Shown here: positions 1 through 60,536 of the stretch, one piece after another
Layout of the letters: each line of letters starts with the position of its first letter
How positions within the stretch are numbered: position 1 is the first letter of the stretch
DNA from: Corallochytrium limacisporum Hawaii
Lineage: Eukaryota; Protista; Pluriformea
NCBI GenBank assembly: GCA_002811645.1
Contig: PDIP01000151.1
Location: forward strand, 1 to 60,536
DNA: 60,536 nt
Direction of reading: 5' to 3'
Notes under the pieces: model-generated
Database searches by the model: none
Seen by the model: only the letters and a program-made list of their open reading frames with translations
Told to the model about the DNA's origin: nothing
Made by a program: the position numbers and the translations under genes

Positions 1-30
1 AACCCTAACCCTAACCCTAACCGTAACCCT
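1..30. repeat. Telomeric repeat (AACCCT)x5, TTAGGG-type chromosome end
   Basis: The window begins aaccct aaccct aaccct aaccgt aaccct: C-strand telomere repeats with one variant unit at position 1. Confidence 0.9.
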
Positions 31-709
31 TTTACATGGTCTGTTCTCCTTTATTTACTAACCAGCAGCACCCCGTTCACCCATATCACTACCCAATGCA
101 TTTACAGCCCCTGCAAGTGACCGTTTCTTTACGGACCTTGAAGTTCCCAATATTTGCTACCATCGTAATCGCTTTCGCAGGTGGCAAATGCGCGCATATT
201 CACAATAACCAATTTCGAAGCAAAGGAATAAAACTGTTCCGAATTTCCCGTGAATGTAGTATTGCACCAAGCACGAAACTCAAGGAACCCCTTCCCCCCA
301 ACACCCAAGGGGGGTGGGCATCCGCCGAGGGAGGGCCGAAAGGGGAAACGGGCGGAGATAATAACAGTGGACACACAGCTAGAGGCATATATCGGCTTTA
401 CCAACATCATGTTTTCTTCATTCTCACAAGCGCCGTGAAAGGCCCTAGCTTAGTGGATTTTTGACTAGAATTGCGAGGGTTTGGTGGAATATTCTCATGG
501 AACTTGCGGGATCGGCATTCATGATCAGCGAGAGGCGACGCAACAGGTATTTAAACAGACTAGCATCGAACTGACAAACCAGTCCTTTACAGTAATTCAG
601 TAAGAGACAAAATTACAACAAGAAGATAATCTTTCAAACACCTGATAGCTACCTCCTTGTCTTATTGAACACAGCTACATCAACAACACTACATCATCAA
701 TACTACATC

Positions 710-1714
710 ATGGCTCCCATCGCTAACGCTGCTCTGGCTTCTTCCGCCCATGCCACTGGATATTTCTACCTGATTAACACCTCTAACATGATTGGTGGTA
801 ACATGGACACTGATAACTTTACTGGCCTGTTTGAGGAAGAATCGTACGTATGGCCTAACCAAGGTCAGTTCAATTCCAACGCCACCGTTGCCACTCTAGT
901 CGGCTCCGAACACGCCTGTGACTTCAACTCAAAGGAATTGTCCATCGACCTGGAAATGAACGAAGGCAGTCTAAACATGGATATCAATGCAAGCTACCAG
1001 AATGGTCTCTGCAGTGTGACCATCCACAACGCGTCCCCTCAAGCCCGCTCCTCCGGCAACAGCTTTGCCGATCCAAGCACTGTCACAGTCTGGGCCTCCA
1101 ATATCAAACAGGACGAGGGTGCCCAGCCGGCCACCGTCCTCTCCACATGCAGTACCCAAGACTATCTGGCCAACCGCGGCTGTGACGGGGTTACCATGCA
1201 ACAACAAGACGGCGGATTGAACGTACCATACACAGGACATCTGGTTGGTACCAACGTGAATACCACCATTGGCGGCTACTGGGGCGTGGACCAAACGCTC
1301 GCAGCCGATCTGTTTGTCAAATCCACAGGCACTTGGCCCTCTCAAGCTTCCTACGGCTTTGCTACTACAGATTTTGGTATGATTGCTGACGAGAAGGCCT
1401 GTAATGTGAAGAATATCGGCGTGTGCATCAACTTTATTATGAACATGGGAAGTGCCACCGTTGTGTTCGACTTTGAATGGCAGAATGGCGGATGTCAAGC
1501 TATCTACAAGTCCGCCACTTATGCTGCCGGAGTCAGTGGTAGCCCGTTGGACAGCAAGGACACCATCCTGGCGGTGACTAAGCCCATCACCGACACTGGT
1601 GTGCCTGTCGTCAACATTGCCGCTTGCACCGCTGAGGAGTACAACAACAACACGTGCAAGAACGCCCCTAAGGACAAGGTTGTTGGTGGCATTAACTTGC
1701 CCGACAAGAACTAA
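710..1714 (+). CDS. Uncharacterised Cys-containing protein built from two tandem ~150-aa repeats, possibly secreted
   Basis: 349-aa ORF with first ATG at 710 (334 aa). Internal duplication: IGG..LF..WPxQ..ExAC..MNxGS..QNGxC..SG..C....Y..N..C occurs twice. The N-terminus ends in an AHA signal-peptidase-like site. Confidence 0.8.
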   Translation: MAPIANAALASSAHATGYFYLINTSNMIGGNMDTDNFTGLFEEESYVWPNQGQFNSNATVATLVGSEHACDFNSKELSIDLEMNEGSLNMDINASYQNGLCSVTIHNASPQARSSGNSFADPSTVTVWASNIKQDEGAQPATVLSTCSTQDYLANRGCDGVTMQQQDGGLNVPYTGHLVGTNVNTTIGGYWGVDQTLAADLFVKSTGTWPSQASYGFATTDFGMIADEKACNVKNIGVCINFIMNMGSATVVFDFEWQNGGCQAIYKSATYAAGVSGSPLDSKDTILAVTKPITDTGVPVVNIAACTAEEYNNNTCKNAPKDKVVGGINLPDKN

Positions 1715-1903
1715 AGTGCTTTCCATGGTGACGCGCGTTATACACCTGGGCAAATGTTCACAGAACGGAGATTTAACGAGATGTCAACCACCCTTCTTGG
1801 GGTAGCGCCCCATTGCACTTGCATGTGGCTTTAACACATCCTTACGTTTACCTGACACTAAATCTGCCATTGGAAGCTCTTTAAAACCATTTCAGTGCTT
1901 TAT

Positions 1904-3046
1904 CTATGTAAACTTGTTAGCTACTTGCCCAGATTCGATGTCGACTGGGGGTCCCTCCGTCTTCCATGACACATTTACACTATCTGCATCAGTGCACGAC
2001 ATAGTTCGTACAGAGGGCGAAGGCCCCTCAGACTGTTTCTTTTCTAAGTGACGGATCATGCCATTCACATTCTTCCAGGTAATATACACGATTAGAGTCA
2101 AAAAGCAGGCGACCGGCAGAAACACAATCATCCAGATAATCGTGTACACATTCACGAAATCGCTTGGATGCGTACTCATCAGATACAAGCCCTCAATGGT
2201 GACCATCCAGCCAACGACCACAATGACGCCTTGAACGATAGTATTCAAGACATTCAATCCGTCCAGAACCCTTGGATTCAGATCGGGCTTCAGTCTGTAG
2301 AGGATGGAGATTATGTGCAATGGCTGGTCAGCGGCGGCCAGAAAGGCGAGGACACTGGCAGGCCGAGCAGCCACAGCCCAGCTAAGATCTTGAAGTAATG
2401 GTCCAAACAAAATACCAAGACCAGCAACTAAAAGAGTACCAGCATGATGAGCTTCTTGAATCTTCAGAACCCCTTCCGTGTCGGAAAGCTCCAGAACGTA
2501 CGGAACAAGAAGCAACGGAAGAGCCCAGCCAAAGTCAGCGATTGAGCTGTTTATAACTTGCAAGATGCCGTCCTGGTCACGAAGAATGAAGCCCGGTGCC
2601 CAGATCTTAAACGGAAACAGAATAAGAAATTGAAGGAAAACCAGTGTTGAGACGACCAGTTTGAGTACTGCTCGGGAGAACTTTTTCTTCTTCACAGATT
2701 GATCAAAATCAGCGAATCGGAATATCCGCGGATAGACACAGATGCCCAAACGATACACGAAGAGACATGCGAGGAAGAGTAAAACGTACACTGTGGACGT
2801 GAGAAATATAAGAGAAACATCATTGTTGAGGAAAAATGGCAAGAGACAAGTGCTCTTGAACTCTTCTATGATGTAGGTCAAGTCACCATTAGCTGCAGCA
2901 TCACAGGCGACCGGTGTCAAATATCCATCAGTACACATCTGCGGGAAGACACTCTGACATTCTGCGGAATTAATGTCTTGTAAGCACACATTACATCCTG
3001 TCTGAATGTATGCTGGAAAACTATCGAATGATGCAGCTGTCGGCAT
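1904..3046 (-). CDS. Multi-pass membrane protein, TLC (TRAM/LAG1/CLN8)-like, with a Cys-rich N-terminal region
   Basis: First ATG at 3046. About 6-7 hydrophobic helices; YVLEL...AHHAGT resembles the TLC-domain HH motif; six Cys precede TM1. Confidence 0.6.
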   Translation of the reverse strand: MPTAASFDSFPAYIQTGCNVCLQDINSAECQSVFPQMCTDGYLTPVACDAAANGDLTYIIEEFKSTCLLPFFLNNDVSLIFLTSTVYVLLFLACLFVYRLGICVYPRIFRFADFDQSVKKKKFSRAVLKLVVSTLVFLQFLILFPFKIWAPGFILRDQDGILQVINSSIADFGWALPLLLVPYVLELSDTEGVLKIQEAHHAGTLLVAGLGILFGPLLQDLSWAVAARPASVLAFLAAADQPLHIISILYRLKPDLNPRVLDGLNVLNTIVQGVIVVVGWMVTIEGLYLMSTHPSDFVNVYTIIWMIVFLPVACFLTLIVYITWKNVNGMIRHLEKKQSEGPSPSVRTMSCTDADSVNVSWKTEGPPVDIESGQVANKFT

Positions 3047-5325
3047 TTTTTGATCCCTGTGTTTACATCCACGTACCACACTCGTGATTCCCTGAGTTGT
3101 GCATTCTGCTCAATCCCCGATCTTACAGATCCCTTCTCATCTTTGTCCAAATAGTTCGGTGTGACATGTGGGGAACGCATCCCAAAACCGTCCATTCTGC
3201 AGGACCAAGTCATACAAGACTTAAAGTACACAGGCCAATGACCGTGAACTTCTCTGCGCAGCTGGTATGGGGACGAATTGTTCGGAACCGCCCCAGATAG
3301 TTAACTTTGGGAAACAAAGCCCCCGAGGGGAAAGGGGGAAAGCCGAGAGGACCTGTGACAGTGGACCGTTTCATCTGTGGACCAAAGGTAGTGTTACTTT
3401 GTCTTAGTACTACGGTTCACTATGATGACTGTTCCTTCGAAAAAGATCACTTCCGTACCCCATCGGGTGATGTTTTACATAGGGGCTCTAAAGAGCCAAG
3501 TAAGCATTGACTGTTCCACCTGGAACGATCTTCGTACCACACTTATCAATCACTTCTGCTCGAACAAAACCAAGCATATAGGCGAACAGCATCATTTGGC
3601 TTCATGACTAGCTTGATGTGGTGCTTCCTCTTGATTGTTCCGTCGGTCTACAGTAAACCGTGCAGTCACATACACCGTCGAGTACCCAGGTTGTTCACCA
3701 AGCGCTGCAGTGTGCGCACAAGGGACCCCTCACCTTAATGAGGGAGTGGGTGGAAGTAGGACGAATTAGCCCTGCCTTCTTGTATGTGTAATCTGTTTTT
3801 TTTTTTGTTTTTGTTTGGCGATATACGCGTTGGAGAAGGTGGGGACATAACACCAACCCGCAGCAGCCGGCTCTACTAAGTGAGGAACCCCCTAGTGGCT
3901 ATTGGTTATTGGGGAAAGGAAAAGGTTGGGGTAGTAATTTGGATTCCTAAGTGCCGACCATATTATTTGTTAAGGATTTCAAAATGGAATCACTTCACTG
4001 GTTTGAGCCAGTTTCTTAGTGCAGGAAGCAACGGGGCCAGAAATCTTACTCCACTTTCATGTCATGGCTTCTTCGTAAGTCGCGGTGTTTGTATTCGTAG
4101 ATCGTTCATAGCTTGGACAGGATGTATGCGGGCGCACAAGTTTTCCCGTTTGAGTATTAGCGTGCGTAGTGGCTCCGAAGAAACCTAGGACTCATGTTCC
4201 CCGACAGGGGATGGGAAAAGACTTTCCATGTCCCTTTGAAAATGTAGCGAATTTGGTCCGGGCCCATACAATGCCTGCTGTGGAAAGGAAAATTGTTCGG
4301 GCGGTCCAGTAGTAAGGAAGATGGGCCCGCTCCTCAAACAATATCTGTGTAGCAGAAACCCCCCATCGGCCGCATGTTTCACCGTGTACTTTTATGCACA
4401 GAGAGCGAAAGTTCAAGCTGTACGGCTCCAAGTCTTGGACCTTACAAGAGGCTGCTTTGGGCCTTCCGCAAGGGGGAATTCCGCCCTTCTAGTACAGTGT
4501 ACCCTGCATGTTCGTGAAGCATGGCGATTCTGGAACGCGCAAGTATGTGATCCTTCACCACAACTTTCTTTGAGAGTCCCTGTTTTCGTGCCGGCCGGCA
4601 GGTTGAAGATGGTAGGAGTGTATCGATCATCCTCGCAGGTGTACTACCCAGATGAGCCAAGGATGGAACCATGGCGACATTTTCTGCTTCCCCAGCAAAA
4701 GTGGAGAAAACATTTTATATCCGGATACTACTTGAAACAGTGCAAAGAGGTTCACAATGAGGTGCAGTGGGGATTTCTTTCTCCAACTGCTCTTTTTTCG
4801 ATTTGCCGCGCGCTTGCCCGTCATATAGCTCTATCTCACAGAAGCAACAGCAGGAATTGTCAGGCGAGAACACAGAATACTTTCGAAACAGTAGGACAGC
4901 ACACACAACTTCTCACTCTGTTTACGCGCCCCGTCCTTGTATGGAATTTCTTCCATTTGGTATCAATTCAAAATTGTCATCACATTGTCCATACATGTTC
5001 GTTCCTGCGCGTTGTTGATAGAGCTGCACGGATAGTACAGTGTACCCTGATTGTTACTTTGGTTTGCACGGTAGAACAGTAGAATGTTCGCTACAAGGCA
5101 GAGGAACCTCGCCGGTCCGGGGAGTGCTAGATCTACGGTGAGGGACTGCATTCGGACTATTGAAAGTAAATCCAACACGAGTGCGGGCAGAGGGCACTGT
5201 TTGGACACACAGCAACAGATCGCGCAGGAAACGACACTACCAAAAGGTACTTCACCGATTAATGGATCGCAAATGCCCGGGGGGAGAGGCCCGCCCGATG
5301 GGTTTACTTTGTCCTTCTGTATGAG

Positions 5326-6498
5326 ATGGTTAGAAAGAAATCGCCCGGCTTTCCCAATATGCTGTACACCAGTATTCTCGTCGGTGTTTCTTTGATGTTC
5401 TCGGCTGTGACTGCCACTCCCGTTAGGTTGGAGCGCTATGAGGATCCACTTTCTCAGGTGACGGAAAACTACGTACATCGCCATGAGGTCAAGGCGAATT
5501 CTCAGCGGCCACCGGACCACAAGCTATGCGAGCGCGAAGATTTTCGTGATGTGACCATGAAGTTGATTGGCGAGTCCACTTTGTACGGACTCTTCGGTGA
5601 GAATCGCCATGCACAGATCCTTGAAGCATCAGCACTGGCGCATGTGGACTCCACATTCTACGTCGTTTTCGACTCCCTCGATGCTATTGGTGTTGTTAAT
5701 CACCCCTACGATTTAAATGACCCAGTGAATTATCTCAATGGTGATGTGTCCGGTGACAGTCAGTTTGAAGGCATTGCATACAACGAGGACAGAGGAACCT
5801 TCTTTGTGTTGAAAGAGAGTATTGAACATAAGGATGGATACAGGCCGGCCACCTTGGAAATCAAATTCAAAACGCCTGAGGGCTCTGGATATGACATTCT
5901 GGAGACTTGCGTTGTCGAATACGAACTAGATACCGAGAACAAGGGATTCGAGGGCTGCTTGTTCCACAACCGAAAGCCTGAGAACACTGCTGGCAAAGAT
6001 GATCCACTTCCTGCCGGTGAATACTTGATTGGCTTGTGTGAGGGTAATCATTGTAAGGGAGGAAGCAAGGGTCAGGAACGAGGAAATGGTCGAATGGTCA
6101 TCTCTAAGCGCATTCCTGCCCATGGGGAACAGGATCATTGCCAGTGGCAACCAGTGAAGACCATTCATATTCCCAAGAAAGCTCATTTTAAGGACTACAG
6201 TGGTGTGGCTACCCTGGACAATACTATTGCGATTACTTCCCAGGAAGATTCTGCTGTCTGGATGGGTACTTTCGACTTTGAGAAACTGGACTTTGCAGAT
6301 GATGATGGTGAAGTCTATTTCTTCCCTCGTGACGCTAACTGCGAACAGATCTACTGTAATATTGAAGGCATCCAGTTCATCTCACGATATGAGATCACAG
6401 TCGTTAGTGATCGCATGAAAGGTAGTGGGCGCCAGAGTTGGACATGTCTCCAGAAAGATCAGTCCATGCATTCTTTCCAGCTGCCAAGACAGAAATGA
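5326..6498 (+). CDS. Secreted beta-propeller protein, SdiA-regulated/YjiK or esterase-like phytase-like (uncharacterised)
   Basis: 390 aa. Hydrophobic signal (ILVGVSLMFSAVTA) and recurring blade motifs EASAL, FEGIA, FEGCL, YSGVA, IEGIQ. Confidence 0.6.
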   Translation: MVRKKSPGFPNMLYTSILVGVSLMFSAVTATPVRLERYEDPLSQVTENYVHRHEVKANSQRPPDHKLCEREDFRDVTMKLIGESTLYGLFGENRHAQILEASALAHVDSTFYVVFDSLDAIGVVNHPYDLNDPVNYLNGDVSGDSQFEGIAYNEDRGTFFVLKESIEHKDGYRPATLEIKFKTPEGSGYDILETCVVEYELDTENKGFEGCLFHNRKPENTAGKDDPLPAGEYLIGLCEGNHCKGGSKGQERGNGRMVISKRIPAHGEQDHCQWQPVKTIHIPKKAHFKDYSGVATLDNTIAITSQEDSAVWMGTFDFEKLDFADDDGEVYFFPRDANCEQIYCNIEGIQFISRYEITVVSDRMKGSGRQSWTCLQKDQSMHSFQLPRQK

Positions 6499-6587
6499 AC
6501 TATGTAGGAACACAACTATGAAACGGTCATGACCGTACTCTTGGAGACTACTGTAATAGAGGAGCTATGAAAAACGCGATATACGAC

Positions 6588-8267
6588 TTATTCCCCAAGA
6601 CTTATGAGAGCCGCTGCCATGTTTGCTACCATCAACCCGGACCCAACGAACAGAATGACCCGGGCAATTAGAATCCTCCAAAAGTCATTGTGAGGGATGA
6701 GGATACGCAAGGCGGCAGCGACAGTGTACTGTCCGTCTAGAAAATACGCAGGCACAATATTCAAAAGGGCGAGAGCCCCGCTAAGGCTGAGAGTGTACCG
6801 TAGTGTGAGAGTCCAATGCATAGGGAATGACGCACTGAACACTCCAGTTTTCGGAATGAAGTCACTCATTCCAATTGTGTGAATGAGCTCCAAAGGATCG
6901 CCGAAGAAGATTGCGGGAGGCGGTAAATGCTTCCGATCCTCTCCAGCCTCTGCAGCATGGAACTCTCCTAAAAACCCAGCGTGCCGCTTGGATGGCACGT
7001 AGTCGAGCATTAACAGCTGTACCGGTGCTGGGGGAATGTTTGGGAAGAAGCACTCGTGACCCACTTGACCACAGTCCTTGTGCTCATCACACCTTTTACT
7101 GTTGATCACCTTCCGTACGGGTAAGCACGAGTGGTTTGTTTCCGTGTAGCGATGTCCATCATCGGCCTGGACTTCCTCGGCATCACCATCGTCACCGACA
7201 CTGTCATCATTGTCCTTTTCATCTACGGCTCGACGATTGTGAAAGCAAAGACGTGATTCCCTAAAATCACCATGGTCAATCAAGGCCCGATCACAGCAGT
7301 CTAGACTCCCGTCGTCGTCGCGAACAAACTCTGCGGGATCCAAAAGGGTGGTACCAGCTTCCAAGGTCTCATATTCACCGCTGTGGCTTCCTTCTTGGCT
7401 CACACAGTACCCATTGTGAACTTTATTGCGCATACGCAAAAGGCAGTCGATCCACTGATCTGCGCCCGTAATGTCACACGCACCGGAGTCTATGGATACT
7501 ACCCGATCACCCACCTTCATTACCGAAAACATTGGACTTTGCCGCGGGAGTTCCACAACAACTGCTCCGTGCCCTGAACCGTACAAAGGTACAAAGAAAT
7601 ACGGCGAGAGTGCCAGCAGAACCAAGGCAGCAATGGATATCAGCACATTATGCCATACCCCTGCTGTGTATATCCGTAGCTGATTCCATGGGTGTAGCTT
7701 CTCTACGTGGCTGCCGTCCAATTCTACATATGCGCCGGGATACATCAGGGCCAAAAACACACCAAACCCTTCCACCACCACTCCTTCCGTCGCAGCAGCA
7801 ATGGCATGACCCATTTCATGCAACACACCGGCCAGTGCCAGGGCAAAAAAATAGTAACCCAAATGGCTTACTGGTAGATTAACACCAGGTACAACCGGTG
7901 TGAGAAATTGTGCCGACTCCTCGATGTCTACACTACCATCTTCCGCTTCTACCCGGACCGGTGAGAATGTGTAAAACAGATTTAGTGCGAGTACAACCAC
8001 ACTCGATACACTAATAACCAAGGCCGTAAGAATTCCAAGATCAAAATACAGTCTGCTTGCTTTTGGTGCGGCTGTCGCTGTCCGAACAAAAAAGTCATTG
8101 AATTTGGTTGTGAACAGGCTTATGGACGCAAAACTTACCGACATCCCACTTCTTCTCATGAACCGGCCGTAGTGTGGGCGCCAAGCCTTGGTTAATACTC
8201 TATCCAACAGATAGAGGAGCGTCCAAATCCCGAGGACAACCCCGGCGACTGTGGCCAAACGACTCAT
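6588..8267 (-). CDS. MBTPS2: Site-2 protease (M50 intramembrane zinc metalloprotease)
   Basis: HEMGH zinc motif, PGAYV, IYTAGVWHN, PDZ-like and Cys-rich lumenal region, C-terminal NIVPAYFLDG. ATG 8267 preferred; an in-frame ATG also exists at 8354. Confidence 0.93.
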   Translation of the reverse strand: MSRLATVAGVVLGIWTLLYLLDRVLTKAWRPHYGRFMRRSGMSVSFASISLFTTKFNDFFVRTATAAPKASRLYFDLGILTALVISVSSVVVLALNLFYTFSPVRVEAEDGSVDIEESAQFLTPVVPGVNLPVSHLGYYFFALALAGVLHEMGHAIAAATEGVVVEGFGVFLALMYPGAYVELDGSHVEKLHPWNQLRIYTAGVWHNVLISIAALVLLALSPYFFVPLYGSGHGAVVVELPRQSPMFSVMKVGDRVVSIDSGACDITGADQWIDCLLRMRNKVHNGYCVSQEGSHSGEYETLEAGTTLLDPAEFVRDDDGSLDCCDRALIDHGDFRESRLCFHNRRAVDEKDNDDSVGDDGDAEEVQADDGHRYTETNHSCLPVRKVINSKRCDEHKDCGQVGHECFFPNIPPAPVQLLMLDYVPSKRHAGFLGEFHAAEAGEDRKHLPPPAIFFGDPLELIHTIGMSDFIPKTGVFSASFPMHWTLTLRYTLSLSGALALLNIVPAYFLDGQYTVAAALRILIPHNDFWRILIARVILFVGSGLMVANMAAALISLGE

Positions 8268-8725
8268 CGCGTATGCTATTGACCTACATGGCTGCTTGGC
8301 TGAGGAAGAACACTTTGAATTTAGTTTTCGACTTACTGGGAAAGGCTCTAACATCGGCACAAATATTTTCGATAATCCATTACCGCAATAGCTCAAGTAC
8401 CTTGTTGCTGAACCCACATACACCGCACGCTCGAACCTCCTGTCGCGCTTTCCTAATGGCTGCTTTCCTTATTTGATGGTGGCGGTGGGGATTCAATACT
8501 GCATTCAGTAGCACAGAGATGGGAGGCCAGACCACAGCTATCATTGCCCTAGGCGCTAGGTACTGCCTGGCTTCCCGCCCTCAAACAGTTCGCCCCCTTC
8601 GGGGGAGGGGGGGAAAGAATTCTGGACACGGCGCCGCGTACACATGAACCGACTACAACATTGCAAACTAATGGAAAGAAATGTGATGTATGTAAAGTAA
8701 GGAGCCGGGTTCAGGAAGGATTCAT

Positions 8726-11700
8726 CTACCTCGTTTGATGCATGGAGTCGCGATGGACGTTGCCGCCAAATTGACCAGGAGTGCAAGTAGCAGCGAGAGC
8801 GTGTGCTCTTTCAATGACATGACGGGGTACTCCTGCCATTTCGGCAATGTGTATGCCAAACGAATTGGAAGCAATGCCAGGGCGGAGCTTGTGATGGAAG
8901 ACTGGTGTGCTTCTGACATCGTCCGAGCCGAAGGATACAACGTCACAATGTACTTGAAGAGCTTGCACAGAGTTTGTTTGTCTAGCACTGGAAAGAGTGG
9001 ATGCCAACGAGTCGTACAACTCATGAAAATGAGTGGCCACAAAGGTGCGACATTGGATGTCATCACGAAGTCTTTCAAGGACAGCAATGGCAAGACAGAG
9101 TCCGTCAGCCCAGCTGGTTCCTCTTCCAAGTTCATCAATGAGCACTAGAGAGTCTCGGGTAGCGTGTCGCAGTATTTGTGCAGTCTCTCGCATCTCAACC
9201 ATAAATGTAGACTCACTACGACGGAGATTGTCACTTGCTCCCACTCGAGCAAACAGGCGATCAACCATGGTGAAGCTTACACGTGCAGCAGGTACAAACA
9301 AACCAGCCTGACCCAAGATTGCGATTAAGGCGTTCTGTCGCAAATAGGTGCTCTTGCCACCCATATTGGGCCCGGTGATGAGGACCATATCCTGAGGCGG
9401 AAGATCCATTTCTGGTGACCCTTCGCCTAGCCTTGTATCGTTGCCTTGGAAGCCAATTGATTTGTCTAGAGACAAGACAGCATGCTTACCGTCTTCAATG
9501 ACCATCAATGGACGGTCGCTTCCCCCATTACGAGTCGCGGGAGATATCTCTGGGCGGGTCCAGCCCTCTTCCCGTGCTAGTCGGGCCGCCGTTGTCGCGA
9601 AATCAATTTCGGCGATGACCGACGATGCCTTGGTGACAAGGTTACGATGCAAGCGGATCTGTTGTCTCAGGGAATTGTAAATCGACTGAAGAATGTCGTC
9701 TTCGTCGGTCTGCAACTGATTAATATGGGTTTGAAGAGAAAGTAGGGCTGTTGAAGTCAGGCGGGTAGTCCGTCCTGTGCGAGTGACACGACCATCAACT
9801 GCATGTCGCAGGCGGAGTGTGTTGGGATCCTTCAGCAACTCTGATCCAGCGACAGAGTTTGTTTTTGCCCAGGAGAGAAGATCCTGGCGGGCACGCTCGC
9901 TGACACACAGCAATTTACCAGCTCTAGTGGACACTGAGGAGTTCATGGAATTTGATGTCGTCTCGGCTACCAATTCGTCAAGGTATCCAGTCACCGCCTG
10001 GTTCGCACGGAAGAAATCGCTCCCAACTGAGTTATGCGAGGCCTTGATTGCAGCAGGGTGGTGGTTCTCAGTGAGAGAGTCCTCGTCGAGGACCTTTTCC
10101 ACTGCCAATCCGGCAGAGCGCGCAAGCAGCAGATCCACGTATTCTGTGCGCACTTCAAGGACCATTAGTTTGGACCGACGGTCTGTCTTGATCGACACAG
10201 CTTTTTGGGCCTCCGGTGCCGTCAACCGATCGCCAAGCAATGCACAGTAGTAAGCTAGCAACTTGCCGCGCAAGTCCTGGAATCCTGTCTGGCTCCGTCT
10301 TAGGCTCTGGAGATCGGGGGAGAATTCTTCACTTACATGGCCAGCCATGGAACCGCCTCCCGAACCCTCGGGTGAAGAAGCCGGCAGGGCTTCACACAGT
10401 ACCACATGTAAGGCTTTAACATCACGCAGCACGTCAATGTCAACATCAGCTTTTTCTTGGAAAAGTGCGCTCATGGTAGTCAAAGAACCATCCTGGCTTT
10501 TGTCAAAAATATCATGTAGTTCTAGAAGGCCACGCAATGAGTCACGGAAGTCCAACAAGGGGCCCCATTGCTGTCCATTACCAGCATCGATACGCTGCAT
10601 TAAGCGGTCAATATCTCCTATGTTGCGCAAGGGCCGATTCACTTCAGTTCGGAAAACCGGGCGATCAGAAAAGAATTCCACGCCATTGTGCCTGCGAGAG
10701 ATCTCCGCAATGTCCGTCGAGGGTGCACAAACACGGCGACTTAATAATCGTCTACCCATTGCTGTCGAGCTGCCGTCCACAGCGTGTAGCAAGGAACCAG
10801 GTCCACGGAAGGGGCCTCTTCCGAGCTCTGGTTTCGCGATTTCTAGCGCGTTCCTAGTTTCGGCATCAATGGCCATATGCGAAGACCGATTGTACACTTG
10901 TGGACTCATGGCTCCGATAACAAGACTGGATGCAGTGTGTAGATCATCCAGAGACCGGTAGCTGTGTTCTGCATTGAGTTTGTCTTGAACAGACTTGCTA
11001 TGGAACGACTTTAGCGACGGTTGGTCTAGCCCGACATCAGAGTACATCTTGCCTCTCTGACACACACTAATGTAGCCAATGAGACCCTTAAGTGCCTCGA
11101 TCTGAGATGTGTTGACCGCACCCAATGCCCGTTTCCACTCTTTCAGATCTTCCGCTTCCTTCAGTGCCATTTCCATGGCACCCTGGAATTTGTTCGAGCG
11201 GCACCAGTCCACAAATATGCCACTGACTCGCCACTTTCGCGCGAGCAGGTGCCGTGCAGATTCCGACGAATCCAAGGAACCCCGATGAGGCTCTGGAGCT
11301 CCGCCACCGGTGGCAAACGGATGGTTGTTGACGGCAGTATTTGTCTCCACATCTTGTACCATACTTCCTACAATTGAGCGTAGCCCTGTGTCAGAAGTCC
11401 CGGTTGAAGCATCGGAATCTGCCATGGAGCTGTCCACCCAAGCCAGTGGATCGACCAAAACTTCCGATGGTTGCAATCGCTCTAACTCCTCCTCCAGGGA
11501 AGATTCCGGTACAATTGCTGTCTCTAGGTGTGCACTACTCAAATCAATCCATGCCAATCCCAAAGAACTCCGCACTGGTCCCTCATGCTCATCAACCACA
11601 GGACTACCGATCGCAAGCAGATAATTGGCATCGTGGTACAGGCCACTGATTCTAGTTCCTGGAGTCACAATACGTGTGACCTCACGACGAAAGATGCGGT

Positions 11701-12337
11701 CGCCCTTGGTTGTCGGTGCGCTTGTCTGTTCACAGATGGCAAAACTAAAACCTGCAGCTGTCAGCGTCTCAATCCATTCGTCAGCTGCGTGGATGGGAAA
11801 TCCTGCCATCCGGGACATCGCAGGGCACCGCGCCTGCTTTCTCGCCACTCGCAGATTCAAGCGGTCAGCTACCCTGTCGGCATCCGGTCCGTAGAGTTCG
11901 AAAAAGTCACCAACTTGGAACAGCAACAGCAATTCCTTGTGGATGGTGTCTCGAACTGTCTTGAATTGGAGCTCAACCGGAGTGCATTCGTTCTTCTTAC
12001 GAGGTTTTGTAGATCCTTGCTCATTGTGCCCGTGGAACGGATCAAATTGCCCGTGCCAAGCGTGCTCATATGGACTTGTGGAGCGGTACACATTGCTCAC
12101 TGGGGGCAGATCTTCATGTGCATTGGTATTGGGCAATACTAGCTTCTTCGTTGACGAGTCTGTCTTCCCGTATGGCTCAAATGGTGCAACTTTGCCCCAG
12201 TCGATCCCTTCGCTGGCTTCTTTAAGCGTTGTATCAAGCTTGGGAGTCCTTGTGCTCACACACCGCTTTGCCCTGGGTAAATTAGCGAGGAGGTGAGGTC
12301 TTAGCTGACCTTGAGGAACGAACCATAGACCACGCAT
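8726..12337 (-). CDS. MSH1: MutS homologue, probably mitochondrial MSH1 (fungal/bacterial MutS1 type)
   Basis: FQVGDFFELY (Phe-X-Glu mismatch binding), MAGFP, REVTRIVTPGT, Walker A GPNMGGKST, STFMVEM, DELGRGT, THFHEL and SFGIHIAEMAG. The N-terminus is Arg-rich and acid-free like a presequence; no C-terminal GIY-YIG. Confidence 0.85.
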   Translation of the reverse strand: MRGLWFVPQGQLRPHLLANLPRAKRCVSTRTPKLDTTLKEASEGIDWGKVAPFEPYGKTDSSTKKLVLPNTNAHEDLPPVSNVYRSTSPYEHAWHGQFDPFHGHNEQGSTKPRKKNECTPVELQFKTVRDTIHKELLLLFQVGDFFELYGPDADRVADRLNLRVARKQARCPAMSRMAGFPIHAADEWIETLTAAGFSFAICEQTSAPTTKGDRIFRREVTRIVTPGTRISGLYHDANYLLAIGSPVVDEHEGPVRSSLGLAWIDLSSAHLETAIVPESSLEEELERLQPSEVLVDPLAWVDSSMADSDASTGTSDTGLRSIVGSMVQDVETNTAVNNHPFATGGGAPEPHRGSLDSSESARHLLARKWRVSGIFVDWCRSNKFQGAMEMALKEAEDLKEWKRALGAVNTSQIEALKGLIGYISVCQRGKMYSDVGLDQPSLKSFHSKSVQDKLNAEHSYRSLDDLHTASSLVIGAMSPQVYNRSSHMAIDAETRNALEIAKPELGRGPFRGPGSLLHAVDGSSTAMGRRLLSRRVCAPSTDIAEISRRHNGVEFFSDRPVFRTEVNRPLRNIGDIDRLMQRIDAGNGQQWGPLLDFRDSLRGLLELHDIFDKSQDGSLTTMSALFQEKADVDIDVLRDVKALHVVLCEALPASSPEGSGGGSMAGHVSEEFSPDLQSLRRSQTGFQDLRGKLLAYYCALLGDRLTAPEAQKAVSIKTDRRSKLMVLEVRTEYVDLLLARSAGLAVEKVLDEDSLTENHHPAAIKASHNSVGSDFFRANQAVTGYLDELVAETTSNSMNSSVSTRAGKLLCVSERARQDLLSWAKTNSVAGSELLKDPNTLRLRHAVDGRVTRTGRTTRLTSTALLSLQTHINQLQTDEDDILQSIYNSLRQQIRLHRNLVTKASSVIAEIDFATTAARLAREEGWTRPEISPATRNGGSDRPLMVIEDGKHAVLSLDKSIGFQGNDTRLGEGSPEMDLPPQDMVLITGPNMGGKSTYLRQNALIAILGQAGLFVPAARVSFTMVDRLFARVGASDNLRRSESTFMVEMRETAQILRHATRDSLVLIDELGRGTSWADGLCLAIAVLERLRDDIQCRTFVATHFHELYDSLASTLSSARQTNSVQALQVHCDVVSFGSDDVRSTPVFHHKLRPGIASNSFGIHIAEMAGVPRHVIERAHALAATCTPGQFGGNVHRDSMHQTR

Positions 12338-12752
12338 GGTCGTTGTTATCTGTCAGTGCCCGTGTCAGGAGAGCGTCTCAGCCTACGGGTCAGTGAGGAT
12401 CCATACGTGCTACCCCAAAGCGTTCCTTCTGGATAGCTTTAGTGGTCGCCCGTGTGCGCATGCTAGGCTCACTATGATGGATCGGCGCTTCGTGCACTTA
12501 GTTTTACATCCTTGCGTCAGAAGTGCAACGGTCACAGGTTCTCCTTCTCGTCGGGCCTCCCACAAGAACCGTGATCCAGAGGTCGCAGCTGGAGGCAGTG
12601 CCTCCCCTTCTCTTCAAACTCTTCGCGCCTGAAATGGAGCATAGCTCCGGACCTGCCTGGAAGAGAGAGGGCAGCTGTGGCCCCCTCTCTGATTTGAGAC
12701 TCTCCCCCCCCCCCTTCTCCCCCTGCCAGCCTGCTTCTCTTGTCAGGTCCGG

Positions 12753-12825
12753 AGTATAATAAGGTCAGTATATATATTTGATCCTCGCAAGTACTATTAG
12801 AAACCCCCGTATATAATTATTTTGT
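12753..12825. promoter_or_regulatory. AT-rich island with GTCMGTATATA..TTTSATCCTCG motif (putative promoter or nucleosome-depleted element)
   Basis: AGTATAAT followed by GTCAGTATATATATTTGATCCTCG; a near-identical copy lies at 24333-24387. About 420 bp upstream of MSH1. Confidence 0.4.
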
Positions 12826-15800
12826 GAGGCATGCACTCATGGCCTAGTTGTTCAGCAAGGAACACTGGGATGACTTTCCATAGGCCGTGTTGCAATACGT
12901 AGGGCTGACTCCGATGGCACAGTCACACATCCAAAGAGCGCGCGCATCTACAACCCAGGCCAAGACATGGTTGGTGTGATGGACACTGACCAGGCCTGCT
13001 GAGCGTAACTTGGGCGGTCATGACATTGTGAGCGTTTGCTTTTGAGCAAACTGAGGCTCGGAAGTCTCATCTCTTCCTTTCACACTCATCATGGTCGAAA
13101 AGTAGATAGAAGTTAGTCCCATCTACCTTAACCTAATGTTCTAGGAAGGTACGGTCGTTATCTGCATCCACCATCGTTTCCGACATCTCCCAAGGGTTAT
13201 CCTTATGTTGAGGTCACTAGGATCAAAGATGGTCAAGAGGTTTTGTCTTGCGACACACGGTGCTGGCCATCTTTCCATATCAAGGACTCCGTCCTTGGTG
13301 ATCGCTTGTATATCCATTTTCGAGTGGCTCCGTGTGTATGCGATGTGGCTCAATCGGGGATTGATCAAACAACAACATACGCGCTCTGCACGAGCGCGGA
13401 ATCGTCGCCCACCGTGCTCTCCCCTTGTGTAAGGCATCCAATTATGCCACAAATACACACAGACAACATCTCGCATTTGACACGGTTCACTCCCGCGATG
13501 GATGTCGGTCCCCGTCCGATCAACTCTTTCAGACCCACCTGTAATGGAGATGTACATGTATATTCTCGATACCCTTTTGTATTCCGTGCCCAAGTGGCGA
13601 TATGAATAGTATTGAAAGATGACGATGGTGATGTGTACTTGGGTGTGAGATAGCGATTTCAGTCGAGGATCAGTTGTCGTCGGCCTGAAGGCCAGTTATA
13701 TTCGCTGTGAGTCTTGGCCATAATGTGAGTGTGGACCGGGAACCAAATAAGATATCCTGTTGAACTCGCCCCAGCAAGTGATTGCCGTTTTTCCAACAGC
13801 TGATCAGATTGTGAACGCAGCATACCTGATGAAGAGTGGGTGCACACAACAAATGGGCGGGCCCCGCGCATCCCTCCCTCCTTTTGGCTTGCTCGATCCA
13901 ACGCCCGGTGCTTTTGGGAGAGGAGAGGGGGAGAAGAAGGGGGGGGGTGAATTCATTGGTCTAGCTATGCAGAGGAATACCTTTGTAGAACACAACAGCA
14001 GCAGGGCCTTCAAGGCTCTCAAAGCTAAAGGTCGTTTAACCAGGCGATAACGTTGAAGAGAGGAGGTAGGTTAAGCACAAAGATGGGGTATCATCCACGA
14101 GAGCAGCAAAACACCTCTACATCACTGGTCGCTTGCAAACAGCCACTCGCTCACCACGGAGCAGACATCAAACCAAGCGGAGATTCTTGTGGGAGACGTA
14201 CCTAATCCACCCCACAATCTACACAACTTTTTTTCAGTATTTACTAGGGAGGGCGCGGCAGTCGCTCATCTGTGTTCGTCATCTCCGTATCGTCGAAGGG
14301 AAGGAGCGTCCCTTCCTGGGTTCCAGGGGAAATCCCACCACACCGCTGCCACCAGTGGGGAGGAGTACACGTACAAGCCCACTGTGAAGGTACTTCACCA
14401 GGACCCGCTCAACTCTCCACCAAATTAGTTAACGGTTATATACCCGCAATTAATCCCCGGATGAAGCTCGAGCCAAAGCTAATTTGCGTGTTCTTTATGC
14501 GCATTTGGACCTTCACCTCCACTCCTGGTCCTACTACGCGGGGAATTTTTTCCCTTTCGGCCAAGAAACGTGAACCCGTTCGACTCCGAATCGTTCAGTT
14601 CTACGACTGACTGTGCTCGTTTAAGAGCAACGACTGTTCTACTTCGGCCTTCGTCGGTGATAGAGAGGTACAAGAAACATATCCAGCAGAAGCACGCGGA
14701 AACTCTCACAATTGGTTCCCGCTTCTCGCTCTGTCCATTTCTGCCCTGCTCTCAGTTTTGGTATTTGCAGTGGTCGCTTTGCTCCGCGAGCGTCCTATCT
14801 AACCTATTGGTTCATCAGAGCCAGTGCAGGGTCCAATCACTTTCACGTTCATTTCACACGGCAAGCACCACCGCATGCCGGACGAACGCGCTGATTAGCC
14901 GGGGAGAGTGTCTTGAGATAGGAACGAGTGGAATTCTTGCCAGCTCCTCGTGAAGTTTCTTTGACTGTCTGTTGAGTGAACATGAGCCAGTTTGTCGGTG
15001 ACATAGCAACTGAGAGCCACCAGCGCGACAAGGTAGAGGTACCTCTACCACAAGTGCGTACTAGTTCCCTGCATTGGTTTTCAGCAATCCGGCGAAGGAT
15101 TTGAACAGACCCCCGGTTCTGTAGTAAAAAGAGAGTCCCCTTCCCTCACTAGATCCTGTTCCATTCCACACCACACCCACTCGAAGTAAACCTTTTCTAC
15201 ATTCGATTCGCATCCCTAAGTCATTAATTGCTGGAGGGCCTTCGTGTGAGGAATACGAATGAGCGGCAGATGCAGACGACCGTAACAAATAGAAGAATCC
15301 GGCAGGAAAGGAAACCCAAAAAAAAAAGTAGGAGAGGATTTCTGTTGTCCCGGACAGAATTCCTACTAGAGACATACTTAATGAACTGATCCAACCTTTT
15401 TTATAACAGAACCTTTGGAACGGTTTGAACCAGTAGCTTCCAACGCACAAAGAAGGGGAAGGCAATATGAAACAAAGACCATCTTGCAAGAAAACCTCGC
15501 TTATATAAATACCAGGACAACATGCCCAGATACCATTCATTGTTATCTCGCAACTGTACCTACAATCAGAACTCCCAACCTCTGCATTGTCTGGCCAGCC
15601 TAGTAGTGTGTCCATCCAGCAACTGAGCGCAACCAGCTGGCCTTCTTAACCTACTTGATCCTACCCTGTAGCAGCACTGCCAGAATTGGGGCATCAGAGT
15701 TACGATCCGGTCCCCTCCGTAGGCATTCTAGGACGGACCAACCCAAGTTCCATTTTTGGGCAAGTGCAATATCTGGTTTGCCCTTTATATGTCTATGCGA

Positions 15801-18800
15801 GTCTAAAGAGGCCCCAGATCTGCTAGAGGCTTCGCGTGCACTGGCTATGCACCTCTCCCTTCTATTGAGAAAGAGGGCTTGGAGTGTTTGGCTGTCAAGT
15901 GAGAATGCTGATAGGTTGAAGTCAGGCGGTGCTGGAAACAGTAGTTAAATCGTCACGCGCAAAGATCTCGCCCACCCTTAAGACTTCCACCCACGCCTGT
16001 TGCGCAGTCGGGTATTGTTTTCCCTCGGGAAATTATGGCATTGACCCCATACATAAATCGCGAGCAGGATGGCCAAGCTTTCTCAACAAAAAACCCTTTC
16101 AATTCGTTGTCCTCCTGTCGCCTCCCCCCGGGTTGAGTGGAATGGCATACGACTACAGCCAGAGCAGTAGAGTGCCTTCTGTAAGACAGTATTGGGTACG
16201 CGTAACCCACCAGGCTCACCCCATCCCTCCTTCTGCGTTTCATGTCGTAGAAGGGGAAGAGCTCGCGCAATTATCTTTGGGTACACAGAAGCGAAGACAC
16301 ATAGAAGCCAGTCTCAAAACTTCTCAACCAAACGCAGAGCTCACTGTAAACCCCCTAGATCGAATGTCCCGATTTCCACAGACCTACAAGCCACATGTAC
16401 GCAAAAAAGGTCACTGGAAGAAGTAGCAACCCAAAACATACGGACGGTGATAAAACTGCAAACATATCACCTGCATACTGTGTACGCGACACCTCACGTC
16501 AAGATGGCCTGCTGCATTTTTCACCCTCCGGGGAATCGATGTGGACCAGTGAGGTGGAACGCCAATGAGTATGGGTACAGACTGTTGCTGGGTCAAAGAA
16601 GACAGTTGGGATGGAGCCGTACTCAAAGCCCACTTGGGCGCGTGTTTTTCGGTTGTGCGATTCTAGCTGCAACTCTACAGAAACAGAGAACTCCTTTCGA
16701 AGAAGCCTACACGCATGCATTTTCTTCCTTCAGTACAGCAGTCTCTTGCTGAGATCTAGGTTCTAAAATATTGAACGCTTGGGTACTTCCAGGAAATAGC
16801 ACAGCACTTTCCTTGTGAGCACCGGCCCTTGCGCAAAACACAAATGCCACTATCTTAGATGTTCAGCAAAATGTTGCCGACTGCCCTATCCTGAGTTTAT
16901 GAGGGTGGAATGTCAGCCTGTCACACCGCTCGCTCTTCCAAGTTTGGATCCGGTGGTGCGTCTTCGTGCATGCTGTGCCATTGTACGGTCCTGCTGTGTG
17001 TGATCATCGTGGCACAGCCCCCGTTTCTCCTCTAGGTCTCACCCTAACGGAGTTTCCCGTCCCCAATTCCGTCAATGTCTCAATAGCGTCACATTGCCGC
17101 AGAATGGCTCCATCGAAGCAGTGGTATATGTCCAATCAGCCCAGGGAGACACAAAAGTCGGGACTGTGTGTGGGGACAGTTCGCTGCAGCATAACACGCC
17201 AACTTGCTGCCCCGATTCACAATCTCCGATGCAAACGGGTACCTTCTGTTCCCCTGTATCTAGAAACACCCCGCTCTCGAAGAAACAGGGAACCTTCGCT
17301 CTGTTCCGTGCGTTTCTCTCCTTGATCCCATTTACATTCCATCAGCAAGTTCTACAGCCTAAACCTCACGAGCGGGTGATGTGTGTAGGTCTCCTTTGGG
17401 AGGACCACAGTGATGGAACAAACGGGTAAGATGGGTGGGGGGAGGGGGATAAAACTCCATGGCAAAGGGAACAATGCTAATCAATTGGGCCTGCACGCCA
17501 GTTGCAAAGTGAGTGATCCCAAGGCAAAGCGAGCCGGAGGGAGAAATATTTTTTCGCTAATTAATTCATACTTTGCGAATACCACTGAACGGGAGAGTTG
17601 TGTGGGCCGGACCGTGCCGCTTTAGATTCTTTCTCTCCTGCACGAGCGACGCTTACTTGACTGGAGCTCTCGGCAACCCACCCGCTGTCAGGGGAAGGGG
17701 AAACACATACTGAAAGACAAATCACGCACAAAATTAGACCCCCGTTTTCTTATCGATGGCATACGGATCAAGTGCAAAGTGCAGGAATTACTGGGAAGAT
17801 TTTGTGAAGGTTTCATTTTATGGTGACCTAGGACGCGAAGAGAAAATTTTATGTCCCTCACTTTGTATGTCTGTTTCTATCCTCGGAAATGGAGGCCTAA
17901 CCCCTCATCCTGTTGGAAGGTGCGTGGTTCACAACCTCTCGGATCTGAACTCGTGTGAGGTGCTGTGGGACCAGGAACGTTGCTCCTTCTAATCGGGAAC
18001 CCTCAACCAAAGCACTCTGTCCGTCCCCAATAGACATACTGCTTGCTGAGCTCGGTATGGCCTTCGGTGATCATCACAGACCTCTCCTCAGCACCCCCAC
18101 CAATCAATGCCACAGCCTACATACTCGGTCCAGGTGTGAGCTCTCGCGTGCGTGATGACTCGTGCAAAAAAAACCAAGCTGCTGCAGGAACAGGTTTCTC
18201 CGACTCGCTCATCAAAAGTATAACGAGCATAGTGGCGAGGAGAAACAAAGCGTCTCCAGAGTTCTTTAGTACCTTATTTCCTTCTGCTTTTCTTTCTATT
18301 TTCAGATTTTATTGCTTCCCCTATACTTCGTCCTTCCTCTCGTCCTTGGCATTTTTTTGTTCCTTTCATCCGCGAGACATTCTTACGGTCATACCAGGGA
18401 TCACATTCAAAAAAAGGGGTCACCAGAGGAGGTAGTAACCTATGTAAAACTGGTTACTCCGTACCGTGCATGACCGGAAATCAGTTAAGTCATTTACCCC
18501 TTCAGCAATCACCCAACTGCACACTGCCGCGCGCTGTGTCACGACCTCGCTGGAGGCGAAGGTCACCTCGCGTGAAGTGAAAAAGGCGTGTGCTCGAGTA
18601 TAGGGGTGCGGTGATATGGGTTCGTATCCGGCGAAAATGTGGTGGATACTAAGGAACAGCGAAGACGCCAACAGGCGATAGAAAACAGAATCAATGCACA
18701 CTGCGATATCGAAGGCGCGTGCGCTGTGTCGTGGTGTGTGGGTATTCTGCTGTTGGTCTTCCATAGCAAAAGGAGGATGGCAAAATATACTCAGGCTACC

Positions 18801-19512
18801 TTTAGATCTTAGTGAATTTTGACGGCCTCTAACTGAAACACGGAAGACAACCAACGCACGACAGCGCAAGCCCATCACGGGCAAACGGCAGCAGCACTGT
18901 TGGGAGAATGGAGCGAGAAGGGGGGCTCTCAGGACGACCATCCATAGGGCACCCTTGGGATGCTGGTTTCTCGATTCCACTGACCGTATTCTTTGGTGGA
19001 TGGCATCCTCAGTCAACAGGTACATTGATCTTAGGCAGTGCTCCCGCCGCCCTGTTGGTGCTGGTATTGAGCTTGGTTGGTACAGTTTCTTGCCGTTGCA
19101 GCCAAGGCGATCGAATCCCCGTGCTTGTCCATACCTCTCTCTCGTGCTCTGTCAACAGCTCTGACGCTGCTCCGAGGGGGGGTTGGCGAGTTATGGGCCA
19201 TCACCAGCTGTGGTTCTGAACAGCTTATGGACAAAAGTGGCGGTCCATGGCCTCAGAAGTCCGATAGCCTTGTGGTCTGTACTGATGCGAGTGCAAGTCA
19301 CGAAACCATCAGACGTACTGTGTCTACGTGGGTGAGCGGATAAGACAAGCCAGCTCGAGGCCCGCAGACTCATTCCCAGAGCGGATGACTGTCTTTGAGT
19401 GCACGCGCGGTGATTAATTGCGAATATGGTGGCGCAGAGGCGACCAAGAATGAAGAAGAAATTTCAAGAGAGTCAGGGCGCCCCCCCCCTCCCCCGACTA
19501 ACCCCCACAACC

Positions 19513-20167
19513 NNNNNNNNNNNNNNNNNNNNNNNNNNNNNNNNNNNNNNNNNNNNNNNNNNNNNNNNNNNNNNNNNNNNNNNNNNNNNNNNNNNNNNNN
19601 NNNNNNNNNNNNNNNNNNNNNNNNNNNNNNNNNNNNNNNNNNNNNNNNNNNNNNNNNNNNNNNNNNNNNNNNNNNNNNNNNNNNNNNNNNNNNNNNNNNN
19701 NNNNNNNNNNNNNNNNNNNNNNNNNNNNNNNNNNNNNNNNNNNNNNNNNNNNNNNNNNNNNNNNNNNNNNNNNNNNNNNNNNNNNNNNNNNNNNNNNNNN
19801 NNNNNNNNNNNNNNNNNNNNNNNNNNNNNNNNNNNNNNNNNNNNNNNNNNNNNNNNNNNNNNNNNNNNNNNNNNNNNNNNNNNNNNNNNNNNNNNNNNNN
19901 NNNNNNNNNNNNNNNNNNNNNNNNNNNNNNNNNNNNNNNNNNNNNNNNNNNNNNNNNNNNNNNNNNNNNNNNNNNNNNNNNNNNNNNNNNNNNNNNNNNN
20001 NNNNNNNNNNNNNNNNNNNNNNNNNNNNNNNNNNNNNNNNNNNNNNNNNNNNNNNNNNNNNNNNNNNNNNNNNNNNNNNNNNNNNNNNNNNNNNNNNNNN
20101 NNNNNNNNNNNNNNNNNNNNNNNNNNNNNNNNNNNNNNNNNNNNNNNNNNNNNNNNNNNNNNNNNNN
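19513..20167. other. Assembly gap (N run)
   Basis: Ns flanked by C-rich tracts. Confidence 0.99.
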
Positions 20168-20660
20168 CCCCCGCCGGGTAGGTTTGTTCTCGCTCCCTCA
20201 CACACCACTCTGCAAGTGTACATAGAACTGCAATGAATTGACTTAGGACGTTTTATGTCCCCAGCGCCTCCATAGGGGCACTAGGAACAGAACTCACTGA
20301 CACAAACATCCCTTAGGCACATTTCACATCCAATCTCTTGGGCGGAACAGAACGAGAGCACGATAGGTGTGTGTCTGTGTGGCGACCGATAGGAACCAGA
20401 GGCTCTCGAGGAGGAGTCACAAAGATAAGGGTGGGCCTGTGAGAGCACAGAAAGAGTCGAGGTATTTCGGGACATCAGTGTTCAACACTTTAGTATGATT
20501 GTGGGCATTTTGACAAGACTGGTTTGCGATATGAACAAAGCCTTTCGGGAACAGTCAAGCGTAAAGAAAATTAGATAAAAAGAAAACGACGACAACCAGA
20601 TCTTGTATTTGTGTCCAAGTGGTATAAGTAGACAGCGGACGTAGACAGTTGACTCACCTC

Positions 20661-21545
20661 ATGGAGAACCCTACGACTGACTTTACGGCTGCAATGCTCG
20701 AGACCGCAGTTAAGGGTGAAATTAGAATGGACGGGAACAGGCTAGAGACCGGCTCATGCACCTCCACCTCGGGGGCCAGTGCCATGACAGAAACCGTCCT
20801 GGACACTTTACAGAATGCATGTCACGACATTGACTACACCCTCTGGTCTGTGAAATCCAAGCACATTGGAGACCTGGAGGGCTTCAAGGCACTTCGGGAA
20901 CGGGCAAAGAATTTCTTAAGCATTGTAGAGGAAGAGATCAATACAATTGAACAAGACCAAGTAGTAGAAGACAAAGAACAGGAAGAAGAGATCGGTAATG
21001 TGACTGACGCTGATACGACCGGTTTCGAAGACCTATTGGACAAGACAGTCCTTATTGTCGATGACAGCCACATTGCGTGTAAGGTCATGAAGAAGCTCTT
21101 GTGCAACGTTGGCTTCAGTCGCGTTCGGGTAGCACACAACGGCGCGGAGGTCTATTTGGATAACTCCGCTGACATTATCATCAGTGACCTCTGCATGCCT
21201 CAGATGGATGGCTTCACATTGGGTCGGATGGTGCGTGCTCGTTGCAGCCGGTCCGGTTCACTTGCCAGCTCACAGCCGATGCTCCGCGAAGACTCGTGGA
21301 ACAAGAGCACCTCACTAGATCTCGTTAGTGGAGAAGGTCAGAATGGTCCAGGCGTGCGCCTGAATCCCTACGTCGCGGACGATGGTCCCTTGCTGGTTGT
21401 CTGCAGCACCAAGATTGACGAGTGTATGGATGAGCTGGTTGAGGCAGGCTTCAACGATTATCTCTGCAAACCGATGCGTCCCGGCAATCTCAAAGCCCTG
21501 CTACGTCGCATTTCATGGTCTCTCCGTAATGCTGAGAGGACGTGA
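20661..21545 (+). CDS. Two-component receiver (REC) domain protein with an N-terminal HisKA/DHp-like helical hairpin
   Basis: First ATG at 20661. VLIVDD, ISDLCMPQMDG (phospho-acceptor Asp at 21186-21188), VVCST and GFNDYLCKP are present, with a ~50-aa insertion inside REC. Confidence 0.88.
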   Translation: MENPTTDFTAAMLETAVKGEIRMDGNRLETGSCTSTSGASAMTETVLDTLQNACHDIDYTLWSVKSKHIGDLEGFKALRERAKNFLSIVEEEINTIEQDQVVEDKEQEEEIGNVTDADTTGFEDLLDKTVLIVDDSHIACKVMKKLLCNVGFSRVRVAHNGAEVYLDNSADIIISDLCMPQMDGFTLGRMVRARCSRSGSLASSQPMLREDSWNKSTSLDLVSGEGQNGPGVRLNPYVADDGPLLVVCSTKIDECMDELVEAGFNDYLCKPMRPGNLKALLRRISWSLRNAERT

Positions 21546-22219
21546 AGCAAGACAGTAGTGACCATTTCTGTATATCAAAAGAATAGCTCTCCTGAGGCAC
21601 CCAGATCCCTGGTGTGTCACACTCTTGTCACCTTCATTGACATACGAAACATAACATAACATAACATCTGCGTAACATGTAATGTATACATCCATAGACA
21701 CCATGCGTATAGCAAACAAAAACACGAAAGATTTTGATTCTGTGGCTTAAGCAACCGAGAGAGAGATATTAGTGCTTTAGTATTGTCTTGTTTACTTTGC
21801 CACGTAAAGATATAACGTGGACGGTTCTTCCAGTGATTCCGGGACGATTTGTTCGGCTCGCTACTCATCGCAATGTAGCAAGCGAGTCGGTGATCTTGGT
21901 GGCATGCAATCGCAAGTATCTGAATGGCTTCATTACAAATTCGCTTGTTCCACCTGATAAGTAACAAAGAAAAGGAAAGAGTGGAAGAGAATCCAAAATG
22001 ATGCGTCGGTTAGGAACTTCTGTCATTGGGGCTCAAAGAGGGATTGAGATCCGGGCGTGCAACAGTCATGCACCAGTGTTATTGAGAGAGTTGAGAGAGA
22101 GAGATGGTATGATACATATGGTGTAGTTCCTTATGATGACGACCCGGATCCTCTCCTCCTCTTCCTCCTCCAAAAACACAAAGTTCCTTTCGTTGACTGT
22201 TCGAATCATTCCAAATTGT

Positions 22220-22693
22220 CTACGCTACCTTATCAATACCAATAACGCCGCAAGCCTTGCGGCCCCCGGCGTGACCAGTGGTCTTGGAGTCATCATGTCC
22301 ACCCCTGCCCAGATCATCTGGGTCAGCGTGGACGACAACGGAGCGACCAAGGATGGTATGCTCTCCAAAGAGACTGATAACCTTGTCAACCTTGGTGAAC
22401 TCGGCGACGCCGCCGCTGGACTGGACATTGCCCATATCACCAATGTGGCGCTCATCATCATCGGGACCACCGTGGGTCCTGCCATGAGGGTTGAAGTGGC
22501 CACCAGCCGTCACACAGCCCTGGGTAACGTTACCGAACTCGTGGACGTGGAAACCATGATCACCGTCGCTCAATCCAGTGATTTTGCCACTGATCTGGCA
22601 GTGTTCGCCTTCCTTCTGCTGGAAGTAGACGATGCCCTCGACATTTTGGGCGTCGTTTGGGGACAGTTTGCAGATTGCTTTGCGCATAGACAT
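22220..22693 (-). CDS. SOD1: Cu/Zn superoxide dismutase
   Basis: HGFHVHEFG, GCVTAGGHFNP, THGGP, RHIGDMGNV, GRSVVVH and GGRKACGVIG, with all metal ligands present. An upstream in-frame ATG at 22744 is an alternative start. Confidence 0.97.
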   Translation of the reverse strand: MSMRKAICKLSPNDAQNVEGIVYFQQKEGEHCQISGKITGLSDGDHGFHVHEFGNVTQGCVTAGGHFNPHGRTHGGPDDDERHIGDMGNVQSSGGVAEFTKVDKVISLFGEHTILGRSVVVHADPDDLGRGGHDDSKTTGHAGGRKACGVIGIDKVA

Positions 22694-24332
22694 GATTCCA
22701 AGTGAGAATAAACGAAGATTGGAGGTCTCCACTCGACGAAGCATATTCTGTTCATCATCATTGTGCACTATGATCAGAAAAATACCTGATCTTTAAATCG
22801 GACAGGTGCGGACGGACCATGGTGGACCACCAACCACGAGAATCACGCACATCGCCCCAGAGAATGGTAGTATCGTGAGGCCAACTGAGTGCCCCAGGCC
22901 CGGCATTCCTGAAGAATCAACAAAGCCACTGTTTAGTGTTCCTGTCCAGTACTGCGTAGAATTGGTACTACACAATACTGAATATATATATATATATATC
23001 GCCATCAATGTGGTGCTAATACCATTCTGACAACACGGCTTCGCTGTGGCTGTATACACATATGCTGAGTATAGGTGGGTTCTCGGACGTGTGGTGAGGG
23101 CCAGTATGATTACCGGAAGGGGTGTGCATGCCATCCGGCTCCATTTCCTCTCTGGGGATGACAGTGTACTAAGTAAGGGGCCGGAGGCAAAACATATACC
23201 GGCAGGTACAGGCCCCGTCAATGACAAGTCCGAAGGCACCGGCTGGCAGGTACGTGTCAATTCTATCCTTCATTTGAAAGAAAAGTCAATTCGAAGCCGT
23301 CCGGTTATGCACCATGAGGGCGTACTGTGCGCGCACCAAAGCAGCTCTTCGTGAAACATTGGATTCAAGAATCTGATGGCATTGTACAGGAAGTCCCTGG
23401 TATGTATGGTACACAGTGGCAAGTCCAAAGTGCGCGCTGTGTTTCAGCCTTCTCTGGCCGGGGCGTGCAGCGAGCAGGTGCTTGTCGACCAAGACGCCCC
23501 ACAACGTGTTGATTACTATTGTGGGCAGCAGCACGTAAAGGAAAGGCAGAGGAGAACAACGTGAGGAAGTAAAGTTTTTTCAGCCCCGCAAGCACAGTTG
23601 GGGCTGGTACTTCGGAAACTGGAGGATAGGGGACGCGCGACCAGATGTGAGGAGAGTTGGTCTGCTATCTGTCTGCCCGGCTGCTGCCTATTGATCTCAG
23701 GCACGAACGGTCTACTGCATTGATTCGGCGAACGGCTTACTAGTTTGTTTTGGACCGGGGTACCATTGGACTCCTCCGCGGAGGCCAAACCTCCCAGGCC
23801 CAGGGGCCCGGAAAGGGCGCCTTCTACATTCACTGCCATGATTATAAATTATACGTAATATTGGAAAATATTTGCTGTCTACCAATTTGAGTTTTAAAAT
23901 TGATAATTAGATATACGTATCTTACGAATATTGCAGTAATCGTCTACAGTCAGGCGGGGACCCGCTTCTGTAGGTAGCTCGCGGTGGTCGTCCTGGGGTC
24001 AGCAGGCTCCATCATCTTTGTGATCAAAGTATGGACGTGTTGAAATTTGGGTGAAGCCATACGTCATATTTGGAAATGGAGATCATCTTTTTGTGAGTTG
24101 ACGGATTGATCCCTCACTGGTCTGGCCAACAAAATGTCTCACACAGAACTTTGCTCTTCTTCAACTGTTGATGGACTACTACGTGGGCAGTATGGAACTG
24201 TCTTGTTGTTCTCTCACTCTCTCTGCCCACGCGAGTTCTACCAGGACTGATCCCCCCCCCAACACACGAGCGACCCGAGACTGGCTCTGCGGCAGAGTGC
24301 TGGCCATTCTCCTACTTCGAAGATTCTGTAAA

Positions 24333-24387
24333 AGTATAATTATATATGCCAATTAGTTTAAATATGTCCGTATATATTTCATCCTCG
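24333..24387. promoter_or_regulatory. Second copy of the AT-rich island motif
   Basis: AGTATAAT...GTCCGTATATATTTCATCCTCG, in the divergent SOD1/rhodopsin-cyclase intergenic region. Confidence 0.4.
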
Positions 24388-25437
24388 GCAGCTTCCTCTA
24401 AAGTACCTTTGGTGCGTGTTGTGTTATATTGCGTTATCAAAATTCAACAAATGTTTCGTCTGCTCGCAAATGTTGCGACTCGGTTCCAGTGTTCGTGCTT
24501 AGTAGTAGTGTAAGCGCAGTGACATATAAACTAGACTCGCCAAGAAGGAAAACACTTTCCTGGTCCCGACGACTTCTGCGGTACACGGACTGGGTCAGAG
24601 AGTGCCCGGTCGAGTGGGTGCCGTGGAACCGAACCGTGTAACGCGGCTCTCTTTCCGGTCGCACAAAATTGTGCGAGGTAGGACGAAGGAAGCCCCAGGA
24701 CAACAGTGCAAGCCTAACTGTTGGGGTACACAGATCTCGACCCACAGGCCGGCGACTCTTCTCAGCGACCAACCCACCCCCCCCCCCTCCCCCTTTACCT
24801 CCCGCGCGGCTTGGAGCCCACCGAGAGAAAGTGTGAAAACGGCGGAGGAGGGAGTGGGGGGGACACGGCCGGGAGAGATCCGTGCGCTGACGGCAAGTGG
24901 GTTTGTGTTGAGATCAAAGAAAGGGGACGGGGTGTATACGAAAAAAGCACAAAGAAGAAAAGGGGAGAGAGAGAGAAAGCGGGTGGGACGGCAAGCGCGG
25001 ATCGCGTTGGTGACCGTTCTCGGAATCCTTGACAGGTGAAGAAACGTGGTATGAACAAGGGTCGTGTACTACTCAGCAGATGGGGAAAAGTTGACTTGAA
25101 ACAGACAACCGCGCAAACAGTGGTGCCCTGGAGCCAAAACTGGTCTCCGTGCTATTTAAAAAGAAGACCTGCACATGATGCGGAACGCAATCTAACCTTG
25201 AGCTACTAAGAGCTAGGTAGTACAGGTTGTGTGCTACATAACATTTGCTTCTCGTTTCTATCGAACTCAATGGACGTGTCACAGCCACATTGATCCTAGT
25301 CACCCTTCAAACCATACCGCTCTGAATAGGGGACATCCCGAGCTTGCATTGTCCACTAGGATGAAAGTTCACGGTTGGTGGTGACCAAAAGGGAGACAGC
25401 CGCATCGGACTGTAACTTTTCGTACCTCCTGTCCGTT

Positions 25438-26979
25438 ATGAGCGGTGACCCAAGGAAAGTTTCCGGCTCCATGAGCCAAGTGGGCTCCCAGCCCGACCTT
25501 GTTTTCAAGAACAATAGAAGATGGTTCGGGACTTTCATGGTTGTCAATATGGCCGTCTGGGCCCTTTGTGTTGCCGTGCTCTGCCCCATGGAGACTCAGG
25601 TCGTCCTTGAAGAGTTTCTGGACCGCAGCACCTACCGGCGCCTGTACACGGCCTATGGCTACTCCGTCACTGTCTTTGCTCTAGCTCTATGCTTTGATAT
25701 TGTTGGCTGGGTCACCGCGATGAATGAGGAGAAGCGTGCTTTCTCCCAGGTACTGATGGGTGTCTATGTGATTGCCCTGACCACATGCCTGCTGCACACG
25801 TTCAACACCGCTCCCGTCTTCATGAGCCCTTACGGTGTGCCCTTTCAGCCCAGCCGTATCCTGGAATGGATCTTTGCTTGCCCCGGCCTTATTGTTTTGA
25901 TGCATTGCCTCACAATGCCCCCCCAGGATGTCCGTTGGACCATTGCTGCTGACTACCTTGTCGGTATCCTAGGTTTTTTAGCCACCTGGCTGCCCAATCC
26001 ACACAACTACTACTTTCTTGTCCTTACCGTTATGGCCTTCTTCAAAGTCATCTTTGACATTTGGAACATGTTCAGCCAGGCCATTGAAGCCACCAGTGAC
26101 CGCCCCATCAACAAAAACGTCTTGAAGTTTCTGCGCATTCAGTGTGTCGTTACCTGGAGTGCCTTCCCCATCGGATGGTTCACGGCTGCCACTGGCAAGA
26201 CTGACCTGCTGGTCACGGAATCCCTGTATATCGTAGCTGACTTTGGGGCGAAAGTCCTACTTTCACTAGTGCTGGTGAACTGTAATGTTGATCAGATGCA
26301 TCAGTTCGAAACCAACAAACTGACCAAGATGTCCAAGGCCCTCAACGCCCAACTAGAAAAGAGCGAAAATTTGTTGAACTCGATGATGCCCGCTTCTGTT
26401 GTCAAACAGCTCACCTCTGGCGGGAATGTCGATTCCAAGGAATACGATGAAGTTACGGTCTTCTTCTCCGATATTGCAGGCTTTACTTCCCTATCCAGCC
26501 GCACTCCGCCTGCAAAGATGATCTCCATGCTGAACAGAATGTGGCAGGAGTACGACACCATAGCTAAGGGACACAACATGACCAAGATTGAGACCATCGG
26601 TGATGCCTTCCTTGGCGTGACCGGCTGTCCCGACCGTGACCACAAGCATGCCCAGAGCGCGGCAAACTTCTCCTTGGAGATCCTGGCCATGATTAGGGAG
26701 TTTCGCACTGAAGACGGTGAACCAATCCAGATACGTATTGGTCTGGCCACTGGATCGGTAACCGGTGGTCTGGTCGGAGATGTTTGCCCCCACTGGTCTA
26801 TCGTCGGTGACACGGTGACTCTGGCCTCTAAGATGGAGTCCACCTCTGAGCCCATGCGCATCCACGTCAGCGATTCTACAGCCAAATTCCTTCATGAGGA
26901 TTACAACATAGCTCCAGGGAATCCCTTCGAATTTAAAGATCGTGACATCAAGACATATTTCCTAGATGGTCGCAAATAA
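25438..26979 (+). CDS. Rhodopsin-guanylyl cyclase (CyclOp/RGC family; 8-TM type-1 rhodopsin + coiled coil + class III cyclase)
   Basis: First ATG at 25438 (513 aa). TM3 RILEWIFACP, TM6 TWSAFPIGW and TM7 ADFGAK (retinal Lys at 26251-26253); linker LLNSMMP; cyclase motifs VTVFFSDIAGFT, KIETIGDA, IRIGLATG, PHWSIVGDTVTLASKMES. Confidence 0.93.
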   Translation: MSGDPRKVSGSMSQVGSQPDLVFKNNRRWFGTFMVVNMAVWALCVAVLCPMETQVVLEEFLDRSTYRRLYTAYGYSVTVFALALCFDIVGWVTAMNEEKRAFSQVLMGVYVIALTTCLLHTFNTAPVFMSPYGVPFQPSRILEWIFACPGLIVLMHCLTMPPQDVRWTIAADYLVGILGFLATWLPNPHNYYFLVLTVMAFFKVIFDIWNMFSQAIEATSDRPINKNVLKFLRIQCVVTWSAFPIGWFTAATGKTDLLVTESLYIVADFGAKVLLSLVLVNCNVDQMHQFETNKLTKMSKALNAQLEKSENLLNSMMPASVVKQLTSGGNVDSKEYDEVTVFFSDIAGFTSLSSRTPPAKMISMLNRMWQEYDTIAKGHNMTKIETIGDAFLGVTGCPDRDHKHAQSAANFSLEILAMIREFRTEDGEPIQIRIGLATGSVTGGLVGDVCPHWSIVGDTVTLASKMESTSEPMRIHVSDSTAKFLHEDYNIAPGNPFEFKDRDIKTYFLDGRK

Positions 26980-27121
26980 GGCCAGGATGTAAACAGAAAA
27001 CCATGTTTTGTGATGCTGATTCGGCTTTAATACATAGTGACAAAAAAGGGTCTTTTTTTTGTAAGGGATATTCATGGCTAAACGGACGAAGAACAGTTTA
27101 GCGAATGGGACAATTTGCAGA

Positions 27122-28297
<1,176 letters not shown>

Positions 28298-28694
28298 TTA
28301 TCTAATGTCACAGTCTCAATGACGAATAGTTCATAGGCTTCGCACTTCACAAGAATGCCGATTGAGGTGCACCTAAGTACCCTACGCACTCACGCACTGT
28401 GCGTACGTACTACACACAAAAGAAGGGACAAATCCCATTAAAGTTTGGTACAGGGCTCCGACTGCCTCTTCCAAGGTCACACGCGTCGCTTACTCCAAAC
28501 CGCCGCGAAGGAAACGCACGTTCAATTTTGTCCACCCACCAGAACTAGCAAGGTCTACGAAGCGAGTTAGAAATGCCACCATCCAAACACGAAACAATGG
28601 GCCATGTAACGCCCCAAGATAAATACAAAAATGGACAAAGAACGGGGGGGGTTCCAAGTGTTCTCAATGGATGAGACAATGGGGCGCGCGACGC

Positions 28695-28730
28695 GTGTGT
28701 GTGTGTGTGTGTGTGTAGAGAGAGAGAGAG
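28695..28730. repeat. Compound (GT)n(AG)n microsatellite
   Basis: gtgtgt... followed by agagag... read directly from the sequence. Confidence 0.9.
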
Positions 28731-31695
28731 CGCAGAGATGCCTCGAGAGTGGAGTGCGCACTGCTGGCCTCTCCCCCTGTCTCCAACCTCCCCCTCTCTC
28801 GCTCTCTCGCTCCCCTCCATCGTTGGATTTGGTGCCCCGAAATTGGCGGGTATTTTATGGTGCAATGTTCGTACATTTACTACCGAAGGCCAGGGCCCAG
28901 CCACAGCGGAGGTGCTGGGTGGGTTCCACCCCTCCTCTGCCGGGAACACACTCCCTCTGAGGGACTCCGAGTTTTTTTTGTCTTTGCACCAAACCCCGGG
29001 CGTCTGGGGTTCTAACGGTCCGCCTCCCCTCTCTCCCTCTTCCCTTCCCCCCCCCCAACCCCGCGGGGCAGCCCTCTCCCTGAGAGAGAGAGGGGCAGAG
29101 AGACTCGGTAGACCCCCCCCACCCAAGCGGAAAGCAGAAACGAAAACCCAACCAAAAAAAAAAAGAATAGAAGGGGGGAACAAAACAGAGAAACTGAAAC
29201 CGACAAAAAAAAACAAAATGAAAAAGAGAAGGGTAGCGGTAGCGCGCCCTGAACAGCCAAGGAAAGAAGAATTCCAAAAAAAAAAAGCCCGGCAGTGCCG
29301 CCCGGGGCCGAATTTTGAAGCGCAAAGGGGACATAAAGAATTGAAACGGAAAAGAGGGCCGCCGCTACCCTAATCGATTCCAATTTTGGTGGAAAGCCGT
29401 CGTCTTTGGTTTCAATAGTATATATATTATATACTACGTAGAGACTGTGGGAATTTTCACCGGGCGCAGAGACCTGTCTCCTGCTCTGCGACTGCTCAGA
29501 GCGGCGCCCTTCGACGTTTCCTAGCCCCACCCCCCGGCGGGGTCGGTAGAGGAGAGCGAATGGCGGGTGGCCGGCCGTCCCTACCCGCACGGCTCCCCTC
29601 GTCGGCAGGTCCCGAAAGTCCGTACTGGAAGTATGGACCCGGGGAGGAGAGAGAAGGGAAAGCAGGGGAAAGAGAAAAAAGAGAGGGCCGAGACGAGCGG
29701 AGAAAATATTTTGCAGCCCGCCGGCTGGGCACCCATTCCTGGGCCACCGCTTAATTGGGCCAAAGGCGCCCCCGACTCCCCCCTCCCCCGGCCCCCAAAA
29801 GCAAATACAAATGCTATATTACCCAAGCACCCAGCCCAGTTCTCCCTGCTCCCCCAAAATAAGAAAAGAAAAAATGGGGGAGAGAGAGAGAGAGAGCTGA
29901 AGAGGAAAACGGCCTTTTTGAGTGCCCGTTCACCTCAAAACGGCTGCGCTTCCCTCTTCTTTTCCTAAAACAAAAATGCCTTACTCCTCCTACGCGGGGC
30001 GGGCATACTCTCCTCCACGCAGAAAATGATGCCGTCGCGCGTAAGCCATAACGGGGCAGCTGACGTCCCCGATTTAAATATTGAATACGCTGAAAGCACT
30101 GTTGCGGAGGGTATTTCTTCCGTCTTTGAATTTTCCATTTTTTTTCTCTTTCTTTTGTTCAGTACCGGCAAGAACCTCGGCGTGGGGGCTTTTGCTCTTG
30201 GGGGTTTCTCCGGTCGAGCAGGTTCACCACCGAAAGATAAAGCGACAGCGGCACGGCGCACACACACACACACAGCCAGAAAGAAAACGTACAGAAGAAA
30301 CAACGAGGAGAAGGAAACCCCCAGCGGGCGCTGAGTGTTGGGTTTGGCTGAGTGTGTGGGAATGGAAGGAACACATGGAGGAAAAAAATTGAGAACGCGC
30401 CGAAACTATTCAGACACATGAACGGCGAGTACAGCACTTGGGCGCGCGCCCCCACACGCACAGTTGGGACAGCAGACAGCCAGACATCGCTGCAGAGCGC
30501 GCGTGTCGCCTGATTTGAAGATCGAACGTGCTTGGCCTGCGCGGCCAGTTTGGACACCAGTTCGCATGATGTTGATGTCCATCGGTACCGAACCACCGAG
30601 CTGCATTCCTAGGGTCAGAGGAATTCCTGATTCATCTGACCAAGTCTGCGTACACATGGGAGCATTTTTTTGGCATCGTGATCCGGCCCAGTGTTGCAAC
30701 ATTTTCTGACTAAACCGTTTTATACCGGTCACCATATACTGGGGGCCCCATACAAACTGCCGACACTGCAAAAACACCGGAAGTTTGTTGTCGAATGTGG
30801 GTGCCATCAGTACTCACTTTGGTGGCGGTGCGCTGCAGAGTTCTAAATTGCCAATTGCTTGTATGGATGGGAAGGAAATGGTTAGTAATGACAGATGAGG
30901 ATGGATACGTATCATCCCCGGCCATGCATCGTGATCAGCAGCCTGCATAACAACGGACCCACAGACCCCACAAATAAAGTCAACAGTTCAATTTGCTGCC
31001 ATCATCGTCGCTCATCATCATCCGCCGTAAGAAGTCATATGTTCCGCTCTCCTGTCCAGTTCTCCTAAACCGTAACATGTGCGTTGCTGACCATTTGGAA
31101 AGACTCAAGGAAGTCACCGCCCACTCAATCAAAGACTGCGGCTTCCGCACTGTGCGGCATTGCATATCAGTCTGGGAACGCGAAGTAACAGCCTGGAGGC
31201 TCTCATCTCAGTAGGATGCATCATACAGTCTGCACAATCTGACTGTTGGTCGGTAGCACGAAGTAGAATCCTCGTTGCCCTTCCGAGGATGCGCCTTCGA
31301 TGACCGTTTGATGAACCTAAGGCACTGCAGCGATCGCATATATCATGGTGGAAGCGCTTTCCAGGAGGTGCGGCTCCGCTTCTCGTGGGAATTGGAGCAG
31401 GAGTACGCGGTTTAAATCCCCCCGGGGCCATTTCCTTCCAAAGCTGTCAACTCCCCGTCTCTCCGGTTCGTAAAATGAGCCCTAATATCTTCTTTTTTAA
31501 CCCGTACAATTATGTTGGTAGCAGATGTCCCACTCTTCGAAGTTTGCAAACAAGAGTCCGGATTGCTGATTACGTCAGCAAGGGTGATGGTGCAGCATGA
31601 CCAGCAATGACATGGTACAAGTGTCTCTATTACGAAAGCTTCAATGATGCTAATTACAATGACGCTTTGAGTGGCCGAGAGGGATGCCTTTCTCC

Positions 31696-32481
31696 CTATG
31701 ATGACGCAGAGGAAACGGGGACGATGTAGTCCGGGGATGTGTAACCGAGGATCTCGGCAGATCCATGCGCGCGGATAACATAATCAATTTGGGTCTCAAA
31801 GGTCAGACGCATAATGGTGTCTCGGTAGAAGGCAAGGGCAAAATCAACATCAAGCCCGTACTTGGATGACTTTTCGATTACGCTCTTGTGGACCCGTTCT
31901 TCCTGCTCGTAGTCTTTCATGAGCTCTAACAATTTGCTCATTTCACCGCTGTTTAAGGCCGCATCGTACGCTGCACGATTCTTTTGATACTTAATTTCAA
32001 TCAGAACCATGCCGTAGTGTACCCGCTGTGCGATCGCTTGGATGACCAGGGTGTCACGCACACACGTGTCCGCGTAGCGGCCATCGTCGCCATCCTTGCA
32101 GAATTTGGGGAGAGCATCCAGGTACGCGTTCAGGATGGCTTGTGTGGCATTTGACCTCAGATCGAAAAGGACACCTCCATTTTCATTACTGTCATACTTC
32201 CGCTGCGCCTCCGTGTTCTTAAGTTTCGCTGGATCCGTGATGAAGAATGGGACCTCGTCCGCACATTTGTATCGCCCTGCTGCCGCGTGAACGAGCTCTG
32301 TACCTTCTGCAATAAACTTGAAGTATGATCCATGGTATTCACCAATCTCAACATCACATGGAGGCTCCTGATACACAAGCGGATTGTGTACAAAGTTGGA
32401 GCGCTCCACCAGTGTGCGGATGATGGTGTCTTCGAGATGACTCAAGACCCCACGTCCCGTCTCCAGTGTCAGTGTCGTCAT
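31696..32481 (-). CDS. ARO7: Chorismate mutase, eukaryotic AroQ-beta (ARO7) type
   Basis: First ATG at 32481. RGVLSHLEDTII..LVERS, HAAAGRY...DEVPFF, AQRVHYG...EIKY and LTFETQIDY align to the yeast Aro7 catalytic R16/R157/K168/T242 positions, with Gln at E246. Confidence 0.85.
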   Translation of the reverse strand: MTTLTLETGRGVLSHLEDTIIRTLVERSNFVHNPLVYQEPPCDVEIGEYHGSYFKFIAEGTELVHAAAGRYKCADEVPFFITDPAKLKNTEAQRKYDSNENGGVLFDLRSNATQAILNAYLDALPKFCKDGDDGRYADTCVRDTLVIQAIAQRVHYGMVLIEIKYQKNRAAYDAALNSGEMSKLLELMKDYEQEERVHKSVIEKSSKYGLDVDFALAFYRDTIMRLTFETQIDYVIRAHGSAEILGYTSPDYIVPVSSASS

Positions 32482-33117
32482 CTTCCTTTTCACTAATTCG
32501 CAACCCTGACGCAAACCAAGAAAATACCGTACGTTAATAACCTACAATTGATTATTACGTCCAAGAGCCTCACTAAATAGCAAGAAAACACGTGTGTCCT
32601 GCGTGCACGAACCTTCCAAACAAACAATCCGTGTCAGGTAGGCCTTCCACAGAGGGAACTCCCGAACTCCCGGAGGAAAGCGAAGGGCTATTTCTTCCTT
32701 ACTCTGACACAAGGAGGTCCCAAAGCCGGTACCCACCCAATTTACACGTACTGGCGCTTCTACCCTACACGTACCTTCCGTACATTAATTTCGGAACACC
32801 TCGAGGTCGGAGTTTCGCGTTCTAAGATCCGGTACCCATCCACTGGTTTTCTTGCGGTGATTAAGGCGAGTTTCGTAGGTCCCTTGTCTGAACATTTAGA
32901 CTGCGTAGGGGGCGCAGGCCGTTGCGTTCGGATGAAGAAGTGTTGTATCATCACATGAGCGGGGAGGATGGGCGGCGATGGTAGTTCAAACCTTTACATA
33001 ACGCAATGGTCTAATTCTGTAGTACTGCTGTGATTTAATCTTCGTCACGTCTTGTGAAAAGTAAGCGTAAAATGCAGAGGATTTCGTAGAAGGAGCCAGC
33101 GCGGGCACCACACAACT

Positions 33118-33990
33118 ATGCCGCCGAATGCGGACCATCTGGACAGCTACCAGACAATGGGATATGCGTCACCGATCCATGTCCTCAGCCAGGAAAATGC
33201 TTTAGAATATAGACACAAGCTAGAGGATCTAGAAATACAGATCGGTGAAGAAGACTCGTCGAGTAAGACGTGTAGGAAGTTGCTGCGAGGAGACTATCGG
33301 TTTAAGGTGCACCTGCTGGCGGATTGGGCCTACGAACTGGTGACTCATCCGCAACTGCTCACAGCAGTACGCAAGGCTTTGCAAACGGAAGACATTATGG
33401 TCTGGAGCAGTGACTTTAATATAAAAGAAGCAAACAGCCAGGGCTTCTTCAGCTGGCATCAAGACAGCACCTACGCGGGCATGTCGGATGACAACAAGGT
33501 CGTGACGGCGTGGCTGGCGCTCAGCCCAAGCAATCGCAGCAGTGGTTGCGTCCGAGTTCTTCCGAGGACTCATCTGAGCCAGTTGCCACACAACGAAACC
33601 TTTGGTCAAAACAACATGCTTAGTAGGGGCCAGGCCATCAAGGATGCGGATTTAGACTTAGAGTCGGCGGTGTCGTTGGAATTGTTGCCGGGTCAGGCGT
33701 CATTACACCATTTTCGGTGTGTGCACGCATCTGATGGTAATATGTCAAACGACCGCAGGATTGGCCTTGCCATTCGGTACATGGCCTGTGATGTCGCCAA
33801 GGAGCGGGTGAAGGAGAAAGAAAGTGCAATGCTGTGCCCGGGTAGTACTGATAGGTACAACAATTTCATTCGCGAAGACCCGCCGGATGGATATCTGACG
33901 GCGGAGAACCGGATTCGCCACCGGGAGGCTATGGATCGAGAGAACGCAAATTACTTTGATAAGAGTGATATCAAAGAATACAAAGTCTAA
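33118..33990 (+). CDS. PhyH-family Fe(II)/2-oxoglutarate dioxygenase
   Basis: WHQD (HxD), TAWLAL, SGCVRVLPRTH, PGQASLHH..VHAS..N.SNDRRIG (distal His and 2OG-binding Arg). Confidence 0.9.
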   Translation: MPPNADHLDSYQTMGYASPIHVLSQENALEYRHKLEDLEIQIGEEDSSSKTCRKLLRGDYRFKVHLLADWAYELVTHPQLLTAVRKALQTEDIMVWSSDFNIKEANSQGFFSWHQDSTYAGMSDDNKVVTAWLALSPSNRSSGCVRVLPRTHLSQLPHNETFGQNNMLSRGQAIKDADLDLESAVSLELLPGQASLHHFRCVHASDGNMSNDRRIGLAIRYMACDVAKERVKEKESAMLCPGSTDRYNNFIREDPPDGYLTAENRIRHREAMDRENANYFDKSDIKEYKV

Positions 33991-34057
33991 AAAGTTACAA
34001 AGTGACTTGTATGTGGATTCGATTTAATTTTTAGTATATTGTTCAAGCGCTTGTCTA

Positions 34058-35671
34058 TCAGATTGCATCTTCACCGTCAGCGCAAGCGGTTGAGCTTTCG
34101 CCGAAATCACCACCTGGGCTCTTTTCCATCATCAAGTCCATAAGCCCCTCATGTGTGGCCTTGGAATGGCTTGCAGCTGTATCAATGCCTTCACGTACAT
34201 GCTGCATGCTGCGCACGAGATCACCAGTGACCTCGCGCAGCTGCTGTTCCAGACAGTTGAAAGACTGCATGATGACTTCCTTGGAGATGTCCATGGTGGC
34301 CAGTTGTTGCTGAGCGGCTGCATTCATGCCGTTTCCGTTCAACTCTGTCTGTACTGCTTGGCTCCAGAGCCGGTGGTCTTCACTGTCCGCGCACTTCAGG
34401 TGCACCTCCGTGCCATCTGTGGCGACCACACTGAAGCAGAGTGGCGGCTGCTGCAGGGTCTCCAGACGACATTTGCGAATGTCCAAAATGAGCGGTGCCT
34501 TGAGGATTCGGCCATTGCGAGGAGGTGTGGAGTGGATCAGCAGCAAAGGTCCGTGCAGGGAGGCCCAGACTTGGCGCCAGGCTGTGGGAGCCGGCGGCAT
34601 CCCGGATTTGCGAAAGCGTCTGAACGACAGGTAACCTTGGCGAGCAATGCTGAGCTCGTAGTCCGTGATGGTGGATTCTGCCAGAGATACCAACGAGGAG
34701 TTGCTGCTGCTGCGACGCAGTCCGCCACCTCCCACAGTGCTACGCGCAGGAACCAAGGATCTGGCAGAGCTCTGATTCATGCGCGATGAGCTCGGTGGAG
34801 GGGGTCTTGTGGGCGGTATTGTGGAAGAAAAGGACCGCGCGTGTCTGTGCTGTTGGTTGAGCGCTTGAGCAGCACCCTCGGTAAAGAATGTGCTTGCACT
34901 ACTGGTGGAAGAGAAGCGACTGATCGGACGGCTAGGCGGAGACTCCCTGGGACCTGAACGGCGTTCAGCACCCGATAGGAAACGCGAGTGGTTCTTGGGG
35001 GACAGAGCTGGGATTCGGGAGATAGTGGACGTCGTCAAGACACTATCGGCGTCACTAATCACACTGACATTATCATCCATAGCAGAAAGAGCGCCTCGGC
35101 TGGATCGAAGTCTCGCAGAATGTGTTCCAGGACTTTTACTTGGGGACTTGGAAACAGTTCGAAGGGGAGGTACGGGTGGGGAGGAGTCTCTCACCATGTC
35201 GTTTTCCTTGTTTGCCCCGTGGCCACTTTCGTTCTTGGAACCACTGCTGCTAGCGGTTCGCTTGCCCGAAGTTCGTGTACCATGCGACCTTGCGTCAACT
35301 GTACTGAACTCTGACAGGATAGTTAGTGGGTTCAGCGCATGCCAAATTGGTCTGTCGGGATACCGGAAATGCCAGATGGTTAGACGGTAGACAACAATAC
35401 CAAGAATAGCATGCTGTACGAGCGGAAAACTCAGCAGGTACGTAATAATTGTGAGAATCAATTCCACAAAAGAGCCCAATACGCCTCCAAAACTCTTGGC
35501 CATACCCTTTGTATCCTCCGGCATCGGAGGTGCCTGGTGCGGATACGGTCCCCACATCCAGCTACCCGCCTGGGGCATCTGATGCTGGACAGGGGGCGCC
35601 TGCGGCATTCCCCAGAATGCCATGTTTGTGATTTCCTGTTCCGTTTTTTGTTTGGTGTTTTTTTTTGACAT
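34058..35671 (-). CDS. Membrane-anchored PH-domain protein with a Ser/Arg-rich linker and C-terminal coiled coil
   Basis: N-terminal hydrophobic hairpin (FGGVLGSFVELILTIITYLLSFPLVQHAILGIVVY). PH signature RQGYL..WRQVWASL..CFSVV..HLKCADSEDHRLWSQAV. Confidence 0.75.
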   Translation of the reverse strand: MSKKNTKQKTEQEITNMAFWGMPQAPPVQHQMPQAGSWMWGPYPHQAPPMPEDTKGMAKSFGGVLGSFVELILTIITYLLSFPLVQHAILGIVVYRLTIWHFRYPDRPIWHALNPLTILSEFSTVDARSHGTRTSGKRTASSSGSKNESGHGANKENDMVRDSSPPVPPLRTVSKSPSKSPGTHSARLRSSRGALSAMDDNVSVISDADSVLTTSTISRIPALSPKNHSRFLSGAERRSGPRESPPSRPISRFSSTSSASTFFTEGAAQALNQQHRHARSFSSTIPPTRPPPPSSSRMNQSSARSLVPARSTVGGGGLRRSSSNSSLVSLAESTITDYELSIARQGYLSFRRFRKSGMPPAPTAWRQVWASLHGPLLLIHSTPPRNGRILKAPLILDIRKCRLETLQQPPLCFSVVATDGTEVHLKCADSEDHRLWSQAVQTELNGNGMNAAAQQQLATMDISKEVIMQSFNCLEQQLREVTGDLVRSMQHVREGIDTAASHSKATHEGLMDLMMEKSPGGDFGESSTACADGEDAI

Positions 35672-36189
35672 GAATGCATGGTCGTGTAAAACATTAACGT
35701 GACCAGTTTAGGATCTGCTTCAAATAGCTGACCAGAAGCACTTGCTTGCCGCGGCTACACTACCTATGAGCTTTAAGGTTCAAGGACGAAAGTGTCTCCA
35801 TGTTTTTGTTATCCTGTCTCCAGATTGGTATCTGCCACGAAGTGCTGTAAAGGGCGTTTGATGGTGGTTGCCATCCTCTTCCGCTGCCCTGGGCAAAGGA
35901 GATGTCCACAGCCCGCACTTTCCCTATTTGCCCCTGTGTTTGAGACCCGCCTGGCTTCAAATCCTTCCCGCCTAAGTGTTGCCGACGAATATACTACGGT
36001 GCCCCGACTCCTTCTGCTGGATTAATAGGACTCCCCAAGAGACCGTACAATCACTATTGAAGTTGTGCCACAGTATTTCACAGTCCGTTGCTCTACCCCA
36101 CCTAAATTCCAAGCCTCCGTCATTCCCCTATGTTGTCTCGGCCGGCCCCCTCCCGAGCCAAGCCTGGTAACCCAGTGACCGGGCGTCTA

Positions 36190-36290
36190 GTAAATGTCAG
36201 TATAATATATTTTGCGTTACAATTATAAACAATATAAATATTTTCCCAACTGGCGCGGAAACCATTTAATGCACTTCAGTATATCATATT
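36190..36290. promoter_or_regulatory. AT-rich island (ATGTCAGTATAATATATTTT) in a divergent intergenic region
   Basis: Sharp AT-rich block between the head-to-head PH-domain gene and DBR1; shares the GTCMGTATA core. Confidence 0.35.
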
Positions 36291-36460
36291 ACACCCCTCG
36301 AGCGCACTACGCACAATCGGTCTTCCCTCCTGCTACAGCCACTGGTGGGGTGGGGTGGTTGAGAGCTACTTCAAAGATATGGCATGCACAGCAGGGGCCA
36401 GAGGAACAATAAGCAATCCAGCCACCGCCACTTTCCTCTGCGAAACGAAGCCATCATATC

Positions 36461-37663
36461 ATGGGTCAAGGTGGCGATGGTGGAACGGTAACTGTGGCCG
36501 TTGCAGGATGCACGCACGGTGAGTTTGACGTTGTCTTCAACGCTGTTCAAGATCTCAAGAACAATGGCACGGAGATTGACTTGCTAATTCTCACTGGTGA
36601 CGTACAGACATGCAGGGACCAATATGACCTGGATTCTATGGCGGTGCCGCATAAATATAAAAAGCTCGGGGGGTTCGTAGATTACTACAATGGCACCAAA
36701 ACTATTCCAGTCCCAACCATTTGCATCGGGGGCAACCATGAAGCGTCTGCGTACTTTAGCGAATTGCCCTATGGGGGGTGGCTGTGTCCGAATTTGTGGT
36801 ACATGGGCCTTTCGAACGTTGTGAGTTTCGCTGGCCTCCGCATCAAGGGAGTCAGTGGGATCTACAAAAGCCATGATTGGGATCGACGGCCCAGAGTCAC
36901 CGCACCAATGCCCCCGGGATCCAAAGACGTCGCATGGAACGAAGGGCAGAAGAGAGGTATCTATCATCAGCATGTGGAAGATCAATTGCACACGTACGCA
37001 TTTCTAGATGAGAAAGGTTTTTCTGTAGCCTCAGTTCCGGAGGAACTGTGTGAGATTGACGTCATGGTCACCCACGACTGGCCCACGGTTGCCACAAACC
37101 GGAGTCCGTCAGAACTGCTGGTGTCAGACACGGAACACCTGATCCGTCGCAAGAGCTTTTTTGCGGACGAGATCCGTCGGGCAGAGCTAGGATCGCCAAA
37201 GCACAGTGAGTATATAACTATGGGCAAGGAAACAAGTCGGTACTGGTTCAGCAGCCACCTGCACGTGAAGTACACAGCACTGATGGGAAGGACAATACCC
37301 CAAAGCAGCTGTGAACAAGAGCAGAGCGACGATGGTGGTACTGAAAAATGGTGCCGCTTTTTGGCCTTGGACAAAGTTGAGCCACACCGTGAGTGGCTGC
37401 AGGTCGTGCCAATACAAAGAAAACCACGAGTCCAACCTTTTGGCACCCATAGCCCTTTTGAGAGTGATCCTGTCCTGCGCTTCTGCCCAGAGCACTTGCT
37501 GCAGTTGTACGGCAAGGAGAAGGAGGCAACAACTCCTGTCAAGGATCTTTTGGGCAGTTTAAATGCTCAAGATCTGGTACCACCGCCGTTCAATCGCAAT
37601 GCTGTAGCGTACACAAGACAGGTGGCTGAGCAGCTGCGGCTCAAAGATCCCTGGGGCCTCTAA
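36461..37663 (+). CDS. DBR1: RNA lariat debranching enzyme
   Basis: VAVAGCTHG, GDVQTCRD, MAVPHKY, IGGNHEAS, ELPYGGW, SGIYKSHD, THDWP, LGSP, YWFSSHLHVKY, FLALDK. Confidence 0.95.
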   Translation: MGQGGDGGTVTVAVAGCTHGEFDVVFNAVQDLKNNGTEIDLLILTGDVQTCRDQYDLDSMAVPHKYKKLGGFVDYYNGTKTIPVPTICIGGNHEASAYFSELPYGGWLCPNLWYMGLSNVVSFAGLRIKGVSGIYKSHDWDRRPRVTAPMPPGSKDVAWNEGQKRGIYHQHVEDQLHTYAFLDEKGFSVASVPEELCEIDVMVTHDWPTVATNRSPSELLVSDTEHLIRRKSFFADEIRRAELGSPKHSEYITMGKETSRYWFSSHLHVKYTALMGRTIPQSSCEQEQSDDGGTEKWCRFLALDKVEPHREWLQVVPIQRKPRVQPFGTHSPFESDPVLRFCPEHLLQLYGKEKEATTPVKDLLGSLNAQDLVPPPFNRNAVAYTRQVAEQLRLKDPWGL

Positions 37664-37719
37664 AGAATCTGCATAACTAAAGAATATCTACATTTTATAT
37701 AATCTACACATAATGGGAT

Positions 37720-38349
37720 CTAGCCATCCTTTTTCTGGGGCACAATCGAATCTGGTGCCAGCTTACTCCCGGGACGGTACGCTCCCATGACTTGATTCAC
37801 CATTGCAGAGCACATTTTGGCGTAAGGGTTGTCCTTGATCAGCTCCTGTTGCGCAACTTCTTCTCCCATGTCGGCTGCTTTACGAAAATCTTGCATGGCT
37901 CCGTCGTTGTTTTCAAGTAGGCGTTTAAGCATTGCCCGCTGGGTCAATGCCTCACGCTTGACACACTCAGACTTGGCAATGTCGACAGCCTTGTCTAGAT
38001 CAGCCATGGCTTCTTGTTCTTTGCGCATCAGCCGCAGAGTCTGCGCCCGATTGTTCAACGCAGAGGCGTAATCGGGTGCCTGGTTAATGATAGAGTTAAA
38101 CACGTCCAGGGCCTCATCGTACTTTTCTGCTTCGGCCAGGGCTACTGCCTTGGCCTCCTGCGCGAGGACATCCTTTCGAATCCCCTCCGGAACGCACGCA
38201 CGGTCCAGGTCGTAGTCCTTCACTTCCGGTGCTTCCTTGGCTTTGCTAATGCTTGACTGAGCGATATCAATGTTGGGTGCGAAAATAGCATCCAGGATTG
38301 CGTCCTGTTGCCGCCGCTCCTCGTCTGTGATCGGTTTTGTTTGGGGCAT
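37720..38349 (-). CDS. TTC36: Tetratricopeptide repeat protein 36 homologue
   Basis: ATG at 38349. Three TPRs (ASALNNRAQ, ADLDKAV, ALTQRAML, DFRKAA) plus the TTC36-typical N-terminal DAILDAIFAPN and C-terminal NPYAKMCSAMV. Confidence 0.85.
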   Translation of the reverse strand: MPQTKPITDEERRQQDAILDAIFAPNIDIAQSSISKAKEAPEVKDYDLDRACVPEGIRKDVLAQEAKAVALAEAEKYDEALDVFNSIINQAPDYASALNNRAQTLRLMRKEQEAMADLDKAVDIAKSECVKREALTQRAMLKRLLENNDGAMQDFRKAADMGEEVAQQELIKDNPYAKMCSAMVNQVMGAYRPGSKLAPDSIVPQKKDG

Positions 38350-39358
38350 TACCACCGTTTACTTTTGACTCTACGTTCCCAACTAATTTACGACGTGCTC
38401 ACTCCTTCAGAAGAGTAGTACCTGCAACTATGGGGGATTGTGACCGAATCTCAGACGATCATGAAATACCAGCTCATTCCGAACAAATTCATTCGAACAT
38501 ACACGATGTCGGAGACAGTAACATGCAAATGAAACCGATGGGCCTCTATTGCTTGGGCTCCTCCGACTTGCTGATAGATAGATGGCGTCAATACGTCCGT
38601 GGGAACTGGGCCCTTTGTCTCTTCCTCCTTTCCACTACGCAGCCTCACCCACATTCCCTCCGCACATCTCATGAACCGGTGTATCCAACCCATACCAAAA
38701 TTTTCCCCTTTTCCTCAATTTCTAGATGTACCCCTAACTAATCTCATTATTCTACATTCAACCGAGCAAAGCACCTTCGGCAGTGCCAACTGGTTTTTGT
38801 TTGCAGCCCTCTCGCTGCAATATATTGGATTTCCGCCGTACGTAGTACAAATCGCTGCCAAACCGGGGTTTCGGACCTAAGGAGCGAGCTCTGGCACATG
38901 TCTAGTGGGGCCCCCGGGCACAGTTTCCGGAGGGCTGCAGTGCACCCACCGCCAGGTACATCCATCGGACTACGCGGCTACCCAACCCCCCCCCCCACAT
39001 TCAAACCCCTTGCAAACAAAACAAGAAACAGCCACTTTTGCTTTGGTTTGGTCCTGTGCGGCGGGCTGCTGGGTCTCCAGCTGAGGTCAAAAGCGGAGTG
39101 GACACGAAACCGTTCTTGCCGTGCTTGTGTGAAACAGTCTTTGCCCACTTCAAACGTTTGAAATTTCATGGCGAAAGCCGTTGTGCATCTACTTCATAGT
39201 ATAAATTGAGACAAATTACCCCTGCAAGCAAGCATTCTTCAGTTCGATGGTCCAGTGGCAATATGTGTTATCTTTGAGTGAAGGAATGATATAGGGTAGT
39301 AGTATTGTTGGTGTCATTAGTGAAAGCAGAATACAAATCAAATAGAACTTAGTCAACC

Positions 39359-40948
39359 ATGGTGTTAGGTGACTTGGGAAAGCGCCTACAGGGTGCTCTC
39401 CGCGGTCTTGGCCAGAGTGGAGAGGTTGATGACGAGGCCATAAATGCTATGCTTAAAGAACTGGGTAATGCTCTCATCCAAAGCGACGTTAACATTAAGT
39501 TGGTAGTCCAGCTGAAGAAACGGGTACTGAAAAAAATTCAGGCCGGTGATGCAACGGCTGGAGCGAACAAGAAACGCCTTGCACAAAAAGCTGTCTTTGA
39601 GGAACTGACGGCCTTGCTCGATCCTGGAAAGGAGCCATTCAAGCCTGTGAAGGGCCGGCCCAATGTCATCATGTTTGTGGGTCTGCAGGGTGCAGGAAAG
39701 ACCACGACATGCACCAAGGTGGCGTATCACTACGCAAGAAAGAAGTGGAAGAGTTGCCTGGTATGTGCGGATACCTTCCGTGCCGGTGCCTTTGATCAGC
39801 TGAAACAGAACGCGGCCAAGGCACGAATTCCTTTCTACGGTTCTTACAGTGAGTCAGATCCTGTAGTTATTGCCAGGGAGGGTGTAGAGCGCTTCAAGAA
39901 GGAAGGTTATGAGATCATCATTGTGGACACCAGTGGTCGTCACATGCAGGAGGCAGCACTTTTCGAAGAAATGCTCCAGCTCAACAACGCTGTGAACCCG
40001 GACAATATCATCTTCGTTATGGACGGTACCATTGGTCAGGCTGCTGAGCTGCAGGCCGCTGCTTTCAAGGCGAAAGTCGACGTTGGTGGTGTGATTATCA
40101 CCAAGCTTGATGGACACGCGAAGGGTGGCGGTGCCCTTTCTGCTGTGGCTGCCACACACGCCCCCATTACTTTCATCGGTGTGGGCGAGCACATGACAGA
40201 ATTGGAAGCTTTTGATGCCCAGCGGTTCGTCGGTAAGCTCCTGGGTATGGGAGACATGCGGGGTCTGATGGAAAAAATGACTGAAGTGAATAACCAGAAG
40301 TCACAGGTTGAGTTGGCTCAGCGCCTTCAGAAGGGACAGTTTAGCATTCGCGACCTCCGTGGACAGGTTGAGATGATTATGCGCATGGGTCCCATGTCGC
40401 AGATCATGGGAATGATGCCCGGTGGACTGGCGGATATCATGCCAGAGGGTGGTGATGATGCAGCTGCGGACCAGATGAAGAAGTTCCTAGTCATGATGGA
40501 TTCCATGACTGACGAAGAATTGGATAGTGATGGTAAGCCCTTCGTCGATTCCCCGAGTCGTACTAAACGTGTGGCCCGGGGTGCCGGTGTGCCCATGGAG
40601 ATGCTAGAAGCTCTGCTGGCAATGCAGAAACAATTTTCATCGATGGTCAAGAAAATGGGAGGTATGCAAAAGGCCATGATGGGTGGAGGTGGCCGCGGTC
40701 GCGGAGCTGGCATGCCCATGAATCAGGCCAATGCTATGCAGGCCATGCAGCGGCAGGTTGGCTCCATGATAGACCCTGCCATGCTCCAACAGATGGGCGG
40801 CATGCAAGGCCTACAGAACATGGCACAGCAAATGATGGGTGGTGGCATGGGCGGTGGTGGAATGGCCGACATGATGCAACAGATGCAGGCACAGATGGGC
40901 GGTGGACGTGGCGGTCGCGGTGGCATGCGCGGAGGCCGGCGTCGCTGA
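39359..40948 (+). CDS. SRP54: Signal recognition particle 54 kDa subunit
   Basis: MVLGDLG, GLQGAGKTT, DTFRAGAFDQL, DTSGRH, TKLDGHAKGGGALSAV, Met-rich M domain and RGG tail. Confidence 0.99.
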   Translation: MVLGDLGKRLQGALRGLGQSGEVDDEAINAMLKELGNALIQSDVNIKLVVQLKKRVLKKIQAGDATAGANKKRLAQKAVFEELTALLDPGKEPFKPVKGRPNVIMFVGLQGAGKTTTCTKVAYHYARKKWKSCLVCADTFRAGAFDQLKQNAAKARIPFYGSYSESDPVVIAREGVERFKKEGYEIIIVDTSGRHMQEAALFEEMLQLNNAVNPDNIIFVMDGTIGQAAELQAAAFKAKVDVGGVIITKLDGHAKGGGALSAVAATHAPITFIGVGEHMTELEAFDAQRFVGKLLGMGDMRGLMEKMTEVNNQKSQVELAQRLQKGQFSIRDLRGQVEMIMRMGPMSQIMGMMPGGLADIMPEGGDDAAADQMKKFLVMMDSMTDEELDSDGKPFVDSPSRTKRVARGAGVPMEMLEALLAMQKQFSSMVKKMGGMQKAMMGGGGRGRGAGMPMNQANAMQAMQRQVGSMIDPAMLQQMGGMQGLQNMAQQMMGGGMGGGGMADMMQQMQAQMGGGRGGRGGMRGGRRR

Positions 40949-41351
40949 AGTTTCATCCCGCATACATACAGAACATCCACCTGACATGACTCATCTTCAC
41001 TTATCATCAACATGTACATTTGCATAACAAAAATTAAGATTTTGCATATACATATATACTCCAAACTACATTTCTTTAATGTTTTTTTATAATGAAAAGC
41101 TTATGGGGCAGTGGCGGATACTCCCGGTTAGAGTTAAGGTTGCCAGAGGCGTGGCCAGGGCCAGTCAGTATGCCACCGCGAGACCGAAATATATTCTTTG
41201 AATCAATGCTGGAAATATATGCGGTCCCCCAGTGCCGAAAGAAGAGTTCCTGCACATTTAATTTTTACCGAATTCTGCGTTCAGCCAATCGGAGGCCCGG
41301 CAACGGGACAGGTTTCTAACGGGAGAAGAAAGGGGGGGGATTGGGGGTGTC

Positions 41352-41543
41352 NNNNNNNNNNNNNNNNNNNNNNNNNNNNNNNNNNNNNNNNNNNNNNNNN
41401 NNNNNNNNNNNNNNNNNNNNNNNNNNNNNNNNNNNNNNNNNNNNNNNNNNNNNNNNNNNNNNNNNNNNNNNNNNNNNNNNNNNNNNNNNNNNNNNNNNNN
41501 NNNNNNNNNNNNNNNNNNNNNNNNNNNNNNNNNNNNNNNNNNN
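41352..41543. other. Assembly gap (N run)
   Basis: Ns flanked by G tracts. Confidence 0.99.
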
Positions 41544-42518
41544 GGGGGGGGGGGAAGCTGGCGCGTTGCCCCGGGAATGTTTGGCTCTTTCTGCAGCGAT
41601 TGCCAAAAACCTTCTGCGACACTGCGCACTCGTATCGAACATTATGTACCAAATGCAGCATCACCATGAGGCACCCATTTCTCGGGGGACATGTGCACTT
41701 GAAGAAACCACTCTTAAAGCATTCCCAGCCACTGTTGTCTTGCCAAACTACCGACCTCGCGCTCTCCTGGATCACAAGGACAGACGCAAGAGATTAAGAA
41801 GCAGCAGAACACAGCAAACAATACAGTACCGCAGGCACACATATATCGGCATCATCATCATCATAAAGCAACTATGAAGAATAACACAAGGCACATGCCG
41901 GTACCTGCTGATTGATTGAACTTCGCCACCAACCCACCGCACTTGCTGTTGGTACTGCTTATAGACGTATTGTGTTTTGTTGTAATTCATAGATGTCTCT
42001 GTGTCCTTTGACACACACAGCAAGAAGGCCCGCAGACATGACGATGATGATGTTTCAACCCGTCATCACAAGCCCGAACTGCTCCACCGCCCTTCTAATG
42101 CGAGGTTATGATCACTTCTATTCTCTTCCGCTTCCAGTCAAGCACGCTTTGTAAATCACCGGGTATGTTTCAAGACCACGGCGCATGTATTCGTCAAGGG
42201 GAGAGTCGCTCCGCCGCGTCCCCTTCTCACTTCTTCTTTTTTTTTAGCATTTCCTCTGTGTGTGTTGTGCCAACCAGGAAGAAAAAAAATTCTCTCTCTC
42301 ACTACCACCTCTAAGCTCTCTCATTCTCTCGCTCAATATACCCTGCCGCCGCAGGGGTTTGGAGGGAGGGGGAGGCGGTGGGGGGCGGGGCCTGTTTCTC
42401 CTCAGTCACAACCGCGTACCCCGCTACCCAATACACAGGCACAACACGGCGCGCCCCCCCCAACCCACCCCCTTCTTTTACGGTTGCTGTGTCCGGACGA
42501 TGGAAACCCCCTTTTTGG

Positions 42519-42816
42519 CACTCACTCACTCACTCACTCACTCACTCACTCACTCACTCACTCACTCACTCACTCACCCACTCACTCACTCACTCACTCA
42601 CTCACTCACTCACTCACTCACTCACTCACTCACTCACTCACNNNNNNNNNNNNNNNNNNNNNNNNNNNNNNNNNNNNNNNNNNNNNNNNNNNNNNNNNNN
42701 NNNNNNNNNCACTCACTCACTCACTCACTCACCCACTCACTCACTCACTCACTCACTCACTCACTCACTCACTCACTCACTCACTCACTCACTCACTCAC
42801 TCACTCACTCACTCAC
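42519..42816. repeat. (CACT)n tetranucleotide microsatellite, interrupted by an N gap at 42642-42709
   Basis: More than 50 visible CACT units with two CACC variants; true length unknown. Confidence 0.97.
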
Positions 42817-43758
42817 ACCCTCTCAACTGCTCTCTTCATATCGCGCACTGGTCCGTGTGTTTGCCTCGCCTCCGCGCTCTCCGCTCCTCTCGCTGTCCCC
42901 CCCGTTTCCCAGCTAAGTTACTTTGTAACGGCCACCACCACCACTGTCCCACCCTTTTTGTCCCCCCTTTATACCGCGTTGGTCTCCACCCCGACCCACT
43001 CCCGCCGTCGCTCGCTAAAATCCAAGGTTGTTCCTTGCCTACTAATACTCGCCTGCCTGCCTACCTAGAGTGTCTCCCCGTCCCGCCGATTGGGGGAGAG
43101 CGGGGGTAGGGAGGGGGGAAGGCCCCTCCCCCCAAATCCGCGGGGGTTTGGGGGAACGGAAATGGGCAGCGCCGGGCAGTAACCATGGGACCTCTTAGTG
43201 GTCCGCAGTGCCTGCTAATGTGATACTTATATACTGAATATACTACACAATTTCGGGAACAGTGAAAGAAATGAATCCATTCACCGGCACAGCGGCAGCG
43301 GGGAGGGGTAAATTTCTGAAGGAACGAACATTCCGTGCTGTGCTTGTTTCTAACTCCCAGCCCAAATGAAGTGCCATGAATGATGTCAAAATGACCCTGG
43401 CGTTCAAGTTAATGCAGTTGGGATATCTCGCTGGTATAGCTCCGGAGCAGGAGATAATTTAATGAGAAAAATAAGAGAACGAGCGAGAAACAGGGCCGTT
43501 GATGTTCGGATACATTTCAAAGCATTTCTTTGCGTTTGGGACGGAGTGTGCTTCCCTACAGTTGATCGGATTGGGTACACTGGAAGTATTTAGAAAATGG
43601 AAGAAAGAGCCAAGAAGTTATTTATGTGTTCTGTCTGTGAGATCCGGAGTGTGAATATATGTATGATACGTGTAAATTTATTGTAGCAAAGTGTAGTTCG
43701 AGAATTACATTGTAGGGCACTACATATACATATCAATCGAACTTGAGGAACCGCCATC

Positions 43759-46700
43759 ATGGTTCCTTCTCCCAAAGGGTCGACGATGCAGAACCTCAGC
43801 GTGGATACGCTGCTGGACTGCATGAGCCTCTTATACAGGGAATGTGAGCGGTCAGATTTGCGTAGGGACCGCTATGCTGCTCTCTTCCTGGAGCAATACA
43901 AGGACACGGTCGCGGCAATGGAATCAATGCGAGTGACAAAGGCTGACTTCCAGGTTCTACAAACAATAGGACGTGGTGCTTTTGGTGAGGTTTGCGTTGT
44001 GAAGCATAAGAAGAGTGGTCGGATATACGCGATGAAAAGTTTGAACAAGTGGGACATGTTGAAGCGCAACGAAACCGCACACTTCAGAGAAGAGCGTGAT
44101 CTGATGGCTATCGGCAACGTCCGTCACATTACTACCCTCTACTACGCCTTCCAGGACGAGAATACGCTATATCTGGTTATGGAATACTACAGTGGTGGTG
44201 ACCTGCTAACTGTGCTGGACGTGCATGACAATTGTTTCGATGAAGACATGGCTCGGTTCTATACGGCAGAAATCATTGCGGCCGTTGAGAGCATCCACAT
44301 GTTGGGATATATCCATCGAGATTTGAAGCCAGACAACATTCTGTTGGACAACGAGGGGCACATTCGTATTGCAGACTTTGGTTCCTGTACCCAGGTGGAC
44401 GAGAAGGATGGCAAGGTCACATCCAAAATGGCAGTGGGCACGCCAGATTATCTGAGTCCGGAGGTCCTGAAAAGCATGGACAGCAACACTCGATACGGCA
44501 CGGAATGTGACTACTGGAGCATTGGCGTAATTCTGTACGAAATGACCGTCGGTGACTTGCCATTTTCCAGTGATATCCTTACTGAGATGTACGGTAATAT
44601 CCTGAACCACAAGGAAGCACTGGAGTTTCCGGATGATGTCAACCTGAGCCCTGAGTTGGTTGATCTCATAAAACGGCTCTTGTGTGATGAGGAAGAGCGG
44701 CTGGGCCTGAAGACCATGGACGAGCTGAAGGACCATCCATGGTTTAAACAGGGCCAGCGTCCCATTAATTGGGACACACTACTGGAGACAGAACCTCCCT
44801 ATGTGCCAAAGGTTAGTTCTCCAGATGACACCTCCAACTTTGACATTGAACAGGTCATGTCCATGGCTCCGCCGCCCACAGAACGGGGACCTGCAAACAC
44901 TGGAGCGTTTAGTGGTGCAAACTTACCCTTTGTTGGCTACAGTTTTACCAGACAAGCACGCATTCGCCTTAGCCAGAGTGGTGTCGTGGAGAGGATGCGC
45001 AGTGTGTACGATCTTGCAGGCAAGTCCCTGGCATCTTTGCCTGATTTCAAAGGCAGCAACGAAGTGTCGGCATCGGCCTTGAACTTGAACTCGATACGTG
45101 AAGATGAAGTCAATGCCCAGACACAACAGAACATAAATCTGGAGATTCACCACGTCCGGGAATCTGAACTCACGGCACGAATTGAGGAACTTGAGACTGC
45201 CCAACAGCAAGCAGAAAAGGACTCTGAAGCACTGCTCAAGGAACTTACCAGCATGACTCTCAAGTTTGAGAATGCGACTGTGCAGTATGATGCCAAGGTA
45301 GAAGCCAATGAACAGCTTGAGAGTGAAAAAGGCGCTGTAGAGCGATCCCTGCGAGGTGCAATGAATGAAATCAACGACCTTAAGGGAGACTTGGACACTA
45401 TCAAGCAGCGTCTGGAGGCTACAGAGAAGTCCAAGAAATCTGCGGTCAAGATCCAGCAGGATCTCGAAGAGACCATTTCCCGGCTTGAGCAACAAATTGA
45501 AAACAAGACATCACAGCTTAAGGAAGCCCAGAGTTCTTCTAAATCCGATGCTAGCGCTCCTTTGGGAGCTGTTGCGAGCACAGAACTGATCACCTTGCAG
45601 GAGCAGGTCAAGACTCTGAGGCGGAAGGCGGCAGACAGCAACAGAGAAGCTGAGACCCTGGCGGAAGACGTCCGCAAGGCTCGCGACGAGGTACGAGCGG
45701 AGAAGAAGGCTGCAAGGAGTGCCAAGCTGGAGCTGGAGAGTGTGCAAGCTGAACTTGACGATGAGCGCAAGCGCGTCAAGAAGCTGAAGGATGAGATTGT
45801 TGCCTTAGAGGAAGATGCTGCCACCACTGACGCTGGTGAGGCCACAGAGGACTTAAAGGCTGAGATTGAGAAGCTGAAGTCCAGGGCTGAAGAGACCGAA
45901 GATGAGTTGCACGAGGCGAGCCGCGATCGTGCCACCTTCAAGGCCTGCATTCTTGGGCTTATGTCTGGCTTTTCTGGTTCCACTAACGCCCTGACGACCA
46001 TCCTTGGGTCCACTGTGGAGCATGTGCCGGAAGTCGAGGAGGCATTCAAGGGCTGGCGGCCCAAGGAAGCCCCCACGTTAGTGGCAGCCATTGCTGCTGC
46101 GGACGCAGTTGAGTCTAACAAATTGCGTCACGCCCTGGCCGAATTGGAGATCAAGAACAAGACCCTCCAACGGGAGCTGAACAAGGTGAATTCTGAATTG
46201 AAGGAATCGGTCGGACGTGTCAACACCTTGATGAGTACTCGGGTGGGAAGCGTTCGGGTCAAAAATCGCCTGCTGCGTGGCAACTCCGCCGTTTACCGGT
46301 CTCACAAGAAACCGATGTCCAAATACAAGGGCACCGGTTCTGTGGACAATATCATGGGTATTATGAAAAAGGACGAGGAAGAACACGAAGAGAACGAAGC
46401 GCGTCCCACCGACACCGAAACTGCCACTGTCAAACGCCGCGGTACGGACTTTAAGCGCCGTCGCGAAAAGGTGCACCAGCAAGAACTTATTGCCCTTAAG
46501 GCCGACCTAGAAAATCAGTTGAAGGCCAAGGCAGACCTGGAGGATCTGAACCGCGACATGCGGGAAGAGCTACAGGGTCTGAAGGACGAAGTCCACAACC
46601 TTGGTTTGCTTCTTGAAAAGGAACGTCTTGAGAACGAGCGTCTGAACAGTAGTATGGCCGTGCCCGTAGACACTGGTTCCGGTGAAGATATCATGGTAGT

Positions 46701-49059
46701 GGGCGGCCCCACTCTGCACAGCGTGGCCGATCTCGTCGACCGTGCATCTGTTGCTAACCTGCTGGACACTATCGAAGACGAAGAGGAGCCCGTTGCTGTC
46801 ATAGAAGCAGGTCAGAGCCAGCAAGAGATTCTCGTCCCGCAGTCCCAAGGAGTTTCACCTACCGGCTCCACTGACAATGTCCATTTGAGCCCCGCTGATG
46901 CCAGTTCTATCCTTGTCAACGGTGGGTCGTGCAGCGAGAGTTGGAACGTATTGTCAAATGGCACTACTTCCTCTGGGGATTTCCAGAACCAGAACACGCG
47001 CCGTAGCAAGAGTGCCGTTGCCGCCACCCCTCCCTCTGGAAGTAGCGTCAATGCTACTACTGAGGTCCGGATCAGCCTTGTGGAGGCTTCCGAAGTGGAA
47101 TCTTTCCAGCGCGCTATGGCTGGAGGTTTCCCGGTGGTAGATTTCGAGGAAGTACCCGCTGTTGAGGGTCATAAGTTCCGCCATGTTGCGTTGTCCATGC
47201 CTAAGGCCTGCCTGGTGTGCAATCAAATCATCCTCGGTGCTGTTCGACAGAGTGTGCGGTGCATAGACTGTGGCTTCCGTGCCCACCCAGAGTGTCTTTC
47301 GCATGCCACCAACACGGAGCCTTTCGTCTGCGATCCGGAGGCTGTCAAGGCCCGTAAGGGCCAAGGATTGGTTGTACTGGAGCGCACAATGAGTGCTTTG
47401 GTGAAGGAACGCGGCATGTCCCCTCTATTGCACTGCACGCTAACCTATGTGATCAGCGAGAAAGATGCAGGCGACAGTTTGCTGGCAGACTGTAACGTCA
47501 TTCTAACAGACCGTTACCTTTTGGTGCTCTCTCCGAGCCACAGTGGTAACTTCCTGCGCGTTTTGCGCTGCATTGACCTGGCGATGCCCAATGTCCGCCT
47601 CCGCTCGGCCGTTGAGGGAGAGGTTCCTTCAATTGACAAATGGTTCGTCATTGAAACCGGTGGTGGCGACTTAACGCAGGCCGTCGTGATGATGGCACCC
47701 ACCGCAGACGTTCGTAGTACCTTTACGAGTACCCTTCAGTCACTCATCCAACGCGTGACCGCCTTTGAGCTTGTGAGCAAAGAGTCTGCCAGTGCTCTAG
47801 ATGAGATGCGTGCGACCCCGAGCACACTGACAATGGCGCCGCAGATCCGACGTCTGAAACTTTCGTGGTTCGGTCTACCATTCCAACACAAGGGACTGCC
47901 TCGCTTCGTTGTCGGTGGAACTGCTGTGGCGACATCTCCGGTCTCCTCAACCGAAGAGGCTGCCCCTGTGGTGTACGGCGTGCACATGCACAAACAAACG
48001 GCAATTCTGGTCGCTAGCAACGGTATGTTTGCTGTGTCCACCACAGAACGACGCAGCCGCATGCGCAAGATTGTGGACAAGCACATGAGCTACTTTGCCG
48101 TCTGTACCAATGCAGTGACTGACAAGGAAGGCCAGTTCCAAAAACCGACACATCTGATGGCCACACGCACGGAGAAGACAGGTCACGTCCGTATCTTCAA
48201 TCTTGACGCTACTCTCCAGGCTACCGCCCTGGATAAGGCCTTAAAGACCGGCGTCAGTGTCAACGCCCTTTCGGGCACTTCCAAACCTCTGAACTGTGCT
48301 TTCTTCGGACTCATGTCCGCCGCTGTGGCGGTGGAGAAACCCAAGATTGGTGGCCTGCTGCGGAAGTCCACCATCAGGTACACGCGTTCAAGTCCCACTC
48401 GTCCTGCTGCCACTCCCAACAGTACCAGTCCACAGGACGAGTGGGTTTTGTATGCTGTGCAAGGCGACAAGCTATCCGTGATCCACTCAGGAACTGGAAA
48501 ACTGATCCGTCAACACACCATCCCGCCGTCCCAGCTTCCGGAGTCCGCAATTGCCGGTCGGGCCATTGACAAGCGTACAATCGTCCTGCGGGACGCCACC
48601 CGCGGTGTAGTATTCCACCTTGCGGATAATGGGCGTACCAATGCGCTCGTGGCAGCCGACCAGGATCCTTCGCTGAGCATGTTCGCCAACAACGTGAGCA
48701 TGCCCATCGTTGACGTTGTAGGATTAGACCACGGGGAGATTCTTGTTGCCTACACAGGTCTCGGTGTGGTAGTCAATGCACGCAATGGTCGCCGCGCCTC
48801 TGCAACGGAATTCCACTGGACCGCTCGCCCACTGGCTGTTACGATCGAGAGCTTCACGGGTGACGACACTCGTTTGGAACCGGACCGTGTTGTGATTTGC
48901 TACACTCAATCTCACATTGCTGTTCACGACCTGCAGACAGGCGCACTGCGTCAAATCTTGGACTTGGGCAACCCGGCGGCTGCCATGGCCGCTTCGCTTT
49001 CCTTCACAACCACCATGCGCGGCAGCAAGGCCTACGCCAGTTTGCTCTCTCTTGCATGA
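43759..49059 (+). CDS. MRCK/DMPK-family AGC kinase (kinase, coiled coil, DMPK coil, C1, PH, CNH)
   Basis: LSVDTLLD cap, IGRGAFGEV, YAMKSLNKWDMLKR..AHFREERD, HRDLKPDN, AVGTPDYLSPE and LPFVGYSFT hydrophobic motif; long coiled coil; C1 HKF..C..C...C..C...H..C; PH-like and CNH-like regions. Confidence 0.92.
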   Translation: MVPSPKGSTMQNLSVDTLLDCMSLLYRECERSDLRRDRYAALFLEQYKDTVAAMESMRVTKADFQVLQTIGRGAFGEVCVVKHKKSGRIYAMKSLNKWDMLKRNETAHFREERDLMAIGNVRHITTLYYAFQDENTLYLVMEYYSGGDLLTVLDVHDNCFDEDMARFYTAEIIAAVESIHMLGYIHRDLKPDNILLDNEGHIRIADFGSCTQVDEKDGKVTSKMAVGTPDYLSPEVLKSMDSNTRYGTECDYWSIGVILYEMTVGDLPFSSDILTEMYGNILNHKEALEFPDDVNLSPELVDLIKRLLCDEEERLGLKTMDELKDHPWFKQGQRPINWDTLLETEPPYVPKVSSPDDTSNFDIEQVMSMAPPPTERGPANTGAFSGANLPFVGYSFTRQARIRLSQSGVVERMRSVYDLAGKSLASLPDFKGSNEVSASALNLNSIREDEVNAQTQQNINLEIHHVRESELTARIEELETAQQQAEKDSEALLKELTSMTLKFENATVQYDAKVEANEQLESEKGAVERSLRGAMNEINDLKGDLDTIKQRLEATEKSKKSAVKIQQDLEETISRLEQQIENKTSQLKEAQSSSKSDASAPLGAVASTELITLQEQVKTLRRKAADSNREAETLAEDVRKARDEVRAEKKAARSAKLELESVQAELDDERKRVKKLKDEIVALEEDAATTDAGEATEDLKAEIEKLKSRAEETEDELHEASRDRATFKACILGLMSGFSGSTNALTTILGSTVEHVPEVEEAFKGWRPKEAPTLVAAIAAADAVESNKLRHALAELEIKNKTLQRELNKVNSELKESVGRVNTLMSTRVGSVRVKNRLLRGNSAVYRSHKKPMSKYKGTGSVDNIMGIMKKDEEEHEENEARPTDTETATVKRRGTDFKRRREKVHQQELIALKADLENQLKAKADLEDLNRDMREELQGLKDEVHNLGLLLEKERLENERLNSSMAVPVDTGSGEDIMVVGGPTLHSVADLVDRASVANLLDTIEDEEEPVAVIEAGQSQQEILVPQSQGVSPTGSTDNVHLSPADASSILVNGGSCSESWNVLSNGTTSSGDFQNQNTRRSKSAVAATPPSGSSVNATTEVRISLVEASEVESFQRAMAGGFPVVDFEEVPAVEGHKFRHVALSMPKACLVCNQIILGAVRQSVRCIDCGFRAHPECLSHATNTEPFVCDPEAVKARKGQGLVVLERTMSALVKERGMSPLLHCTLTYVISEKDAGDSLLADCNVILTDRYLLVLSPSHSGNFLRVLRCIDLAMPNVRLRSAVEGEVPSIDKWFVIETGGGDLTQAVVMMAPTADVRSTFTSTLQSLIQRVTAFELVSKESASALDEMRATPSTLTMAPQIRRLKLSWFGLPFQHKGLPRFVVGGTAVATSPVSSTEEAAPVVYGVHMHKQTAILVASNGMFAVSTTERRSRMRKIVDKHMSYFAVCTNAVTDKEGQFQKPTHLMATRTEKTGHVRIFNLDATLQATALDKALKTGVSVNALSGTSKPLNCAFFGLMSAAVAVEKPKIGGLLRKSTIRYTRSSPTRPAATPNSTSPQDEWVLYAVQGDKLSVIHSGTGKLIRQHTIPPSQLPESAIAGRAIDKRTIVLRDATRGVVFHLADNGRTNALVAADQDPSLSMFANNVSMPIVDVVGLDHGEILVAYTGLGVVVNARNGRRASATEFHWTARPLAVTIESFTGDDTRLEPDRVVICYTQSHIAVHDLQTGALRQILDLGNPAAAMAASLSFTTTMRGSKAYASLLSLA

Positions 49060-49157
49060 ACACATCAATACTACAATCAAAGTATATACAACAATAATCG
49101 TAACTAATTGCTCCCACTGCTATATTTCAAACAAGCGATTCGTGCAAGCAAGGGGTT

Positions 49158-52100
49158 CTATCCTGTACCTCTCAGTCGATCCGGTTCCCTGTCCCGCTCC
49201 TTGTGGCTGCCGGAATGTCGCCGCCTGGCCCTTTCTTCTGAGCTGACAATAATGTCCGTCCTCCCTGTACCGCCCAACACATCTGGACCGCCCGCCTGCC
49301 ACGAATTCCGGCCCGAGGGCCTGACCGGAATCTGACCGAGGACAACGCGATTATAAATAGCCTTCGTGTTGTGATTGTGCCGCTGAGCATCCAGTAGCTG
49401 ATAGGTGGCGTAAACGTGATTAAAGGTCCGTTGCCGGATGCTACGGATAGCCAACTTGCGGGGAATGCCAAGGCGAGCCATGTCGAAGAGTATGTCGTCA
49501 TCAATTAGATCGGCGTTGGCTGTGTCCGGAGTAAGGGCTTCGGACACCCACGGTTGCTGTACCAAGTCCGCGATCGTAAGCCTCGCACTGCGTTCGTTTG
49601 CGAGCAGGCCATTCAACAACATCACGACCGGAAGCGGCCACGAGAAGTTGTCGCCGTCCTGCAGGTAGACGGGCAAAGCAGGGTCCGACACGCTGCCGCC
49701 ATTGCTTGCGGGGGTGCCACGACCGCTACTGGTGGGCGTGACGGTGTTGGGCGTGCCCGACTTGCTGCCACCAGTCGGTGTACCTGGGATGGGACGTAGC
49801 CCAGGGATGGCCTCAGTGCTCCGCGACTGCGGACTGTGGATGTTGATTGAGCCCATGAGCTTGCCTTTGTGTTGCAAGATGTCCTGTACGCTGCCAAACG
49901 GAAACTTACCGCGCAATAACAGATACAGCATGACTCCGAGTGCCCACATGTCCACCTCTGGTCCAACATTTGTGTTCCCCTTGATGATTTCGGGAGCCAT
50001 ATACGGCACAGATCCACAGGGACCCACATCGTAACCGTCTTCATGTCTAGCTTGCATTGTGGAAAATCCGAAATCAAACACCTTTATCGTGTTGGTACCT
50101 CGCTCCACCAGGCAATTGTCAAGCTTGAGATCGCGATGGACAATGCCACGATTGTGCATGTACCGCACGGCGCTCACAATGCCTCCGAAATAGTACTGCG
50201 CTTGCTCCTCCGAAAGGCCTCCAATGGGTCCACCTTCATTTCCCTCCGCTGCCGCAAGCATCTTATTATGATGCACCTGCTCACTCACGAATTCCAAGAG
50301 TGTCTTGCCCGGGATATATTCACAGACCAGGAACAGTCTTTCTGGTCGGCTGATAATCTCACAGAGCTGTACAATGTTGACATGCTTCAATACTTTCCAG
50401 ATCCGCAGCTCGTCGTGAATGTGGGCCGCATTGCGCACATTGGTATCGATTATCTTGATGGCCACATTGCGTCGCGTTGATCGATGTTTTGCCTTAAGGA
50501 CTGCACCATAGGTCCCGGCCCCGATAATGGACATAACCTGATAATTGCCAATGTAATCCCCGACTCCACTCAGGTTCCGAAGCAGGGTCTCGGAACTGTG
50601 GTGGTCGGGTCCTGTCGATTGCGAGCTATACGAGCCGCCTGAGTCCTCCATGTACCGATCGTGCATACGATCGCGGTGGTGGTGGCTGCCAAGGTGGTGA
50701 TGCCGAGTATGCCCACTATGATGGTGATGGTGATGATGACGCAGGTGGTGATTGTGACCGGGCTGGGTGAGGTGGCTGTGACTGTGGGAACGACCAGTCC
50801 GACTTGGAGATCTGTTGCTCCGATCAATGAGACGAAAGTGGCCTTGAAAGTGTTGCTTCAGGCTGCGCTGCAGCCGCATAATATACAGTTTGGAATCATC
50901 ATGCTTCACCTGATCTATATTGCACTTGAAGCGGATCGAGGTGCCATCTGAGTGGAGCGTATCCAAATCCACAGATCCGTGTTCAGGCAGATAGTTGAGG
51001 TGCTTAACCTGGGGGAACACATCACTAATGTTTCTGCCAAGGTACTCCGTTGACTTTTGTTCCAGACCCAGTAAGAAGCTTGTGAGATGATTGTAGGAGC
51101 GGATAATTCCTTTCTCATCAAAGCTAATCACGCCCTGAATCTCATTCCTGCCCACGTCCCGAATCTCGGCCATAAAAACTCTTTCCTTATTGCTAAGTGT
51201 CTTCTCCACTACCAGTAGGGATATGGGAATGATGTGTCCCGTCCGTGTCTTTGCCTCCATAGCGCGAGGCTTACCGATGACCTTACTCTCGCCGGTTTCC
51301 AGGTACTTTTCAATGTACTTTTGGTGCTGAAATTTGTGCTGGATTGGCATGATGATACTCAGAGGTTGTCCGATCATTTCCTCACTTGTGTAGCAGAAGA
51401 TCTCACAGGTGACTTCATTGACACCGAGGATCTTTCCGTCCGTGCCTGCAACGATCTTGCCGAAGTCCTCTACGATTGGTTCCACTGTCGCATAAAAGTT
51501 AACATCACCATCCGTTCGGACGTCGCTCACAGTGAGACGCACTGTGATCAATGTGCCTGAACTATGTACGGCCTCTACTTGACGACTTTGTCCAATAATG
51601 TGGGTTTTGCCCGTCTCCATATACTGATCGATAAAGTGCTGATGTACCGCACGGTACGGTTCCGGCATTAGCATTTCCACATTCTTGCCAATCATTTCTT
51701 GGGGTGTGTACCCAAATATTTCAGCGCAAACCTCATCAACCATATGGATCTGCGAGTCCGGGCCCATGGTCAGGAACCCAGTCTTACAATCGAAGGCGTT
51801 TACCCGTTTGTTCGCTGCGCGATGCTTCCTCATATTTCGCAATGACTTCTGGTTATCAGCCCGTTTGGTACTCGCAACCGAGTGTTGCCGCATAGATTTG
51901 TCCAGATATGGTAGTCCATTCCTCACAGGTGAGTGCATTCCGGCCGGAGCCTTCCAACCTGTCCGCTTACGCTCCAATTCGGGGGTGAGGGTGAGTTTCA
52001 TATTTGCCATTTCCGCAGTCATCTCCAGCGCCGGATCAGCGCTGTGGGGTGAAGTCAGGGGCTTTCGCGCTGGCATCTGTTTATTGGGTCGCTTTTCTGT

Positions 52101-52274
52101 ATCACTATCATACGATTTCTCCCTAATAACTGTACGCAGTCCATCATAGCCATCAACTGAATGCGAGTCGAGATCAATGGGTGCTTCAATGTGCTGTACC
52201 GATCCCAGCTGCTGGGCCATCGCTTTGGCCTCTTTCTCCGCCCGCGTACTCTGCGGGTGGTTTTCTTCAGTCAT
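49158..52274 (-). CDS. PAS-PAS-PAS / His-rich / AMPK-MARK-family Ser/Thr kinase / UBA protein
   Basis: First ATG at 52274 (acaccATG). Two FixL-like PAS domains and a third degenerate one; kinase motifs IGAGTYG, VAIK, HRDLKLDN, DFG, CGSVPYMAPE, GPEVDMWALGV; UBA-like DDDILFDMARLG...HVYATYQLL. Confidence 0.9.
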   Translation of the reverse strand: MTEENHPQSTRAEKEAKAMAQQLGSVQHIEAPIDLDSHSVDGYDGLRTVIREKSYDSDTEKRPNKQMPARKPLTSPHSADPALEMTAEMANMKLTLTPELERKRTGWKAPAGMHSPVRNGLPYLDKSMRQHSVASTKRADNQKSLRNMRKHRAANKRVNAFDCKTGFLTMGPDSQIHMVDEVCAEIFGYTPQEMIGKNVEMLMPEPYRAVHQHFIDQYMETGKTHIIGQSRQVEAVHSSGTLITVRLTVSDVRTDGDVNFYATVEPIVEDFGKIVAGTDGKILGVNEVTCEIFCYTSEEMIGQPLSIIMPIQHKFQHQKYIEKYLETGESKVIGKPRAMEAKTRTGHIIPISLLVVEKTLSNKERVFMAEIRDVGRNEIQGVISFDEKGIIRSYNHLTSFLLGLEQKSTEYLGRNISDVFPQVKHLNYLPEHGSVDLDTLHSDGTSIRFKCNIDQVKHDDSKLYIMRLQRSLKQHFQGHFRLIDRSNRSPSRTGRSHSHSHLTQPGHNHHLRHHHHHHHSGHTRHHHLGSHHHRDRMHDRYMEDSGGSYSSQSTGPDHHSSETLLRNLSGVGDYIGNYQVMSIIGAGTYGAVLKAKHRSTRRNVAIKIIDTNVRNAAHIHDELRIWKVLKHVNIVQLCEIISRPERLFLVCEYIPGKTLLEFVSEQVHHNKMLAAAEGNEGGPIGGLSEEQAQYYFGGIVSAVRYMHNRGIVHRDLKLDNCLVERGTNTIKVFDFGFSTMQARHEDGYDVGPCGSVPYMAPEIIKGNTNVGPEVDMWALGVMLYLLLRGKFPFGSVQDILQHKGKLMGSINIHSPQSRSTEAIPGLRPIPGTPTGGSKSGTPNTVTPTSSGRGTPASNGGSVSDPALPVYLQDGDNFSWPLPVVMLLNGLLANERSARLTIADLVQQPWVSEALTPDTANADLIDDDILFDMARLGIPRKLAIRSIRQRTFNHVYATYQLLDAQRHNHNTKAIYNRVVLGQIPVRPSGRNSWQAGGPDVLGGTGRTDIIVSSEERARRRHSGSHKERDREPDRLRGTG

Positions 52275-52958
52275 GGTGTTCGAATCAACAGACCCGCAGC
52301 ATGTGTGGTCCACGACCAATTCCGCCGCTTGTGTACACGGCAATATACAGAGTCCCTATTCGAATCTCATCGTCCTCTATTTATGTCACCTCCTACGGAG
52401 CGCTATATTCTTACGATTCCACCGTCTTCTGGGATCTCAGAGATTCATCTCCAAGCTGATCACGTCACACGCTTTGCGGCTATTAGGACACGTTGTGTAC
52501 CTTCATCTGATCTACACGATGCATAACGGCATGAGTCCAATTCTTTACTTGGATTTGCATGGCCGCATTTGCCGTTCTGCGGCCGTAGCAAACCCCCATC
52601 CCCGCCCTTCACTGGCTCTCTCCCCTTTGCCTCTCGCTCTCCCTCTCTCTCTCTCTCTGTCTATGCCAGCCACTCCCTCACGCCGTGAATTTCCTTTGGG
52701 TTTGCTGCCAGTGTGTGCGGTCAGGGGACCTCCTCAGTTCCGCGGGGCTGGACAGTGTAAATGGCCCCGTGAGACCCGCAAGACCAACGAAGGAAAAAAA
52801 CCCAAAGGGAGCGAGAGCAAGAAGAAGAAGAAATAAGGAAAAAGGGAGTGACGCAGGAGAAAAAAGGCACCCCACTGCCGCCGCCCCCTCCACTTTTCTC
52901 TCTTTTGGTCCTCGGGAGAAAAACTATGAAAGCCGGGGGTTGGGGGGGGGGGCGAAAG

Positions 52959-53149
52959 NNNNNNNNNNNNNNNNNNNNNNNNNNNNNNNNNNNNNNNNNN
53001 NNNNNNNNNNNNNNNNNNNNNNNNNNNNNNNNNNNNNNNNNNNNNNNNNNNNNNNNNNNNNNNNNNNNNNNNNNNNNNNNNNNNNNNNNNNNNNNNNNNN
53101 NNNNNNNNNNNNNNNNNNNNNNNNNNNNNNNNNNNNNNNNNNNNNNNNN
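52959..53149. other. Assembly gap (N run)
   Basis: Ns flanked by G tracts. Confidence 0.99.
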
Positions 53150-54334
53150 GCTGCCGGGAGGTGGAGAAAGGGGGAGGGGGGGTGGAGCAGGGGCGAGGGG
53201 AATATCGAAACCCCGGGGGGGGGGGAGGACATCGGCAGTGGGGAGACGACACGGACTAAACCGTCCCTGTTTCCGGCCGTGCTCAAAGTTTTATTTTTGG
53301 GTGCCGAGAGGTGGGTACGTTGGGGGACACGAGCACAGGGCAGACACCCGCAGAGCTAAAACTCGACACGTCCTCTCTCGTCATTTGGGATGCGATTGAC
53401 TGCAAAGCCAGTGAAATGCAGCCTGTCGTCCTTCTCTCAGTATATACAAAGTACGCGTAATTCTGTCCACTCATATCTTCTTTTGCATGTCTTTCTCTCT
53501 GCGGTTTCCCCGGTTGTGCAGAGTTTCGCACACACCGGTCGGCGATCTCCCGTGCTCAAAGTAAACTTCTTCAATAGAATTCGTATGACGATTTGGTGGG
53601 GCGGGCGCGGCGGGCTATATTGATGGCTGACCGCCCGGCGCTATTCGCTGTCACCTAGGGTCGTTCTGCCAGAGGTGCCAAGGGGGCCGATCACAAACTG
53701 TTGGGATCCGGGAAGGAACACTTGGGGCCTTGCCTGCGAGACCCGGTCCTGCTGTGCGCCCTGCAGAATTTCTGGTCCCCGTCCGCATCAGCGGAGTGAT
53801 CATCCAGCATCTCATGCTTATAGGCATCATGTGCAGAACCTCGCAGCAGCACATATGCTGTACATCAGCAAGGAGGCCAGAATGATGCGTTTTCTACGCG
53901 CGGCCGCCGGCAGGGGCCCCGGGGGACTTGTGTCCGGTCCTCTAAAATGGCAAATCCCCCTGTCGGGTCCATAACACTACTATACCGAAATAAGGAGGAG
54001 GCAATATTTGGGTGTTCTTTTTTTTTGAAAATGGAGACCAGAAAGAAAGCAAAAGTTTTAAAAAAGAAGGGGGGGGGGGGGGAGAAAAAAGGAATGATAA
54101 AACCGGGGACAAAGGAAAAGTTCACACCCGTAAAGCAACCCAAATAAAAAATAACACTAACACACACACACACACACATACCCACCCTTCTTTGCCTTTT
54201 TCGAACCTTTGAGTACTCGTACGTAGTGGGAAAACGGGAGGCCGTTCTTGTTTTCTAAACGGTGTCTCTCCGTTACGCCTTGATTTGGTCACGTGTCCCC
54301 ACGCCGCAAGCGCATTTCTCCCGCTGGGACTCGG

Positions 54335-54425
54335 GGTCCGTAATTATAGTATACGGCATTATTGTTTTAATATAACTATAGATATATTGTCATATATAAT
54401 AATATACTTAATAATTGAATTTTAC
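54335..54425. promoter_or_regulatory. AT-rich island
   Basis: About 90 bp strongly AT-rich block; the minus strand reads ATGCCGTATACTATAAT, related to the other islands. Confidence 0.3.
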
Positions 54426-55101
54426 CTTGGAAAAGAACTCTCCTCAGTCCCGTGCCAGTGGTCAGCGGGCGGGATGTTTGGCACTGATTACGGTACTGCA
54501 CAGGGGAACCCTTTTGGTGGCAGAGGAGTTGTAAGAAACTCGCAACCCAATACCAAATGTACTACCCCTAAACACAACAAGATGTTGGGTCCCTTCATTT
54601 CCTTAACCGTCACCGGGTGCTTCGTAAGCAGGTCCTAAAGTGGGCATGTTCCGGAGGAGAGGAGGAAGCGGAGGAGGTTAGTTGGTTAAGTTTTGTTCCC
54701 TTTTTTTTTGTTTTTAAAGGAAGGAGCGGGTGGGATTTACCCATCATTTTGGATTAGTTGGATAGTCAGTCACGCTCTCTCTTTTCCGTAGTCTTCTTTT
54801 TCTTGCCGTCGGTCACTTCTCCTTTGTTCTCTCTCGACAACGACCTCCGGCCCCTCCCGGGCCCCGGGGGATTTTTTTTTCCCCATCTCTTCCGCAGGGT
54901 TCGGGCTGGCGGGGTCCTCTAAAGTGAAATATTCCGGCGCACACCACCGTATCGGAAGTCCATCATCCATTTTTAGCACGTACACAGTCGGCCAAAAACA
55001 CACCTCCGATTCCCCTTCCCCAGGGTGGATCGATGGAAGGGGGTCTATTTTATTGAACTATGTTTTAATGCCACGGCATCGGTGGTTGCGTACCGAGTGA
55101 T

Positions 55102-57141
55102 TCACTGCTGTTGGTGCTGCTGTTCGGATACTTTGATGGCTGCCAAGATGTCTCCGATTGCTCGGTCAACGTCAACGGCACCGAGTTGCTCCTCATGGCG
55201 ACGCAGGGTCACCGTACCGGCTTCAAGGTCGCGATCGCCAAGGACGCCAATGAATTCGTATCCACGGTCGCGGGCCTGTTTGATCTTTTTGCCAATCATG
55301 TCTTTGATACGGTAGGTGAGCACGTCGGTGTGGATACCGGCCTGGCGAAAACGATCTTGCATGTGGTGCGCCTGCTCCAAGTGGTGTGCAGTCATAGGGA
55401 TAATTACGGCCTGCCGGGGATTGAGCCACAAGGGCCACTTGCCGTTATAGTGCTCAATGATCAGGGCCATGAAACGCTCTACGCTGCCCAACATCGCACG
55501 ATGAATCATGACGGGACGGTGGGCAGTGTCTGTGGAGTCCACATATTGCAGTTTGAACCGCTCCGGCAGTTGGAAATCCAACTGAATGGTTGCCGCCTGA
55601 TGCTCTCTGCCCAGTGCGTCCGTGACGAGGATGTCAATCTTCGGTCCATAGAATGCGCCGTCACCTTCACGGACGCCAAATCCAGAACTGCCAAATGAAC
55701 TTCGCAATGCGGTCCTGAGAACATCTTCCGCACGATTCCAGGCCTGCAGATCACCAACATATTCGTCTGGTCGCGTGGACAACAGCATTCTGTAGGAAAA
55801 TCCGAAGCGATTATAGACTTCATGGACCATGTTGATGCATGACTCAATCTCTCTGTGCATTTGCTCGTGGGTACAGAAGATGTGCGCATCGTCCTGATGG
55901 AATTGCCGAACCCGAGTAAGTCCGCTTAGCGCACCACTGATCTCATTGCGGTGCAAGGTGCCGAAATCAGCCACGCGGATTGGAAGATCGCGATAACTGT
56001 GGGACTCGGATGCAAAATATAGGCAGTGACCTGGGCAATTCATCGGCTTCAAGGCGTAGGTTGGTGAGGCCTCAACGTGACCAGTTTCAGGATCTGGCAG
56101 CTGGTCTTTGATGTTTTCCTTCTCAATGAAGAACATGTCATCACTGTAGTATTTTAGATGCCCTGACTGCTCCCACAGATCGGTCTTGTAAATTACAGGT
56201 GTTCTGACCTCTTCATAGTGGTACTTTCGGTACAGATCACGCAAATACTGCAGGACAGTATTCACAATTCTGGTGCCGTGCGGAAGGAAAAAGACCGAGC
56301 CCGGCGATGCTTCATGCAACATAAAGAGCTTCTGATCTTTACCAATCACTCTGTGGTCCCGTGCAAGAAGTTCTTTCCTCTCCTGTTCCCATGCTTCCAT
56401 GAGAGCATTTCTTGGGAAGGCAATACCGGTAAGACGCAGAGTGTTGTCCACTCCGTGGACACCCGAGACGTCTAAGAGCTGCAGCGCCTTGACATGATTC
56501 CGATTGGCATACTGCATGGTCACGCCTTGGGTTATAGATGAATGATCCCCTACGCGGCAAACCGTGATCTCCTGGTCGTCTCTCCCATTGCTGTGCTTCA
56601 GCATGTCCGCAACACTGCACAGAATTTCCTCCATGGTTTCGTTGGCGGGGCTCCGGTTCTTGAGCTCTTGGACGTTCGCCAAGGGTGCCGTTTCAATCGA
56701 AGTGCGCTGCTTCGCAAGCTGCTTCACCTCGGCTTCAATGCTCTTGAACTGCGCGGGAGATAGCGTCACTCCGCGTGGCAAGACAACGTCCACGTAGAAG
56801 GCGTGTTGCTGGAAGGTCCGTGTGCCATTCGGTAAGACCGTCTGTGGTAGTGCCTGGGCTGCTCCGACATAGGCACCCTTTTGTGTGGACTGCACGGCTG
56901 ATGCAACCATCTGTGCCACTGACCGCCAATAAATTTCTCGTGAGGCGGCCTCGGTCTCGAATGTTTCTGCAATTTGATCAGGTTTTGCGGCCTGTGGGGC
57001 TGGTGCGGCTTCGAATAGCTGTTGTAGAGCGGTCACATGGCTGGAGTATAGCCGATATGGAGTATTGTATAGGTACCCTGCCAATTTTGGCTGCTGTACT
57101 AAGTTCCTGAAGTGTAGGATTGGCGCTATTCTAGTCCACAT
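55102..57141 (-). CDS. TARS2: Threonyl-tRNA synthetase, probably mitochondrial
   Basis: RDHRVIG, LKPMNCPGHC, HRNEISGALSGLTRVRQFHQDDAH, GAFYGPKID, TIQLDFQLPERF, IHRAMLGSVERF and an anticodon-binding domain; presequence-like N-terminus (MWTRIAPILHFRNL...RLYSS). Confidence 0.93.
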   Translation of the reverse strand: MWTRIAPILHFRNLVQQPKLAGYLYNTPYRLYSSHVTALQQLFEAAPAPQAAKPDQIAETFETEAASREIYWRSVAQMVASAVQSTQKGAYVGAAQALPQTVLPNGTRTFQQHAFYVDVVLPRGVTLSPAQFKSIEAEVKQLAKQRTSIETAPLANVQELKNRSPANETMEEILCSVADMLKHSNGRDDQEITVCRVGDHSSITQGVTMQYANRNHVKALQLLDVSGVHGVDNTLRLTGIAFPRNALMEAWEQERKELLARDHRVIGKDQKLFMLHEASPGSVFFLPHGTRIVNTVLQYLRDLYRKYHYEEVRTPVIYKTDLWEQSGHLKYYSDDMFFIEKENIKDQLPDPETGHVEASPTYALKPMNCPGHCLYFASESHSYRDLPIRVADFGTLHRNEISGALSGLTRVRQFHQDDAHIFCTHEQMHREIESCINMVHEVYNRFGFSYRMLLSTRPDEYVGDLQAWNRAEDVLRTALRSSFGSSGFGVREGDGAFYGPKIDILVTDALGREHQAATIQLDFQLPERFKLQYVDSTDTAHRPVMIHRAMLGSVERFMALIIEHYNGKWPLWLNPRQAVIIPMTAHHLEQAHHMQDRFRQAGIHTDVLTYRIKDMIGKKIKQARDRGYEFIGVLGDRDLEAGTVTLRRHEEQLGAVDVDRAIGDILAAIKVSEQQHQQQ

Positions 57142-58977
57142 GGTTTCTGGGCACTCCCGGATCGTCCGGAGCTTGCGAGATTTATGATCCGAGATTTACA
57201 TCGTTGTTGAATTCACATTCAAATTAGCATTCCACGAATACTACTCAGCACTATGGGGGATTCTCATACTCTTGACGTACCCCCAGAATTACCTCATTTA
57301 TGAATGGACATTCCTGTTGCACGAAACCACCCCGCCGGCCTTGGGATATGGCTGTGTTTATGGCAGGCCTCACGCAGCCTTGAAACCCCCCCCCCGGGGC
57401 GGGGTGTCGGAGGGACCCTCGACCCCACGGTGCCATGAAAGAGACCTGGATTCGAAATCAAAAACTTTCCTCGAAAAACATATAAGAGAGAAAAGTGTAC
57501 CGTAACGTTGATTTCGCCCTCTTCAATACACTGCTATGCTACAGTAACTCCTGGGCAAAGCCAGCCAGCAATCGATTAGCTTGGTTCTCTCACCCGTGGT
57601 GATTCCCCTTCCGAGAGAGCGCACCTGCTACAACGGCAAGGCCACCAGGGAGAGCCCCCCACTGCGCCCATACTCTGCCATTGCCGGACACGGTTCCTCG
57701 CAGCTTTGGCACTACGTAGAAAATAGACTCCGAATTCAGGGCCGCTAACACACTCTGGGCTTCAGCTTCTACAATTCTTATGGGAGTACCGGTGGTACCA
57801 TGGTACCGGAACCAGCACCAGTAGAGGGAAAAAGGTGTCCTGGCTCCAATGTAACGAACAGGGGAATGTTACCCCAATATAAGGGGAGGGCCTTCTCGAT
57901 GTATTCACAGGGTGAGAGTCGTTCGCTCATCAAACACTAAGCCCGATCTTGTGCAGTGTGGTCGGCTCGGCGTGCAAGAGATCACCACAGAGATTCTTTT
58001 CCTGTGAACTGTATTACAGTCGTTGTCTGAATTTGCATGCTTCATGGTGGGGAGGCCGGCGTGAGTGAGTTGCCCAGCCTGGTTGTGCCAGCTGCGGGGA
58101 CAACGAGTTCATCGGCCTCTCCCCCCTGAGTCCAGCGGGTGTCAGCAAATACGACACACGGACGAAGCGAAAGAAAAAAGAGGGAGGAATCTGGGCCGCG
58201 TTTGCAAAAGTATTTTGACAGCGCACGATTCTGATATTCCATTATATGAGCGATCACCATGAGCGAGAGGACAGGTTCTTCGTACTTTTTCTTTAAGGTT
58301 CCATTGTTCTATTGGGAAGGGGTCACTTTTGGAGAAAGCTGCAATACAAGAAGAAAGGGGGACGGGAGGGAGAAGGGTTTTAATATTTTGCGTTGCGCAA
58401 GCAAGACTTTCCGCCGAAGACTTAGGACACACATCGGTCGAGATCCGGCCTTGGAGTAAGGGGGTGGATGGAGGCGTTTTACAGTGAGAGGATCGGCCAC
58501 ACGCTTTGAGATGTGTCATACTATGCATGTTGGTCAAATGACGACAGCAACGCTTCCCGTACCTGAGTTGATCATAAACAAAACAAGGTGTGGACATGAC
58601 GATCAATGTGTTGCTCGGGTTGGGTGTAGGCAGTGCGGGCTCTGTTTCTTCACTTGCGCTCTGCATTGCCCGCTCCCCCCGCCGATATGAACGATGTGCG
58701 AGCGGGGCATTGCGCAAGCATAACTCATAGGAAAAAACATTCCGCCAATTTTTCGCCCTGAGTGTAAGGAGTTGGGGTTCTTGTTGCAGATCGAGGAAGA
58801 CAGAGAGCACTTGAACCCATGTCTTATCAATGTCACACCGTGCAGTCAGCAAACAGTGCTGTCACAGTCAATGTTGCAATTGAAAGATCAGGTATTTGAC
58901 TGAGCTGGACGGACTCACTTCACATTGCCGGAAGCCAACTCTCTGGTACTCGCCGAGATATTCGTAGAACCGTAATA

Positions 58978-60051
58978 ATGTGGGCAACCAAGGCGACAAA
59001 GCTATTTGGCAGCAAACTGCCAGTCCTCCTCGCACCAATGGCCGGTGCTGCCACGGAGGACCTAACCCTGGCTGTGGCCTCCGCCGGGGGCATTGCTGTT
59101 GCTGGTGTCGGCTTAGGATTGAAGGGAGATGCCCTCTTTAATTTGTGGAAGACCATCGGTGAAAGGACCGAGGCTCTTCCTGGTGATCGTGGACCGGTGG
59201 GTATTGGACTTGCCATGTACCCCCTGCGGAGGGACAAGAGTCAAGTGGCAGAATTCGAGCAACTTCTTTCGGGGACAGGACGGTACGAGGGAGTTATGCG
59301 TCCTCAGCTCCTTTGGCTGTCGGCCGATGAACCCTACAATGCTGAACCCAAGGAGTGGGTGGACTGGGCCCGAAAGCATGGACCTGCGGACATGCGGTTG
59401 ACATATATGACCGGCAACATGACACAGCTTGTGGCCGCAGCTAAGGCTGGGTTTGATGCGGTGATTGCGCAGAGCAGCGATGCCGGAGGCCATCAGATCT
59501 TTGACCCAGATGGCCTCGGCGAGTTGAGCACACTGCAAATGATCAATGAAGCTCGTCAGGCTCTCGACCGTGAGGGCCTTGGTGATTCAACTGTGCTCAT
59601 TGCAGCCGGAGGAATCGCCAATGGAGCAACCGCTGCCGCTGCTTTCACCCTGGGTGCTGATGCTTTCGTAATGGGCTCGGCCTACCTGACCACTGCTGAG
59701 AGCACTTACTCTGATTCCAAGAAAGACCTCATCGTGCGCTCCAAGAGGACATGCAAAACGCGCTTTTGGGATGAAATGACCGGCCTTTGGCCCAAGGAGT
59801 ACGGTGGCCGCTCAGTCAACAATAAGCTGTTGGCAGAGTACCGATCAAAGCCTGAGTCTTCTGCATCCCAGTACAAGGATACATTCGCCAAGGCCACTGC
59901 CGACGGTGATGTAGAGGGTATGAGCGTCTGGTGCGGCACTGGTATCAATCAGATCAATGAAAGAAACCACTCCGCTGCCGATTTTACCCGCAGGGTTTGT
60001 GACGATGCCGAAGCAATCCTGCGCAGGACTCCTACGGCCGTACTCCAGTAG
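58978..60051 (+). CDS. Nitronate monooxygenase / 2-nitropropane dioxygenase family flavoprotein
   Basis: PVLLAPMAG, AVASAGG, AQSSDAGGH (catalytic His), IAAGGIANG, LGADAFVMGSAYL.TAES. Confidence 0.9.
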   Translation: MWATKATKLFGSKLPVLLAPMAGAATEDLTLAVASAGGIAVAGVGLGLKGDALFNLWKTIGERTEALPGDRGPVGIGLAMYPLRRDKSQVAEFEQLLSGTGRYEGVMRPQLLWLSADEPYNAEPKEWVDWARKHGPADMRLTYMTGNMTQLVAAAKAGFDAVIAQSSDAGGHQIFDPDGLGELSTLQMINEARQALDREGLGDSTVLIAAGGIANGATAAAAFTLGADAFVMGSAYLTTAESTYSDSKKDLIVRSKRTCKTRFWDEMTGLWPKEYGGRSVNNKLLAEYRSKPESSASQYKDTFAKATADGDVEGMSVWCGTGINQINERNHSAADFTRRVCDDAEAILRRTPTAVLQ

Positions 60052-60536
60052 GCAGCACTCCCCGACCCTCTCCGGCTCAGACACTTGGTGGGCCTTTACC
60101 CAGAAAGAACCCGACCCACACCAAAAGGTGCGATTTGTTTTTTTAGGGTGGCATGAAGAAATCGATTAAATCAGAACTCTGCACGCCTGTGCACCAATGG
60201 GTAGAAAATGTATAGGTATATATGTCTTGATTGTGTGATTAAAAGACCACAGGTAAGGGATCTTGGCGGGTGTACTCGCAGAAGCGGAAAGTACTTTTAC
60301 ATGTCACCTGTCCAAATTTAAATTAATGTGAAAGGCTTGGAATTTCTGGGCTCCGTATAATTAGAATTCTCGACCAACCTTACCCAAAAAGCAAAGCATT
60401 CCCTCTTTTCTCGTGGAATCGCTACTACCATTGAGCCTCACCAGTTACTTTGACACTGTCCCCGACCTCCCATGGTGGGGGTACCTCAAATTCCCACTAT
60501 TCTCGATATGTGGAGAGGAAGTTTTACCCCCCCCCC

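What the first reader, a model, noticed from the sequence alone, without database searches (positions are those of the whole stretch)
25438..26979. Rhodopsin-guanylyl cyclase with a half catalytic site: predicted obligate heterodimeric light sensor in an apparently non-fungal host
Seen: an 8-helix microbial rhodopsin with retinal Lys (DFGAK), counterion Glu (TM3) and Asp (TM7), fused to a class III cyclase. Both metal-binding Asp residues (FSDI, IGDA) and the GC-specific Glu (KIE) are kept. The segment at 26788-26838 reads PHWSIVGDTVTLASKMES, whereas homodimeric fungal CyclOps have PHWCLVGDTVNTASRMES, so the base-binding Cys and the transition-state Asn and Arg are replaced by Ser, Thr and Lys. 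Established: this split matches the sGC alpha/beta and AC C1/C2 division of labour, and heterodimeric rhodopsin cyclases with a neorhodopsin partner are known from chytrid fungi. Inference: this is the metal-donating subunit, and a complementary (possibly NeoR-like) subunit is encoded elsewhere. The neighbouring genes suggest a unicellular holozoan, which would extend this light-to-cGMP system outside its best-known fungal range. It is also an optogenetic candidate.
Basis: partly seen in the sequence, partly recalled or inferred. Interest (0 to 1): 0.88.

Follow-up and report, generated by a model that had tools for sequence, protein, structure and literature searches.

The report
Split light-activated cyclase in animal relative
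A single-celled marine relative of animals carries two copies of a light-sensing enzyme so far described only in fungi; each copy has lost a different half of the catalytic site, so they probably work only as a pair, an arrangement that some fungi reached separately.

Summary
Window 25438-26979 is a single-exon, 513-aa rhodopsin-guanylyl cyclase (RGC) with eight membrane helices. It keeps the metal/phosphate residues (D345, D389, R433) but has T461/K465 for the catalytic N...R. The host is Corallochytrium limacisporum (Holozoa). The predicted partner exists: the genome's only other RGC (Clim_evm44s144, contig C173) keeps N570, R574 and K616 and has lost the first metal Asp and the phosphate Arg. 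The half-sites are reciprocal. Two corrections: Cys to Ser is not a loss, and the partner is not neorhodopsin-like. It is the window protein whose cyclase matches chytrid NeoR (T455/K459), the experimentally shown metal donor. Trees reject kinship with NeoR and group the gene with a Syssomonas RGC and with its partner, so the split is convergent. The partner naturally lacks the Asp whose removal raised chytrid activity ninefold. Retinal synthesis genes and cGMP effectors are present. I found no paper on holozoan RGCs. Other first-stage notes flagged the partner. Pairing, activity and substrate are inferred, not shown, and the partner's base residues (Asp/Val) are non-canonical.

The parts
25438..26979 (+). 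Single-exon gene for the 513-aa rhodopsin-guanylyl cyclase (metal-donating subunit, here 'subunit A')
   Evidence: unspliced contig
25033..27050 (+). Extent of one contig from a probable RNA run: about 400 nt of leader, the whole CDS and about 70 nt of trailer. Strand and ends cannot be read from contigs.
   Evidence: run X1, record 1; no differences, no joints
25489..25590 (+). Extra N-terminal membrane helix (TM0, residues 18-51) typical of enzyme rhodopsins; the public gene model (476 aa) starts at Met38 inside it
25624..26292 (+). Seven-helix microbial rhodopsin core (residues 63-285)
25864..25878 (+). TM3 counterion E143 and A147 (position of NeoR D140; Thr in most RGCs)
26239..26253 (+). 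TM7 counterion D268 and retinal-binding K272
26293..26427 (+). Helical linker; the spacing from retinal Lys to first metal Asp is 73 residues, as in fungal RGCs (74 in the partner)
26428..26967 (+). Class III cyclase domain (residues 331-510)
26470..26472 (+). D345, first metal-binding Asp (kept)
26590..26604 (+). E385 (guanine-selecting Glu, kept) and D389 (second metal Asp, kept)
26734..26736 (+). R433, gamma-phosphate Arg (kept)
26788..26841 (+). Degenerate base/transition-state segment: S454 (for Cys), T461 (for Asn), K465 (for Arg); T461/K465 align with RgNeoR T455/K459
26926..26946 (+). Beta7-beta8 loop: K500 kept, but the Gly-rich KGKG motif reads KDRD; the partner keeps KGLG

Best explanation
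The window gene encodes one subunit of a heterodimeric, light-switched cyclase of Corallochytrium limacisporum. Its partner is the 631-aa paralogue Clim_evm44s144 at G000:C173:125052-126947 (minus). The two arose by duplication of one pluriformean RGC and lost opposite halves of the active site. In the head-to-tail cyclase dimer one working site forms: the window protein gives the metal aspartates and phosphate Arg (D345, D389, R433), and the partner gives the base pocket and transition-state residues (D492, R561, V563, N570, R574, K616). The second site (partner Q455/D496/T542 facing window T461/K465) is dead from both sides. Visible light on one or both conventional retinal chromophores moves TM7 and the linker and releases the site, most likely making cGMP for a PKG-like kinase or a cyclic-nucleotide-gated-type channel. 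Shown here: sequences, host, reciprocal residue loss, paralogy, independence from NeoR. Inferred: pairing, activity, GTP specificity, which chromophore triggers, and the physiological output.
For: Only two RGCs are in the genome. The residue loss is reciprocal. On residue sets taken from the CaAC structure paper (PMC5967339), the partner keeps 9/14 base-face but 1/8 metal/phosphate-face residues (Fisher p 0.03), and the window protein keeps 7/8 of the metal face. Window T461/K465 equal RgNeoR T455/K459. PMC12264004 shows that the NeoR cyclase alone is inactive, that NeoR gives the metals and RGC1 the base residues, and that only one site works. Partner Q455 aligns with RGC1 D379, whose D379A mutation raised light-triggered activity ninefold. 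The partner's best hit among 1.84 billion representatives is the window protein (166 against 146 bits). The two group at 96/93 in the rhodopsin+linker tree. Both keep the retinal Lys, counterions, linker length and intact folds. A retinal synthesis route and cGMP effectors are encoded.
Against: There is no direct evidence of pairing or co-expression; only the window gene was laid on reads. The genes are on different contigs, unlike the linked chytrid NeoR/RGC(a) pairs (PMC10622942). The partner is very diverged (26% identity; 37 of 76 near-invariant cyclase columns kept), and its Asp/Val base pair is unlike any other RGC here, so GTP selection is uncertain. Arg to Lys is conservative, so a weak homodimer is not excluded. 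In NeoR, restoring N and R did not restore activity (PMC12264004), so T...K marks but does not fully explain inactivity. The window protein's own face test is not significant (11/14 against 7/8). The cyclase-only tree does not place the partner.
Confidence: 0.7

Rival explanations
1. The window protein is a low-output homodimeric light-activated guanylyl cyclase. Lys substitutes for Arg well enough, and the partner acts separately or only as a modulator.
For: All other catalytic residues are kept, including E385 and K500; Ser is allowed at the Cys position (PMC7384201). N...K variants occur outside the NeoR clade (P0011, P0053). Its Syssomonas relative has a complete site.
Against: The same T...K pair in RgNeoR goes with an inactive isolated cyclase (PMC12264004, PMC10622942). 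The partner would then have no reason to keep N, R, K and the base pocket while losing 7 of 8 metal-face residues.
Confidence: 0.12
2. The two pair, but the complex makes little or no cGMP. It is either a pseudo-enzyme scaffold or has changed or relaxed nucleotide specificity, because the partner's base pocket reads Asp/Val.
For: E497 is the main guanine contact in CaGC (PMC7384201) and is 100% conserved in the other rows; the partner has the shorter Asp, plus Val for Cys and Ser for the Gly before the second metal Asp. The partner is on a very long branch.
Against: The partner keeps an acidic residue at that position, gains the Arg found in animal-type guanylyl cyclases two residues before the Cys position (role of that Arg from my own knowledge), and keeps N, S, R and K, which have no use without catalysis. 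It has no Lys/Asp adenine signature.
Confidence: 0.13
3. The window protein is completed by one of the genome's non-rhodopsin cyclases rather than by the second RGC.
For: The genome has about ten other class III cyclase domains, several with N...R.
Against: Those domains are complete on their own or sit in large two-domain proteins. Only the second RGC shares the membrane domain and linker register. The one orphan fragment with C/N/R (C195, 84 aa) lacks the first half of the domain.
Confidence: 0.05

Closest known systems
Chytrid heterodimeric RGC: NeoR + RGC1/2 of Rhizoclosmatium globosum (PMC7655827, PMC10622942, PMC12264004)
   Same: Two RGC paralogues, one active site. The T...K subunit donates the metal aspartates. 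Short N-termini.
   Different: Separate origin (window+NeoR clade rejected, p-AU 1e-6 to 1e-9 on full length). No near-infrared counterion triad in either subunit. In chytrids the base-donating subunit keeps a complete residue set and its isolated domain can be active; here that subunit has lost D457- and R545-equivalents, so the split is fully reciprocal. The genes are unlinked. The host is a holozoan.
Homodimeric RGC / CyclOp of Blastocladiella emersonii and Catenaria anguillulae (PMC5967339, PMC7384201)
   Same: Same architecture (TM0 + 7 helices + linker + class III cyclase), 38-40% identity, same linker length, cyclase fold rmsd about 1.2-1.5 A, same E/D counterions.
   Different: Those have two complete symmetric sites and a long N-terminus needed for activation (PMC8575461). 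The window protein lacks N573/R577 equivalents and has under 30 residues before TM0.
Syssomonas multiformis RGC (EukProt EP00128 P000236) and an unnamed environmental clade (P0002, P0004, P0005, L081)
   Same: Nearest relatives (42-45% identity). Window + Syssomonas 100/99; these plus the environmental clade are separated from all named fungal RGCs by a 100/99 branch.
   Different: All have a complete catalytic set (Syssomonas Ala for Cys), so they are predicted homodimers. None is characterised. The Syssomonas data set is known to be contaminated (PMC13345962), though its grouping with Corallochytrium argues that this sequence is genuine.
Animal soluble guanylyl cyclase alpha/beta and membrane adenylyl cyclase C1/C2
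   Same: Same division of labour: one chain gives two Asp and an Arg, the other gives base residues, Asn and Arg (as summarised in PMC6592433).
   Different: No rhodopsin and different regulators; related only through the class III cyclase domain (32-35% identity). A working analogy, not membership.
Choanoflagellate rhodopsin-phosphodiesterase (SrRhPDE, 7D7Q/7CJ3)
   Same: Closest solved membrane domain: E 8e-29 by sequence; Z 26.6 over 270 residues for the partner model. Also a holozoan light-to-cGMP device.
   Different: It degrades rather than makes cyclic nucleotides.

Membership tests
Rhodopsin-guanylyl cyclase (RGC/CyclOp) | Type I rhodopsin fused N-terminally to a class III cyclase in one chain | tested here: met
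   single exon
Rhodopsin-guanylyl cyclase (RGC/CyclOp) | Eight membrane helices (extra TM0) | tested here: met
   Predicted model; hydropathy; match to SrRhPDE
Rhodopsin-guanylyl cyclase (RGC/CyclOp) | Retinal-binding Lys with TM3 Glu and TM7 Asp counterions | tested here: met
   K272, E143, D268
Rhodopsin-guanylyl cyclase (RGC/CyclOp) | Descent from the same gene fusion as fungal RGCs | tested here: met
   38-45% identity over 86-94% of length to RGCs; linker register conserved. Trees are unrooted, so direction of descent is not shown.
Rhodopsin-guanylyl cyclase (RGC/CyclOp) | Light-dependent GTP to cGMP conversion | not testable with these tools
   Needs expression and assay
Homodimeric RGC(b) | Complete catalytic set in one chain (D, E, D, R, C, N, R, K) | tested here: not met
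   T461 and K465 replace N and R
Neorhodopsin (NeoR) | Counterion triad E136/D140/E262, in particular Glu at the TM7 position | tested here: not met
   Window E143/A147/D268; partner E212/T216/D377
Neorhodopsin (NeoR) | Member of the chytrid NeoR clade | tested here: not met
   Window+NeoR rejected, p-AU 1.2e-9 and 1.3e-6; partner+NeoR rejected on rhodopsin+linker, p 0.0004. Cyclase domain alone does not reject (p 0.12), but its best tree puts the window protein with Syssomonas at 99/97.
Neorhodopsin (NeoR) | Cyclase lacking the NxxxR motif (T455/K459) with metal aspartates kept | tested here: met
   T461/K465, D345/D389; it works like NeoR's cyclase without being NeoR
Neorhodopsin (NeoR) | Far-red absorption, bistability, fluorescence | not testable with these tools
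   Not expected from the pocket residues
Heterodimeric RGC (NeoR/RGC(a) type) | A second RGC gene supplying NxxxR in the same genome | tested here: met
   G000:C173
Heterodimeric RGC (NeoR/RGC(a) type) | The two genes clustered on opposite strands | tested here: not met
   C57 and C173; neighbours are SOD1/HPPD and a Rab-GAP gene
Heterodimeric RGC (NeoR/RGC(a) type) | Activity only on co-expression | not testable with these tools
   Needs assay

The most novel reading that the evidence does not exclude
[quoted passage not shown] In Corallochytrium it independently became an obligate heterodimer with fully reciprocal half-sites and two visible-light chromophores. This pair reached the same T...K change as chytrid NeoR and carries as its natural state the loss of the inhibitory second site, giving a two-pigment, single-site light-to-cGMP switch in a transfectable animal relative with no described flagellated stage or light behaviour.
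Probability: 0.4. Interest if true: 0.85.

Novelty: new variant of a known kind. Interest (0 to 1): 0.72.

Why it matters
Published surveys place the origin of this photoreceptor in the ancestor of fungi and tie it to zoospore phototaxis (PMC9616733, PMC10622942). Finding it in two pluriformeans, on their own branch, reopens that dating, by older ancestry or by an early transfer. Heterodimeric RGCs were thought to stem from one duplication in Chytridiales. This looks like a second origin with the same two substitutions, which separates heterodimer formation from near-infrared sensing. It gives a natural test of the proposal that the second site is an inhibitory allosteric site, because the partner lacks the very Asp whose removal raised chytrid activity ninefold. 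C. limacisporum grows axenically and can be stably transfected (10.1101/2020.11.12.379420), so the question of what an animal relative does with light-made cGMP is directly testable. A two-part cyclase could also serve as an intersectional optogenetic tool.

Tried and rejected
Fungal contamination of the contig: rejected. The gene is in two samples from separate studies with about 0.6% divergence, on one contig with the neighbouring HPPD gene, and branches outside named fungal RGCs. Sequencing error at the catalytic codons: rejected. A third RGC in the genome: none found with the rhodopsin domain alone or with Pfam PF01036; the C195 hit is an 84-aa cyclase fragment with no rhodopsin. An orthologue of the partner elsewhere: none in the word-indexed search, the 1.84-billion representative search or JGI metagenomes; this is absence in those collections only. 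An outgroup for rooting: the rhodopsin-only search returned only the query, so vertical descent and transfer could not be told apart. Metagenome runs held only identical fragments or unrelated matches, not a new relative. The host of the environmental sister clade could not be identified. RPE65-type carotenoid oxygenase: not found; a Blh-type enzyme is present instead. Ten literature searches found no paper naming an RGC in Corallochytrium or Syssomonas; subscription-only papers were not searched. The heterodimer could not be modelled, as the folding tool takes one chain.

Full report
Observation. The open frame at 25438-26979 (+) encodes 513 residues without introns. Pfam finds a microbial rhodopsin (76-285) followed by a class III cyclase (331-510). 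The best solved matches are the cyclase domains of the Blastocladiella and Catenaria RGCs (about 50% identity) and, for the membrane part, the Salpingoeca rhodopsin-phosphodiesterase. An AlphaFold model (mean pLDDT 89) has eight membrane helices, the last continuing into the linker, and its cyclase overlays CaGC at about 1.3 A. With BeRGC numbering verified in the alignment, the protein keeps the retinal Lys (K272), both counterions (E143, D268), both metal aspartates (D345, D389), the phosphate Arg (R433), the guanine Glu (E385) and the late Lys (K500). It has S454, T461 and K465 in place of C566, N573 and R577. A probable-RNA contig covers 25033-27050 with no difference and no joint. A second sample differs at 20 places over 3.5 kb, four of them in the CDS (S9F, Y110N, a synonymous change at S464, N490H), and keeps the three odd residues. 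The tool only guesses that these runs are RNA; the lack of coverage upstream of 24897 fits that guess. The public model of this gene is 476 aa and begins at Met38, inside TM0, so it is probably truncated.

Host. The assembly is 24.11 Mb. Its second RGC is identical to EukProt Clim_evm44s144. Corallochytrium limacisporum has a 24.1 Mb genome (PMC5560861). The nearest named homologue of the window protein is from Syssomonas multiformis, its sister lineage in Pluriformea (PMC8061703). All other named homologues with both domains are fungal (one is a synthetic construct of a fungal RGC).

The partner. Searches of the genome with the whole protein, the rhodopsin part alone and both Pfam models find exactly two RGCs. 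The second lies at C173:125052-126947 (minus), 631 aa in one frame. It keeps the retinal Lys (K381), the counterions (E212, D377) and the linker register (74 against 73 residues), and folds as an enzyme rhodopsin plus cyclase with a long helical TM5-TM6 insertion. Its catalytic residues mirror those of the window protein: Q455 for the first metal Asp, T542 for the phosphate Arg, D496 kept, and N570, S573, R574 and K616 kept. On residue sets taken from the CaAC-ATP analogue structure (PMC5967339), it keeps 9 of 14 base-face and 1 of 8 metal/phosphate-face residues (Fisher p 0.03), against a background of 37 of 76 near-invariant cyclase columns. The window protein keeps 7 of 8 on the metal face. 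Its own loss is narrow (T461, K465 and an altered beta7-beta8 loop) and is not significant by that count. The partner's base-selecting pair is D492/V563 instead of Glu/Cys, which no other RGC here shows.

Relation to neorhodopsin. Window T461/K465 align with RgNeoR T455/K459. Work on the R. globosum pair (PMC12264004) showed that the isolated NeoR cyclase is inactive, that NeoR supplies the metal aspartates while RGC1 supplies the base residues, that only one site is active, and that RGC1-D379A raises light-triggered activity ninefold. Partner Q455 aligns with RGC1 D379. So the window protein has NeoR's cyclase role, and the partner resembles the disinhibited RGC1 mutant. Neither has NeoR's chromophore pocket (E/A/D and E/T/D against E/D/E). 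In chytrids RGC1/2 keep all catalytic residues (PMC8815786); here the split is complete on both sides. One caution from the same paper: putting N and R back into NeoR did not restore activity, so T...K is a marker of the role, not its whole cause. The Cys to Ser change is not a loss: CaGC's Cys faces away from the base and Ser is a known variant (PMC7384201), Glu/Ala is accepted as GTP-specific (PMC6592433), and two complete cyclases of this genome have Thr.

Phylogeny. In a 42-row mixture-model tree the window protein, the partner, Syssomonas and an environmental clade lie outside the chytrid RGCs, and NeoR is nested within chytrids. Without the long partner branch, window + Syssomonas is 100/99, and these plus the environmental clade are split from all named fungal RGCs at 100/99. 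Forcing the window protein with NeoR is rejected on full length (p-AU 1e-9; 1e-6). On the cyclase alone it is not rejected (p 0.12), although the best tree still groups it with Syssomonas at 99/97. On rhodopsin+linker, window + partner is 96/93, the three pluriformean sequences 99/98, and partner + NeoR is rejected (p 0.0004); the alternative of window + Syssomonas excluding the partner is not rejected (p 0.07). The partner's best hit among 1.84 billion representatives is the window protein. The simplest reading is a duplication within Pluriformea, probably on the Corallochytrium line, and convergent gain of T...K. Rows left out: fragments, and near-copies above 68% identity. The trees are unrooted and an outgroup search failed, so ancestry from the opisthokont ancestor and an early transfer cannot be told apart. 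The Syssomonas data are known to be contaminated (PMC13345962).

Supporting pathway. The genome encodes a phytoene-synthase-like gene beside two CrtI genes (C230), a two-domain lycopene cyclase (C175) and a Blh-type beta-carotene dioxygenase (C64), so it can probably make retinal. It also encodes a PKG-like kinase (C19), one channel with a cyclic-nucleotide-binding domain (C7) and six class I phosphodiesterases. These show that the route is possible, not that it is wired to this receptor.

Mechanism. Most likely (0.70) the two RGCs form a heterodimer with one active site, metals from the window protein and base and transition-state residues from the partner, switched by visible light and making cGMP. 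Rivals are a weak homodimer (0.12), a pair with little or altered catalysis owing to the Asp/Val pocket (0.13), and completion by another cyclase (0.05). Which chromophore triggers is unknown. In chytrids it is the base-donating subunit, but here the metal donor has the better conserved rhodopsin (27 against 15 of 37 conserved columns). The life cycle described for C. limacisporum has spherical cells, coenocytes and dispersive amoebae (PMC8061703), so the output may not be flagellar steering; this is inference.

Novelty. RGCs and heterodimeric RGCs are known. Surveys describe them as fungal and the heterodimer as one chytrid duplication (PMC9616733, PMC10622942). Ten searches of the open literature found no report of an RGC in Corallochytrium or Syssomonas; closed-access papers were not covered. 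Other first-stage notes of this scan flagged a rhodopsin-cyclase on another piece of this genome, whose length (1896 letters) equals the partner's; I had found it before looking. Verdict: a new variant of a known kind, real and well supported at sequence level, with pairing and activity awaiting one simple co-expression assay. Interest 0.72.

Noticed in passing
L068:3782-4669 (-) and L068:5341-6543 (+) (G000:C64): A heliorhodopsin gene lies about 0.7 kb from the Blh-type beta-carotene 15,15'-dioxygenase gene, on the opposite strand, with a short 156-aa ORF between them: a small retinal-supply and rhodopsin cluster in a holozoan.
   Followed up: partly
G000:C230:21695-29319: A phytoene-synthase-like gene and two CrtI phytoene desaturase genes within 8 kb; the lycopene cyclase is a separate two-domain gene on C175. 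Origin (possible bacterial transfer) not examined.
   Followed up: partly
G000:C171:163140-163760; C77:156050-156679 and 161532-162161: Three stand-alone microbial rhodopsins; the two I read have a pump-like D-T motif in TM3 and the retinal Lys. With the heliorhodopsin and two RGCs this osmotroph has at least six rhodopsin genes.
   Followed up: partly
G000:C230:3761-8788: A 2088-aa frame with a cyclic-nucleotide-binding domain and a C1/C2 adenylyl cyclase pair, suggesting a cyclase regulated by cyclic nucleotide; it lies about 13 kb from the carotenoid genes.
   Followed up: no
G000:C33:159907-160398 and C235:90053-90619: Two further cyclase domains with opposite half-sites (C33 keeps the metal Asp pair and lacks N...R; C235 lacks the Asp pair and keeps N...R); possibly another split cyclase pair.
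   Followed up: no
L077:4521-4775 (-) (G000:C195): An orphan 84-aa C-terminal guanylyl cyclase fragment with Cys, Asn and Arg kept, squeezed between a UBA2-like and a metacaspase-like gene; looks like a relic.
   Followed up: partly
P0121 residues about 290-335 (partner): The partner has a roughly 38-residue helical insertion in the cytoplasmic TM5-TM6 loop with RRSS and RRMS kinase-like sites, and an acidic stretch after TM0; candidate feedback-regulation element.
   Followed up: partly
window 25876-25878: Ala at the BR T89 position, shared with the environmental clade (P0002, P0004, P0005). A T137A change red-shifted GhRGC2 by 24 nm (PMC10622942); I did not check that T137 is the same position.
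   Followed up: no
window 20649-28270: Neighbours are a receiver-domain protein (20649-21545 +), a Cu/Zn superoxide dismutase (22220-22768 -) and HPPD (27122-28270 -, convergent, 142 nt gap). No evidence of a functional link was found.
   Followed up: partly
P0032, P0102, P0011, P0053: Other RGCs outside the NeoR clade also alter the NxxxR motif (G...K in P0032, T...R in a Gonapodya protein, N...K in P0011 and a Synchytrium protein), hinting that half-site decay recurs in this family.
   Followed up: no
P0002, P0004, P0005, L081: An unnamed environmental RGC clade with complete catalytic sites sits between the pluriformean and fungal sequences; host unknown.
   Followed up: partly
window 43759-49059 (+) and 49158-52343 (-): An MRCK/ROCK-like kinase (kinase, C1, CNH) and a PAS-domain kinase lie tail to tail.
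   Followed up: no

What the first reader, a model, noticed from the sequence alone, without database searches (positions are those of the whole stretch)
49158..52274. Tandem FixL-type heme-PAS domains fused to an AMPK/MARK-family kinase: candidate O2/NO/CO-gated Ser/Thr kinase
Seen: PAS1 (IFGYTPQEMIGKNVEMLMPEPYRAVHQHFIDQYMETGKTHIIGQSRQV; His codon 51642-51644) and PAS2 (IGQPLSIIMPIQHKFQHQKYIEKYLETGESKVIGKPR) both follow the rhizobial FixL heme-PAS pattern IGQNVNILMPEP...H..YI.RY......HIIG.GR. Both keep the proximal His and the distal FG-loop Arg. The output is not a His kinase but a CAMK-group kinase with a MARK/AMPK-related UBA helix. Established: FixL PAS binds heme and senses O2, and animal PASK has PAS domains but is not known to have this UBA or FixL heme signature. 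Inference: a bacterial-type gas sensor wired directly to a eukaryotic energy/polarity kinase.
Basis: partly seen in the sequence, partly recalled or inferred. Interest (0 to 1): 0.8.

Follow-up and report, generated by a model that had tools for sequence, protein, structure and literature searches.

The report
Heme-type PAS sensor kinase, PASK paralogue
A single-celled relative of animals (Corallochytrium) encodes a protein kinase whose sensor half keeps the heme-binding residues of the bacterial oxygen sensor FixL; it belongs to a widespread but untested protist family that looks like a heme-retaining sister of the animal nutrient kinase PASK.

Summary
Window 49158-52274 (-) is one intact, intronless 1038-codon gene. 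It has a disordered N-terminus, two FixL/DosP-type PAS domains, a third short non-heme PAS, a His-rich linker, a catalytically complete CAMKL kinase and a UBA-like helix bundle. Both heme-type PAS domains keep the proximal His, the O2-contacting Arg and the distal hydrophobic residues.

- The genome is Corallochytrium limacisporum. It has a separate true PASK orthologue and a compact paralogue of this gene, which this scan already reported (s1-567852).
- About 35 cluster representatives share the architecture. They come from Holozoa, Apusomonada, Amoebozoa and the basal streptophytes Mesostigma and Chlorokybus. Xing et al. 2023 listed some of them as "PASK" with heme-cluster PAS domains.
- The three-PAS sensor aligns in register with PASK PAS-A/B/C (hhalign E 3e-38). 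The best kinase tree found joins the family with PASK.

So this is a heme-ligand-retaining paralogue of PASK, not a bacterial sensor newly attached to a MARK or AMPK kinase.

The window copy is the divergent one: long branch, Gly in place of the activation-loop Thr, and two low-complexity inserts.

Heme binding and gas regulation are untested in any family member. I obtained no expression data.

The parts
49158..52274 (-). Complete intronless CDS (1038 codons plus stop) of the heme-type PAS CAMKL kinase. The open frame extends upstream to 52343, but the first ATG is at 52274.
51780..52274 (-). N-terminal region of about 165 residues with no domain match. It has a basic stretch just before PAS1 and is absent from the compact paralogue.
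51468..51779 (-). PAS1 (aa 189-292 of the 1061-aa frame), FixL-type. Proximal His H234 is at 51642-51644 and the Arg equivalent to BjFixL R220 (R254) is at 51582-51584. The R206 equivalent is Gln.
51141..51461 (-). PAS2 (aa 295-401), FixL-type. It is 36% identical to the RmFixL heme domain. His H340 is at 51324-51326 and Arg R360 at 51264-51266. The R206 equivalent is Lys.
50814..51134 (-). PAS3 (about aa 404-510), a short non-heme PAS with no long F-alpha helix and no His/Arg pair. It carries the H-x-D-G-S/T 'PAC' motif (H464) shared with PASK PAS-C.
   Evidence: PMC11962487
50589..50792 (-). His-rich low-complexity linker (aa 518-585; 23 His in 68 residues), absent from the paralogue and from the family consensus.
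49545..50543 (-). CAMKL protein kinase domain (aa 601-933). VAIK Lys, alpha-C Glu, HRDLKxxN, DFG and APE are all present. There is a roughly 16-residue hinge insert and a 61-residue Ser/Thr/Pro/Gly-rich C-lobe insert (49689-49871).
49989..50075 (-). Activation segment, DFG to APE. The Thr conserved in 25 of 32 family members (the LKB1-type site of MARK/AMPK) is Gly here, and the loop is 2 residues longer.
49374..49505 (-). UBA-like domain directly after the kinase. It is weak against Pfam UBA_SIK3, but the motif is conserved in about 22 of 32 family members.

Best explanation
The gene encodes a soluble sensor Ser/Thr kinase of a eukaryotic family built as [heme-type PAS]-[heme-type PAS]-[short PAS-C-like PAS]-[CAMKL kinase]-[UBA]. 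The family is a paralogue or sister of PASK that has kept the FixL heme ligands. Shown: the architecture, the conserved ligand residues, the FixL-like fold, an intact catalytic core, sensor homology in register with PASK, and a separate PASK orthologue in the same genome. Inferred mechanism: PAS1 and PAS2 each bind one b-type heme through the F-alpha His (H234, H340). Binding of O2, or of CO or NO, to the ferrous iron would draw the G-beta Arg (R254, R360) into the pocket and shift the FG loop, as in FixL. That change would pass through the PAS2-PAS3 stack to the kinase, as PAS-A and PAS-C contacts control the activation loop in PASK. Kinase activity would then report oxygen tension or redox state directly by phosphorylating proteins. 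The direction of the switch cannot be told from sequence. The window copy is the fast-evolving paralogue. It has lost the activation-loop Thr, so it is probably independent of an upstream LKB1-type kinase and leans more on its own sensor. It has also gained a His-rich linker and two disordered inserts.
For: Domain calls and FixL/DosP matches. Residue census: 33 of 35 family proteins keep the His+Arg pair in at least one PAS and 20 keep it in two or more, whereas the same genome's PASK has Tyr and Lys at those positions. Structure: pLDDT 89.9, and 0.9 A rmsd to the RmFixL heme domain. Catalytic motifs are intact and best match MARK/SIK/Snf1. Paralogue of the same architecture on G000:C2 = Clim_evm1s2. 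True PASK on G000:C11. hhalign of the sensor module against PASK N-termini: probability 100, E 3.4e-38, 250 columns covering PAS1, PAS2 and the first half of PAS3. A shared H-[KR]-D-G-S motif lies upstream of the kinase in both families (PMC11962487). The constrained tree joining the family and PASK is 8.3 lnL better than the free search, p-AU 0.74. Retention of the ligands across Holozoa, Apusomonada, Amoebozoa and basal streptophytes argues for selection on heme binding.
Against: No member of the family has been shown to bind heme or to respond to a gas; I found no such paper. The BjFixL R206 equivalent, which contacts a heme propionate and matters for signalling in FixL, is Gln in PAS1 and Lys in PAS2. 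The kinase-domain backbone of CAMKL is unresolved, and the window kinase sits on a long branch (1.72), so its exact placement is unsure. The AU tests reject neither 'sister to PASK' (p 0.125) nor 'all heme-PAS kinases are one clade' (p 0.18). The clade tested was named after trees had been seen. Long inserts and the lost T-loop Thr could mean relaxed constraint.
Confidence: 0.6

Rival explanations
1. The PAS domains descend from heme-PAS domains but no longer bind heme. Like PASK PAS-A, they would bind a small metabolite or serve only as autoinhibitory or dimerisation modules, making the protein a nutrient- or metabolite-regulated kinase.
For: The sensor module is homologous to that of PASK, whose PAS-A lacks the heme His and binds non-heme ligands (PMC10468136). 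The R206 equivalent is lost in PAS1. Some family members have lost the His in PAS2.
Against: Both the His and the Arg are kept in both domains here and in most of the family across very deep divergences, while the true PASK of the same genome has replaced both. The distal hydrophobic residues are also kept.
Confidence: 0.2
2. The domains bind heme, but the signal is heme availability or cellular redox state (the Fe(II)/Fe(III) switch) rather than a diatomic gas. This would be analogous in logic to the heme-regulated eIF2-alpha kinase.
For: The sequence cannot distinguish these signals. The replaced R206 equivalent could weaken heme retention. The His-rich linker could bind metal or heme. This is inference; no tool result speaks to it directly.
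Against: The O2-contacting Arg (FixL R220, DosP R97) is the most conserved residue after the His (nearly invariant in alignments A2 and A4). That fits ligand discrimination at the iron.
Confidence: 0.12
3. The window copy is a decaying or non-catalytic duplicate. In this reading only the compact paralogue on contig C2 carries the family's function.
For: It has the longest terminal branch in the tree (1.72 against a median of 0.51). It has lost the T-loop Thr, carries a 61-residue low-complexity insert in the C-lobe and a poly-His linker, and was not found by exact look-up in the public gene collection.
Against: The 1061-codon frame has no stop. Every catalytic motif and all four heme-ligand residues are intact.
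Confidence: 0.08

Closest known systems
FixL (Bradyrhizobium japonicum / Sinorhizobium meliloti) heme-PAS oxygen sensor
   Same: Both PAS domains match at the sequence level (NF041777 1.3e-30; PDB 1D06 6e-17). The fold agrees at 0.9 A. The proximal His, the Arg that contacts bound O2 and the distal Ile/Leu/Val are kept.
   Different: The output is a eukaryotic Ser/Thr kinase, not a HisKA/HATPase histidine kinase. There are two tandem heme-type domains rather than one. The R206 equivalent is replaced. Heme binding is untested.
E. coli DosP (heme-PAS c-di-GMP phosphodiesterase)
   Same: It is the top Foldseek match for the tandem PAS unit and a strong sequence match. The Arg97 equivalent is kept.
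   Different: There is no Met95-type distal ligand; the position is Gln or Lys. The output domain differs.
PASK / yeast Psk1-Psk2 (PAS domain-containing Ser/Thr kinase)
   Same: Three PAS domains sit N-terminal to a CAMKL kinase and align in register (hhalign E 3.4e-38). The H-x-D-G PAC motif lies ahead of the kinase. The kinase tree is compatible with, and slightly prefers, a common clade.
   Different: It is not the orthologue: the genome has its own PASK, and the PASK clade (100/98) excludes this gene. PASK lacks the heme His/Arg (Tyr/Lys in the Corallochytrium PASK) and has no UBA. The long linker that splits PASK PAS-C is not seen here.
Protist 'PASK' entries in Xing et al. 2023: Acanthamoeba XP_004333348.1 and XP_004338484.1, Thecamonas XP_013758639.1
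   Same: Same family. The Thecamonas protein is my P0195. [quoted passage not shown]
   Different: The paper treats them as PASK and does not discuss retention of the ligands, the UBA, or coexistence with a true PASK. The window gene is a more divergent copy with inserts and no T-loop Thr.
MARK/SIK/AMPK-related kinases (CAMKL)
   Same: These are the best PDB matches of the kinase domain (2e-41). The kinase-then-UBA arrangement is shared.
   Different: There is no KA1, AID or adenylate-sensor domain, and no LKB1-site Thr. The gene lies outside the AMPK and core KA1 clades of the same genome.
Chlamydomonas FXL proteins (FixL-like heme-PAS proteins reported to bind heme and O2; from my own memory of Murthy et al. 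2012, not found in the searchable library)
   Same: They would be a precedent for FixL-type heme-PAS domains working in a eukaryote.
   Different: As I recall, they are not fused to a Ser/Thr kinase. I did not check this here.

Membership tests
FixL/DosP-type heme-PAS domain (Xing et al. cluster 3) | PAS fold with significant similarity to FixL/DosP heme domains | tested here: met
   NCBIfam FixL 1.3e-30 and DosP 9.5e-18. The PDB hits are FixL/DosP except for one weaker multi-sensor histidine kinase. AF2 pLDDT 89.9, and 0.9 A to 1D06.
FixL/DosP-type heme-PAS domain (Xing et al. cluster 3) | Proximal His on the F-alpha helix | tested here: met
   H234 (PAS1) and H340 (PAS2) align with BjFixL H200 / RmFixL H194. 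The His is invariant in the 49-row alignment A2.
FixL/DosP-type heme-PAS domain (Xing et al. cluster 3) | G-beta Arg that hydrogen-bonds bound O2 (BjFixL R220 / DosP R97), plus the distal hydrophobic residues | tested here: met
   R254 and R360 are present. I215/I216/L236/I238 are matched by I-I-L-V and V-I-L-V.
FixL/DosP-type heme-PAS domain (Xing et al. cluster 3) | Propionate-contacting Arg (BjFixL R206 / RmFixL R200) | tested here: not met
   Gln in PAS1 and Lys in PAS2. The paralogue keeps Arg in PAS1.
FixL/DosP-type heme-PAS domain (Xing et al. cluster 3) | Actual heme binding and reversible O2/CO/NO binding | not testable with these tools
   This needs spectroscopy on purified protein.
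FixL protein (two-component sensor) | HisKA/HATPase_c histidine kinase output | tested here: not met
   The output is Pkinase (PF00069, 1.3e-55), and no HisKA or HATPase match was found.
PASK orthologue group | Kinase domain inside the PASK clade, with PASK as best hit | tested here: not met
   The PASK clade (100/98) contains the C11 gene but not this one. The best PDB hits are MARK, not 3DLS, whereas the C11 gene hits 3DLS at 3.1e-102. The AU test for 'this gene plus PASK as one clade' gives p 0.125, so a sister position is not excluded.
PASK orthologue group | Three N-terminal PAS domains (A, B, C) ahead of the kinase | tested here: met
   hhalign A4 against A5: probability 100, E 3.4e-38, in register over PAS1, PAS2 and the first half of PAS3.
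MARK / AMPK-related kinases | Kinase followed by a UBA domain | tested here: inconclusive
   UBA_SIK3 E 2.7e-4, 21.3 bits, below the 27-bit cut-off. The motif is conserved in about 22 of 32 family members, and 7 of 32 match Pfam.
MARK / AMPK-related kinases | C-terminal KA1 domain (MARK), or AID plus adenylate sensor (AMPK alpha) | tested here: not met
   None is found here, while seven KA1 paralogues and two AMPK-alpha paralogues of the same genome have them.
MARK / AMPK-related kinases | Activation-loop Thr phosphorylated by LKB1-type kinases | tested here: not met
   It is Gly at that position, against Thr in 25 of 32 family members and in MARK.

The most novel reading that the evidence does not exclude
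This family is a direct, heme-based oxygen or gas sensor that signals by Ser/Thr phosphorylation in unicellular eukaryotes. It would represent the ancestral, heme-bound state from which the animal and fungal nutrient kinase PASK arose by loss of the cofactor. Corallochytrium, which keeps a true PASK next to two heme-type paralogues, would then preserve both states side by side. The window copy would be a variant that has become independent of upstream T-loop kinases.
Probability: 0.4. Interest if true: 0.8.

Novelty: new variant of a known kind. Interest (0 to 1): 0.55.

Why it matters
The established eukaryotic O2 sensors work through oxygen-dependent hydroxylases: PHD/HIF in animals and Skp1 prolyl hydroxylase in amoebae. 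If the family binds heme, it would be a different and much faster route, a FixL-style iron sensor driving a eukaryotic kinase cascade. It occurs in lineages that move between oxic and hypoxic sediments, including amoebae, apusomonads and close relatives of animals.

It would also bear on what PASK's orphan PAS domains originally sensed. The family offers compact, intronless, soluble proteins for testing how a PAS signal reaches a eukaryotic kinase domain; the 753-aa paralogue is the easier target.

What tempers this is that the architecture is already tabulated in a 2023 survey, this scan has already flagged the paralogue, and nothing is shown biochemically.

Tried and rejected
1. Single-sequence AlphaFold2 of PAS1-PAS2 gave pLDDT 44 and was unusable. 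It was replaced by a run on a 49-row alignment.

2. The word-index search with the window protein found almost only bacterial PAS proteins and generic kinases. The one eukaryotic sensor relative was Nk52_evm22s1400. The family appeared only in the exhaustive profile search.

3. I considered 'ordinary PASK orthologue' and rejected it, because a separate orthologue exists.

4. I considered 'member of MARK or AMPK proper' and rejected it on domain content and tree position.

5. I considered bacterial contamination and rejected it. The gene lies between eukaryotic genes on a 60-kb scaffold, 98 bp from a convergent MRCK-like kinase gene, and its output domain is a eukaryotic CAMKL kinase.

6. The kinase-only phylogeny could not resolve the CAMKL backbone. 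Three AU tests were all non-rejecting, so placement rests mainly on the shared sensor module.

9. Literature searches for an experimentally studied eukaryotic heme-PAS Ser/Thr kinase found none. Searches for the Chlamydomonas FXL paper also found nothing.
Full report
**What is in the sequence**

The minus strand of the window carries one uninterrupted frame from 52343 to 49158. Residue numbers below refer to the 1061-aa frame that starts at 52343.

Pfam finds two strong PAS matches, a protein kinase domain at 601-933 (1.3e-55) and a weak UBA_SIK3 match at 951-984 (E 2.7e-4, below the gathering score). NCBIfam's rhizobial FixL model matches in two stretches at 1.3e-30, and DosP matches at 9.5e-18.

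The gene lies 98 bp from the stop codon of a convergent 1766-aa MRCK-like kinase gene. Other eukaryotic genes lie around it, so contamination is not an issue.

**Are the PAS domains of the heme type?**

- *Sequence.* Searched against every PDB sequence, residues 180-420 gave 14 hits. Thirteen are FixL or DosP heme-PAS sequences; the last and weakest (3.5e-6) is a multi-sensor histidine kinase. RmFixL 1D06 matches PAS2 at 6e-17, and BjFixL matches PAS1 at 1e-12.
- *Ligand residues in PAS1.* In the printed alignments H234 aligns with BjFixL His200, H-I-I with His214/Ile215/Ile216, R254 with Arg220, and L/V with Leu236/Ile238.
- *Ligand residues in PAS2.* H340 aligns with the proximal His, K-V-I with His214/Ile215/Ile216, R360 with Arg220, and L/V with Leu236/Ile238.
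- *The one departure.* The propionate-binding Arg206 is Gln in PAS1 and Lys in PAS2.
- *Structure.* A single-sequence AlphaFold run failed (pLDDT 44). A run on a 49-row alignment of relatives gave pLDDT 89.9 with two canonical PAS folds. Foldseek against the PDB ranks DosP and the tandem FixL PAS domains first. The model superposes on the RmFixL heme domain at 0.9 A over 104 columns with 36% identity.
- *PAS3.* A third PAS (about 404-510) is shorter. It lacks the long F-alpha helix and the His/Arg pair, but has a conserved H-x-D-G-S/T motif.

**The kinase**

All catalytic motifs are present. The best PDB matches are MARK1-4 (2e-41), then SIK3, Snf1, MELK and AMPK; PASK is not in the top 60.

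The window copy has three peculiarities:
- Gly replaces the activation-loop Thr, which 25 of 32 relatives and MARK keep.
- It carries a hinge insert and a 61-residue Ser/Thr/Pro/Gly-rich insert in the C-lobe.
- A 68-residue linker with 23 His sits between PAS3 and the kinase.

The segment after the kinase has the M..G...S/L...N(Q)..ATY.LL pattern of CAMKL UBA domains. That pattern is conserved in about 22 of 32 relatives, and 7 of 32 reach Pfam UBA_SIK3 at E 0.01 or better.

**The genome and its paralogues**

The assembly is 24.1 Mb in 286 contigs. A paralogue on contig C2 is identical to the EukProt entry Clim_evm1s2, which identifies the organism as Corallochytrium limacisporum.

That paralogue is 761 aa by ORF and 753 aa as annotated. 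It has the same architecture in compact form, keeps the T-loop Thr, and is 36% identical overall. This scan had already reported it (s1-567852).

A third PAS-kinase gene, on contig C11 (Clim_evm84s11), is the true PASK orthologue. It hits the human PASK kinase structure 3DLS at 3.1e-102, against 2e-51 for the next hit. It is about 60% identical to animal PASK kinase domains. At the heme His and Arg positions it has Tyr and Lys.

**Relatives elsewhere**

An exhaustive profile search of 1.84 billion cluster representatives, with local domain scans, gives about 35 proteins of 530-1110 aa with the same layout.

Named sources:
- Pigoraptor chileana
- Thecamonas trahens (XP_013758639.1, annotated 'CAMK/CAMKL')
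- Balamuthia mandrillaris (KAL6057916.1, annotated 'MARK2')
- Stygamoeba (two members), Vermistella and Cavostelium
- Tieghemostelium lacteum (KYR01871.1)
- Mesostigma viride (three members) and Chlorokybus atmophyticus

The rest come from metagenomes. Thirty-three of the 35 keep the His+Arg pair in at least one PAS, and 20 keep it in two or more.

The family is not new to the literature as an architecture. [quoted passage not shown] They state that PASK-PAS domains from Acanthamoeba, Thecamonas and Capsaspora fall in cluster 3 and take this as a sign of origin from bacterial heme-PAS domains.

I found no paper that tests heme binding or gas regulation of any member. The Acanthamoeba genome paper discusses oxygen sensing without mentioning them.

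**Relationship to PASK**

A profile of the family's sensor region (A4) aligns with a profile of PASK N-termini (A5) at probability 100 and E 3.4e-38 over 250 columns. PAS1, PAS2 and the first half of PAS3 are in register with PASK PAS-A, PAS-B and the N-terminal half of PAS-C.

Both families have the H-[KR]-D-G-S motif of the PAS-C 'PAC' half upstream of the kinase. This is the motif that the 2025 PASK study identifies as H/R-R-D-G (PMC11962487).

I built a 70-row kinase-domain tree (246 columns, LG+C20):
- It recovers PASK at 100/98, AMPK at 100/100 and the core KA1/MARK group at 100/99. All three exclude the window gene.
- It leaves the CAMKL backbone open.
- The window kinase has the longest branch (1.72). 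Its nearest row by path is its paralogue.

The AU tests reject none of the groupings tried:

| Grouping held together | lnL relative to the free-search tree | p-AU |
|---|---|---|
| Window gene + PASK | 19.2 lower | 0.125 |
| All heme-type kinases | 7.2 lower | 0.18 |
| Whole family + PASK | 8.3 higher | 0.74 |

The last group was defined after I had seen trees, and non-rejection is not proof. Even so, the shared three-PAS module plus a compatible kinase tree make one ancestral PAS-PAS-PAS-kinase gene the most economical reading. PASK would be the branch that lost the heme ligands.

**How it probably works**

Shown: the fold, the ligands, the intact kinase and the homology to PASK's sensor.

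Inferred:
- Each of PAS1 and PAS2 holds a b-type heme on the F-alpha His.
- O2, or CO or NO, binding to ferrous iron recruits the G-beta Arg and moves the FG loop, as in FixL.
- The change reaches the kinase through PAS-PAS and PAS-kinase contacts like those that PASK uses to stabilise its activation loop (PMC11962487).

The sign of the response is unknown. The window copy's missing T-loop Thr suggests regulation by its own sensor alone.

Rivals:
- A cofactor-less metabolite sensor like PASK.
- A heme-availability or redox sensor.
- A decaying duplicate.

The pattern of conservation speaks against the first and third, but only biochemistry can settle the matter.

**Limits**

I could not confirm that the gene is annotated in public protein sets. 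The Chlamydomonas FXL precedent is from my memory only.

**Verdict**

The gene is a divergent member of an uncharacterised family that has already been tabulated: heme-type PAS CAMKL kinases related to PASK. This scan also saw the family in the same genome on other DNA. Interest is moderate (0.55). It would rise sharply if heme-dependent gas regulation were shown.

Noticed in passing
G000:C11 = L005:5363-8311 (+): This is the true PASK orthologue of the same genome (Clim_evm84s11, 982 aa). It hits 3DLS at 3.1e-102, has non-heme PAS domains (Tyr/Lys at the FixL His/Arg positions) and has no UBA.
   Followed up: yes
G000:C2 = L004:1552-3837 (+): This is a compact paralogue (Clim_evm1s2) with the same heme-PAS x2 + PAS3 + kinase + UBA layout. 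It keeps the T-loop Thr and the PAS1 R206 equivalent. The scan already reported it as s1-567852.
   Followed up: yes
P0001 (EukProt Nk52_evm22s1400, 1211 aa): This protein, under a source label I take to be an ichthyosporean, has a long coiled-coil N-terminus followed by five tandem FixL-signature PAS domains and no kinase or other output domain.
   Followed up: partly
P0122-P0158 and others; L036:6001-16248: Dozens of 2000-3600-aa proteins carry 8-13 tandem FixL-signature PAS repeats and no kinase. One sits on a eukaryote-like contig (neighbours UEV/RING and an amino-acid permease) and has an N-terminal TPR_TmcB region. Their organism and function are unknown.
   Followed up: partly
P0152, P0160, P0398 (Mesostigma viride); P0399 (Chlorokybus atmophyticus): Basal streptophyte algae carry members of the same kinase family. 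They are 42-44% identical to the Corallochytrium paralogue over the whole sensor region, which is closer than most amoebozoan members. This could be vertical descent or eukaryote-to-eukaryote transfer.
   Followed up: no
G000 loci L007-L011, L015, L017; L013, L014: Corallochytrium has seven KA1-domain (MARK-like) kinase paralogues and two AMPK-alpha paralogues, which is a sizeable CAMKL expansion for a 24-Mb genome.
   Followed up: partly
G000:C194 = L032:709-2478 (+): This 590-aa protein has a kinase domain that groups with the PASK clade (100/99), but its N-terminus is disordered and has no detectable PAS. It may be a PAS-less PASK-like paralogue.
   Followed up: partly
window 43759-49059 (+): A 1766-aa MRCK/DMPK-like kinase gene is convergent with the PAS kinase gene. 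Only 98 bp separate the two stop codons, so the 3' ends must be very short or must overlap.
   Followed up: no
window 52959-53149: A 191-base run of N (an assembly gap) lies about 690 bp upstream of the start codon, so the promoter region of this gene is incompletely assembled. Other gaps are at 19513-20167, 41352-41543 and 42642-42709.
   Followed up: no
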